From Anthoceros angustus (Eukaryota; Plantae; Anthocerotophyta), in NCBI GenBank assembly GCA_010909165.1, contig VJWM01000287.1, positions 63,175 through 127,174 on the forward strand: DNA of 64,000 bases, in the 5' to 3' direction. Position 1 is the first letter of the stretch, and each line of letters begins with the position of its first letter. The position numbers and the translations under genes are program-made. Positions 1-64,000 of this stretch are shown here, piece after piece. Below the pieces are notes generated by a model. The model worked only from the letters and a program-made list of their open reading frames with translations. It did no database searches and had not been told where the DNA came from.

Positions 1-1342
1 GGTATAGTCCTTCGCCTTTATCCACATGTCCATGACATCCCCCACGCTGAAAATAATGCACAATCGGCTTCCAGGCACCATACACCTCGTAAAACTCTTG
101 AAGCTTCATCCGGCTGATGCTAGATCATTCCTTGAGTCCATGTCCATGTACATAACATTTCCCAAGGCCTTCATCATGGCTGCCACTTTATGACTTGACT
201 TTCTTCAAGAGCCGCAACCACGCCCAGACATGCCATAGACAGAGGAACACAAGAGTTGTGCTGCCAAATACTTACTTTTATCTCCGCCGCATACCATCGA
301 CAAGGAAAGCCGAGGATGCCAATCTAACGTAGGACGCAATTTCCTTTGCAAAGCCGTTAACCACATGGCCATGTGTTCTGCAGTAGATTGACTGGTCACT
401 ACCCAGGCCACCGGTATGCCATTGCGGTGATCATCGAACACCAGCAAAGTGAACAATTGAAACTGAAATAAAGAGAAAGCGAGTTAGGAAGCCAGCATCC
501 CACAATCTTGTGTTTGAAATGCAAAGAATCTAACCTTCCACTTGTTGGTGCCGAATGTGGCATCCATTGAAATGATGGATTGATGCCCCCAGTGAAGCAT
601 GCATTCCTCATGGAATCTTGTTTGAAACCCTAAAGTAAAATGTGTGCCCTCCATCGAAGCACCAGGTGGTGGGAAGAAAACAATATCCCTGTGGATGTCA
701 ATCCATAGCTTGACACTGACTTCATCAATGGTATGGAGTCTCCAAGTCCTTGCATCCAACTCACCGCAAGTTGCGTATGTCCTTAGGCAAGAGAAAATCA
801 TCTCTATAAGATGTTAGGATCCCCTTGCATCCTAACATAGACATCGTTCTCGTGATCACATAAAATCTAGTATGGAGTGGTTTTGCACAAAAGTTTGTGC
901 TTCACCCATTCCCTCTTGCTTGCTGATAAAGAAGGAGCAAAGCACGTGAGGGAGTTGCATCTGCTGCTAACAATCCATGGCAAAAGTCACCAGAGGCATT
1001 CACATGATGCCACTGATCAAAACGGATTTGAGCAATATCTTGAAACAACTCCAATTGAGTAATGACAACCACAAACTCACAACCTACTTTCCTGCTCTCC
1101 CCACAAGCCACCTTGCTCCTTCGACTTCCAGGTCCAAACTTTGGCCTATTAGTCATGTCCACCAAGGGTGCATCACTTTGGAGACGGTTGTCAGATCTGG
1201 AACCATACGCACAGCAATACCTTATGTATTGCTTTGGTGTGGTTGGTGACAGGACATTATACTTACGTGCCTTTGCCTTGGACCGTGTGCAGAGTTTGGA
1301 TCTCATAAGGAAACCTTGCCATCTACAGAGGTAGCATAACAC
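1..1342 (-). mobile_element. Mutator-like (MULE) transposase, frameshifted, running off the left window edge
   Basis: Successive minus-strand frames give ISMDATFGTNK (first catalytic D, ORF 484-801) and TLLVFDDHRNGIPVAWVVTSQSTAEHMAMWLTAL (ORF 205-456), both typical of the MULE DDE core. An upstream Cys/His region (YCCAYG...SRKVGCEF...HHVNASGDFCHG, ORF 902-1342) resembles the FAR1/WRKY-GCM1-type DNA-binding domain. Confidence 0.75.
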
Positions 1343-1934
1343 CCGACGTCAAAATGCTTAACTGGCCCCGAGATTAGGCTAATTAAATGATCTCTGCGAA
1401 GCAATCACAACTCTCGTGAATCAGCCGGAGGAACTGAAAACTTACACTTTACTGACGAGATGAACTACAAGCCCCCCACACCTAATCAATCCATCGCAAC
1501 ACTTCCCGTACGCGCACGCCTCCTGCGCCTACAAGGACCATCATACCACTTCCCATAGCGTGATCAGCAACGCACATTGCTAGCTTGGTGTGACACACTC
1601 GAGTAATTGAGCGGGGAAGGTCCGGAGGCTTTCATTAACATGTGTTCTGAAACCAAAGCGTTTTGCCCACCCGTTTTCATTTTCCTGGAATAACTATGCC
1701 CTGGCACAACTTAGGGACGGAGTTTGGCGGAACGGGCGTCCAAACGGGCGCGGCAAGCTGTTGCCGTCCAACGGTAACGTGTGCGGGATGGTGTGGACAT
1801 GCGCAGTGGGTGCGAGTGGGCATGGCCCCATGACATATGGGATGGCGAAGGCAAAACCATTTGCGCCGCCCTCGTATTATGTGCCTCATTACTTCGTGTG
1901 TACCAATAGCTCGTGCGTATAAAAACATCCTTTT

Positions 1935-2890
1935 TATTTTCTTATGCATTGTATTTTGTGTAAGAAGTTTAGTGAAGAAGAACAAGAAGAAGAATTTTAT
2001 TTAAGTCCACTAAGGACGGATTTCCGTCATGGGACTTGGCACTTAACAACTTGTACCATGGTATGCCTAAGCTACTTGCATCAAGGGCATCCATTCCCTT
2101 TAGGCACCCCATCTAAGTACCGATCCAAGCGCAGGATGCTTCATAAGCACGTTCTTATAAATGTGTGTCCATTTGACCTAAGCCATTTGTAGTGGCTGAG
2201 AGTTGAGAGCAAGGACAAAGGATAATTCTGTGGAAGTATCCGTTTTATTTTCTTATGTATTGTATTTTGTGTAAGAAGTTTAGTGGCTGAGAGTTGAGAG
2301 CAAAGACAAAGGATAATTCTGTGGAAGTTTAGTGCTGAGAGTTGAAAGTGAGAGCAAAGATATTTTCTTATGCATTGTATTTTGTGTAAGAAGTTTAGTG
2401 GCTGAGAGTTGAGAGCAAAGATGAGGATAATACTGTGGAAGTTTAGTGCTAAGAGTTGAAAGTTAAGATAAGGATAGAGACTCTAGATATAATTAAGTTT
2501 AAAGCTTTTAACTTAAAGAAAGAAGAAGAGGAAGAAGAAAAAATTTATTATAATCTCTTACTTTAAGTCCACTAAGGAGGGACATGCCGCCATGGGACTT
2601 GATTCACCGAGCAACTTGCTCCAAGGAGTAAACTAGACTACTAGCACCAAAGGCATTCATCTCGAGGCACCCCATCTGCGTCCCCCTTACTATGTAGAGG
2701 GCTTAACTACATGTCGGGCAACTTGCTCCATGGAGTAAACTAGGCTACGAGCGCCAGAGGCATTTCTCTCTAGGTACTTTCGCCAGAGGCATTTCTCTCT
2801 AGGTACTTCGTTTGGGTCCCTTTTACGGTGTAGAGGGCTAAACTATGGCATTCATAAGTTATGTGTGTCCATTTAGCCTAAGCCATTTGG
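1935..2890. repeat. Patchwork of short dispersed direct repeats (non-coding TE remnant)
   Basis: TTTTCTTATG(C/T)ATTGTATTTTGTGTAAGAAGTTTAGTG occurs three times (~1935, ~2248, ~2363). GTGGCTGAGAGTTGAGAGCAA recurs between 2190 and 2420. TTTAAGTCCACTAAGGA occurs at ~1999 and ~2562, and GTGTGTCCATTT..CCTAAGCCATTTG at ~2163 and ~2863. Confidence 0.55.
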
Positions 2891-3747
2891 GCACACAACC
2901 AAAATAATTTGTTACCTACCGATGGATAGTCCTTCTTTTCGAATGTTTGTTCTTTCATTTTGATCCTTCATTTAGATTGTGTGAAACAAACTTCTAGTCT
3001 GGTTATGCTAGATATCATGGTATCTAGTGGAGGCGTACATGTTTTTTACGTTTATCTAAAGAAAAAGGGGGAAAAAGGAGACTTTATTATGAAAAAGAGA
3101 TGGGAAAAACTCATCCACCCCAAAAACAAAGGGGGAAGAACCCAACAAAGAGCATCAAGCCAGATTTTTATGTTTATCTAAGGACAAATAATTGTCGGAA
3201 TCATGTATGTCGAGTTTAAATTATATTAAAAAGACCAGCAAAAACTTCTCTTCAAAATTTGACCAATTGTGATTACAAACACTAAGGGACCTACATTTAG
3301 AAAGATATAAGTTTCTATAGTTTAACAAGGTTTTGTTGAATATCTTTTCATATTTAAAAAACTATTATATATTAGATTTCAAATGACATTATATTCTTGT
3401 ATAAGTACCTGAAGTCTCGACTCAAGCTTTGTGCCCATTTTAGGGTAAAAACCCATGTGAATATGCTCTAGCTGATTTTTGTATTATTTTGTATTATATT
3501 TGAATACTCAAACTCTAGGACGTATGGCCATTGCTAAAGTATGATGTCAATATATTATTTACAATATTTAAATACTCAAACTCTAGGACATATGGCCATT
3601 ACTCAGGACCTGAATGGACTTATGGTTGACCCCTTTTTTTCTGTGTAGATGGTGTTTTTCCCATCTCTCTTCTTTCCACATGAAGTCTCTCTTCCCAACC
3701 AAACGATTACGGGTGGGGACCACTTAATTTTTTTATCATTCCCACAG

Positions 3748-4250
3748 GTATTCTTCGCACATCATGCCAATATTGATCGCTTGTGGGATGTATGGAAAAG
3801 TTTTGGCGATTGGCGGGTGGAAATCAGTGACCCAGATTATCTGAATTCAGAGTTCCTTTTTTACAATGAAAAAGCCGAGCCCGTTATTGTTAAAGTCAAC
3901 CAAGGCGTGAATGCTAAGACTCAACTTCGCTACAACTATGAAAAGGCGCCTAACAATGGTGATAAAAGTGGTATGAATTCAAGCCCAAAATATGCTCAAA
4001 CTTTGCATCTACCGATGACAAATTGGCTTGGATAAACTCTATACCGATGTATGACGAAAAGAATGTTCAAGTTATTTGGCGTTCGCCTGCTGTATTACGA
4101 ATTGCAAGGCCACAAAGTAATCAAACTTCCAGTGACTCAAATGTGACGGACTATTCAAACACAACCTGTGAACTAACTTTACTCGTACTTAACGAAATTT
4201 GAGTCAAAATTAACCGTCTGTACACGAATGACTTTTTCCTAATCTTGATA
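3748..4250 (+). pseudogene. PPO: Polyphenol oxidase (tyrosinase family) 3' fragment: CuB end, DWL domain and decayed KFDV domain
   Basis: After a CCCACAG acceptor (3747) the frame reads VFFAHHANIDRLWDVWK (CuB) then DPDYLNSEFLFYNEKAEPVIVKV...LRYNYE (PPO1_DWL). A shifted frame then gives VLRIARPQ...ELTLLVLNEI* (start of PPO1_KFDV). There is a frameshift and a stop, and no CuA exon is recognisable upstream. Confidence 0.8.
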
Positions 4251-4671
4251 GCGGTAGACGAAGATGAAAATAGTTTTTTTCTTAGGTTAATAGTTTACTT
4301 CTACTATGTACGAATTTCAACTTCAAATCAAATTTCATGCCAATACCGGTAAAAAAGTGAAATTTTGGTTAGAGCCCATACATGTTAAGTAAGCAACCAT
4401 GGTTTGATATATAAACATGTCGGAGGCGAAATTGGTGTGGTTCAGTAATGGCTTCGCCCAAAACTTGAGCTGAACCACACCCCAACCATGAGCCCTAAGT
4501 ATGAGGCTAGGGTAAGTTAGTGGCGCCAATTTCAAGTACAAGTATGAAAAAACGATGAGTCGCAGCCATTAAGATACAAGTAGGAAAGGATGCAAAGTGG
4601 CAGCAATTTAGGATACAAGTATGAAAGAACATAGAGTGGCAGCAGTTTAAGACACCAGTATGAAAGGACAC

Positions 4672-4806
4672 GGGATTGGGTTCAAATGAAAGGATAGGGA
4701 TTGGGTTCAAATGAAAGGATAGGGATTGGGCTCAAATGCAAGGATAGGGATTGGGTTCAAATGAAAGGATAGGGATTGGGTTCAAATGAAAGGACACGGA
4801 TTGGGT
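4672..4806. repeat. 25-bp tandem repeat, ~5 copies
   Basis: Unit GGGATTGGGTTCAAATGAAAGGATA repeated head-to-tail with 0-2 mismatches. It is preceded by diverged ~35-40-bp units containing GTGGCAGCA...ACAAGTATGAAA (4510-4670). Confidence 0.9.
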
Positions 4807-5309
4807 TTAAATCCATTCCTCACATGGATCGCATTTTTGAAAGATTCAATATTTTCTACTATAAAATTCTTTACTTGTTTTATTTGGTTCCAAGAATAAT
4901 ATTTAGACTGACCTAGCCCAATGCAAAGAAAAGGTTCTATAAATTATTTTAAAACTTAAAAATATTTTAAAATTATATAATGTCCTACAACTTTTATGGA
5001 CCTAAAAGTTTTGTGGAAATTTGGGAACTTATAAATCTGTGAATATTGCGCATCTTACACTAAGCATATTGACATGTTGGGGATACACTCAACTCAGGGG
5101 CTGAGACGCAGCCTGAGTGTGTGGACGTGATGGATCCCTCCTGATCCTAGATCCTAGAGTTGCGTATACCTATATATGTAGCTCTAGACATGTTTGTTCC
5201 GAGTCTTTCATGACCCACCCTGGAGGAGCAGGCTGCAGGCTATAGGCTGCAAGCTTACAAGAAGGTTCATGAGTTATAAGCGATAATTATGTATCAAGCA
5301 ACCAGATGC

Positions 5310-7924
5310 TCAGCCTTGGCTCGCTGCCTGTTCCTGCCCCTGGATTGTGATGTCCCTGTAGCGGACAATGTAGGGCAGGTCTCTGCCATGCCACTTCCCC
5401 GTCCATGCCCCGGCGTTCACATCGGACGCATTCCAAACCGAGGCGTAGTAGAAGACCGGCTTGAGTGGGTACGGTTTGTTGGCGGCCGCTTGCTGCAGCT
5501 GCGTCACCGTCCTCACAACCTTCCCGTCCACCACCCACCTGATGAAAACAAGAAGCCACAAGCTTAATTCCAGGAGTGAGAACATTTGGGAGCATGGCAG
5601 GGGATCCATGCATATGGGGTGGTGAAGGAAAAAGTTTGACGACTCACTGGATCTTGTCCTTGTCGTAGACGATGGTGTAGATGTGGTAGGCTTCGGAGCA
5701 GTCGAAGCCCAGGTCGATGAGGAGCTCGTGCGCGCCCACCCCGTTCACGTAGAAGTTGGTCTGGACGGCGTTCTTGTTGTTGCCCAGCCACTCGAAGTCG
5801 ATCTCGTCTTGCACGCGGCTGCCTTCCAGGGACGAGAGGTAGAGGCTGGAGAGCAGGCCGCTGGTGTCGCCCGCGGCGCACTTGAAGCCGCCGGAGAAGC
5901 GGCCCGACGCGTAGCTCTGCACGGACCGGAAGCGGCCCCCGCACCCCGTGGCGTCGTAGGAGATGGAGGCGTCCGAGAGCTCCACAGCCACGTTGTTGTA
6001 GCAGTAGTCGATGGCCAGGGGCCGCATCGGGATGGGCACGTTGCTGCTGGCCGCCGGCCGGGCGGGAGGCTGCCAGGGCAGGGTGAGCGGGGAGAGCACG
6101 GAGATGGAGTCGAAGTACATGGAGAAGGGCCCGTTGCTCCAGTCCACCGTGCCGGCGTAGGCCCCGTTGGCCACCGTCGAGGCGTCCCAGGTGTAGCCGT
6201 AGATGCTCCCGGGCTTGGTGGGGTAGGCCGACCCGGCGAAGGCCTTCGTCACCGTGCGCAGCAGGAGGTTGTCCACCAGCCACCTGCGGCTGGAAGTGTC
6301 AGACATGGGCGATCCTGGAAGGGGGATGGATCATGAATCCGAATTCATGCGGCAGGCAGGCAGGCAGGCAGGCAGGCAACCCACCACGTGCGTCCAGCAT
6401 GATTTGGTCTTGACAGGCAGAGGCGGCATCCAGGTGGGAGCAGGAGCGTGAGCTCAATGCAGCAAAGCAGAATGCGCAAACCATGCCTTAGGGTTTGATT
6501 GCACAGATCTGGAGGAAGCAGATGATTAGTATGGAGGATTGTGGAGGGGAGCAGCAGCAGGAGGATTGGGTGATGGTGGGCGGCGGGGTGGTGGGCGCTC
6601 ACATGATGGACTGGCTGTCCCACTTGATGGTGTACTGGTGGAACTTCACGGATGTGTCGAAGGAGACCACGATCACCTGCTGGTTGCCTGCGGAGTTGCC
6701 GTTTACGGCATAGTTGGTGACGATGCGGTTCGGCTTGTCGCCCAGGAAGTCGAAGCTGATGCTGTCACTGGCTTGGTCATTGGATGAAATCTGCAGGGTC
6801 ACAGCACAGGATGGATGGATGGATGGATGATGGTAAGTCTCAGGTTGCAGGGATGGCTGGTTGGTGTTGCAGGCAGGAAGAGAGGAGAGATTTGCTCACA
6901 TAGAAGCTGTTGCTGACACCGCAGGCCTTGACGGGAGTCCGCAAATTTGCTCTGAACACGCCCGAGGAGTATTTGTCCTGCGAGTGGAATTTCCCTCCTG
7001 CAGGAAGCCACAAATGGTTTTCAGGTTGTCGCTGTTGAAGCCGCTCAGAACTGAATGAATCCAATGCCTCCTGAAGGAGGGTTTGTTGGGTTTTTGCAGG
7101 AAGGAGCTTCAGCACTCACCGCAAGCTTGGTCGAGGCGGATGGTGACCGTGCTGTTTAGGATTGTGATGTGGTTTGGGCAGTAATCCACCGCCAGATTCT
7201 TCACCGGCCGCGGTGTCGGGATGGCTGGGACGCCCACGTCGGAAGGTTGGTATCCAGGGGCTTTCTCATTTGCCTTGTCCGGGCTCCCGTCATCATCCTT
7301 GTCGAGGATGCCTGGACTCATGATCTCCAGCAGTTGCTGTGCGCTGGCTACGCTGCGCCCGACCTACACACGTCCAAATATCTTTCAGGCTGGGCTGTCG
7401 CTCTCTCTCGCCTTACTGGATGCGTCAGATTGGGAGCAGGCGTCACAGACCTTGCGAAGATTGGAGCGAGCTTCCCGGGCTTCATTGGTCTTGACATGGG
7501 CCATGCCTTCGATGCAGTCGTCCAAGGAGGCCTCCACTGCGTACAGCTCTTGCGCAGTGCTGCCGGCTCCGTCGTCCTGGGCGATGAACTTGGCGGCCTG
7601 GTTGAGGCCTGTGCTGACATCGTCCAGCTCCTTGACGCAGTCTCCACCCAACACCGGGGAGTCTGCAACCTCCGCCAGGTACACCTGCGCGTCGTTGATC
7701 CTCGCCTTGGCTAACTGCAATGCGATGGCCTGCTTGGTGGCGGGGGCGGAATTCTGGTAGGACGAGGTGAAGCTTCTGCTCGGGGTGAAGTAGGTGCTGC
7801 CGTACTCTCCACCGAGCACCCCGGCCTCTGCTCTGCCGGGGAAGGCATGTCTGTCAGTGCCCAGAAACAGCAAGATGGCCAGCCAGGCGAGGATCGTGGA
7901 GGCCCTCCTCTTGGGGAGGCCCAT
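5310..7924 (-). CDS. Predicted secreted protein: signal peptide + PMEI-like helical domain + catalytically degenerate GH16/EG16 domain + intact EG16-type endo-glucanase domain (622 aa)
   Basis: Model: complement join(7451-7924, 7120-7363, 6900-6997, 6603-6790, 5648-6283, 5310-5538) = 1869 nt. All five introns are GT-AG and the phases match. Domain 2 has LAIDYC, GGRFRS, KCAAGDTSGL, LYLSSLEG, QDEIDFEWLG, DLGFDCSEAYH, KPVFYYASVWNAS, WTG..G.DLPY, which are hallmark EG16 motifs. Domain 1 aligns motif for motif but reads DSISFDFLG. The N-terminus has hydrophobic ILAWLAILLFLG and a PMEI-like DCVKELDD...LDDCIEG...LRKVGRSVASAQQLL. An upstream in-frame ATG at 7939 is an alternative start. Confidence 0.9.
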
Positions 7925-10166
7925 CTGCAGGGATCTCATAACAAATCCTGCAACGGCCTGCCCTTTATGGTGAGATGTAGTTGCGATTGTGTCTCTTTCT
8001 GCAGTCTCGTGCGTCGTGCGGATCCCCGATTACTATGTGGGCACTGGCTCCGGCACGAGCGCAGCACTGGGTCGCTCAGGCGCTTGACATCAAAGCTGCT
8101 TTGCCCCCTCTCGATTCACCAAACTCTCATGGCTGGGATCAGCTTTTTGCAGCTTTTGCAGAGACGGCAGCACCAGCCCCATCTCTGTCTGGCCTCGGCC
8201 CTCGCGCTCCAACTCAGGCGAAGGCCAATGAAAGGGGGTGGCGATTGGCGTGGAAAGGGCGGGGGTATTACCGGGTTAAGTAAACGGCTGAGGCGGTTAT
8301 GGACGCTGGTCCTGGGACATCGCCGGGTCCCGGGACTGCGGCACGTAACCGCAAACGGTTACCCGCTGTCCACTTAGGCTTCCACGGACCAGGGTACAGC
8401 GCTTCCATCAGCGCCCATGTGGAGGAGGACCGTCGCCGAGCTCCTGTCGCCGGCATCGAGGGTATCTATGCTCGCTAGCGTTTTGGTGAGACGGATTTGC
8501 AGCTCGCCGGGCTGTTAGTTGTTACGCCGAACTTCGCAGGTTCAGGTTCCTGTCATTTGTTGAAGCTGGTGGGCAAATTGATGCTCATCGAGTTGTTAGG
8601 GCCGGGTCAGTAGCTACGTGTTTCTGTTATGTTAACACTTGAGGGGTGGATTGTGTGTCAATCTGTGGGAAATTGGACGGTTATGGATGGGAAGTCATTC
8701 CTCTTGTCTGGGGAAGGGCCACGAGTGATGTCCTGACCGGTGACCGCAGACATGCACAGACTGAGGTGCACAAAAGATTCACTTGCAAAATGTTGCCACA
8801 ATCAAAGCTCATGAAAGTGAGTACTACTTGCTCATACTCGATCCAGCTCTGAACTCGTTGGCATACATATTTGGGACATGCGCTTGCGCGGTGAAGCTTC
8901 CGGTGGCTGGAAGTGCGCCAGGTAGTCAAATTTACATGTCTTCCCAGGCCCACATTTCCCTGATTCCGGCAGACCCCCAGCAGTGACGAATCGGGCATGT
9001 CCCGGAGCAGCGCTTCTAGTTTGCTGGCGCTGAAGAGTCCAGCCCTGCCCCTGCCAAAGAGGTCAATCGTGCTGGTCATTTGTCACTTGTTTTAGTTCCT
9101 CTCCTCAGCAATGCTTTGTAGCAGCTTCCCTGCTCCCTGAGTATTGACATCTCAGACCTTGTTGTTTTTGTTATTTTTTAACCATCACACAATACCTTTT
9201 GCAATCTTTTTGAATCTTAATTTATATGTGATTGTATATCATGAAACATAATAATGTATAACATGAAACATAATAATCTTTTTTTCACTACTTAGTTTAT
9301 TATAGAAATAAATAATTATCTTTATATATTTTTAATATTATTCAATTTGTTTCATGATTTTTCAAGATGGCTTTGAATGCGGGGGGCGCTGCATCTTTAG
9401 CTCCGATGGTAAGTAGGCCCTTTCTTATTCCAGACTATGACATATATTAGCTGCTATCATGAGTGAAGATTGAGCTGCAAATAAGTTGGCAAAAACATTC
9501 ATGATATCCTCCTCATATCTAAGTAGTATGTGTGTCAGGTGAGTCACAATGATGGCAAAATTTGAAGCCTAACTAACTTGCATCATCTAAAATTGCGATC
9601 TCTATATAGGTTTTGAACTTACGTCCTTCTTGATGTTAGCACGATACAATAAGTTTACAGGCTAGACACAATGTTAACCCCTAAAGGACCAACAGACTCA
9701 TTTTGAATGGTTCATCCTGCTGGGGCGGCCATTGAATTTTTTGGATGCCAAATTCTTTTGTAATTTGATGCTTGAGCTCGCGATGCCACAATCCTTTTGT
9801 ACCCTCCCATTCTTGAACAAAAAAAATGGCCATCACCATAGCCTTTTATGCCCGATGGATCGGAAAGATTCCTACATATGCCCTCAAACCATCCAGGTGT
9901 ACTTTTGGTTTGCGCACGTTCCCTCTCACACAATTGCGACTAAATCAAGTGACAATACACATACAGTTGGGTGTCCCGGTGTGCTTTGTATGGCAGTTGA
10001 TTGAATCGAAAAACTTTTGGCATGTATAGACTCATCATATGTGGCCAATTTTTGCGAGGGTGCTCAGCCCTGGTTCTTCATGTGGGCATAATGTTTGCTC
10101 AGCAATCGGATGGAAGATGGTCCTAATCGAGGTAAGATGTCGTGCCTCGTGGGTATGGCATGGTAT

Positions 10167-10660
10167 GAAGGAGATCATTTTGAAAATTGACATGGTGTGA
10201 AGGAGATCATTTTGAAAATTGACATGGTGTGAAGGAGATCATTTTGAAAATTGACATGGTGTGAAGGAGATCATTTTGAAAATTGACATGGTGTGAAGGA
10301 GATCATTTTGAAAATTGACATGGTGTGAAGGAGATCATTTTGAAAATTGACATGGTGTGAAGGAGATCATTTTGAAAATTGACATGGTGTGAAGGAGATC
10401 ATTTTGAAAATTGACATGGTGAAGGAGATCATTTTGAAAATTGACATGGTGTGAAGGAGATCATTTTGAAAATTGACATGGTGTGAAGGAGATCATTTTG
10501 AAAATTGACATGGTGTGAAGGAGATCATTTTGAAAATTGACATGGTGTGAAGGAGATCATTTTGAAAATTGACATGGTGTGAAGGAGATCATTTTGAAAA
10601 TTGACATGGTGTGAAGGAGATCATTGTGAAAATTGACATGGTGTGAAGGAGATCATTTTG
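10167..10660. repeat. 32-bp minisatellite, ~15 copies
   Basis: Unit GAAGGAGATCATTTTGAAAATTGACATGGTGT is repeated with no spacers. One copy lacks GT (~10419) and one has a T>G change (~10626). Confidence 0.95.
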
Positions 10661-11726
10661 TGAGGGCGGAGCTTAGTGAGGTCAAAGTCTTTTGTAGGCA
10701 CATGTAGAAGTAGAGGAGACCACTGTTGTAATTGTCATCAAGAGCGATGGCAAAAAATATTTTTCTTTGTTTAATAATCAAAAAAGCAACATGTCGTCGA
10801 AAATGGCCTAAAAACCCCTCCGTCCTTACGGGTTAAACGCCTGATTTTAAGTCCCAACCAACGGCCACGCTGTTGGAGGCTGACCTCACTCTCAGCCTCG
10901 AGGCTCGGCTGCATTGAGGAGCGGGTCGTGTTGAGGCTTAGTTGCACGTAGTGGGGAGGGTTGTTTTGGAGGTCCAGTGGGGTCAACGAAGGCTTAGTGA
11001 AAAGCGTGTGGAGGCTTAGGTTGCGTACAGTTCTTACACTTTTTCCACCTGGTTCCTGTTCTAAATGCCATGCTAACATTCAGTTGTATGGCTGCATACC
11101 TTCAGCCCTTCAGGGTCTACAAACAAGGGGACACCTTCGCTCTGCATTATTGCATACAGTTAGAACGCTTTTCCCCTTGTCCCGGCTCTAAATAGCAACC
11201 TAGGATTCCATTCCATGTAAGGTGCCAACCATAGCAACCACCTCCGAGGTAAATCCGAGGTAAGGTACTTCATCTCACAACAATCCTCTGCAGCAACAAC
11301 AGCAGTTCGGCTCCACTTCTCACATTACACAGCCGGCTTAAACAACGCAGTATACAGTTGTGTCAGCATGGATACCATCCCCAAGCCAACCAGTTGCAGG
11401 AAACGCTGCAACTCACAAACATCCAGCTTGGCCAGCTAAAACCCTATAACCTGGTGCCAGGAATCCGGAGCCTTCAAAGGTGCAGGGCAGGAACCAAGAG
11501 ACTTGCATGATGGGATGTTCACCTGGGCCTGGCCATCATTGGAAGTTAAGACACCTGCCATTGGTCCCTATCCTTCGAGTTCCAAATGTTGGATGGACAC
11601 AGTGGCCAGGTCCAAGGCCAGTCCTGGTTCGCATTTGTGGTCTTAGGAGTCAAGGAAACCTCCTATCCTTTGGCCAGCCCAGTGCTTGGCAGTTAGAATG
11701 GCTAGCTGCGCCGAAACCCTCATATC

Positions 11727-25100: not shown

Positions 25101-27372
25101 GTCCTGGCTGTCCATGTGGGACACCTTGAAAGCTTCGCCATGGCTTCCCCTGCATTTCTTTGGGCTTCACAAAACCCATCATCAACTTTGTGTCGCCGGT
25201 TGCTTTCCTCTTGCCTTTGCTCTTTTTTGTTTTGTCCTGCCGCGACATGCTTACCGCTGTAGCTCACCCGCCACTTGGAAAAAATTTTATCCACATTTTT
25301 CCCATACCTTGCCCTCTAGTTTTGAAATGCAGTATATGGGTTCCGTTGTCCACCTTGTTCCTTGTCTTGCTCATCTTCTCGGCCTTCTGCCTTCAATCAA
25401 ACCTAGCACCTTGTATAGATTGAATTTCCAGTTCATGGTCATGATGACGTGATCTCGCTTAGCTATCGCAACTCATCCCTCGATACGAACCGCTCAATAA
25501 AATTCATCTTTTTCCGCTTGTCCGCCATCCGTTGTGATCGGTGGCGAATCCTCATCTCGGATGCTTAGGCCACAATACACATGGGCTTCGATCCACTGAA
25601 AACGCGCCTTCCCTGGTGAGATACCAGCCAGATGCTGCATGGTTGCATATGTATGATTCCCTCCCAGTACGCCCATCACATACTTCTTCGCTCTAAACCT
25701 TTTCCAATCAAGTTGTCCAATATCTGCGCACTCTGTTGGGTCAATCATACATAATAGGGGAAGCACTCCTTCTTCAATCCTTCCCTTTGCAATGACACGG
25801 GCAAGATAGTTTGCCCAGGCCTCATCAACTTTCGGATCCGGGCATCGTGGGTCGAATGATGCAGGCCTCAAATTTTCAAGTTTCACCAACGCCGGGGCAC
25901 CACCTTTTTCGCGTACGTACATTTGTGAGGTAGTCTTCGTCCATATGCGACGCCCAACCGCCGCCGTCGTAGCCACGTGAAGAGTTTGGATGTCATTGTC
26001 GAAAGTCCGACAGTGCTTCCTTTCACAAGCCTGTATCACCCGCTTCCACCCTTGGTGCTTTGGTCTTCCTCTCGCCTTTGTGGTTGCCCTCCGCTTTTGG
26101 GGTTGGGCGAATCATTCTCGCCAAGTCCGCCAGAGGGCCGATGCCGGCCCATCATCTTCATTCAACGACATCGTGGAGGCGCCGCCGCGCCTCTCTCGCC
26201 GGAACATGGGACGGCGCTGCATGTCGGCGCCCTCTCTCGCCTGGGCGCGCATGCCGCGCCCGCTCACTGCCCCGAGGATGCCGGCGCCCGCCGCCCGCTG
26301 CATGCCGGCGCCCGCTCGCCAGGCGCATGCCGGCGCCTCGCCTCGGGTGCCGGCATGCCGGCGCCCTTCTCCGAGGCCTCGCCTCGGGTGCTGCATGCCG
26401 CGCCCTCCGCCCGCCCGCTGGGGCGCTGCATGCCCCGCCTTGGCTCGCCTCGCTCTCGATGGCATGCCGCCCCACCGCCTGACAACCCTTCCCTTAGGCA
26501 TTCCACCCCTCACGCCCATCTCGCATGGACCCATGCTAGTGGCGCCCGCTGCATGCCGTGCCCACCCCTCTTCACCTTCTTCATGGTTGAAGGCGCGATC
26601 CCATTTCCTCCTCGGGGGAATAAGGCCTAAGCAGCCCAACCTCCGCAATGCCTTCACCATCTTCCTGCTCAGATGCCCCAAAATCTGAATGGCCCAAAAT
26701 ATCTGGGACCGGCCCATCTTCTTCATCTGATGGCCCAAACGCATTATCGTCTTCATCCTCCACAAATGCCACCTCTCCTTGTGCAAAAGCTTCAAGCCCT
26801 TGCCGAGTGTTCCTGTAAGACATTTCTCGCCTATGGATCTTGATAGATTGCGTTATCGCATCGCACAAGACCCTGTATACAGACCTTCCAACGTCTAGCT
26901 CTTTAGCCTGAGTGAAAAACCATTCTTTCTCTAACAGAACTGTTTCTTCAACCTGATGAGTGTGGCGCCGGATCATCACAGACTCCTCATATGAATAAGG
27001 CGAGGGGATTGGGTTCCCAGCAGCCACTGCCTTCGACCTAGGGGGTTTAGGAACACCCGCTTTCTCCCCGCCAGCAACAAGGGCCTTGCTGGAGCTCGCC
27101 TTTGCAGACCCAATCGACGCTGTTTTCCCTGGATCCTGCGCGCCACCTGGTAGAACAAGGTTTGGTGGGGAGGGATTGCCTCCCGCAGACGCCGGGGTCG
27201 ATGCATCTTGTCGCGCACCCTCACCTGCTGTCAGTTGTTGAATCTTCTTGGGTTTTGCTTTTCTTTGCTTCTTCGGCTTCCCCACATGATCTGGAGCCAC
27301 AAGGGGCCCTTTGGGCAAGTCTTTCTTGCTGCGGCGTCCGCTGGCCATGTTGCTGGTGATAAGAGCAGCCAT
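22146..27372 (-). pseudogene. ParB/Srx-like domain + beta-class N4/N6 DNA methyltransferase fusion (frameshifted in this sequence; 3' 1.4 kb tandemly duplicated)
   Basis: The gene starts with a basic/acidic disordered N-terminus from 27372. The ParB-like core is LPLLCMIDP...VLGGNHT...WIEAHVYCGLS..EMRI..DHN (25494-26039). The MTase motif IV position reads MIMDVPRGFNKGKHD (~24510-24530), followed by VFVWDKTN. Then come YQRPLSLMMKLIKSFS.EG(DWILDV)FVGSGSTT...RK.IAIEVDKRCAEFI (~24000-24120 and ~22590-22730), which is the canonical beta-class QKP..L...LI...S..GD.VLDPF.GSG.T...GR..IG.E.D. Confidence 0.75.
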
Positions 27373-27769
27373 AACACAAGATACATAAGAGCAAGAGCAA
27401 GAGCAACCAATAAGAACCACAACAGAAGATAGAACACCAACCTCGGCGTACAAGATTTCCCCAATTCGGGATGGTGGTAGCCGCTTCAGACGCCGCCGCT
27501 GTCCCTCCTTGCCTCGCGACGGACACCTGATTGCAGCACCGGAACTCCTCGCGCCCAAAATCCTCAAGCTTGAAGACGGAGGAAACCCGCGTTCTGGAAC
27601 GCCTGAATTACGCTCACACCGTAATAGATGAGGGGTGCGGACATGTTCCAGTCGCGGCTTACCCTAAATAGGTGCAGGCATTATGGCATATCCAAGGGAA
27701 ATAATCCAATTTAAAGGCCCCAATATAACACACACCGAGGACCGAGGAAACTACACCCTTTATGAACAT

Positions 27770-29790
27770 TGTGATGTGTGCCTTTCCGTATGTCCTTAAA
27801 GTTTGTGTGCTCAATCATGTATGCCGTTTAAGCCTTGCCGCCATCGTCCGCCAATGTCGATGACCTTGTGGTTTTAAGTGATACAATGGGTGTGGCTATA
27901 GCCTTGGTCCTAGTCTCGAAAACAAGCTCTTGTGTCGCGGTTCTTGTGCTCTTCCAAGCACGCTTCGGGAAAGATGTTGCATGCCACCCACAGCAACGAT
28001 GAATCGGAGGTCACTAGACTATGTGCATTTGACGAAATCTTTCCGCTCGGCTATGCCATCACATTGACTCCATCTGCGCAGTAGTCGCGAAGATGGAGAT
28101 GGCAACGAGGATTTCGAGGCTTCACATCCTCGATCTTTGGACAAAACAAGGTGCAAGCGGAGAAGGAAGTCTGACGATCGATCATCGAAGACCATTGTCG
28201 ACGCCCGCCTCCCACACCCTCCGAGTAAGCTATTTCGCTTGTATCCGAAGGACTGCTCGATTTAATCGAGCTAGCAATATGTTTAACCATTGTGCATGAT
28301 CGTCTTGTTTATGTGATCGGCTTTACGGGACGCTTATCCTGCCAATGGTTAGGATTAAACACTGTATGCACTCCGTTACGGTGTATCATGTGTCCGTGGT
28401 GGAGAAGAACTCATCGACAATCGTACCGCAGATGTGTGCCTTACCGTATGTCCTTAAAGTTTGTGTGCTCAATCATGTATGCTGTTTAAGCCTTGCCGCC
28501 ATCGTTCCCGCCGCCAATGTCGATGACCTTGTGGTTTTAAGTGATACAATGGGTGTGGCTATAGCCTTGGTCCTAGTCTCGAAAACAAGCTCTTGTGTCG
28601 CGGTTCTTGTGCTCTTCCAAGCACGCCGGGAAAGATGTTGCATGCCACCCATGAACGATGAATCGGAGGTCACTAGACTATGTGCATTTGACGCAAATCT
28701 TTCGGCGCTATGCCATCGTCATTGACTCCATTCTGCGTGCATAGTCGCGAAGATGGAGATGGCAACGAGGATTTCGAGGCTTGACATCCTCGATCTTTGG
28801 ACAAAACAAGGTGCAAGCGGAGAAGGAAGTCTGACGATCGATCATCGAAGACCATTGTCGACGCCCGCCTCCCATGCCTCCGAGTAAGCTATTTCGCTTG
28901 TATCCGAAGGACTGCTCGATTTAATCGAGCTAGCAATATGTTTAACCATTGTGCATGATCGTCTTGTTTATGTGATCGGCTTTACGGGACGCTTATCCTG
29001 CCAATGGTTAGGATTAAACACTGTATGCACTCCGTTACGGTGTATCATGTGTCCGTGGTGGAGAAGAACTCATCGACAATCGTACCGCAGATGTGTGCCT
29101 TACCGTATGTCCTTAAAGTTTGTGTGCTCAATCATGTATGCCGTTTAAGCCTTGCCGCCATCGTTACCGCCGCCAATGTCAGATGACCTTGTGGTTTTAA
29201 GTGATACAGCGGGGTGTGGCTATAGCCTTGGTCCTAGTCTCAGAAAACAAGCTCTTGTGTCGCGGTTCTTGTGCTCTTCCAAGCACGCTTCGGGAAAGAT
29301 GTTGCATGCCACCCACAGCAACGATGAATCGGAGGTCACTGGACTATGTGCATTTGACGCAAATCTTTCAGTCGCTTTACTGGCTATGCCATCGTCATTG
29401 ACTCCATTCGTGCAGTGTAGTCGCGAAGACAGAGATGGCAACGAGGATTTCGAGGCTTCCGACATCCTCAGATCTTTGGACAAAACAAGCAGGCAAACGG
29501 GAGAAGGAAGGCTTGCGACGACTGATCATCGAAGACCATTGTCAGCACGCCCGCCCCTCCCACAGCCTCTGAGTAAGCTATTTCTGTTTCAGTATCCGGA
29601 GGGACTGTTCGATTTACACTGAGCTAGCAATATGTTTAACCATTGTGCATGATCAGGTCTTGTTTATGTGATCGGCTTTACCTGGGACGTTTATCCTTAC
29701 AGTCAATGGGTTAGGATTAAACACTCGTATGCACTGCCTGTATCACGGTGTCCGTGGTGGAGAAGAACTCATCAGCACAATCGTGTACCG
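27770..29790. repeat. Three tandem copies of a ~660-bp unit upstream of the transposase
   Basis: GATGTGTGCCTT(T/A)CCGTATGTCCTTAAAGTTTGTGTGCTCAATCATG occurs at ~27770, ~28430 and ~29090. Confidence 0.9.
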
Positions 29791-29799
29791 CAGTATGTG

Positions 29800-32700
29800 C
29801 CACCAACTCCGAGGAACGTCAACCTATACTCTGCATTACAGAGAAGTCCTCGGGTTCGACCAGAAGTTTGTGCTACTGAAACGGTATCAAGGAAGCGGGC
29901 GGCTCGAGGCTTGTTCCATGTCAATGACTTGGGAGAGCATCAGGCACATAGTGTTGCAGCTGCAGTGATGAGTTCTCTGCCCGCGAGAGGGAATGCAACT
30001 GCCAGTGCATCCGGCAATGCACAAAACGTTCAGCATGGAGAATTCCAAACTCCTATCCAACCGCATGCCAAAGCAACCAGAGTAGTTGATGATGATGCTG
30101 AAGTCTTTCAAAATGTCCGACCAACAACATATCACCCGAAGCCGTTGTCTGAGACGATGCAGGTAGCCCCTATCGGATCTAGTTTTGAAGCGGCAGCAGT
30201 GTGTGTGCCTGGGAAGGCGAATGTGCATCTCAGATCGGAAGATTCAAAACCATGTTGCACCAAACTATGCCTCCCATCCTCTCAAAAGAAGCATTTCAAG
30301 AGGAGCGTCTACGGTTCCTGGATTTGGGAAGAGGAGAGCAGGAGAGATACCTAGAGGCACTTGTCCGGCCGGACTTGGAGTCAAGGTCATCGGAAAAGGT
30401 TCACACTTATCTCATGCACCGCGCTCCAGTGAGGTGTTGGTTGAAAGCATTCAGACGCATGTATTGCATAGGTTCTGTAAGGTATGAAGAATTGAAGACC
30501 AGAGTCCTCCGCAATGCGCCGTGGGATGGGTACAAGTCAAACTCCTGCCAAAAATCATCGCACGCCTTGGTGCACTTGCGTGGATGGACTCGACATTCCT
30601 GGAACTGGCAGAGCGGCTTCCCAATGTTGATGTATACAACTTGCCTGATACTTTCACCAAGCTTGAAGTATGGACACTATACAAACTGTTTGCGTTTCAT
30701 ATCATACGCTTACTTCCTAAGACTATGGGAACAGAGCTTTCCGAGGGTGAAAATCCCCAAATCAAATAGGTTCTCCACTTGTTCATTGTGCGCTGGATTG
30801 AAGTTTAACATTTGGAACACGGACGTGCGAATTGAGCAAGGTAAGCCTTCTCCACAATCATTCGTGTTCGTTTTGGGTTTCTTCCAACAGTAGGTGGTGC
30901 GGGCATGTCGGCGCCCAACTGTCTGGGCCGCGGGCTGCCGTCACGCCGGTGTCCACAAAGATATTGTGGGGCGCCGGCACGGCGGCGTCCGGAATAATAT
31001 TGTGGGGCGAGTACGCGCGTCCACAAAGATATTGGAGCGCCGCCGGGCGACGGTAGCCCGCGCGGCGCCGACCCCTCGATACCTTTGTGGACGCCGTTCG
31101 CGCCCCGCTGGCGAGGAAGCGCCCCGGGCGGGCCGCCGCCACCGGAGCACGGAACATGTGGGGCTCCGGCATGCCGACGCTGTTGAGGGGCGCCATGCCG
31201 CGCCGAGTAAGGTTGGCACGGCAGCCGGGACCGCACATGTGGGGCTCGGCATGCCGCGCCGTTGTCGATAAGCGCCGCCATCGGCCAGGTTGGCGCGGTG
31301 GCGGCCGAGGCGGCCGGCATCACCCGGCGCCGAATGGCGCTGTCGCGCCACCGCGACCTGTGTGGGCGACCGGCTGCGTGCACGGTGGGCGCGGCGCCAC
31401 CCGTGATTGGGCGGCGGACGCACCACCGTCGACCCCCGGCAGAAGGCGTCGGCAGCCGCCCCGCGGTAGTGGGCGTCGGGCACCTCCGGCAAGCGGGCGC
31501 CATCTCCGGCGCCCGCTAGATGGGCGCCGCGCGGCGCCACCGTATGGGTATGGGTTGGGGCCCTCATCCTGACGCCCGCCCTAGTTGGGCGAGGGCGTGT
31601 CCACACTTAACCTGTGTGGAACGTCAGGTTGTCGACGCCTTCAGTGATGCCGAAATGCCGGCAGCCAGCTCAGTTTACCGAATTAATCCTGTACTTGCAG
31701 TGAACGGTGTTTCCGTGTGATGTTGCAGATGTTTATCAAGCCGCATTAGACTCCCACCGAATTCGACTTATGGAGGAAAGGAAGAAATTGTCAAAGCATC
31801 GGTCGAAATGCTATATCGAGCCGCATAAATATATCTTATTATCAGTGGATGGAATGGACCAGAAGAAAACCTCTCTCCCCCATATTTTAAGGTGGCCAAA
31901 AGACTGAAGGACAGTTCATGTTGTGGGTTGTATGGTCCACAATTATACTCACAGAGCAAGAGCGTATCTCCACTATGCAAATCTCCGCAATGATGCGAAT
32001 TTGACTATTGCGATCATACAAGATGTCATACACACCTACGAGGGGCTTCTCCCTTCAGTATTATATTTGCAACTAGACAACACATGCAGGGAAAATAAGA
32101 ACCAGCTGCTATTTGCGTATCTCAACATGCTAGTGGAACTACAAGTATTTAAGAAGGTGAAGGTGGGGTTTCTGCTAGTGGGACATACGCATGACCAAGT
32201 TGATCAGATGTTCTCTTGTTTTTCAAAGCATCTCAAGCACAAAGAGGCCCGAACCCTCCGATACCTTTGTGGACGCCGGCGCCCGCGCCCGCCATGAGGG
32301 AAGCGGCGCCCCACTGGCGGGCCGCCGGCCACCGGAGCACGGAACATGGGGCTCCGGCATGCCGCGCCGTTGTCGATAAAGGCGCGCCATGCCGCGCCAC
32401 CGGAGCACGGAACATGGGGCTCCGGCATGCCGCGCCACCGCGAATTGTGTGGGCGATGCAAGTCGGTGTTGCACGGTGGAAGCGGCGCCACCCGTGATTG
32501 GGCGGCGGACGCACCACCGCCGACCCCCTGCAGAAGGCGTCGGCAGCCGCCCCGCGGTAGTGGGCGCAGCACCTCCGGCAGCAGCCAAGGCGCCGCCTCC
32601 CGGCGCCCGCTAGATGGGTGCAGGCATCTGGCCCCACCTGTATGGGGTATGGGTTGGGGCCCTCATCCACGCCCTAGTTGGGCGGCGTGTCCACACTTAA

Positions 32701-34400
32701 CCCGTGGAACGCCAGTTGTCGACGCCTTGATGATGAAAATGCGGCAGCCTTTCGCCATCGAATTAATCCTCACTTGAGGAACGTGTTTAGTGTGATGTTG
32801 CGATGTTTACGTCGCATTAGACTCCCACGAATTCGACTTATGGAGGAAGGAAGAAATTGTCAAGGAAATGCTATATCGAGCCGCATAAATATATCTTATT
32901 ATCGGATGGAATGGACCAAGAAAACCTCTCTCCCCATATTTTAAGGTGGCCAAAAGACGAAGGGCTCATGTTGTGGGTTGTATGGTCCACAATTATACTC
33001 ACAGAGCAAGGCGTATCTCCACTATGCAAATCTCCGCAATGATGCGAATTTGACTATTGCGATCATACAAGATGTCATACACACTACGAGGGCTTCCCCT
33101 TGATTATATTTGCAACTAGACAACACATGCAGGGAAAATAAGAACCAGCTGCTATTTGCGTATCTCAACATGCTAGTGGAACTACAAGTATTTAAGAAGG
33201 TGAAGGTGGGGTTTACGCTAGGGACATACGCATGACCAAGTTGATCGATGTTCTCTTGTTTTTCAAAGCATCTCAAGCACAAAGAGGCCCGAACCCTCCC
33301 GAGTATGATAGATATATTGAGAGCAGCATTCACACCAAACCCGAGGTAAAGGTACTCAACGAGTGCGGACTTTCGAACTTATGTGTGGCCTGTGAGGAAA
33401 GGTGCAAGAGGGCACCAGTACAAGGCTGCCGTAAAGCAGCTGAACAACCTCTCATTCCAGCACCAGTTCAAAATTACAAGAGAAGACTGATTTGGACGGG
33501 GGAAGGTGACGGTCATACGGAGTAAACAATATTCCACTTCTCCGCAATGGGAAAGCGAAGATGGCTTGGAGTTTTTGACTTCAATTCCTGACACGGTCAT
33601 TGGCCCTGCACCATTAATGGCTCTGCAAGCCAAAGACAGGAAGGGGAGTGAAGGTGGGCACACTGCGTTGGAGGGCGTTGACCACTTACGCAAAGGCTTA
33701 CTAAAGCTACCGACATATGTGAATGCAGAGGAAGGGGAGTGGTGGACTGACTTCTGGAAGGACCAAAGTGAGATCGCAACTATTGTTGACAACAACATTG
33801 GACTTGTCTTGCAGAACGAGTGGAAGTGGTACGACAGGACAGCTGCCGAATTACTAGTCCCCGGCACGTACGGAAGAAGCAAGCGATTACATTCTGACAA
33901 GTACCTCGAGAGACATGTATTTGGGAGGTCACCAGAGTATACAACGACGTCAAGAGGAGGTTGAAAGGATGAATGGGGATATCATGGAGATCGAAGGGCA
34001 TGTTTCTCGGCTCCTTGAGGGGACACTCACAACCGCCATTCGGATTGCAAAGGTTATTAGTGTCCACCTAAATCTTGACCCTTATTTACGTGTGCATTGG
34101 TGGAGCGAGCACACGGATGCTTACGAGGGAAGTATGTGGGAGAATATGTTTGCAGATGACAACAATGCACAACCATCAAAAAGTAAAGTCGGTAAAGTCT
34201 CAAGACCTCTTAATATCCAAACGGTCTTTGTGCGGAAAACCGTTATAAATCTATTATGGCTTCAAGTTGAACTCGAGAAACATCTGTATGCAGCGGATAA
34301 GAAAGCAATCGTGGAGAAGTTGGGTGCCCGCCGTCCCCATCGCAACCACCGCACTCGATGTACAAGATGATAGCGATGATGATGGTGGCGTGGCGTTCCA
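29800..34400 (+). pseudogene. DUF7869-type (Sola-like) DDE/D transposase, intron-containing, frameshifted, with catalytic exon duplicated
   Basis: Motifs in order: KPCCTKLCL (~30250); YNLPDTFTKLEV; YFLRLWEQSFPRVKIPKSNRFSTCSLC, then donor AG|GTAAG at 30840; SVDGMDQKK (~31845); LYLQLDNTCRENKN (~32060-32103); VGHTHDQVDQMFS (~32178-32215). The C-terminal region runs to ~34400. The catalytic exon is repeated at ~32790-33298. Confidence 0.8.
30891..31640. repeat. GC-rich palindrome-rich intronic repeat (partial copy at 32262-32720)
   Basis: Dense GGCATGCCG and CACCGGAGCACGGAACATG(T)GGGGCTCCGGCATGCCG motifs inside the transposase intron. The long ORFs here are R/A/G/P-rich shadows. Confidence 0.65.
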
Positions 34401-36110
34401 TGTGAGCAATGAAGGTTTAGAGTCAGGAGGAGTAATCGTGAGGTGCCATTGGTGTGGTGGTGTCGACGGATCATAGGTGTTCAAATCTCCATAGGATGGG
34501 GCCACCACCGGCGCCCTATGTATGAGCAGTCTTGAAATTCGCAATGTTCTATTTTTATTGAACCCGTTTGGAAGTACATCTCAAATACCACATTATAGAG
34601 TTTCCATAGATGGTTTCCAGTAATTTAGGGTGTTAGATAGCAAGCATGCTTTGGTGGGACATTCTTAGTGGGTGTTTTATTTGCTCATGCTCGTGCACTA
34701 GGCTTAGGCGCCGGCATGTCGGCCCCATCGTAGCCCCGCATGCCATTCCAATCAAGGTTTATAATTACACATGATCTAAAGAACCCTAGCCGGGATTTCC
34801 GCTTGCGACAAAGGACGAGGTTCGCGATGGAAGGATGGATGCGTCTATCCGTTTATTTTGAAATTTAGAGTATTTGATCTTCATTCACCGCAAGCATGGA
34901 GTGCGATATGGGTATTGTTTATAGGGAAAGCGGTGGGCCGTAAGTCTATGACCATACCTGAAACCTATGTACACAAAGCTATGGTCTTACACCCGAGATG
35001 CAGACCCTAATTTTGCACCCTTTTTCATGACCGATTGGTCCAACCGCCATTTGAGACACCATAAATAAGCCGCTTCCCAGTATATGTACCCTCAAAGCCG
35101 CTTCCTGTATATTGAGCCCCTTCAAATATTATGGTGTTTACAACACAAAAAACCAAACAGGACATGATTAGCCCAATCTGTGCTGCATCACGTTACCATC
35201 ACCATGTCCATCAATCAATGTGAATCGGCGTGCATAAGCCGCTTGTTTCCTTCTCGCAATGACAACCTTCTGTGCCCTCATGAGCCCATCGGGCAGAGAG
35301 TGACGGGATCCATACAAGTTGGCAAGCTGCAAAAAAAAAAGTCCAATCAACCCGATCAGCACGAGTCCACTTCCACCACATCTGTGAGGATGGTCACTCC
35401 CCAACAAAAAGACAAAACCCCGTACCTTGCTCTACGTCACGGAGTGCCACTCTGGCTCCTCCCAATTCACCACAAGAGGGGCGACCGTATGTTCAACGCA
35501 TGTTCAATACCCGCGCCGAAGGTGGTGAACGTCACTGCCGCATTGTCACACACTGTCACTGCGGGCCACTACCGTGCGGAAAGATGGGAAGCACGAGGGC
35601 TGCGAGGGGTCGAACTCGACATGTGGCGAGGCAAAGGAAGCCCGCCATCTCCACCTCGGCGGATCCAGATTCAGCCTGACCAAAGTCCGCAAGGGACATG
35701 TCCCTCCCGTGGAGTCAGGTCAACCCTAAGCCGCCGTCTTCCAACACCTCCACCGCCTCCCACACCGCGCCATCCCACCTCCTCCCACACCTTCATCCTC
35801 CCACCTCCTCCCACCTAAACCCTCCTACCTCCTCCCACATCACCGCCCTCCCACATCGCCGCAAAGCATGCCTCCCACACCGCCGCAAAACCATGCCTCC
35901 CACCATCACTACCAACCCCCGCCATTCTCCAACACCACCATCAACTTCCCCATTCTCACACGTGCATTCCCCCATCTACGTAAAGTCGCGGCCTCGTCTG
36001 GGGCCGAGACGCGCCCAGTTGGTTTTTTTTCGGGGCCAAAAGGGTAAAACGAAGAGAGAGAATTTTTCGATTGGTAAAATTTTTTTACTGAATAAGGTGG
36101 AAATTGTGAC

Positions 36111-36300
36111 AATAGAGTAGAAAGCATAGATTGATGGATGGAAACATTTTACCATCCAAGTCAAAACTAGAACAGGAGGGTAAAGAATGATCAACCAAGT
36201 GAATATAGAGTAAAAAACGTAGACTGATGAATGGAAATATTTTACCATCCAAATCAAAACTAGAACAAGAGGGTAAAGAATGATCAGCCAAGTGAATAGC
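36111..36300. repeat. ~93-bp tandem duplication near the element terminus
   Basis: GATG(G/A)ATGGAAA(C/T)ATTTTACCATCCAA(G/A)TCAAAACTAGAACA(G/A)GAGGGTAAAGAATGATCA(A/G)CCAAGTGAATA occurs at ~36133 and ~36226. Confidence 0.85.
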
Positions 36301-36517
36301 AAGTGAAGCCTGAAATACCATGGTAGATTGTAATCTACAGGGTGGCCTAGTAATTCCAACACAATCGCTAATGGCAAGAAACATCTTCATATACCATTCA
36401 TGCGATCCGTGATATACAAAACCAACAAAGAAATATCATCTTTGCAAAGTTTCCTGATATCCGTAATTGCATGAATTCAAAATATAAAATAGAGAAAATA
36501 CGAATAGTTGCTCACTC

Positions 36518-38019
36518 TGGTAGTTGCGCATATCAACTTTGTAATTCTTCGAAAGTCGCTCGATCTGCGAGGCAACACAAGGAGGGTATTACAACACAAA
36601 CAAGGTATCATACAGAGAGTATTACAACACAACAAAGCATCAATCAAAACATGGACAAACGTCTGCATAAAACGCCTAATCCAAGAGAATGAGAAGTCCA
36701 CGACACGGTTGTGCAATTCCTCCCGCCACGCATCTCAAACGATTCATGCAAAATATGCACACCTATTCGTAAAACACCGAATCGTTAGAAGCAAACAACA
36801 AGAATGTATTGCAAAATGCACACAAGAAGCTAGGAATCGAACACAAACCTTTTCTCGGGCGCCTCGCCCAAAAGAACATTGATGGTCACCGTGGCAAGAA
36901 TTGCCTCTCATCATCATCGACATCGCCACCACCTTCGCACGATACTATACCAAGGTCTTTATCGATTTTCATGGAAGCAACAAGTGCACCGACAACCATT
37001 GAACACGCCGTGAAACATATTGATCACAGCACATCGACCAAGACGGCTTTGCTCCAACACACTTCCTTATCAAAATGCGATTGAACCCTCGAAAGAAGGA
37101 CATCAACCGCACCAATATACGAAATCAGACATAAAATGAAAAGAAACACAACGGAATAATGAAAGGGATGAAGACTTACGCTTCGTGAGAGAATCTTGAG
37201 TTGTCTTTTAAGTTCCGAACTTGGTGGAAAACGTATCAATATAAGGTTCAAGTCCTTGTGAGGAATGTCCTCTATTGCACTATCCCAACCCCTCACACCA
37301 CTCACTTTCATGAAAGACTTAAGACGACTCGACCAATTATTTTGGCGTTTGGACTTGTCCTCACCACCACTCATTGCATCATTCACGGCTCCCTCAGAAT
37401 CGAGGGTCAAACCCTTGGTCCCTAAAATGGGCCTCATCTTCAATTTCTTCCATGCCCATAGCAAAATCATCCTCGGATCAGACCTCATTCTCTCAAACAT
37501 ATCAATACACTCGGTCGTGATAACTTCGTGGAGCGACAGGAATGGAAAACTCACCAGCCGAAAGGAATTCAGACTTATCTTGCGCACGGAGCAGCCACAC
37601 GCCCATTTCGAGATCAGAGGCATGCTGCAGCAAAGGACCATGGAATCGAGTAATCGATGGACATTCTCACCAACAAACTTAACCCCTCTCGAAACAGTGA
37701 CAATAGTTAGTAATCTCGACAAGGGACCCTCCACCAAGGGCACAGGTGGTGTCAACCCTTCTTCTCTTCCGAGCAAATTCAAGAAGACGCATCCTCCTTG
37801 GATGAAAAGTGCCTTGGCGGTTTGGGAATGGACTTTTCGCACCAAATATGTCCTCACTATGCACAAGGACACATCAACTTTACCATCATCCCGCAGAGGG
37901 TGGGTTGCGCAGAACGATGGCTGTTTTAACACGTTGTCGAGTGTACGGCTTGGACATGACTTGAGACAAAGGTGCTTCTTGCCCGGTCCAACAGCCCAGG
38001 GTTTTCTTTTAAGAGCCAT
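36518..38019 (-). pseudogene. DUF3504/Crypton-type tyrosine recombinase, truncated before the C-terminal catalytic residues
   Basis: Starts MALKRKP (38019). Contains EDDFAMGMEEIEDEAHFRDQGFDP, INMFHG, ASMKIDKDLGIVS, DHQCSFG, FEMRG-EELHN (~36706-36739) and ERLSKNYKVDMRNYQ (~36518-36560). It then jumps directly to sequence homologous to 58440-58510. Confidence 0.7.
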
Positions 38020-40615
38020 CGCAACAGAAGTCATCGTAACAACGTTGAGATGTACAAACAACATAATGATAACAAACGAAAAGAAAGAACTCACATGCCT
38101 TGAACCGTCGGATGAGAACTCTGGAAGGTCTAAAAGTTGATTATCGGCCTAGACAAGAGAGGATATGGGCGGTGCCCCAAAACACAACTTGGGGCTAGAC
38201 ATTGTTAGAGTTGTTATTCCTTCCACTTTCTTAAGGATGACACATAGAACCCGCTCTAAAAATACACCACATATGGGAAAAATAAAGTGAAAACCCTTTT
38301 TCAAGTACAACAAGAGTTAGACGTACAAACAACCATAGATGTACAACATATACATCGACACACAAGTAAAACAATCAATCGCTCATTGGACAACAGACTC
38401 ATCCATGCCACACAACAACACATATTTCTAGATTAGAATCAAAAACATCCAAAGATGTTGAGGCAAACCCTCCAAACGTTGCACACTTCAATACCTGCAC
38501 ATAAACACCGGTCTATGAGATTAAGCTCCAAGACATGCACACAATACACCATGCCCAATCCAGATTCACTTTTCAATGCACACTACATACAAATCTACCA
38601 AATCTACAAAGCGAAAAGAAAGAGAAGGCGGAAACCACAAAGAAGGCAAACAACATATACATCGACACACAATGCAAAAGTCAACTAAGAACGACTCTTA
38701 AGAGAGCTTACAGTAAAACAGTACCTAAAATCAAAATGAGTAAATTATCTTACATCTGCTAACAAGAACAAATTGTGACGGGTGATCTGAACAGAACTTT
38801 AAGTGCATGCCACCTCCTACATGACACTGTTGAGCGAAACAAAGAGTTAGAAACCTTGACGATCCACAGCAAAGTGAACAGAAAATATAACAGAGTGCAG
38901 ATCATACCTTATGGTACACCTGGTTGAGCCGTAAAAACACCAACAGTCTACATAGATGAAGACACAATAAGTAAGACGCACGACACTGCAAGTTGACACT
39001 CCAATGAGTTACACCAGTCAAGTTTACTTCAAATAAATGTATACGACAGAAGAACACACCTACCAAATTCATGATTGCCTTCAACCAGCCTATCGCCGAA
39101 CGCAACACCAAACTCCAATTGTGAACGTGCACTGCACACCAAGACCATAAACATTATGAGATATCCAGAAAGTAGCCTAATAAATACATACCAAGACAAC
39201 AAGCAGGCAAGAGGAACAACGCTAAGAACACAAGAATAACATGGAACCGACCAACAAAGCATAGACAAACAATGAGAGAAAACACTCAAAGAACGGCAAG
39301 TCGACAAACCTCGGATAAAGGTGCACTTCTTGCCCGGTCCAGTGCCCGTGGGTTTTCTTTTAGAGCCATCGCAACAGAGAAGTCATCGAACAACGTTGAG
39401 ATGTACAAACAACATAAGATAACAAAGCGAAAAGAAAGAACTCACATGCCTTGAACCGTCGGATGAGAACTGCTGGAAGGTCTAAAAGTTGATTATCGAC
39501 AGTCTAGACAAGAGAGGATATGGGGCGGTGCCCCAAAACACAACTTGGGGCTAGACATTGTTAGAGTTGTTATTCCTTCCACTTTCTATTAAGGATGACA
39601 CATAGAACACTCAAAAATACACCACATATGGGAAAAATAAAGTGAAAACCCTTTTTCAAGTACAACAAGAGTTAGACGTACAAACAACCATAGATGTACA
39701 ACATATACATCGGACCACACAAGTAAAACAATCAAGCGCTCATTGGACAACAGACTCATCCATGCCACACAACAACACATATTTCTAGATTAGAATCGGA
39801 AAACATCCAAAGATGTTGAGGCAAACCCTCAAACGTTGCACACTTCAATACACGCACATAAACACGGTCTATAAGATTAAGCTCCAAGACATGCACACAA
39901 TACACCATGCCCAATCCAGATTCACTTTTCAATGCACACATACTGTACATAGTGATTACCAAATCTACAAAGCGGGGTCTTCAACGATAACAACACAATA
40001 AACAGCTTATCGGACACTGCAAAAGTCAACTAAGACGACTCTTAAGAGAGCTTACAAGAAACAAGACTAAAATCAAAATGAGTAAATTATCTTACATATG
40101 CTAACAAGAACAAATTGTTGTGATCGAGCAGAACTTTAAGTGCATGCCACCTCCTACATGACATCGTTGAGAAAACAAAGAGTTAGAAACCTTGACGATC
40201 CACAAAGTGAGCAGAAAACATAGCAGATCATACCTTATGGTACACCGGTTGAAAAACACCAATCTACATAGATGAAGACACAATAAGTAAAAGCATACGA
40301 CATCGCAAGTTGACACTCCAATGAGTGACACCGTTTACTTCAAATAAATGTATGAAGAACACACCTACCAAATTCATGATCGCCTTCAACCAGCCTATCG
40401 AGCAACACCAAACTCCAATTGTCAACGTGCACACCAAGACCATAAACATTATGAATATCCAGTAGCCTAATAAATACATACCAAGACAACAAGCAAGAGG
40501 AACAACATCAAGAACACAAGAATAACAACATGGAACCGACAAACAAAGCGTATGCGGACAAACAATGAGAGAAAACACCAAAGAACGGCCGATAAACCTC
40601 GGGATAACAGTGCCT
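37965..40615. repeat. Tandem duplication, 2 x ~1.35 kb (YR start codon and upstream region)
   Basis: AAAGGTGC..TTCTTGCCCGGTCCA...AGAGCCATCGCAACAGA occurs at ~37967 and ~39317, and the following sequence is colinear. Confidence 0.85.
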
Positions 40616-42529
40616 ACCAAAACCGAGCGGTCATTGTCTTCCCACGGTCAACCTCCTCCTCAGACATTTCCCATCGTCCTCGAACGAACAAAAGGGGATA
40701 GGACATATGCACATGATCAACATGGGAAACCCCGATAGGAACGACTCCAAACCTAATACGAGAGGAAGCGAACGGCGGCCCCAAACACATGCAGTCACAA
40801 ACTGAACGACAAGACGCACAAAACCAACTTACGTTGTCATGTAAGAACGATGTAAGAAGCCAACACATACTAAAAGGAAACCATGAACTAGGAGCGAAAT
40901 CCCGAGAACACAGCGACGCACGAACGGAAAGCCGAACACAAAACCAGAGCGCGTCCCGACACGCCGCCAGTGCATAAGCAAGGTATGCCGACAAACATAC
41001 AAAGAAAGAGCGTAAGAAGTTTTCTCGACGATGACAAAGAAAGAGAAGGCGGAAACCACAAAGAAGGCAAACAATGAGTAGCACGACACGTAATGCAAGA
41101 AAAGCCATAGACACAAAACCGCTAGACAAATATAGCGAAAAAAACGAGGAACAACGACAAAGCTAAACGCAAAGAAGAACAAAAAACCCGACACGAACGC
41201 ATCTCGCAGCGGAAAACAAACCACGATGTGGAGCCGACGAGACAACGCAAGGAGAGCACCAAAGCTTAACCGAAGTGCGACGCAAGCAAAGCGAGCGCAG
41301 CGAAACCAAAGCAAAGCGCAAGCAAGCCGGTGAGCGCAAATAACCCTAAGGGAGAGCAGGTCGGGAGCGAAGCGAGAGCGGAAAAGAAAGGCTGGAAAAA
41401 GAATGAGAGGAGTCGGAGAACCTGCTTATATAGCATTCGAAATCCTAGGTTTCTCCCTCTGTCGGCGCCGCCTCTCTCTCTACCAAACCTAATTCAAAAT
41501 TTCCAAACCTAGACTTCCGAACCGAATACCAAACCTACCCAGGCACACGATTCGCCAACCGCCGCCGCCCTACTTCCAAACCTAGCCAGACCCCTCCAAA
41601 CCTAGCCTCCGAACCTCCGAAAGGCAGGGCGTATACCGAAGCTGCCGACGAATCCCAGGCTGCCACGCACACATACCCTTGGAAGCATCTGGAACCCTTA
41701 ACCTGGCCTACTTAAACAACATAACTCCCCTTACTGCCCCATTCCTCCCCCTTTCCTCCCGCGCGACCGCCCATCTATGTTGTCGCCGCTTTCCTTCCGC
41801 GCGACCGCCCATCTCTCTCGCTATGGCGCTGCGACTCCTCCCTGCCCCATCTCGCTCATATGGCGCCAGACTGTGCGACATTTGTGAAGGGGTCCCTCTG
41901 CTATATTGCGCTCCGACTTCTCGAGAGTTTTTTGGGGGACTGTGGGTTCAAGCTCTTCGAACCCTTGATGCCTGGAGATCTATTCGTGCTCTTGCATTTG
42001 TGTTGATTCAGGCGGCATCCCTTCTAGGTTTTTGATTCGTCCTTCAGAACTCATGTTGTACCTCCTCTTTATAGTGTGCTACGTCTTGAGCAGCACGTCC
42101 AGCTTCGTGGCTATTGAGCTGGTCCACTGACCCACATCGTTTCTGTCTGTTAGGATCTCCCTCCCGCCAGCGCTTTCTGGGCTCCGATCCGACTGCCAGA
42201 GTTTTCTGTGTGCCTTTGCACCGCCGAGGGGTAAGCTGGAAATGTTCTCTTGTGGGTTGTGGTGCTTTTTGCCTTTGTTCCCACCCGTCTGCTCACATAT
42301 GTTGCTCTCTTGGTTCTTGTTTTGCTCTGTCATTGTTTTACTATTCCTTCTTACCCACCTGGTTTGTCCTCGCTGTACCACTCTCTCCTTCGCGTGGTCT
42401 CGACCTGTGCATCCGATCAGGAGTTCCCAATCGGGTTGCTTTGTATTCCGAGGTGTAAGCCAGGGAGGCTCTTTGGCTGTACTTTGCCATAGTTGCCACT
42501 CACTTACGAAATATTCTGGGTACATCGTT

Positions 42530-42971
42530 TGAAAGATATTATCTGCTTGCATTCCAAGATAAATTCTAATGTTTATGTTTCTTCGTAACATAGGATCACA
42601 TTTCATGTGGGAATCTTCACAAGACGTGTTTAACGCTTGTCGAAAAGGTATATGCAAAGAAAGATCTTCTCCGAATTGAAATGGAGGTAAATGACTAATT
42701 ACTTTTACTTTTTGTTTGTAGTTATCGAAGAATCAAAACGAGTTGTTTTCACTCTTTGAGGTGAGTACTAAAGTTGGAAAAATAGATAAGTTTTATATAT
42801 GAATTCTGACAATGGTTTAAATTGCAGAAATATTCTCGCTTGGACGAAATATTCGAAATGATTATACATTTATCTGGACCATACAATCAGCAGCTCAAAA
42901 AGTACTATTATGAAGAGAAGGCACGACCGAAATCATTTTACACTCCATCTACTCCAATAGAATATGTGTAG
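42530..42971 (+). CDS. 3' exons of a conserved unknown protein carried by the YR element (copy 1)
   Basis: GNLHKTCLTLVEKVYAKKDLLRIEME | LSKNQNELFSLFE | KYSRLDEIFEMIIHLSGPYNQQLKKYY...FYTPSTPIEYV*. The GT-AG introns sit at the same positions as in the paralog at 47141-49384. The 5' part was not resolved. Confidence 0.6.
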
Positions 42972-43349
42972 AATTTACCAAAACTATTTTGATTACACCC
43001 CAATTACGACAGTGACGAAGATAATCCTTTTACTGTGTAAAACAATTGAAAAAACGAAAATGACAGATAATAGTAGAAAAGGAAGGGCAAATTACTGTAA
43101 GAGAGAGAGAAATGACATATAAGCTGGGTGGTATAGGCACCGGTCTATCTGATTCGCGAGACCTGGCTCCGCCTCTGCTCGAGAATTGGGCCAGCGTCTC
43201 GGCCCTGCACTCGCGCGCTCCCCGCTACGCCGAGGCGGACGCGTCGGGCGCACGGCCTAGATCTCGGCCTCACGGCCTCGACCGTTCTCGGCCGTGACGC
43301 AGCCGTCAGTTCTAACACTTCGGACCAAACCCCACACACAAACACAGTA

Positions 43350-45030
43350 ACCTCACCTTTATCTCGCGCTCCACTTTCACAAAAGCAAGCGCGTAAGCCA
43401 CAACTAAACCCACGGACCACAGTTACACCTGAAACCGAGATATTTTAAGGCGTATGTGAAACGGATTGAAAAAAAACCCCGTTTTTACCACCATGTACTT
43501 AGCAAGTTATCACTCCCAATTTTGGATGGAAGTGATGCACCTAAGCGTGCATAGACCCATACATGTGTGGTAATTTCTCTAGCCTGTTGCCCGGCATACT
43601 CTATGAAAATCTCCTCCTTTGTGAATGTATCAGGCAGATTGAATACTTCCTCATAGTCTCCACATTTCCTTTGAAATGTATCCATCCACATCACGACTTG
43701 TAGACCATATGAAGTTGGGATTCTTCCAAGCCTTGCCTCAAGAAGAAACTGGTTCCCTTTGTACTCGGGTTTGAGCATTGGTACAGTGCTCCAATGCGAA
43801 CACCGTGAGAATGCCTGCACATATATCGGAACCTTCCCATGTGGTACCTTGTTCACCCATCCGTCACCACACCGTTTCGTCCTCCACCATATCAATAAGG
43901 TCTTGTAAATCTGTTCCTGCTCCCTTGCGTCATGGAAAAAAGGACACACGGATCGACTTGAGTTTGCCACTTCACCGCCTAAGCACTTTTTCCCGCAGAA
44001 TGCCTTCTCAGTTCGCATAGCTCGTCCGACATAAGCCGCCGTAACGTGATCCGACAACTCTTGCTGCGCTGTTCTTGGTGAAACACACCTACCCTGCCAC
44101 GGAATGCAACTCCAGCCCTTTAGACTTAGGATTAGCAGGAGGCAGCATCTCTGGCAAATATAACCCGTGGTTAGGTGATTTCACATCTCCGAACAATGCA
44201 ATTGGGTCTCGTACCAGATGTGATCTCCGTGTCCTTCCTCTACTAGTGCCTTTATGACCCACCAGTGCATATTGCAATCCGAAATCCACGATCTCATGCA
44301 CATTCTCACCACAATCCGGAGACTCAGCAATACTCTCTGATTCAGAATCCGTGCTATTCTCATGAGTGGTTCCTGGTATGACGCAAGGTTGATAGTACTC
44401 CTGCGATGCACAAAATGGGTTTGTTGTTGGTGCCACCTTGTCTCCACGCTGAGAAATCCGCTCGATGGACTTGGATTAGAGCAGAACATTCTGGCCAATT
44501 TCTTCGCCTCCCGGGACTTGAACAAACCCGGCACACAGGTGCTAGGCAGTCGTCGAGGCGGGCCGCATTGCGCTCTATCGGGATGTGAATATCGAGGCCT
44601 CTCAAATGATTTTACGCGGCCACCTCCATCGGGCCGCGATTTCTTCTTGATCCCGCCTGGCCCGTTCTGGTATCCATCCAGGATCAAACAAGAGCAAATC
44701 TCCATCGCTTGCGGCTACGTTTGATATATCACCCTGCAGGTCCGTTTCATCTAAGGCCATGTCGTGCTCTGGTTCTGCTCCCGGTAACATGGGCAAGCCA
44801 TCACCGGACGTCCCGGGGTTCCACTCGGCTGGTGCAGCTGCGGCAATGTCTAATAAGATGGAATCTGACACAGTGCCGAGGTCGTCGACATGGAAGTCCT
44901 GTGCCGATACCACCGCCGCCAAGTCCACTATCTCGGACTCAGACACATGTCCGAGATCTGCATCAGCTGGAGCTATTCTATCGTTTACCAAATCAAAGAA
45001 CTCCTCCTCCGTGCTTAGGTTGCTAGCCAT
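43350..45030 (-). pseudogene. N-terminal half of a second DUF7869-type transposase
   Basis: Acidic N-terminus MASNLSTEEEFF (45030), FCGKKCL, FNLPDTFTKEEIFIEY (compare YNLPDTFTKLEVWTLY at ~30630), HIRLKISRF.C, then a donor AG|GTGAG at a position equivalent to the 30840 intron. No catalytic exon follows. Confidence 0.65.
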
Positions 45031-45899
45031 CGCGTGCTACCAGAGACAAGCCAACAGTGAAGGTCGCAATGTGCTCAGAGTCGAAGACACGCAACTGGTC
45101 AAGTTTTCTAAGATGTGACTAGATATCTCGGATGCTGGGCCACAATGACCGACGTCAATAAACACGGATGTGTGATTTGCGGCTATAGCTCATGGCGGCT
45201 GAAGACCGTTAAATGCCACAAATGATTGCTATAATCGAGACGTCAAATGTTATGCATATGGCGAAACTGGCTTTGGCCGCTGGCAAAACCCAGAATATTC
45301 GTGGAAGTATGTTGTATTCCTTGTTGTGACAGTTGAGCCACTGACCCCGGCTAAACTTGGCTAAATTGCAACGCCCACGCTGCACTGCATGAATTTCTGA
45401 CCGTATGCGCGATTCATGCATGTCCTGCACATACCGGTCACGATCTAGTTGCCATGAGCCATCATGTCGTCGTCTTTCTCATAGTATTGTTGTGCGCATG
45501 CAGAAGCATAGGTGTGAGACTGGCGGTGTGTTACATCGTCCTAAAGTTGGTGTCGCTGCAGGACATCGGGGTCGACAGGTGGAGAGGTGGTTTCTTGCTC
45601 TTGATTCACCATTGCATTCCCGATTAGGTGCTCATAGACCCTTGAGCAGCTAACAGCTGCTTGGTCAATTTGTATAGATGGCCCCTCTAAACAAGAAGCG
45701 GAGCAATGCTCCTAATGGAGAAGGAGTGCCAGCGGCGGACAAAAAACGGCACGGCGAAGTAGTTGATCTGAGCCCATGGAAAGCGCACGAGTCCGGACCG
45801 AAGACCCTAGCATGCAACACGCACGGCAGTGACCCGCGCCCCACCACATCAACTCCGACCAGAGCATCTTTTCAAAGTCCTTACAAGGAAGCGGAAATC

Positions 45900-48170
45900 G
45901 ATATGTTCAGAAAGTTTTTTATGGAGCACTCTCCATTCAACATCTCGGACAAGAGCTGGACTGTGCAGCAACGTCCTGCTGGACAATTGGTGTATGTGTA
46001 CATTATGGGTGCATCATGGTCCAGTTCAAAGTCTTCATGTCTGGGAGCAGTTGTGTTCACGTAGTTGAATGATGAACGGGCCAGGCGCCGAGTCACCGAG
46101 CAGGGGCCGAGACCGTTCTAGGCCGTGCGCCCGGCGGCGTTCGTTCCACAGCGTAAGGGAGCCCGTGGGGCGAGACGCCACTCGCCACTGCTCGAGCCAG
46201 GTCCGAATGCATCTTTAGAATTGCCTTGTGCACCCAAGCTAGAAGTCTTTTCTCTCTTCGAGTTTTCACCTTCGCACGTAGTTCGTGTGTTAAAGGCGGG
46301 CGGCTCGGAGGCGTCACGGCCGAGAACGGTCGAGGCCGTTAGGCGAGACCGTTCTAGGCCGTGCGCCCGGCGGCGTTCGTTCCACAGCGTAAGGGGCGGG
46401 TGGCGAGCCGCGCCACTCGACTTGAGGCGGGGCCGAGTCTGTCATCTTAAATTGTTGCCTTGTGCACCCAAGCTAGAAGTCTTTTCTCTCTCTTCGAGTT
46501 TTCACCTTCGCACTTGAGTTTTACCTTCGCAGTTTTCACTTTCACGGTTTCGTTTGTCTTTTCGGTTTTGGCATTTCTTTCTAACTTTCTTCTGCGGGCG
46601 TTGAAGGTATACACCGCGATTTCGGATCCGCCTGCCTTCGAATACTTCTTTCTTTGTTCATTGACGGTCCAGAGAAAGTTTTTATGGAGCACTCTCCATT
46701 CAACATCTCGGACAAGAGCGGGTATGCAAGCGTCTGCGGACAATTGGTATGTGTACATTATGGGTGCATCATGGTCCAGTTCAAAGTCTTCATGTCAGGG
46801 AGCGATTGTGTTCACGTAGTTCGTGTGTTAAAGGCGGGCGGCTCGGAGGCGTCACGGCCGAGAACGGTCGAGGCCGTTAGGCGAGACCGTTCTAGGCCGT
46901 GCGCCCGGCGGCGTTCGTTCCACAGCGTAAGGGGCGGGTGGCGAGCCGCGCCACTCGACTTGAGGCGGGGCCGAGTCTGTCATCTTAAATTGTTGCCTGG
47001 TGCACCCAAGGTAGAAGTCTTTTTTCTCTCTCTTTCAGAGTTTTCACCTTCGCACTTCAGGTTTTTACCTTCGCACTTCAGAGTTTTCACTTTCACGGCT
47101 GTTTACGTTTGTCTTTTCAGGGTTTTGGCATTTCTCTTTTCTAACTTTCTTCTGCAGGCGTTGAAGGGGTGTACACCGGCGATTTCGGATCTGCTCTGTC
47201 TTCAGAGTAATACTTCTTTCTTTGTTCATTGTACGGTCCAGATAGAAAGTTAATCATTTCGAAAATTTCGTCCAAACGGGAATATTTCTGCAGCAATGGT
47301 AAATGTCAAACATCGTAGCTATATAATTTCACCACTGTAAATATGATATACTAACCTCAAATAGTGCAAACAACTCCTTTTGATTCTTCGATAACTACAA
47401 ACAAAAAGAGGAGTTAATATTTTACCTCCATTTTAAGTCGAAGAAGATCTTGCTCGGTAAATACCTTTCTCACTAATGTGAGGCAATGGCTGTGAAGATT
47501 TCCCACACTACGGAAATGTGATTGGACGTTCTGCAAAGAAATATCAACCTTAGAATTTGCATATTTGGTAAATACCAATATTAATATTTTCCTTGTTTAC
47601 ATACGTAAATTGTTGCCTTGTGCACCCAAGCTAGAAGTCTTTTCTCTCTCTTTCGAGTTTTCACGGTTTTACCTTCGCATGAGTTTTCACTTTCACGGTA
47701 CATTTGTTTTTCAGGTTTTGGCATTTCTTTCTAACTTTCTTCTGTGCGTTGAAGGGTGTACCGCGATTTCGGATGCTCTGTCTTGAGAATAATACTTCTT
47801 TCTTTGTTCATTATACGGTCCGGATAGAAAGTTAATCATTTGAAAATTTCGTCAAGCGGGAATATTTCGGGCAATGGTAAATGTCAAACATATTATATAA
47901 TTTCACCTGTGTAAATATGATATACTAACCTCAAATAGTGCAAACAACTCCTTTTGATTCTTGATAACTACAAACAAAAAAGGAGTTAATATTTTACCTC
48001 CATTTCAAGTCGAAGAAGATCTTGCTCGGTAAATACCTTTCTCACTAATGTGAGGCAATGGCTGTGAAGATTTCCACACTACGGAAATGTGATTGGGCGT
48101 TACGCAAAGAAATATCAACCGGAATTTGCATATTTGGTAAATACCAATATTAATATTTTCCTTGTTTACG
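45900..48170. repeat. Complex nest of ~0.54-0.62-kb tandem duplications
   Basis: CAGA(G)AAAGTTTTT(T)ATGGAGCACTCTCC occurs at ~45908 and ~46669. The GC palindrome GCGTCACGGCCGAGAACGGTCGAGGCCG occurs at ~46310 and ~46849. AAATTGTTGCCT(T/G)GTGCACCCAAG occurs at ~46449, ~46988 and ~47608. Confidence 0.8.
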
Positions 48171-49384
48171 TATTCTGAACTAACCTTTTGAATGTTTTTG
48201 TAGTTTGGATCTTCCATGAGAGTCAACAAGTCTGGTTTTAGCTCCTTATTTTCAATGGCTGTGATATTTCTACATTACCAAAACACAAAATATTTCATTA
48301 GTACTACATAAACCGATTCAAATAAACTATTAAAACAATATAAACCGATAACACTTACTTTTGGATCTCCATGTCGCTTTAGGTTGTTGCCGACCCATCT
48401 TCATTGCATTTGGCTGGATCTTTGAGGCTATGTTCCCAAATGGGAACATATCTATTTTTAAAATCTTGGAAGACTTGTGGATACTGAAAGTTCTCCATCC
48501 ATTTTCCAAAGTCGACAAATTCCTTCGATGGTCCATACGTCGGTGCATTATCTTCTGACTCGCCTTTTTTCCTCTTTTTGTCCTTTGGGAAAACAGTAAT
48601 TAATTAGTAAAATACTAGTTACAAATATATTTAATTATTTACAAATATACAATAGCAATTACGATGATGAGATATGTGTTGTTGATTTTATCATCCATTG
48701 CTTCTATTTTCCTTAATTTCCGCAGCTTTGTTCAAGAAGACTGTAAACAAATATATTAGTACTAATGTAAACAAATACATATATTACAAATGTTTGTTGT
48801 TTACCTCCAAAATCGATGAATTGAGATCGATGTCCATTGAAACTGGACAGTCATTGTTTCCAACTCTAATTGAGCTGTTCGAGATTCTTCTTAATATCCT
48901 GTAACCATATACAACCATTGTAAGTTTGATACCTATATTTTTGTTCTATAGTTCTAGAGAAGTTGAATCAAGTTTACCTTTTTAATTTTTTCCAATTGAG
49001 CAGCATCCGCAAAGGAGCCGCAAGTCCTTTTGTCCATTGATGTGAACATAGTGTGCTCGTGAGTCGTATCAAATATATCCAATTAGAAATGTTGACAGGA
49101 AAGTCAATTTATAATTGCAATGTACTACCTTTCTCAACTATTTTCGTATCTCAATGAGAGGATTTGAACTTGACTGTCATCATATCCTGGATCCCCATGG
49201 GTGGGAACATGATTGTTCGATCGCCAGTTAAGGTTTGTTGGCTCTACTATTGTGATCGCTCTGGAGAAAAATCATTTTAGCCATGGATTTATCAACCTAA
49301 AATGGATTTAGCGGCGAAAGGTAAATCATGATTACCTTCTTGGATTTCGACCATTTCATCGTTGCTCTCATTCTCGGATGCCAT
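47141..49384 (-). CDS. Multi-exon unknown protein carried by the YR element (copy 2), some exons with apparent consensus errors
   Basis: Exons include MASENESNDEMVEIQE | ... | ILRRISNSSIRVGNNDCPVSMDIDLNSSILE | ... | DNAPTYGPSKEFVDFGKWMENFQYPQVFQDFKNRYVPIWEH... | AIENKELKPDLLTLMEDPNYKNIQK ... GNLHSHCLTLVRKVFTEQDLLRLKME | LSKNQKELFALFE | KYSRLDEIFEMINFLSGPYNEQRKKYY...VYTPSTPAEES*. The 3' exons are present twice because of the local duplication. Confidence 0.55.
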
Positions 49385-49949
49385 TCAAATAAAAGCATCG
49401 GTCAACGCACACAAACAATGCTCATGCTTCAACTTTGAAACATCTACGAGTGCGCACATGCTCGATGTCGCGCGCATGCTAAGGGCCACCGCAGCCACCG
49501 CATGTGGGACTTCGTATGAGGACGCACCATGATACACCATGTGGTGATATTCTCGTGGTGATGTCACCATAAGATGGCATGCCGCCACGAACGTTGTGGC
49601 GCTATAACATATGCGGTTTGTGTTGTCGGCACGCGTATGCCGCATCATCAACCTATGAATCACGAGATGCCGCATTTCACAGATGTGCGCGTGTGCATGC
49701 CACATTGTTACTTCTACAGAGCAGGGAAAACAAATTGATACCAACCTTTCAGGATAACCGGTCAGATTTCCTACACAAAAAACGGAAAATGTTAGCGCGA
49801 CCACTTGATGTGTTCTATCGATAATGAGGGCGTGACCGTACTCAAGATTCTTTGCTGTCTACACACGGAGTGATTAGTTTGTTAGGAACTCTGATCACAA
49901 CATGTGACGTTGACGACACGTCGACTCTAAGTAAAATAAAACCGGGCGA

Positions 49950-52600
49950 TCTTAACTGGAGCTTTTGATCGGAATCTTACCTTGAAGACAGATGAAAACG
50001 GAAGTCGGTCAGAGCGGCAAGCTCAATCTGAAACGACAACCGTTAAACGATGCGTTTGTTGGTTACTGCAGTAAAGCGCGATCTACCGAAACGAAAGGAA
50101 AGGAAAGGATGTGTCACGACAATCGCAGGCCAAGGTTGAGATCGGCGGCGTTAGCAGCCCCAAGCTCGCACACGCCACGCCCGAGTCACGAATGCACCGG
50201 CGTCCGAGTCAAATGGCAAGTCATGCTTGAACGGCCATGCCGACTCGTGCGAGGCATGCTCAGAATTCGCATGGATAAGCTTCAAGAGCGCTTGAAGGAA
50301 GGACTTACGTAGGAGTTCTTGTGGTCGGACCGCTTCACCAGCAGGCAACGAGTGTCGTGACCTAGGTGAAAGGCAACGAGATTAATCCAAGATCGCAACG
50401 CCGATCAAAGACAAGACTCGCCGATCACTTGCTAGCTTTTGATCGTGATTAGCCCGACTTTGAAAGGAAACAACCAAGGTAATAAGGTCAGTTTGTCTAC
50501 ACAGAGGCTAATGTTCGAGGACCTCTTTGGCTGGAACTTGAAGGGTCTTTTGCTACTGGTCGAGTTTTCACTGACATATCACTTGTGAGAAAGGCAGTTC
50601 TCAATGGCAAACTGACAGCAGCGATTACAGCTCATGCACTAGCAATGGTTGGAAACAAGAGCCCACAAGATAGCTGGGTGTGGGCAAATGGACTTCAACC
50701 AATTAAGGAGAACCGACACTACCTTAGTGGGCTTGACGTCGTACCTACGAAGGACGCCAAAAAGAGACTTCTTGTTGTCTTATGGGCGGTGGCGAGCTAA
50801 GCGTGGGATGCCACGATGAGCCGCAAAAAGAGGATTAGGCGTAGATCGAGAGTGCAAATTGGTGTACCCACCTAGGGGTGGAATCAAGAAACTATGCGAT
50901 CAAGAAGAAGCGCATCAAACGATCGCGTGTGGTGGGCGTAGATGAAGGGCGTGGAGCCGATTGGCCGACCTTCCCCGAGGACACCAAACTTGGAGCAAGA
51001 GGCACTACGGCAGATCGTAACCCAGAGCGCCGACCGCCACATCCTACGCGAGCAGCTGCGTTGGGCGGCGGAATCAAACCCTATGTGCCGTGCTCAAAAC
51101 CGAAACTTAGATGGTTCGACGGTGGCGGCACCGTGGTTGAACGGTAGGTTCGGGTTACGCCCCGCTGCATCGGGGTTCGGAGATTAGGTTTGGTGCGGTT
51201 AGGCTAGGTTTGGAATCAAGAACCTAGGTTTGGTTGAGGAGCGGCGGCGGCAAATAATGGCGAACCCACGAGGTTTGGAATCCTCTAATCTTAGGTTCAA
51301 ATTCAAAACCCAGGTGATCTTAACTGGAGCTTTTGATCGGAATCTTACCTTGAAGGATAAGCGGGCCGGACGTATGCAAGCTCAAGCTGTAAACGCACAA
51401 GCTGTTAAGCGGCATGCGGCTTGCGGTTCGGTCGAGCAAAGCGATCTAAGCGAAAGGAAAGGAAAGGATGTGTCGAGCATACGCTGTTGAGGCGCAGCGT
51501 TAGCTGCGGCAAGCACTGCGCCGTCCGAGTCAGAACGCTGCGTGGTCAAATGGCAAGTCATGCTTGCAGCGGCCATGCCGACTCGTGCGAGGCATGCCTC
51601 TGTAACTCGCATGCGTGATGCGCTTCTAAGCGATTGAAGGACTTACGCAGGAGTTCTTGTGGTGGACCACAGCTTCCCAGTAAACGAGTGTTTGTTGTGA
51701 CCTAGGTGAAAGGCAACGAGATTAATCCAGACCAAAGCGTTCAAAGACAAGGCGCCGATCACTTGCTAGCTTGCGGGTGATCGATTAGCCGACTTTGAAA
51801 ACAACCAAGGTAAGGTCGGTTTGTCTACACAGGCTAATGTCGAGGACCTCTTTTGGCGGAACTTGAAGGGTCTTTTTACGTGTGGCACAGTTTCTCGACA
51901 TATCACTTGTGAAAAGCGTTCTCAATGGCACGGAGCGATTATAGCTCATGCACTAGCAATGGTTGGAAACAAGAGCCCACAAGATAGCTGGGTGTGGGCA
52001 AAGGACTTCAACCAATTAAGGAAGACACTACCTTAGTGGGCTTGACGTACCTCGAAGGGCAAAGAGACTTCTTGTTGTCTTATGGGCGGTGGCGAGCTAA
52101 GCGTGGGGGATGCGGTATGAGCCAAAAAGCGTGATCGATGGCGGAGATCGAGAGTGCAAATTGGTGTACCCACCTAGGGGTGGAATCAAGAAACTATGCG
52201 GTGAAGAAGAAGCGCATCAACGATGCGTGTGGTGGGCGTCAGATGAAGGGAACGTGGAGCCGATTGCGTCGTCAGACCTTCCCCGAGGACAGCAGCCAAA
52301 CTTGGAGCAAGAGGCACTCGCGAACGGCGTACGGGGCGACCGCCACATCCTCGCGAGCAACTGGCGGCTGTTGGGCGGTGTGAAACCCTATGTGCTTTGG
52401 TAAAAAGAAACTTCTAGATGGTTCGACGGTGGGGTGCGTGGCGTGTGGTTGCAGTAGGTTCGTTCCGCATCGGGGTTCGGAGATTAGGTTTGGTGCGGTT
52501 AGGCTAGGTTTGGAATCAAGAACCTAGGTTTGGTTGAGGAGCGGCGGCGAATGGCGAACCCTACGTGGTTGGAATCCGCTCGGAATCTTAGGTTGGTTAA
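49950..52600. repeat. Tandem duplication, 2 x ~1.35 kb, in the intergenic region between the unknown gene and the YR gene
   Basis: GATCTTAACTGGAGCTTTTGATCGGAATCTTACCTTGAAG occurs at ~49949 and ~51316, and the following sequence is colinear with many indels. Confidence 0.85.
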
Positions 52601-52664
52601 TTCAAATCGCCTTTGGTAGAGAGAGAACGGCGCGCCAGAGGAGAGTGTTTAGGGTTTGCTGGCC

Positions 52665-52672
52665 TATATAAA
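52665..52672 (+). promoter_or_regulatory. Putative TATA box upstream of the right YR gene (mirror at 41426-41432 on the minus strand)
   Basis: CTATATAAAT follows AGGGTTT and an array of CTAGGTTTGG motifs. The left element has TATATAA and CCAAACCTAG repeats at the mirrored position. Confidence 0.4.
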
Positions 52673-55107
52673 TGGCTTCTCCAAAGCGGAGGTCTTTTGC
52701 ATTGTCTTTTGGAGGCCGAGGTGGTCTCCGTCCAAGCTGTGCGTTGTCGCCTTTTTAGTGGCCAAGGTCTTCCTCCTCTGCTTCCTGGTGTCTCAGAGCC
52801 AGAGGGCCATGGCCTATGCCTTGTGCATTTCCTCCGTGCTCAAGTCCATGAGTTGTCTAGTTCTAGTTTCGGGCCAAAGTGATTTCGCTCTCCAAGGCTT
52901 AGTTTTTGTAGCCTTCTTTGAAGGCCAAGGTGTTCTAGGCTTCTAGGCTTCTAGGCTTTGTTGGCCAAGGTTTTTGTCCTTCGAAGGCTAAGGTTTCCCT
53001 TTCGCTCAAAGGCCAAGGTCTCGTGATTGTTTCTTCAAGGCCAAGGTGTTGCTGGTGTTGGTTCTTTCAAGGCCAAGGGTTTGCTCCCGAAGGTCACGTG
53101 TCCTTGCCCGCCAAGCTTGTTGCTTAGTCCGGCGCAAGGTTGATTGGCACAAGGCCGAGGTTTCGAAAGGTTAAGGCCCTGCCTTCTTTGAAGTCGCTGC
53201 CCATTTGCGCTTACGTCGTTGTTTCGCCTATTGTTTCTTTCTTTGTTGTTTTGTGCGGTTTTGGTGTTGTTTTTACACGGTGGTGTTCTCGGCCCTGTAT
53301 GGTCGGGTTTTTGTCTGGTTTCGGTTTAAGTGTTTTTCTACCTCCACGTGGCTTTTTGTATCGCTTTTTTGATCTCGTGATGTTGTTTTGTCCGCGATTC
53401 CTAAATCATAGGAATGACTACTTTGCTATGATGGTATTTGGTTTACGTCGCCGATACCCGTTGCTAGTTGATTTCGTCGAGGTTGTTTTGTTTATTTTGT
53501 TTTGTGTTGATGCGGCCGATGGAGTCTGCGTGAAAACGGCGATTGTCTCTGCTTTTGAGCCTTCATTCTATTGTTGCATCTAGTTGAAGGTTGTCATGTC
53601 TGTTCCATGAGTCATTCTTGCGTTCTTTTGACCTTCTCTTAACGGTCGTTTCTGGTTGATTGTTGGAACTGACCTTTTCTCTGTTCGCTTGTTGTCGTGT
53701 GGTCATGGCTTGCATCGCACCGCTTGTTTTCTTGTCTCATGATTTGGTGTTCTTGTTTTTGTCGTGACGTTGCTATGTGTGTCGTTTAAAGCTTAACTTT
53801 GTGTGTATAAGCTTGGTTCTGCCGATTTCGCTTTGTACTTTCTCTTGTTGACTTTTTGTTGACGCCATCGGATTGTGTCTGTCGTTTTTGAAATCGACCA
53901 GATTCTCGGTCGAGAGGTTTGCTTCGTTGTTACTTCCAAGTTTTGTTTAGGTCTGTTATGCGATTTTCACCTTTCACCGCTTGTTTTCACCTTCAGAACG
54001 CTGCTATAACTTGTTTGTTTGAAGTGACTTTTTGTCTCTCGCTTGATGCGGTTCCATGTGTTTTGTTTTTGTCACGCCATTTGTCTCTCAGCTTAGTCTC
54101 GACTTCGTATTTGCTTCACATCGTAATTCTTTGTTGTTTTGTTTTTCAGCCTTAATATGTGTTTGTGACTCAAAGGTGTATAAGTTTTCGGTCCCCGATG
54201 GTTTGCTTTCCTCGTGTTCTTACTCTCTCACTGCTTTTGATGCTCATGTTTTCCTATGTGGACATATTTGGATTTTGTTTGGTACAATGAACCTTTGTTT
54301 AGTAATCGTCTTTATAGATGTCTGCTTTTGAAAAATGTCACTAGATTCTCTTGAGTTGTATTAGTTTTTCATTGTCTTTGTTCTTGATGTGAAGTAATTT
54401 CAAGATTTTCTAATAAGATGTTGTTGGTAAATGTGGTGTCAACGCTGCATTGTCTTGTATTTTACATTTATCATTTGCAATCATGTAATGCTTATCGTTG
54501 TTTGTTTTAAGCCGCAGCGTGCATTCTTGTTCTTATTTGTTTTTTTTGCGGACAAGCGGGAGGAAATTTGTCCATGGTGTAACCTTGATCCGTATGTCAA
54601 CTTTACGTTAGAGATGATCTTTTGATATGTTTGTGCATATGCCTTCGTGTCAAGTTTGCTTTGCTACCACTTTTAAGTTATCTAATCCATCAAATTGTGT
54701 GTAGGCATGCTATCGTGGTGAAGGGTTGGCTCGCCAACGCTTCTACTGGTCCGTCTGTGAATGATAACCTTCAGTCCATTGAATCTCCTAGTATGCGTCT
54801 CAGTGTTGTAATCGCCTAACATTTTTGTTGTTTTGTTATTATTGGCAAAAGGGTCTAATTTGAAGTATGTGGGTTTTTGGGAAAGGAGTTTTCTTCTCAC
54901 TAACATAAAGTGGAGGATCAAATTTAACAATGTGTAGATTCAATGAATGTTCTGCTATCCCCACACCCTCTTCGTCTTAAATTGTTTTATAATCATCTGT
55001 TAGACCCTTCAGAAGTTCATTTGAAGTTCAACACCACGTAAGTGTGTTTTTGTTGTGGTTTTGTTCTTTAGGTTGTGTTCCTTGTCCACTCTAATGCTTG
55101 GCTTGCG

Positions 55108-57060
55108 ATGGCACCCAAAAGAAACCCACTGGGCCTTCGACGGAAAGAAGCAAGGGTCCTGGCCAAGTCATGGCTAAGCCGTACACTGCAGCAGGTCAAG
55201 TCACCGTTCTCCACATCGCAACTCATCCACCGCAGGATGATGGTAAAGTTGATGGTGTCTTGGTGCAGTGAAGGAACATATTTAGTTCCAAAAAGGCATT
55301 CCTAAACCGCCAAGGCACTTCTCATCCAAGAAGGATGCTCGACGTGCGGTGAGTTTGTCGAGAAGAGGAGAAGGGTGACACTGAATGTGGCATTGGTTGA
55401 AGGTCCTCTTGCGAGATTACTAACTATGTCCCAAAGGTCGAGAGAGGGGTCCAGCTTGTGGGGAGAATGATTTCTTGATAACCGACGATCCCATGGTTGT
55501 GAGCCGCCAAAGCCTCGAGTCTAGAGATTTGTGTGTGGTTGAACAGATGCTTTACGCGCTTTTCCATGCTGCTGTGGTTCCCGACCGAGTCATCCCCGAT
55601 CAAGAAGTGCTCGATATGTTTGAGAGGCTAAAGTGTGTGGTCCCAAGATGACTTTGCCATGGGTATGGAGGAAATTGATGATGAAGAAATTTTCAGAGAG
55701 CAGGGATTTGACCCGTACCCCTGAGGGAGCTGTGAATGATGCTTTGAGTGGTGGGAGGATAGGTCAAACGCGTAATAACCGTGTCAAGTCGCCTGGCCTT
55801 TATGAAAGTGAGTGGGGTGGGATGGGATATCGCTGTTGAGGATATTCACAAGGATCTAAATCTTATTCGATACCTTTTTCCATCAAGTTCGAATCAAGGA
55901 CAACAGGAGATTTTCTCCGTAAACGTAAGTAGTGATGTTTTCTTACTTGTTGATTTTGATAGTTCGACTTTCCTTTCACATGATGATTCGATCTTCACTT
56001 GTGCGGTGATGTCTTTCTTTCGTGGGTTTAACCGATTTTAACAAGGAAGTGCATCTGAACCAAAGCCGCTTGGTTCGATGTTCCTTGATCAACATGTTTC
56101 ATGGAATTTTCCATGGGTCCTGTGCGGTTGCGTCCATGAAAATCAAGGACCTTGGGATTGTGTCATGTCGAAAAGAGGTGAAGTTGATTTCGATGATGAT
56201 GGCGATTCTTTCACACGTAGATCATCAATGCTCATTTGGGGCTAAAAGGTAATATTGTTGGTTTTGGGGTGCACTTTGATTGTTCATTTATGGTCTCTTA
56301 AACACAGGCCTTATGCTTATATTGTTTGCGTGCATTTTTGCATGACCAGTTTGGAGTTCGAGGTGGTGAAGAGTTACATAACTCGCTCATTAGGGACTTC
56401 TCATTTGCATCAGATTCAAAGCGGACCTTTTGTTCAAGAGGTGTAGTCTTTTGTTTTCTTGTTTGTTTTGATGACAGATTGAGCTGCCTTCATTTGCGGT
56501 ATGAAGAACGATTCAAAAATTACAAAGTGGATATGAAGAATTACCAGTGAGCATTTCCAAAAAGGTCAAGATCTACGAAAAGGATGTTATCGAAACTTTT
56601 AAAGTCAAGTATTGATCACTCTCCCAAGTGGTCGCATACGACAAGAATTTGTCAATTCGGGGTTTCTCTTCAATTCAACCATTGATAACCCAAGATCAAT
56701 GTAAGTTTTTGGTTTATTGGGCTTGAGTTTTGTGGTTTGTATTTACTAACTGCTTGTTTTTGTTGGCTTGGTATGCAAAACTTCGTGTTTCAAAAGGAAT
56801 GTCAAGGTTTATGAAGACCATGGTCAAGCAACCGGGCTTGTTGGCTATTACACCAATAAGAGCTGCCGTGTAACGATGATTACACGCTTGACGATGGCTG
56901 TGTGCCCTCCGATGCCGGGAGAAGTGACCGCCATAAAACGGATGCCGGATTTTCAAGGTAATATGTTGAAAGCTTGTGACATTTGAGTCTTTGTATGCTG
57001 TTCCTAACGTTCTCATATGGTGATATGACCGTCGTCAAGCAAAAAAGCAGAAGAGTTCTT
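55108..57060 (+). CDS. DUF3504/Crypton-type tyrosine recombinase, intron-containing (frameshifts probably consensus errors)
   Basis: Motifs in order: MAPKRNP; QDDFAMGMEEIDDEEIFREQGFDP; ASMKIKDLGIVS; FGVRGGEELHN (56350-56382, catalytic R); EER.KNYKVDMKNYQ (K); YTNKSCRVTMITRL (56849-56890, K-x-x-R); VT(G)HKTDAGFSR with one base missing at ~56930 (H); then a donor and Y-D-R at ~57023 (probable catalytic Y; acceptor imperfect). Confidence 0.75.
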
Positions 57061-57656
57061 GTTCTCGTGAACGACGATCTTATCGTGAGCTTTTAAATGA
57101 AGAACTCAATCGGATGCGTGATGATTTAAGGGTGTTCTTCCGTCATCAGGTTGAATGTAACTCAAATAGTATTTTAGTCACCAAGATCGTTGCAAGTGCA
57201 ACACGTTAGTAATGTGTTTGAGATTTGTATCAAGTATGTAGGGACTTGTGTCAAAATCGTGTCCCGACTTGTTGATTTGTCGTCCCGTTACCTCTATTCA
57301 TCATGAAAGGCACGAACAATGTTGACCGAATCGAGTTTTTCCGCACCATGTGGTCCACTGTGTCTTGAAGTTCGTTGGTATTGTGAAGTTGCTTTGTTGT
57401 AGCCATGTTAGTTTTTTTTTAATCATACTTGGTTTTTGTTTTTTGGCGCCTCCCGAAAGTGCCAAGGCATCCAGATGGATAATAGCACCAACCGGGTGTT
57501 CTAGTGAAATTCCATATGTTGACAAGGTTGATTCTTGCTTTGTTTGTTGTTTTCATTCATTTTGGAGTTTCGATTGTGTTCTTCTTGGCGATTGTGAATC
57601 CTTCGACTAGTGTAGTGGAGCTTCGTCCCTCATTTCAACATTGATACACCGAGTGG

Positions 57657-58128
57657 ATGCGGGCCCTCCGTTGGAGGGCATTGTGCAGAGTGAGTGTGAT
57701 CACCATCCGGTTAACCAGATGTAAATGTGGTGGTAGCACCTCGATATATTGCTTGACCAAAATGGAAATGGAAGTGGCTTTGAATTGCCGAGATCTCCCG
57801 AGAACGGAATTGGAGAATGACAAATTGAAACAGGAAATGGAGTTTCAGCAAAAGGATTTGGAGGCACTTATAGAGAGACAGAGGAAAAGGCTTGAATTAC
57901 GAGTCTCTAAGCAAAGAGAGAAAGCCCTTGAGATTCGAGGCGAGAAATGCGGAGAGGAGACAAGAGCATATTAAGCATCAAGAGAAGGGCAGCAGAAAAG
58001 AGCAGCAAGAGGTTCGGAGATTGGAAAGACAACAGGAGCGTAAGGATGTGCCTCGAGATATTTCAAGCTATCTCGCGAAAATCTGGATTGGTAAGCTTTA
58101 TGCTTTTATTAATCGTTTACTAGATTGA
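57657..58128 (+). CDS. Small coiled-coil-rich ORF downstream of the YR gene, frameshifted
   Basis: ELENDKLKQEMEFQQKDLEALIERQRKRLELR / RRQEHIKHQEKGSRKEQQEVRRLERQQERK is an E/K/Q/R heptad-like sequence. It is followed by AG|GTAAGC-like and TTTTAG|G splice signals. Confidence 0.35.
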
Positions 58129-59339
58129 AAATTAATGGTTGTGTTGTTTTAGGTTGTGACCTTGCGAAGATGGTCAATTTCGCCCAAGTCCTCGCCTTCA
58201 TCAATTGGTTGCCAATTATGATAATGCCGTAAGTACCAATCAAGCCAAGTGGTCGTGAAAATTACATTTTCAATAATATATAAATTTCCCAAAATAAGGT
58301 GAGTATCAATGTTTTTTATTTTTAGTGTTTACTAGTAGCAGCGTAATTACGGTTTGGGTGCTAATTTTGGTTTTGTTTGTAGGTTTTGTTGAAGCAGTTC
58401 ACTCTATCGGTATTTACTCTTCATTAGTTGAATTGTATTTCATGCACCGATATACAGAAACTCGCAAAGAAAAGGGTTCTTTGTTGGTTTTTGTATATCC
58501 CGGATCCGCATGAATATTATTTAACAGAAAATGTTTTTGTATTAGCGATTTTGGTGGGATTTCTAGAATGAGCTTCTAGACGACCGGTATTCACTTGGTC
58601 GCCATGTTTTCTACTCTAGTGCTCGCTTTTCCACCTTGATGGTAGATCATATTCACCCCACTTGGCATGTTTTCTACTATAGTGTAATGAATTTTACTAT
58701 CTGGTAAAATAATGGCCAAAAGGCCGATTCTCTCTCTAAAATTTCACTGACTCAAAAACTATCGGCCGAGGCCCCAGAGCAGCGACTTTACGCTGAGAAG
58801 AATGACCCAGTAATGCAATTCCTGCGGCACAATCAAGACCACGAGCCAAACTGACCCCAATGTCGTTCGGCCTCTCACCGCGATCAAGACTTTTGACCGT
58901 GTCTTGTCACCGAGGGTGTCCGTGAGGAACTGCGGAGTTGAGAAACAATGATGGGTACATTGTGTTCCACAAGGTTACACACCAAATTTGTTTAGAAGGA
59001 GTGAGGCAAACTGCTAGTGGAGCTAAAGCGGGGCTTGACTTCCGGTCGCCACCCATTGGCGCCCAGGCGGGGTGCATCCGCCCGGGATACTCACGATGGC
59101 GTGGGGTGCATGTGGACGTACCGGTAGTAAATGCATCTGCGGTTCGAAACCACCGGTTCATCTGCGCGAAGCAATTACGGTGAGAAGCAACCAACAAGGG
59201 CATCGCAAGGATGCGGCCGGCAATGGAGAAGATGGTATGCTTACTACTAATGCAAATCTTGGGAAACAACCCGGTGATGCATACTGCTGCTTGAAACAAT
59301 CACTTTGCTTAAGCATCCAGAATAAAGGTTACGCAAAGG

Positions 59340-60900
59340 TTTAGCGTTGGCTAATGATGTAGGTCATGGCGGTGAGCCGAGCATTCGTCCCATCATGTCT
59401 GCACCGTGATGTGTGCCAGCAGGACGACCGGGTTTTGAGGCGGGGCGGCGGACTTGGTGACCCCCATCGCAACTCCTCCATGACAAAGGGAAGGCCTAAC
59501 CGGAGCTGAGGACACTAGGGATGCCAGTGAGACAATGAGGCATTTCGGATGGTATTTTGCGAGACGGTGGGAAGGCATCGGGATCTGAAGGTGGCTCTCT
59601 GAGACGAGAGGAGAATTGGCAGGCCCGGTGAAGAAGGCGATCTCGGTTAGTCCCATCCGTGATTGCTCACGAGTCAAGCAGTGTGTTGGATCGTGAAGGG
59701 GTAAGCGAGTCCCCACCGTGGAAATACATGAGGAAGGAAGAGAGAAGTGCTTTTGTTGGCAAGCAGTTAGGACAAGGGTGCATGACAATGGGAAAGCCAA
59801 GAAGTCAAAGAAACAAGGGAAGCCCCGGTGGAGAGAACAAAGAAGAAAGGAGGATGAACCGCTGCGGGTTTGTGGAGAAAGCTAGGGCTCAGCGATAACA
59901 GACTTCTTTGCAATAGGCGGATGCCGGCGGACGTAGAAAGGGACGGTGTGCTATCAAAGTTTGAGTCTACTTTGAAACTGCCAATCAAGTGTTGCAAACC
60001 CCGAGGAGCGTGAGGCGTGGTGAGGAAACTAGATCTCGCTTGGGTGGAGGCTTTGATGCAAAAGATGAAACACTGCCCTGGGTGGTTGTGTCGCCAATGG
60101 TTGTGATAGTCGATCCTTCAGTACAAAGAATTTGGACGTTGAGAAGGTGGACCAAGGTGTACAAGTCTTTCGCCTTGGGGGTAATCATTCTTTCCGTGCA
60201 AGGTCCGTCTGCCTCATCTGTACCATCAAGAGTACAAGTGGATGGATGCATATGTCCTAGCTGGACTCACGGAGGACGAGATGAGGATTGTAGCTGACCA
60301 CAACACGATCGCAGATGCAAGAAAGACATTTACTTTCATGGACCGAGTACGTTACATTAGAAGTGAGTTGCTATCTAGGAGGTCGAAGGTTTGAAGTGCG
60401 ACGAAGGTTGGAAGTCCGGATGTGTATGCGCTGGCAAGATCCCAAAGTGGGATGCAACAAAGCATGGCCCCAAGGTATGTGATTACAGTGCTTGTGGACA
60501 ACAACACCTTTGGATCACTGTGGCAAAAGTTGATGAAGAAGTCTGGAGGTATGTGGACTAGATATTTGAGAAGTGGGAAAGTGATGCCTATGAGAGACCT
60601 TAACACGATAATTTTTAAGGGGTGAATAATCTCAAGGGGTTTTCCGCAAATAATCTCCTCAAGGGGTTTTGATGGGCCCTAAAATGCTTTGAAGGCATTG
60701 CGAAAACACCAAAAAAAAGGTGTCACCCAAGAAAGTTACTACTTTCCATCCAAAGAATGTTTGTCGAATGGTGGTCGCAAACTCAACCTAGGGAATGATG
60801 CAAAGTAGGAACGGTGAGGAAGGCTGCACGGGCAAGTGACGATCAGAACTCGCTTTTGGATGGAAATGTGGTTTTGTTATGACACCACAAAAGCCACTAT
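59340..60900 (+). pseudogene. Second ParB/Srx-like gene of the same family as 22146-27372, lacking a recognisable MTase half
   Basis: SPMVVIVDP, LGGNHSFRAR (~60174-60205), YKWMDAYVLAGLTEDEMRIVADHNTIADARKTFTFMDRVRYIRSEL and VWRYVD.IFEKW align with LLCMIDP, LGGNHT, QWIEAHVYCGLS..EMRI..DHN..DKRKKMNFIER and VWE.VDKIFSKW of the first copy. Confidence 0.7.
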
Positions 60901-60959
60901 GTGTATTTCCTAACATGTAAACATCAAGAACCTGGACTTACAACATTAACTCGGGACCC

Positions 60960-61790
60960 CGAAAAACGAGATTTCGCCACTCATCCCCGTAGTTCAATCC
61001 ATCGTCATCACTTGGTCCAAATTTCCTCCATTGTCATCACTATCTTCAGCGACACTTTCACCGCAGTTGTATGAAGCGCAACTCGCAGAGCTTATCCCTT
61101 ATCGCTTTTTGTCCACCGCATACATGTTTCCGATGCTCAACACAAACCCATAATACAGTGATGACTGCTTCATCTACAAATACCTCTCAGATGTTTTTAG
61201 GTAATGGATCTTATTCCCTTTTTCCCAAGATTGGACCGATGGGTTACCACCGCGACTATGTGTTCCCATATCTCCTTCATACGCATCTATGTGCTCGGTC
61301 CGATACTAGTGGATAAGAAAGTGAGGTCGTGGTGCGTTTAGCTTCAATGACCTCCCAATCCGAGAATGGCTGTTATGCATGTCCGTATTGCGGCCTTTGC
61401 CGGAAACATCCCTCTCGGTTCCGTTATGTCCCCATTCATCGTGCCATTTCCATGATTGCCTTCCCGCATTTTGATATGCCCCCAAATACATATCACGTGG
61501 GAGGTCCCTCAATAATGCCTCATCTAGCAAAGCTTCATCGGCACTTGAAGTGGTCAGTGTATGATCCACTTACGCGTGAAAACCACTTCCAAGGACGTAG
61601 CACTAGCCCAATGTTATTCTCCACAATGATAGCAATCTCCTTCCGGTCCAGCTTCCCACCACTTATACTCTTCAGCGTCACCTATGGATGCAAATCTTTT
61701 AACCCTTCACCGCAAATGGGCCACACCTTCCATCGGTGATAGGATACACCGTTCCTTCTTGTCCCCTAGCTTCACCTATGCATGGGATGG
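60960..61790 (-). pseudogene. C-terminal part of a DUF7869-type transposase
   Basis: MEGVAHLR, AEEYKWW, EIAIIVENNIGLVL..WKWF, LPRDMYLG and RIG...HW..EHIDAYEG match LEGVDHLR, AEEGEWW, EIATIVDNNIGLVL..WKWY and RIAK..HWWSEHTDAYEG at 33660-34140. Confidence 0.7.
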
Positions 61791-61794
61791 TGCT

Positions 61795-62150
61795 AAGGGA
61801 GGCGCCGTCGCGCCCTCCCCATGCCACTGCTCATGGGCGCCCGTGCGGCGCGCCTCCCCTAACACCACCGCCCATGGGCGGTAGGCAGTGCCTCCCCTAA
61901 CACACCTACCCATGGGCCGGTGGCCCTAACACGCCACCTGCCCATGGGCGGTGGCGCCCTCCCCTGCCCATGGGCGCCACGTCCTCCTAACACCGCCCAT
62001 GGGCGCCCGTGAGGCGCCCTCCTAGCACCACCACATGGGCGGTGGCGCCACGCCGTCCTTGGGCGCCCGGCCCTAACACGCCATGCCTTGCCCATGGGCC
62101 GGCCGGTGCGCCCTCCCCTAACACACCCTACCCATGGCGAAGCCCGGCCG
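61795..62150. repeat. GC-rich degenerate minisatellite with palindromic core
   Basis: Repeated (G)CCCATGGGC cores alternate with CCTCCCCTAACAC. Confidence 0.75.
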
Positions 62151-62229
62151 GCGGCTTCCTCCTCAAGGCATCTTCGGAAAATAAATATTTAGCGCCTCAA
62201 GTATATCAACCATGGATTGCGTGGCGCGG

Positions 62230-63500
62230 GGAAGGCAGCGGCGGGTGCGGGGGAAGCGGCGGATTGGGGCGGCACCGGATTGGGCCAGGCTAGCTGAGGC
62301 GAGGCTGGCGAAACGCAGGCGTCGGCGGATTCATGCTACGGCTGGTAGAAGCGGCGAGCAGGCGTGGGGCGGTCGGCGGTGGCTGCGGCTGGGGCTGCGA
62401 GCTCGAGCCGGCGGACCGCAGGCGTGGGGCAGTTCCCGATGGATTGCCAGCGGCCGGTTCATTGCTGCGGGTTGACGGCGAACGCGAGCGCGGGCGCCCT
62501 CGCGCCTCGGCTTCCGGGCGAGGCCGAGGCGGGCCCGGCTCCGAGTCCTTCCGCGCCCGCGGGCAATACGGCCTCCGGCTGGCCGGAGATGCGATCAGCA
62601 ACCCCGACTCGATCGCCCAGCGCTTCGCGTGCGTGCCCTTCGGGCTCGGCAAGCTAAAAACGTGACCGAGCCAAACCGCCCGGCTTTGAAACCTGACCGT
62701 GGTATAGCGCCTGCTTAGTAACCGCCCGACCAGCCCGGCGCGTTTCGCGGCCGTCAGGTTTTCAGTTTTGGTTTTGGCCGCCAGGCCCTGCGGTAGCGAG
62801 GCGGAGGCTCGCGCCAGCGCCAGCGGTCGGCCGTGGCGGCATGGCGCTGACCTCCTCGCTTGAGGCGCCCGCAAGCCTGGTAGCAGCGAGCAGGCGCCTC
62901 GGCCTCCGGCTCGGCCGAGGCCCGGCGCCAGTGAGCGACGGACCCGGGGGCCGGCCGCCTCGGAGCCCTGGGCCGTCTGGCTTGGCCGGTGGCCTTGCCA
63001 GCGTTGTGGCCGGAAATCGCAACCTCGAGGCGTCTGTGTGTGGTGAGCCAGCGCGCCCGGCAGGCAGCGGCGGCGGCCTCATTTGAGGCCGTGGGGCCGA
63101 GGCCTTGGCGCGGGCAGGCGGCAGCGGCGGCCGAGGCTCAGGCCGTCGGCCGGGGCGTCCGGCATCGCCGGGGCGGGAGGCCGACGGCTGCGTCTCGGCA
63201 TCCGCCTCCGGCCGGCGGGCGGGCGCCACCGGACTCCGGCCGGGGCGGTGGCGCCCTCCAGGCTCGGGCGAGCTCGAGGCCCGCGACGGGCGGTCCGGTC
63301 TCGAGGCCACGAAGGTGGCGATCGCTGGTGCGATGCAGGCGAGCAGGCGGTGAGGCCGAAGGCGTGGTGGCGGCGTGGCTTAGCGGCCCGGGGAGGTGCA
63401 GATTAAATTCACCCAAGGAACCATGGGCAGTGCGGCTTCCGGTGCAGGAGTTGGCCAGGCGGGGCGGGACGCCTAGGACTCGAGGCCAGGAGGCGGGCGG
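62230..63500. repeat. Very GC-rich, GGCC/CGGCCG-rich non-coding tract
   Basis: All six frames are open with R/A/G/P-only composition and no domain motif. Confidence 0.5.
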
Positions 63501-64000
63501 CTTGAGTTCGGGCGTGCCACGGTTCTCTTACCACCTTTCCCTCAACTTTGGCCGCCTTTTGTGGCGCGACTTTCGTGATGGGCGGTGACCTTTACAATCC
63601 CCGTGTCGTTGTGGTATGGGTCCGTTCCCAAAGAGAATAAGCTCCGTTTGCAGCGCTTGACCCGATTCTCACCTTTCTTGGTCCACTTCACCTTACCACC
63701 TGAGTCCTTTGCCATTCTGGAGGAATTTCGTGCGGTTGCCAACGTCTCGGTAGAGAGGAAGTCGCGGTGGTCGGAGTGCTTGGTGGAGGACTTGCTCCTG
63801 CAAGTGCCTAACGAGTTGCTCCCTTGTGAATGGTTCTTTGTGAAATTGCTTTGCTTTGGGTGTGTGGCAAATGCCGAGAACTCTCGGCTTGAGGGTAGAC
63901 TACAGGAAAGACTCCACGGAGGTTCATTGTCAGTGTCAAACTCATAGCAACCGGCCCAAGGAAGAACTTCTTTGGTGGAGGCCGACCCAGGCGGTTGTGC

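What the first reader, a model, noticed from the sequence alone, without database searches (positions are those of the whole stretch)
5310..7924. Secreted PMEI-like / pseudo-EG16 / EG16 triple-domain protein
Seen: a clean 6-exon ORF joining a signal peptide, a PMEI-like helical bundle (only the second Cys pair; the N-terminal hairpin Cys pair is absent) and two EG16-type GH16 domains. Known: characterised EG16s (poplar, grape) are single-domain proteins without signal peptides, and PMEI domains normally stand alone or precede a pectin methylesterase. Inference: a novel cell-wall or defence enzyme coupling a pectin-enzyme inhibitor or pro-domain to a beta-glucan/xyloglucan hydrolase. The basic or processing site usual in pro-PMEs is not obvious in the linker.
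Basis: partly seen in the sequence, partly recalled or inferred. Interest (0 to 1): 0.8.

Follow-up and report, generated by a model that had tools for sequence, protein, structure and literature searches.

The report
Secreted three-part hornwort GH16 glucanase
This is a real, transcribed plant gene for a secreted cell-wall enzyme that joins a small helical domain resembling pectin-enzyme inhibitors, a catalytically dead glucanase copy and a live glucanase copy; the same design is conserved from pond algae to ferns, and I found no description of it in the papers I could read.

Summary
On the minus strand, six exons (7924-5310) give a 622-aa ORF with GT..AG at all five introns. Spliced transcript contigs from the same organism and from a relative about 95% identical confirm every junction. 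One contig joins the helical-domain exon to the GH16 exons, so "separate genes" is refuted.

Domain 2 has an intact DEIDFE motif and its best solved relative is grape EG16 (1.5e-36). Domain 1 has DSISFD, with no nucleophile.

The N-domain is a four-helix bundle with two invariant Cys. It resembles a PMEI (pectin methylesterase inhibitor), but the support is only moderate:
- Pfam 22.4 bits, below the cut-off of 29.
- PMEI and invertase inhibitor chains are the top hits in two PDB fold searches and in a language-model search.
- A shape-only search returns generic bundles.

The gene is not a one-off. The same architecture occurs in mosses, lycophytes and ferns. The dead+live tandem also occurs in Zygnematophyceae. 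All members are annotated only as "hypothetical/GH16". Domain 2 lies outside the canonical EG16 clade and may belong to the uncharacterised "EG16-2" group.

Most likely function: a wall endo-beta-glucanase with a binding-type pseudo-domain and a PRO-like N-domain. This function is inferred, not shown.

The scan noted this same stretch twice, and a possible paralog elsewhere in the genome.

The parts
5310..7924 (-). Whole coding region: six exons (7924-7451, 7363-7120, 6997-6900, 6790-6603, 6283-5648, 5538-5310, stop at 5312-5310), 622 aa. An alternative in-frame ATG lies at 7939.
   Evidence: ORF and splice check. All five junctions are seen in spliced contigs of X1, four of them also exactly in X2.
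7856..7924 (-). Predicted signal peptide (about aa 1-23): MGLPKRR followed by the hydrophobic core ILAWLAILLFLG.
   Evidence: Hydropathy scan, peak 3.05. Homologs have similar leaders. No SignalP run was possible.
7313..7741 (-). PMEI-like four-helix bundle (about aa 62-175). It is encoded by the end of exon 1 and the first 17 codons of exon 2 and is interrupted by intron 1 (7450-7364). Invariant Cys96 is at 7639-7637 and Cys137 at 7516-7514.
   Evidence: Pfam PMEI E 1.4e-4, 22.4 bits, below the cut-off of 29. Family alignment. AF2 model of the fern homolog's domain, pLDDT 87.8. PMEI or invertase inhibitor ranks first in Foldseek, VIA-wide and ESM features.
7223..7312 (-). Asp/Pro/Ser-rich flexible linker (about aa 176-205).
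   Evidence: The matching region of the fern homolog is modelled as disordered, pLDDT below 50. Its length varies among homologs, and the relative has an in-frame 21-nt insertion at about 7230.
6088..7222 (-). GH16 domain 1 (about aa 206-400), catalytically dead. It spans exons 2-5 with introns 2, 3 and 4. The degenerate motif DSISFD lies at 6766-6749.
   Evidence: Pfam GH16 on exon 4 (8.4e-11) and exon 5. Motif comparison. The land-plant d1 clade has 99 SH-aLRT. It is 51-55% identical to fern and moss d1.
6028..6087 (-). Short Pro-rich linker between the two GH16 domains (about aa 401-420).
   Evidence: Domain envelopes from hmmsearch. Conserved SPL...W.PP motif in the family consensus.
5322..6027 (-). 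GH16 domain 2 (about aa 421-619), EG16-like with an intact catalytic motif. E495-I-D497-F-E499 is encoded at 5805-5791. Intron 5 is 5647-5539.
   Evidence: Pfam GH16 5.7e-32. Best PDB match is VvEG16 5dzg, 1.5e-36. Motif. Tree.
4991..5309 (-). 3' untranslated region (at least this long).
   Evidence: X1 contig record 1 runs 4991-5535 and is joined to 5645-5784.
7925..8049 (-). 5' untranslated region (at least this long). It contains the alternative ATG at 7939.
   Evidence: X2 contig record 19 reaches 8049. The single-base indels in the relative lie only upstream of 7939.

Best explanation
The gene encodes a secreted, modular cell-wall protein. It is the hornwort member of a family conserved in non-seed streptophytes.

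Shown:
- It is one spliced transcript.
- It has an N-terminal hydrophobic leader, a four-helix bundle with one conserved Cys pair, a flexible linker, a GH16 beta-jelly-roll lacking the catalytic nucleophile and middle Asp, and a second GH16 domain with the full ExDxE motif that is most similar to EG16 endo-glucanases.
- The dead domain is as well conserved as the live one.

Inferred mechanism:
- Domain 2 is an apoplastic endo-beta-1,4-glucanase of EG16 type, acting on mixed-linkage glucan, xyloglucan or cellulose-like chains.
- Domain 1 arose by an ancient internal duplication. It now serves as a carbohydrate-binding or cleft-extending module that targets or positions the substrate. The glucanase-like domain of insect beta-glucan recognition proteins works in a comparable way.
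- The PMEI-like bundle plays the part that the PRO region plays in group-2 pectin methylesterases. That is, it is a folding, trafficking or auto-inhibitory module, or a docking module for another wall protein. It is probably not a free-standing inhibitor.
For: Gene and transcript.

Domains.

Catalytic motifs: d2 has DEIDFE[FW]LG in nearly all family members. d1 lacks the nucleophile Glu in every member, from Zygnematophyceae to ferns.

d1 keeps the structural core but loses cleft residues:
- Only 26 of the 51 columns conserved in active domains are kept.
- Lost columns include the catalytic E and D, QTN, the HE/RE Glu and the EG loop.

d1 is under strong constraint:
- It is 51-55% identical among hornwort, fern and moss, against 52-63% for d2.
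- It is the best conserved part against the related contig L001: exons 3 and 4 are 84% and 87% identical, exons 5 and 6 are 73% and 78%, and exon 1 is 40%.

Internal duplication: the introns before WLVDN (d1) and WVVDG (d2) sit at homologous positions in the same phase.

Family distribution.

N-domain:
- Pfam PMEI sub-threshold hits in two members that are not detectably similar to each other: the window at E 1.4e-4 and Mesotaenium P0020 at E 6e-4.
- The Foldseek top 7 are all PMEI or invertase inhibitor chains.
- The VIA-wide top hit is 1x8z_A at Z 15.2, with 1xg2_B and 1rj1_A at ranks 4 and 7 of 48,161 chains.
- The ESM-feature nearest named clusters are all PMEI.
- The two invariant Cys lie at the start of helix 2 and the end of helix 3.

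Literature: EG16 activities and wall localisation (PMC9887094); signal peptides in EG16-2 (PMC8711696).
Against: - No enzymatic, binding or localisation data exist for any family member.
- The PMEI link is weak by sequence: the window's score is below Pfam's cut-off, only 1 of 12 land-plant N-domains hits PMEI at E<=0.1, and the family profile finds no PMEI among PDB sequences.
- Many unrelated four-helix bundles score nearly as well by shape. The ESM Atlas shape search returns only generic bacterial bundles.
- No basic processing motif of the PME PRO type is present.
- Inter-domain packing could not be inspected, because coordinates and PAE are not returned, so auto-inhibition is untested.
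- Selaginella d2 has DEIIFE, so activity may not be universal.
- The signal peptide was judged by hydropathy only.
Confidence: 0.6

Rival explanations
1. The N-terminal domain is a generic disulfide-stapled four-helix bundle with no evolutionary link to PMEI or invertase inhibitors. It acts only as a spacer, an oligomerisation module or a docking module. The rest of the reading (dead plus live GH16, secreted glucanase) stands.
For: - The Pfam score is below the gathering cut-off, and 11 of 12 land-plant members do not hit PMEI.
- The profile search of PDB sequences finds DesK-type helices, not PMEI.
- VIA-wide gives Z 13-15 to unrelated bundles such as TTYH, Rogdi and designed proteins.
- The Atlas shape search gives only bacterial bundles.
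- The N-terminal hairpin and the first Cys pair of PMEI are absent.
Against: - Four methods that use sequence information all put PMEI first: the Pfam HMM, Foldseek 3Di+AA, VIA-wide rank 1 and ESM features.
- A second, very distant member (Mesotaenium) hits the same Pfam family independently.
- By my recollection of the PMEI structures, the conserved Cys pair sits where PMEI's second disulfide links helices 2 and 3.
Confidence: 0.3
2. The protein is bifunctional. The N-domain is a true inhibitor of pectin methylesterase or of invertase/fructosidase, acting in trans, possibly after release from the flexible linker. One secreted protein would then lower pectin de-esterification while cutting beta-glucans.
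For: - The best fold and feature matches are bona fide inhibitors.
- A long disordered linker could allow independent action or cleavage.
- In some Closterium-type members the N-terminal module is DUF642 instead. From my own knowledge, untested here, that family has been reported to bind a PME catalytic domain. If so, the link to pectin enzymes recurs.
Against: - The conserved N-domain residues are mainly hydrophobic-core residues and the two Cys. No conserved surface patch is evident.
- The N-terminal hairpin is missing. From knowledge of PMEI/CIF structures, that hairpin contributes to stability and target binding.
- The N-domain evolves much faster than the GH16 parts (40% against 73-87% identity to L001).
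- No processing motif is present.
Confidence: 0.12
3. Domain 2 is mainly a transglycosylase (XET/hetero-transglycosylase-like) and not a hydrolase. The dead domain would hold the donor or acceptor polysaccharide, making the protein a wall cross-linker.
For: - GH16 retaining chemistry allows both outcomes.
- The family branches near the EG16/EG16-2/XTH radiation (PMC8711696).
- A second glycan-binding domain would suit a two-substrate reaction.
Against: - Domain 2 lacks the XET_C C-terminal extension typical of XTHs; Pfam finds only PF00722 in exon 6.
- Its closest solved relative is the hydrolase VvEG16.
- Characterised EG16s are hydrolases (PMC9887094).
Confidence: 0.15
4. The fusion is an annotation or reading artefact: two or three neighbouring genes (a PMEI gene and GH16 genes) wrongly joined.
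For: None beyond the prior that first-stage gene models are unverified.
Against: - Single spliced contigs from two organisms run from exon 1 through exon 5.
- Domains 1 and 2 are joined inside exon 5 itself.
- The same order of parts is found in full-length proteins of ferns, mosses and Selaginella, and in contig L001.
Confidence: 0.01

Closest known systems
EG16 endo-glucanases (GH16; VvEG16, PtEG16, PpEG16; PDB 5dze/5dzf/5dzg)
   Same: - Domain 2 has the same beta-jelly-roll family and an intact ExDxE motif.
- It has no XET_C extension.
- VvEG16 is its best solved match (1.5e-36).
- Both are wall-associated (PMC9887094).
   Different: - Canonical EG16s are about 200 aa, single-domain, lack a signal peptide, are single-copy and are about 70% identical across plants (PMC9887094).
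- This protein is 622 aa with a leader and two extra domains.
- Its domain 2 is only 41-45% identical to canonical EG16 and lies outside their clade.
EG16-2 clade (Behar et al. 2018; discussed in PMC8711696 and bioRxiv 10.1101/835561)
   Same: - GH16 proteins close to EG16, with predicted signal peptides.
- Found in charophytes (Klebsormidium, Penium) and biochemically uncharacterised.
- As I recall it, the 2018 abstract mentions an N-terminal extension.
- Zygnematophyte relatives of this gene cluster with its domain 2.
   Different: - The readable literature treats EG16-2 as charophycean and single-domain.
- The readable papers that discuss EG16-2, and my full-text searches, do not mention a PMEI-like bundle, a dead GH16 domain, or members in bryophytes, lycophytes and ferns.
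- The defining paper could not be read here, so identity with EG16-2 is not established.
PRO region of group-2 (type I) pectin methylesterases, and free PMEI/invertase inhibitors (PF04043; PDB 1x8z, 1xg2, 1rj1)
   Same: - A four-helix bundle with a disulfide between helices 2 and 3.
- It is placed N-terminal to a secreted wall enzyme in one polypeptide.
- These are the top fold and feature matches.
   Different: - The downstream enzyme is a GH16 glucanase, not a PME.
- The N-terminal helical hairpin and the first Cys pair are absent.
- The Pfam score is below the cut-off.
- There is no RRLL/RKLL-type processing site.
Insect beta-1,3-glucan recognition proteins (betaGRP/GNBP), with a catalytically inactive GH16-like domain
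   Same: A GH16 fold that has lost its catalytic residues is kept under selection. From established knowledge, it serves recognition or binding and not hydrolysis. This is a precedent for the role proposed for domain 1.
   Different: - The lineage is unrelated (animal immunity).
- The dead domain there stands with CBM39, not beside a live GH16 copy.
- No homology beyond the GH16 fold was tested here.
Tandem EG16-EG16 proteins of panicoid grasses (Paspalum P0012, Miscanthus P0160)
   Same: Two GH16 domains in one polypeptide.
   Different: - Both grass domains are live canonical EG16 copies from a recent duplication; they sit together inside the EG16 clade.
- They have no leader and no helical N-domain.

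Membership tests
GH16 (Pfam PF00722) | Significant match to the GH16 beta-jelly-roll profile | tested here: met
   Exon 4 scores 8.4e-11, exon 5 scores 5.7e-32 (two stretches) and exon 6 scores 3.2e-6, all above the cut-off of 22 bits.
GH16 (Pfam PF00722) | Catalytic ExDxE motif (nucleophile Glu, Asp, acid/base Glu) | tested here: met
   Met for domain 2 (E495, D497, E499; DEIDFEWLG). Not met for domain 1 (DSISFDFLG).
Canonical EG16 | Falls in the EG16 clade, about 70% identity across species | tested here: not met
   Domain 2 is 41-45% identical to Glycine, Psilotum and Taxus EG16. The canonical EG16 clade (98 SH-aLRT) excludes it.
Canonical EG16 | Single GH16 domain without a signal peptide | tested here: not met
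   The protein is 622 aa with a hydrophobic N-terminal leader and two further domains. The EG16 definition is from PMC9887094.
Canonical EG16 | No XET_C C-terminal extension | tested here: met
   Exon 6 matches only PF00722, and the protein ends about 10 residues after the last strand.
EG16-2 | Clusters with reference EG16-2 sequences (Klebsormidium, Penium) | tested here: inconclusive
   The only Klebsormidium sequence obtained (P0028) sits in an unresolved polytomy with the zygnematophyte and land-plant domains.
EG16-2 | Predicted signal peptide (PMC8711696) and N-terminal extension (recalled from the 2018 abstract) | tested here: met
   A hydrophobic leader and about 400 residues lie upstream of the live domain. 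The criterion itself rests partly on memory.
PMEI / invertase inhibitor (PF04043) | Pfam score at or above the gathering cut-off (29 bits) | tested here: not met
   22.4 bits, E 1.4e-4. Only 1 of 12 land-plant members hits at E<=0.1. Mesotaenium P0020 scores 20.4 bits.
PMEI / invertase inhibitor (PF04043) | Up-down four-helix bundle superposable on solved PMEI/CIF | tested here: met
   Tested on a model of the fern homolog's N-domain (pLDDT 87.8). Foldseek ranks 1-7 are PMEI/CIF, with TM 0.50-0.59. VIA-wide puts 1x8z_A first at Z 15.2. Unrelated bundles score nearly as high.
PMEI / invertase inhibitor (PF04043) | Four conserved Cys forming two disulfides, including one in the N-terminal helical hairpin | tested here: not met
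   Only Cys96 and Cys137 are present and conserved. The hairpin region is absent or disordered across the family.
PMEI / invertase inhibitor (PF04043) | Inhibits PME or invertase | not testable with these tools
   This needs biochemical assays.
PME-type PRO region | Basic tetrad (RRLL/RKLL-like) processing site between the PRO domain and the enzyme | tested here: not met
   No R[RK][LKMV][LMV] motif occurs in the first 300 residues of the window protein or of 9 of 10 homologs.

The most novel reading that the evidence does not exclude
A three-part wall enzyme that predates land plants. In it, a PMEI-type domain gates or docks a glucanase, and a 500-million-year-old pseudo-GH16 domain reads the polysaccharide. 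This would couple pectin status to beta-glucan or xyloglucan cleavage. The system was lost in seed plants. It would be the first PMEI-fold domain shown to regulate a non-pectin, non-invertase enzyme.
Probability: 0.15. Interest if true: 0.75.

Novelty: new variant of a known kind. Interest (0 to 1): 0.55.

Why it matters
EG16-type glucanases are seen as the link between bacterial licheninases and the large XTH family that remodels plant walls, yet their role in the plant is unclear. This gene shows that non-seed plants and their closest algal relatives keep a second, secreted EG16-like lineage with two unreported accessory parts. One is an ancient, strongly conserved dead GH16 copy. The other is a PMEI-like bundle.

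This gives concrete, testable hypotheses in tractable models, since Physcomitrium patens PHYPA_012418 and Anthoceros both carry the gene:
- Pseudo-enzyme domains may act as glycan readers.
- PMEI-fold domains may regulate enzymes other than PME and invertase.

It also corrects database annotation. All members are currently labelled "hypothetical" or "GH16 domain-containing".

Tried and rejected
- **Joined protein not searched.** All searches used single exons by reference or stored homologs. The joined model was built only inside scripts, for the ORF check, domain extraction, motif table and tree.
- **PDB sequence search with the N-domain profile.** It found only DesK-type helices and no PMEI.
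- **ESM Atlas shape search of the N-domain model.** It gave generic bacterial bundles and is not informative.
- **HMM of land-plant N-domains against zygnematophyte N-regions.** Not significant (best E 0.034), so homology of the N-regions across that split is not shown by sequence.
- **Finding the window's own protein in the protein collections.** Two word-indexed searches did not return it, so full-length folding used the fern homolog P0151.
- **Reading Behar et al. 2018.** The paper is not held. No supplements of PMC8711696 are held.
- **Literature searches.** Searches for EG16 plus PMEI, EG16 plus N-terminal extension, and tandem GH16 found nothing relevant.
- **Inter-domain contacts in the full-length model.** They could not be examined, because coordinates and PAE are not exposed.
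- **Mis-joined neighbouring genes.** Rejected on the evidence.
- **Canonical EG16 ortholog.** Rejected on the evidence.
Full report
**Observation**

The finding lies on the minus strand. Six exons (7924-7451, 7363-7120, 6997-6900, 6790-6603, 6283-5648, 5538-5310) join into 1869 nt (622 codons). There is no internal stop and all five introns are GT..AG. GC3 is 85%, in a window of 48.5% GC. An in-frame ATG 15 nt upstream (7939) could add five residues.

Public transcript contigs settle the gene model:
- In run X1 (same organism, 100% identity), contigs skip exactly the five predicted introns.
- In X2 (a related organism, about 95% identical), contigs skip four of them exactly; at intron 3 the joint is off by one base (skips 110, one odd letter between).
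- X1 record 3 and X2 record 19 each run from exon 1 through exons 2, 3 and 4 into exon 5. The helical-domain exon and the GH16 exons are therefore one mRNA.
- The junction between the two GH16 domains lies inside exon 5 itself.
- Coding indels in the relative are multiples of three.
- Single-base indels occur only upstream of 7939.
- Of the 40 best-supported interspecies differences, 30 fall on third codon positions.

**Method note**

Searches used each exon by reference, or stored homologs. The joined model existed only inside scripts, for the frame check, domain extraction, motif table and tree.

**The GH16 domains**

- Pfam finds GH16 in exons 4, 5 and 6.
- Exon 5 matches grape EG16 structures best (5dzg, 1.5e-36). 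It matches twice, because it carries the end of domain 1 and the start of domain 2.
- The two domains are 34% identical (E 7e-34).
- Domain 2 has DEIDFEWLG, with nucleophile E495, D497 and acid/base E499. Domain 1 has DSISFDFLG.
- The introns before WLVDN (domain 1) and WVVDG (domain 2) sit at homologous positions in the same phase. This fits an old internal duplication.

**The N-terminal domain**

- Residues 8-22 form a hydrophobic core after KRR. No signal-peptide predictor was available.
- Exon 1 hits Pfam PMEI at E 1.4e-4 and 22.4 bits, below the cut-off of 29.
- An alignment of 12 family N-domains shows four helices and only two invariant Cys, C96 and C137. The fourth helix runs on into exon 2.

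Evidence against a PMEI relationship:
- Only the window's member hits PMEI among the 12.
- The family profile finds no PMEI among PDB sequences.
- Unrelated bundles reach Z 13-15 in the VIA-wide search.
- A shape-only search of the ESM Atlas returns generic bacterial bundles.

Evidence for a PMEI relationship:
- An AlphaFold model of the fern homolog's N-domain (pLDDT 87.8) has Arabidopsis and kiwi PMEI and tobacco invertase inhibitor as Foldseek ranks 1-7 (E 1.6e-3 to 0.06, TM 0.50-0.59).
- 1x8z_A is the first of 48,161 chains in the independent VIA-wide search (Z 15.2). 1xg2_B and 1rj1_A rank 4 and 7.
- A language-model feature search with the window's own exon 1 gives PMEI clusters for all ten best named hits.
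- A very distant member, Mesotaenium P0020, independently gives a sub-threshold PMEI hit (E 6e-4).

I read this as a probable remote PMEI-fold relative that lacks the N-terminal hairpin and first disulfide. The probability is about 0.65-0.7. It does not meet the criteria for membership of PF04043.

**The family**

An exhaustive HMMER search with exon 5 found about 20 representative clusters that match it end to end, that is, with the tandem arrangement. Named members:
- Ferns: Adiantum and Ceratopteris.
- Lycophytes: Selaginella EFJ27978 and Diphasiastrum.
- Mosses: Sphagnum, Physcomitrium PHYPA_012418 and Ceratodon.
- Zygnematophyceae: Spirogloea, Mesotaenium, Closterium and Netrium.

All are labelled "hypothetical" or "GH16 domain-containing", and only PF00722 is precomputed for them. 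No seed-plant member appeared. The grass tandem proteins are recent live+live duplicates of canonical EG16.

tblastn of these proteins against the window aligns them along the whole gene, including exon 1.

Architectures differ by lineage:
- Full-length land-plant members share leader, helical domain, disordered linker, dead domain and live domain.
- The full-length model of the fern homolog has pLDDT 81, with a disordered linker at residues 153-205.
- Zygnematophytes have the dead+live tandem, or a helical N-region plus one live domain.
- Some carry DUF642 in front instead.

Contig L001, from a closer relative, has the same six exons. Identities to the window are 40% (exon 1), 38% (exon 2), 84% (exon 3), 87% (exon 4), 73% (exon 5) and 78% (exon 6).

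**Constraint on the dead domain**

- Domain 1 lacks the nucleophile in every member.
- It keeps only 26 of the 51 columns conserved in active domains. The losses are concentrated on cleft and catalytic positions.
- Even so, it is 51-55% identical between hornwort, fern and moss, similar to domain 2.
- It is the best conserved part against L001.
- In the tree, land-plant dead domains form one clade (99 SH-aLRT) and land-plant live domains another (91). Canonical EG16s form a separate clade (98) that excludes domain 2.

The pseudo-domain is therefore old, predating land plants, and functional.

**Mechanism**

Shown: one transcript, the domain order, the state of the catalytic motifs, and the conservation.

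Inferred:
- Domain 2 is an apoplastic EG16-type endo-beta-glucanase. Characterised EG16s hydrolyse mixed-linkage glucan, xyloglucan and soluble cellulose derivatives and localise to walls (PMC9887094).
- Domain 1 is a binding or cleft-extending module.
- The bundle acts like the PRO region of group-2 PMEs, or as a docking module. No basic processing motif is present.

Rivals are a generic bundle (0.3), a true trans-inhibitor (0.12) and a transglycosylase (0.15). An artefactual fusion is excluded.

**Comparison with what is known, and novelty**

The readable literature says the following:
- EG16s are single-domain and lack signal peptides.
- A sister group, EG16-2, was defined in 2018. It is treated as charophycean, carries signal peptides and is uncharacterised.

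As I recall the 2018 abstract, EG16-2 has an N-terminal extension. This family may therefore be EG16-2 or its land-plant continuation. I could not read that paper, and the tree does not resolve the point.

The readable papers and my searches do not mention a PMEI-like domain, a dead GH16 domain, or bryophyte, lycophyte and fern members.

My verdict is a new variant of a known kind: a real, conserved and uncharacterised architecture, not unique to this genome.

**Organism**

Earlier notes of this scan call the genome an Anthoceros hornwort. The composition and short introns fit, but I did not test this. The same stretch was noted twice by first readers, and a possible paralog was noted on another piece.

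Noticed in passing
L002:3001-4887: A family member (P0157, 628 aa) on an AT-rich (31% GC) ENA metagenome-assembly contig is encoded by one uninterrupted ORF. The window gene and L001 have five introns. It may be a retrogene or an intron-poor lineage.
   Followed up: partly
L001:192-2613: A Logan contig from a related plant carries the same six-exon gene. The helical-domain exon is only 40% identical, while the dead-domain exons are 84-87% identical. Large PPR editing-factor genes flank it.
   Followed up: partly
P0021, P0015 (Closterium-type proteins, not in the window): Some zygnematophyte dead+live GH16 proteins carry an N-terminal DUF642 domain (PF04862; 29.5 bits, above the cut-off of 27, for P0021) in place of the helical bundle. 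This points to swapping of wall-associated accessory modules.
   Followed up: no
P0012, P0160 (Paspalum, Miscanthus; not in the window): Panicoid grasses encode tandem live+live canonical EG16 proteins. The literature describes EG16 as single-domain and single-copy.
   Followed up: no
P0009 (Selaginella EFJ27978; not in the window): The 'live' domain of the Selaginella member reads DEIIFEW, with the middle Asp replaced by Ile. In that species both domains may have altered or lost activity.
   Followed up: no
P0016 (EukProt Leptophrys vorax transcriptome): A family member filed under the amoeba Leptophrys vorax groups with the Closterium-type members. It is probably prey (alga) contamination of the transcriptome.
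   Followed up: no
window:6342-6388 and 6803-6838: A (GGCA)n microsatellite lies in intron 4 and a (GGAT)n microsatellite in intron 3. The reads tool skipped both as repeats.
   Followed up: no
Both ATGs lie within the transcribed 5' region seen in X2.
   Followed up: partly
window:8006-8159: A separate 154-nt X1 contig lies just upstream of the gene. It may be more 5' UTR or another transcript. Contigs of organism C cover introns 1 and 2 unspliced (6945-7567), so that run holds DNA or pre-mRNA.
   Followed up: no
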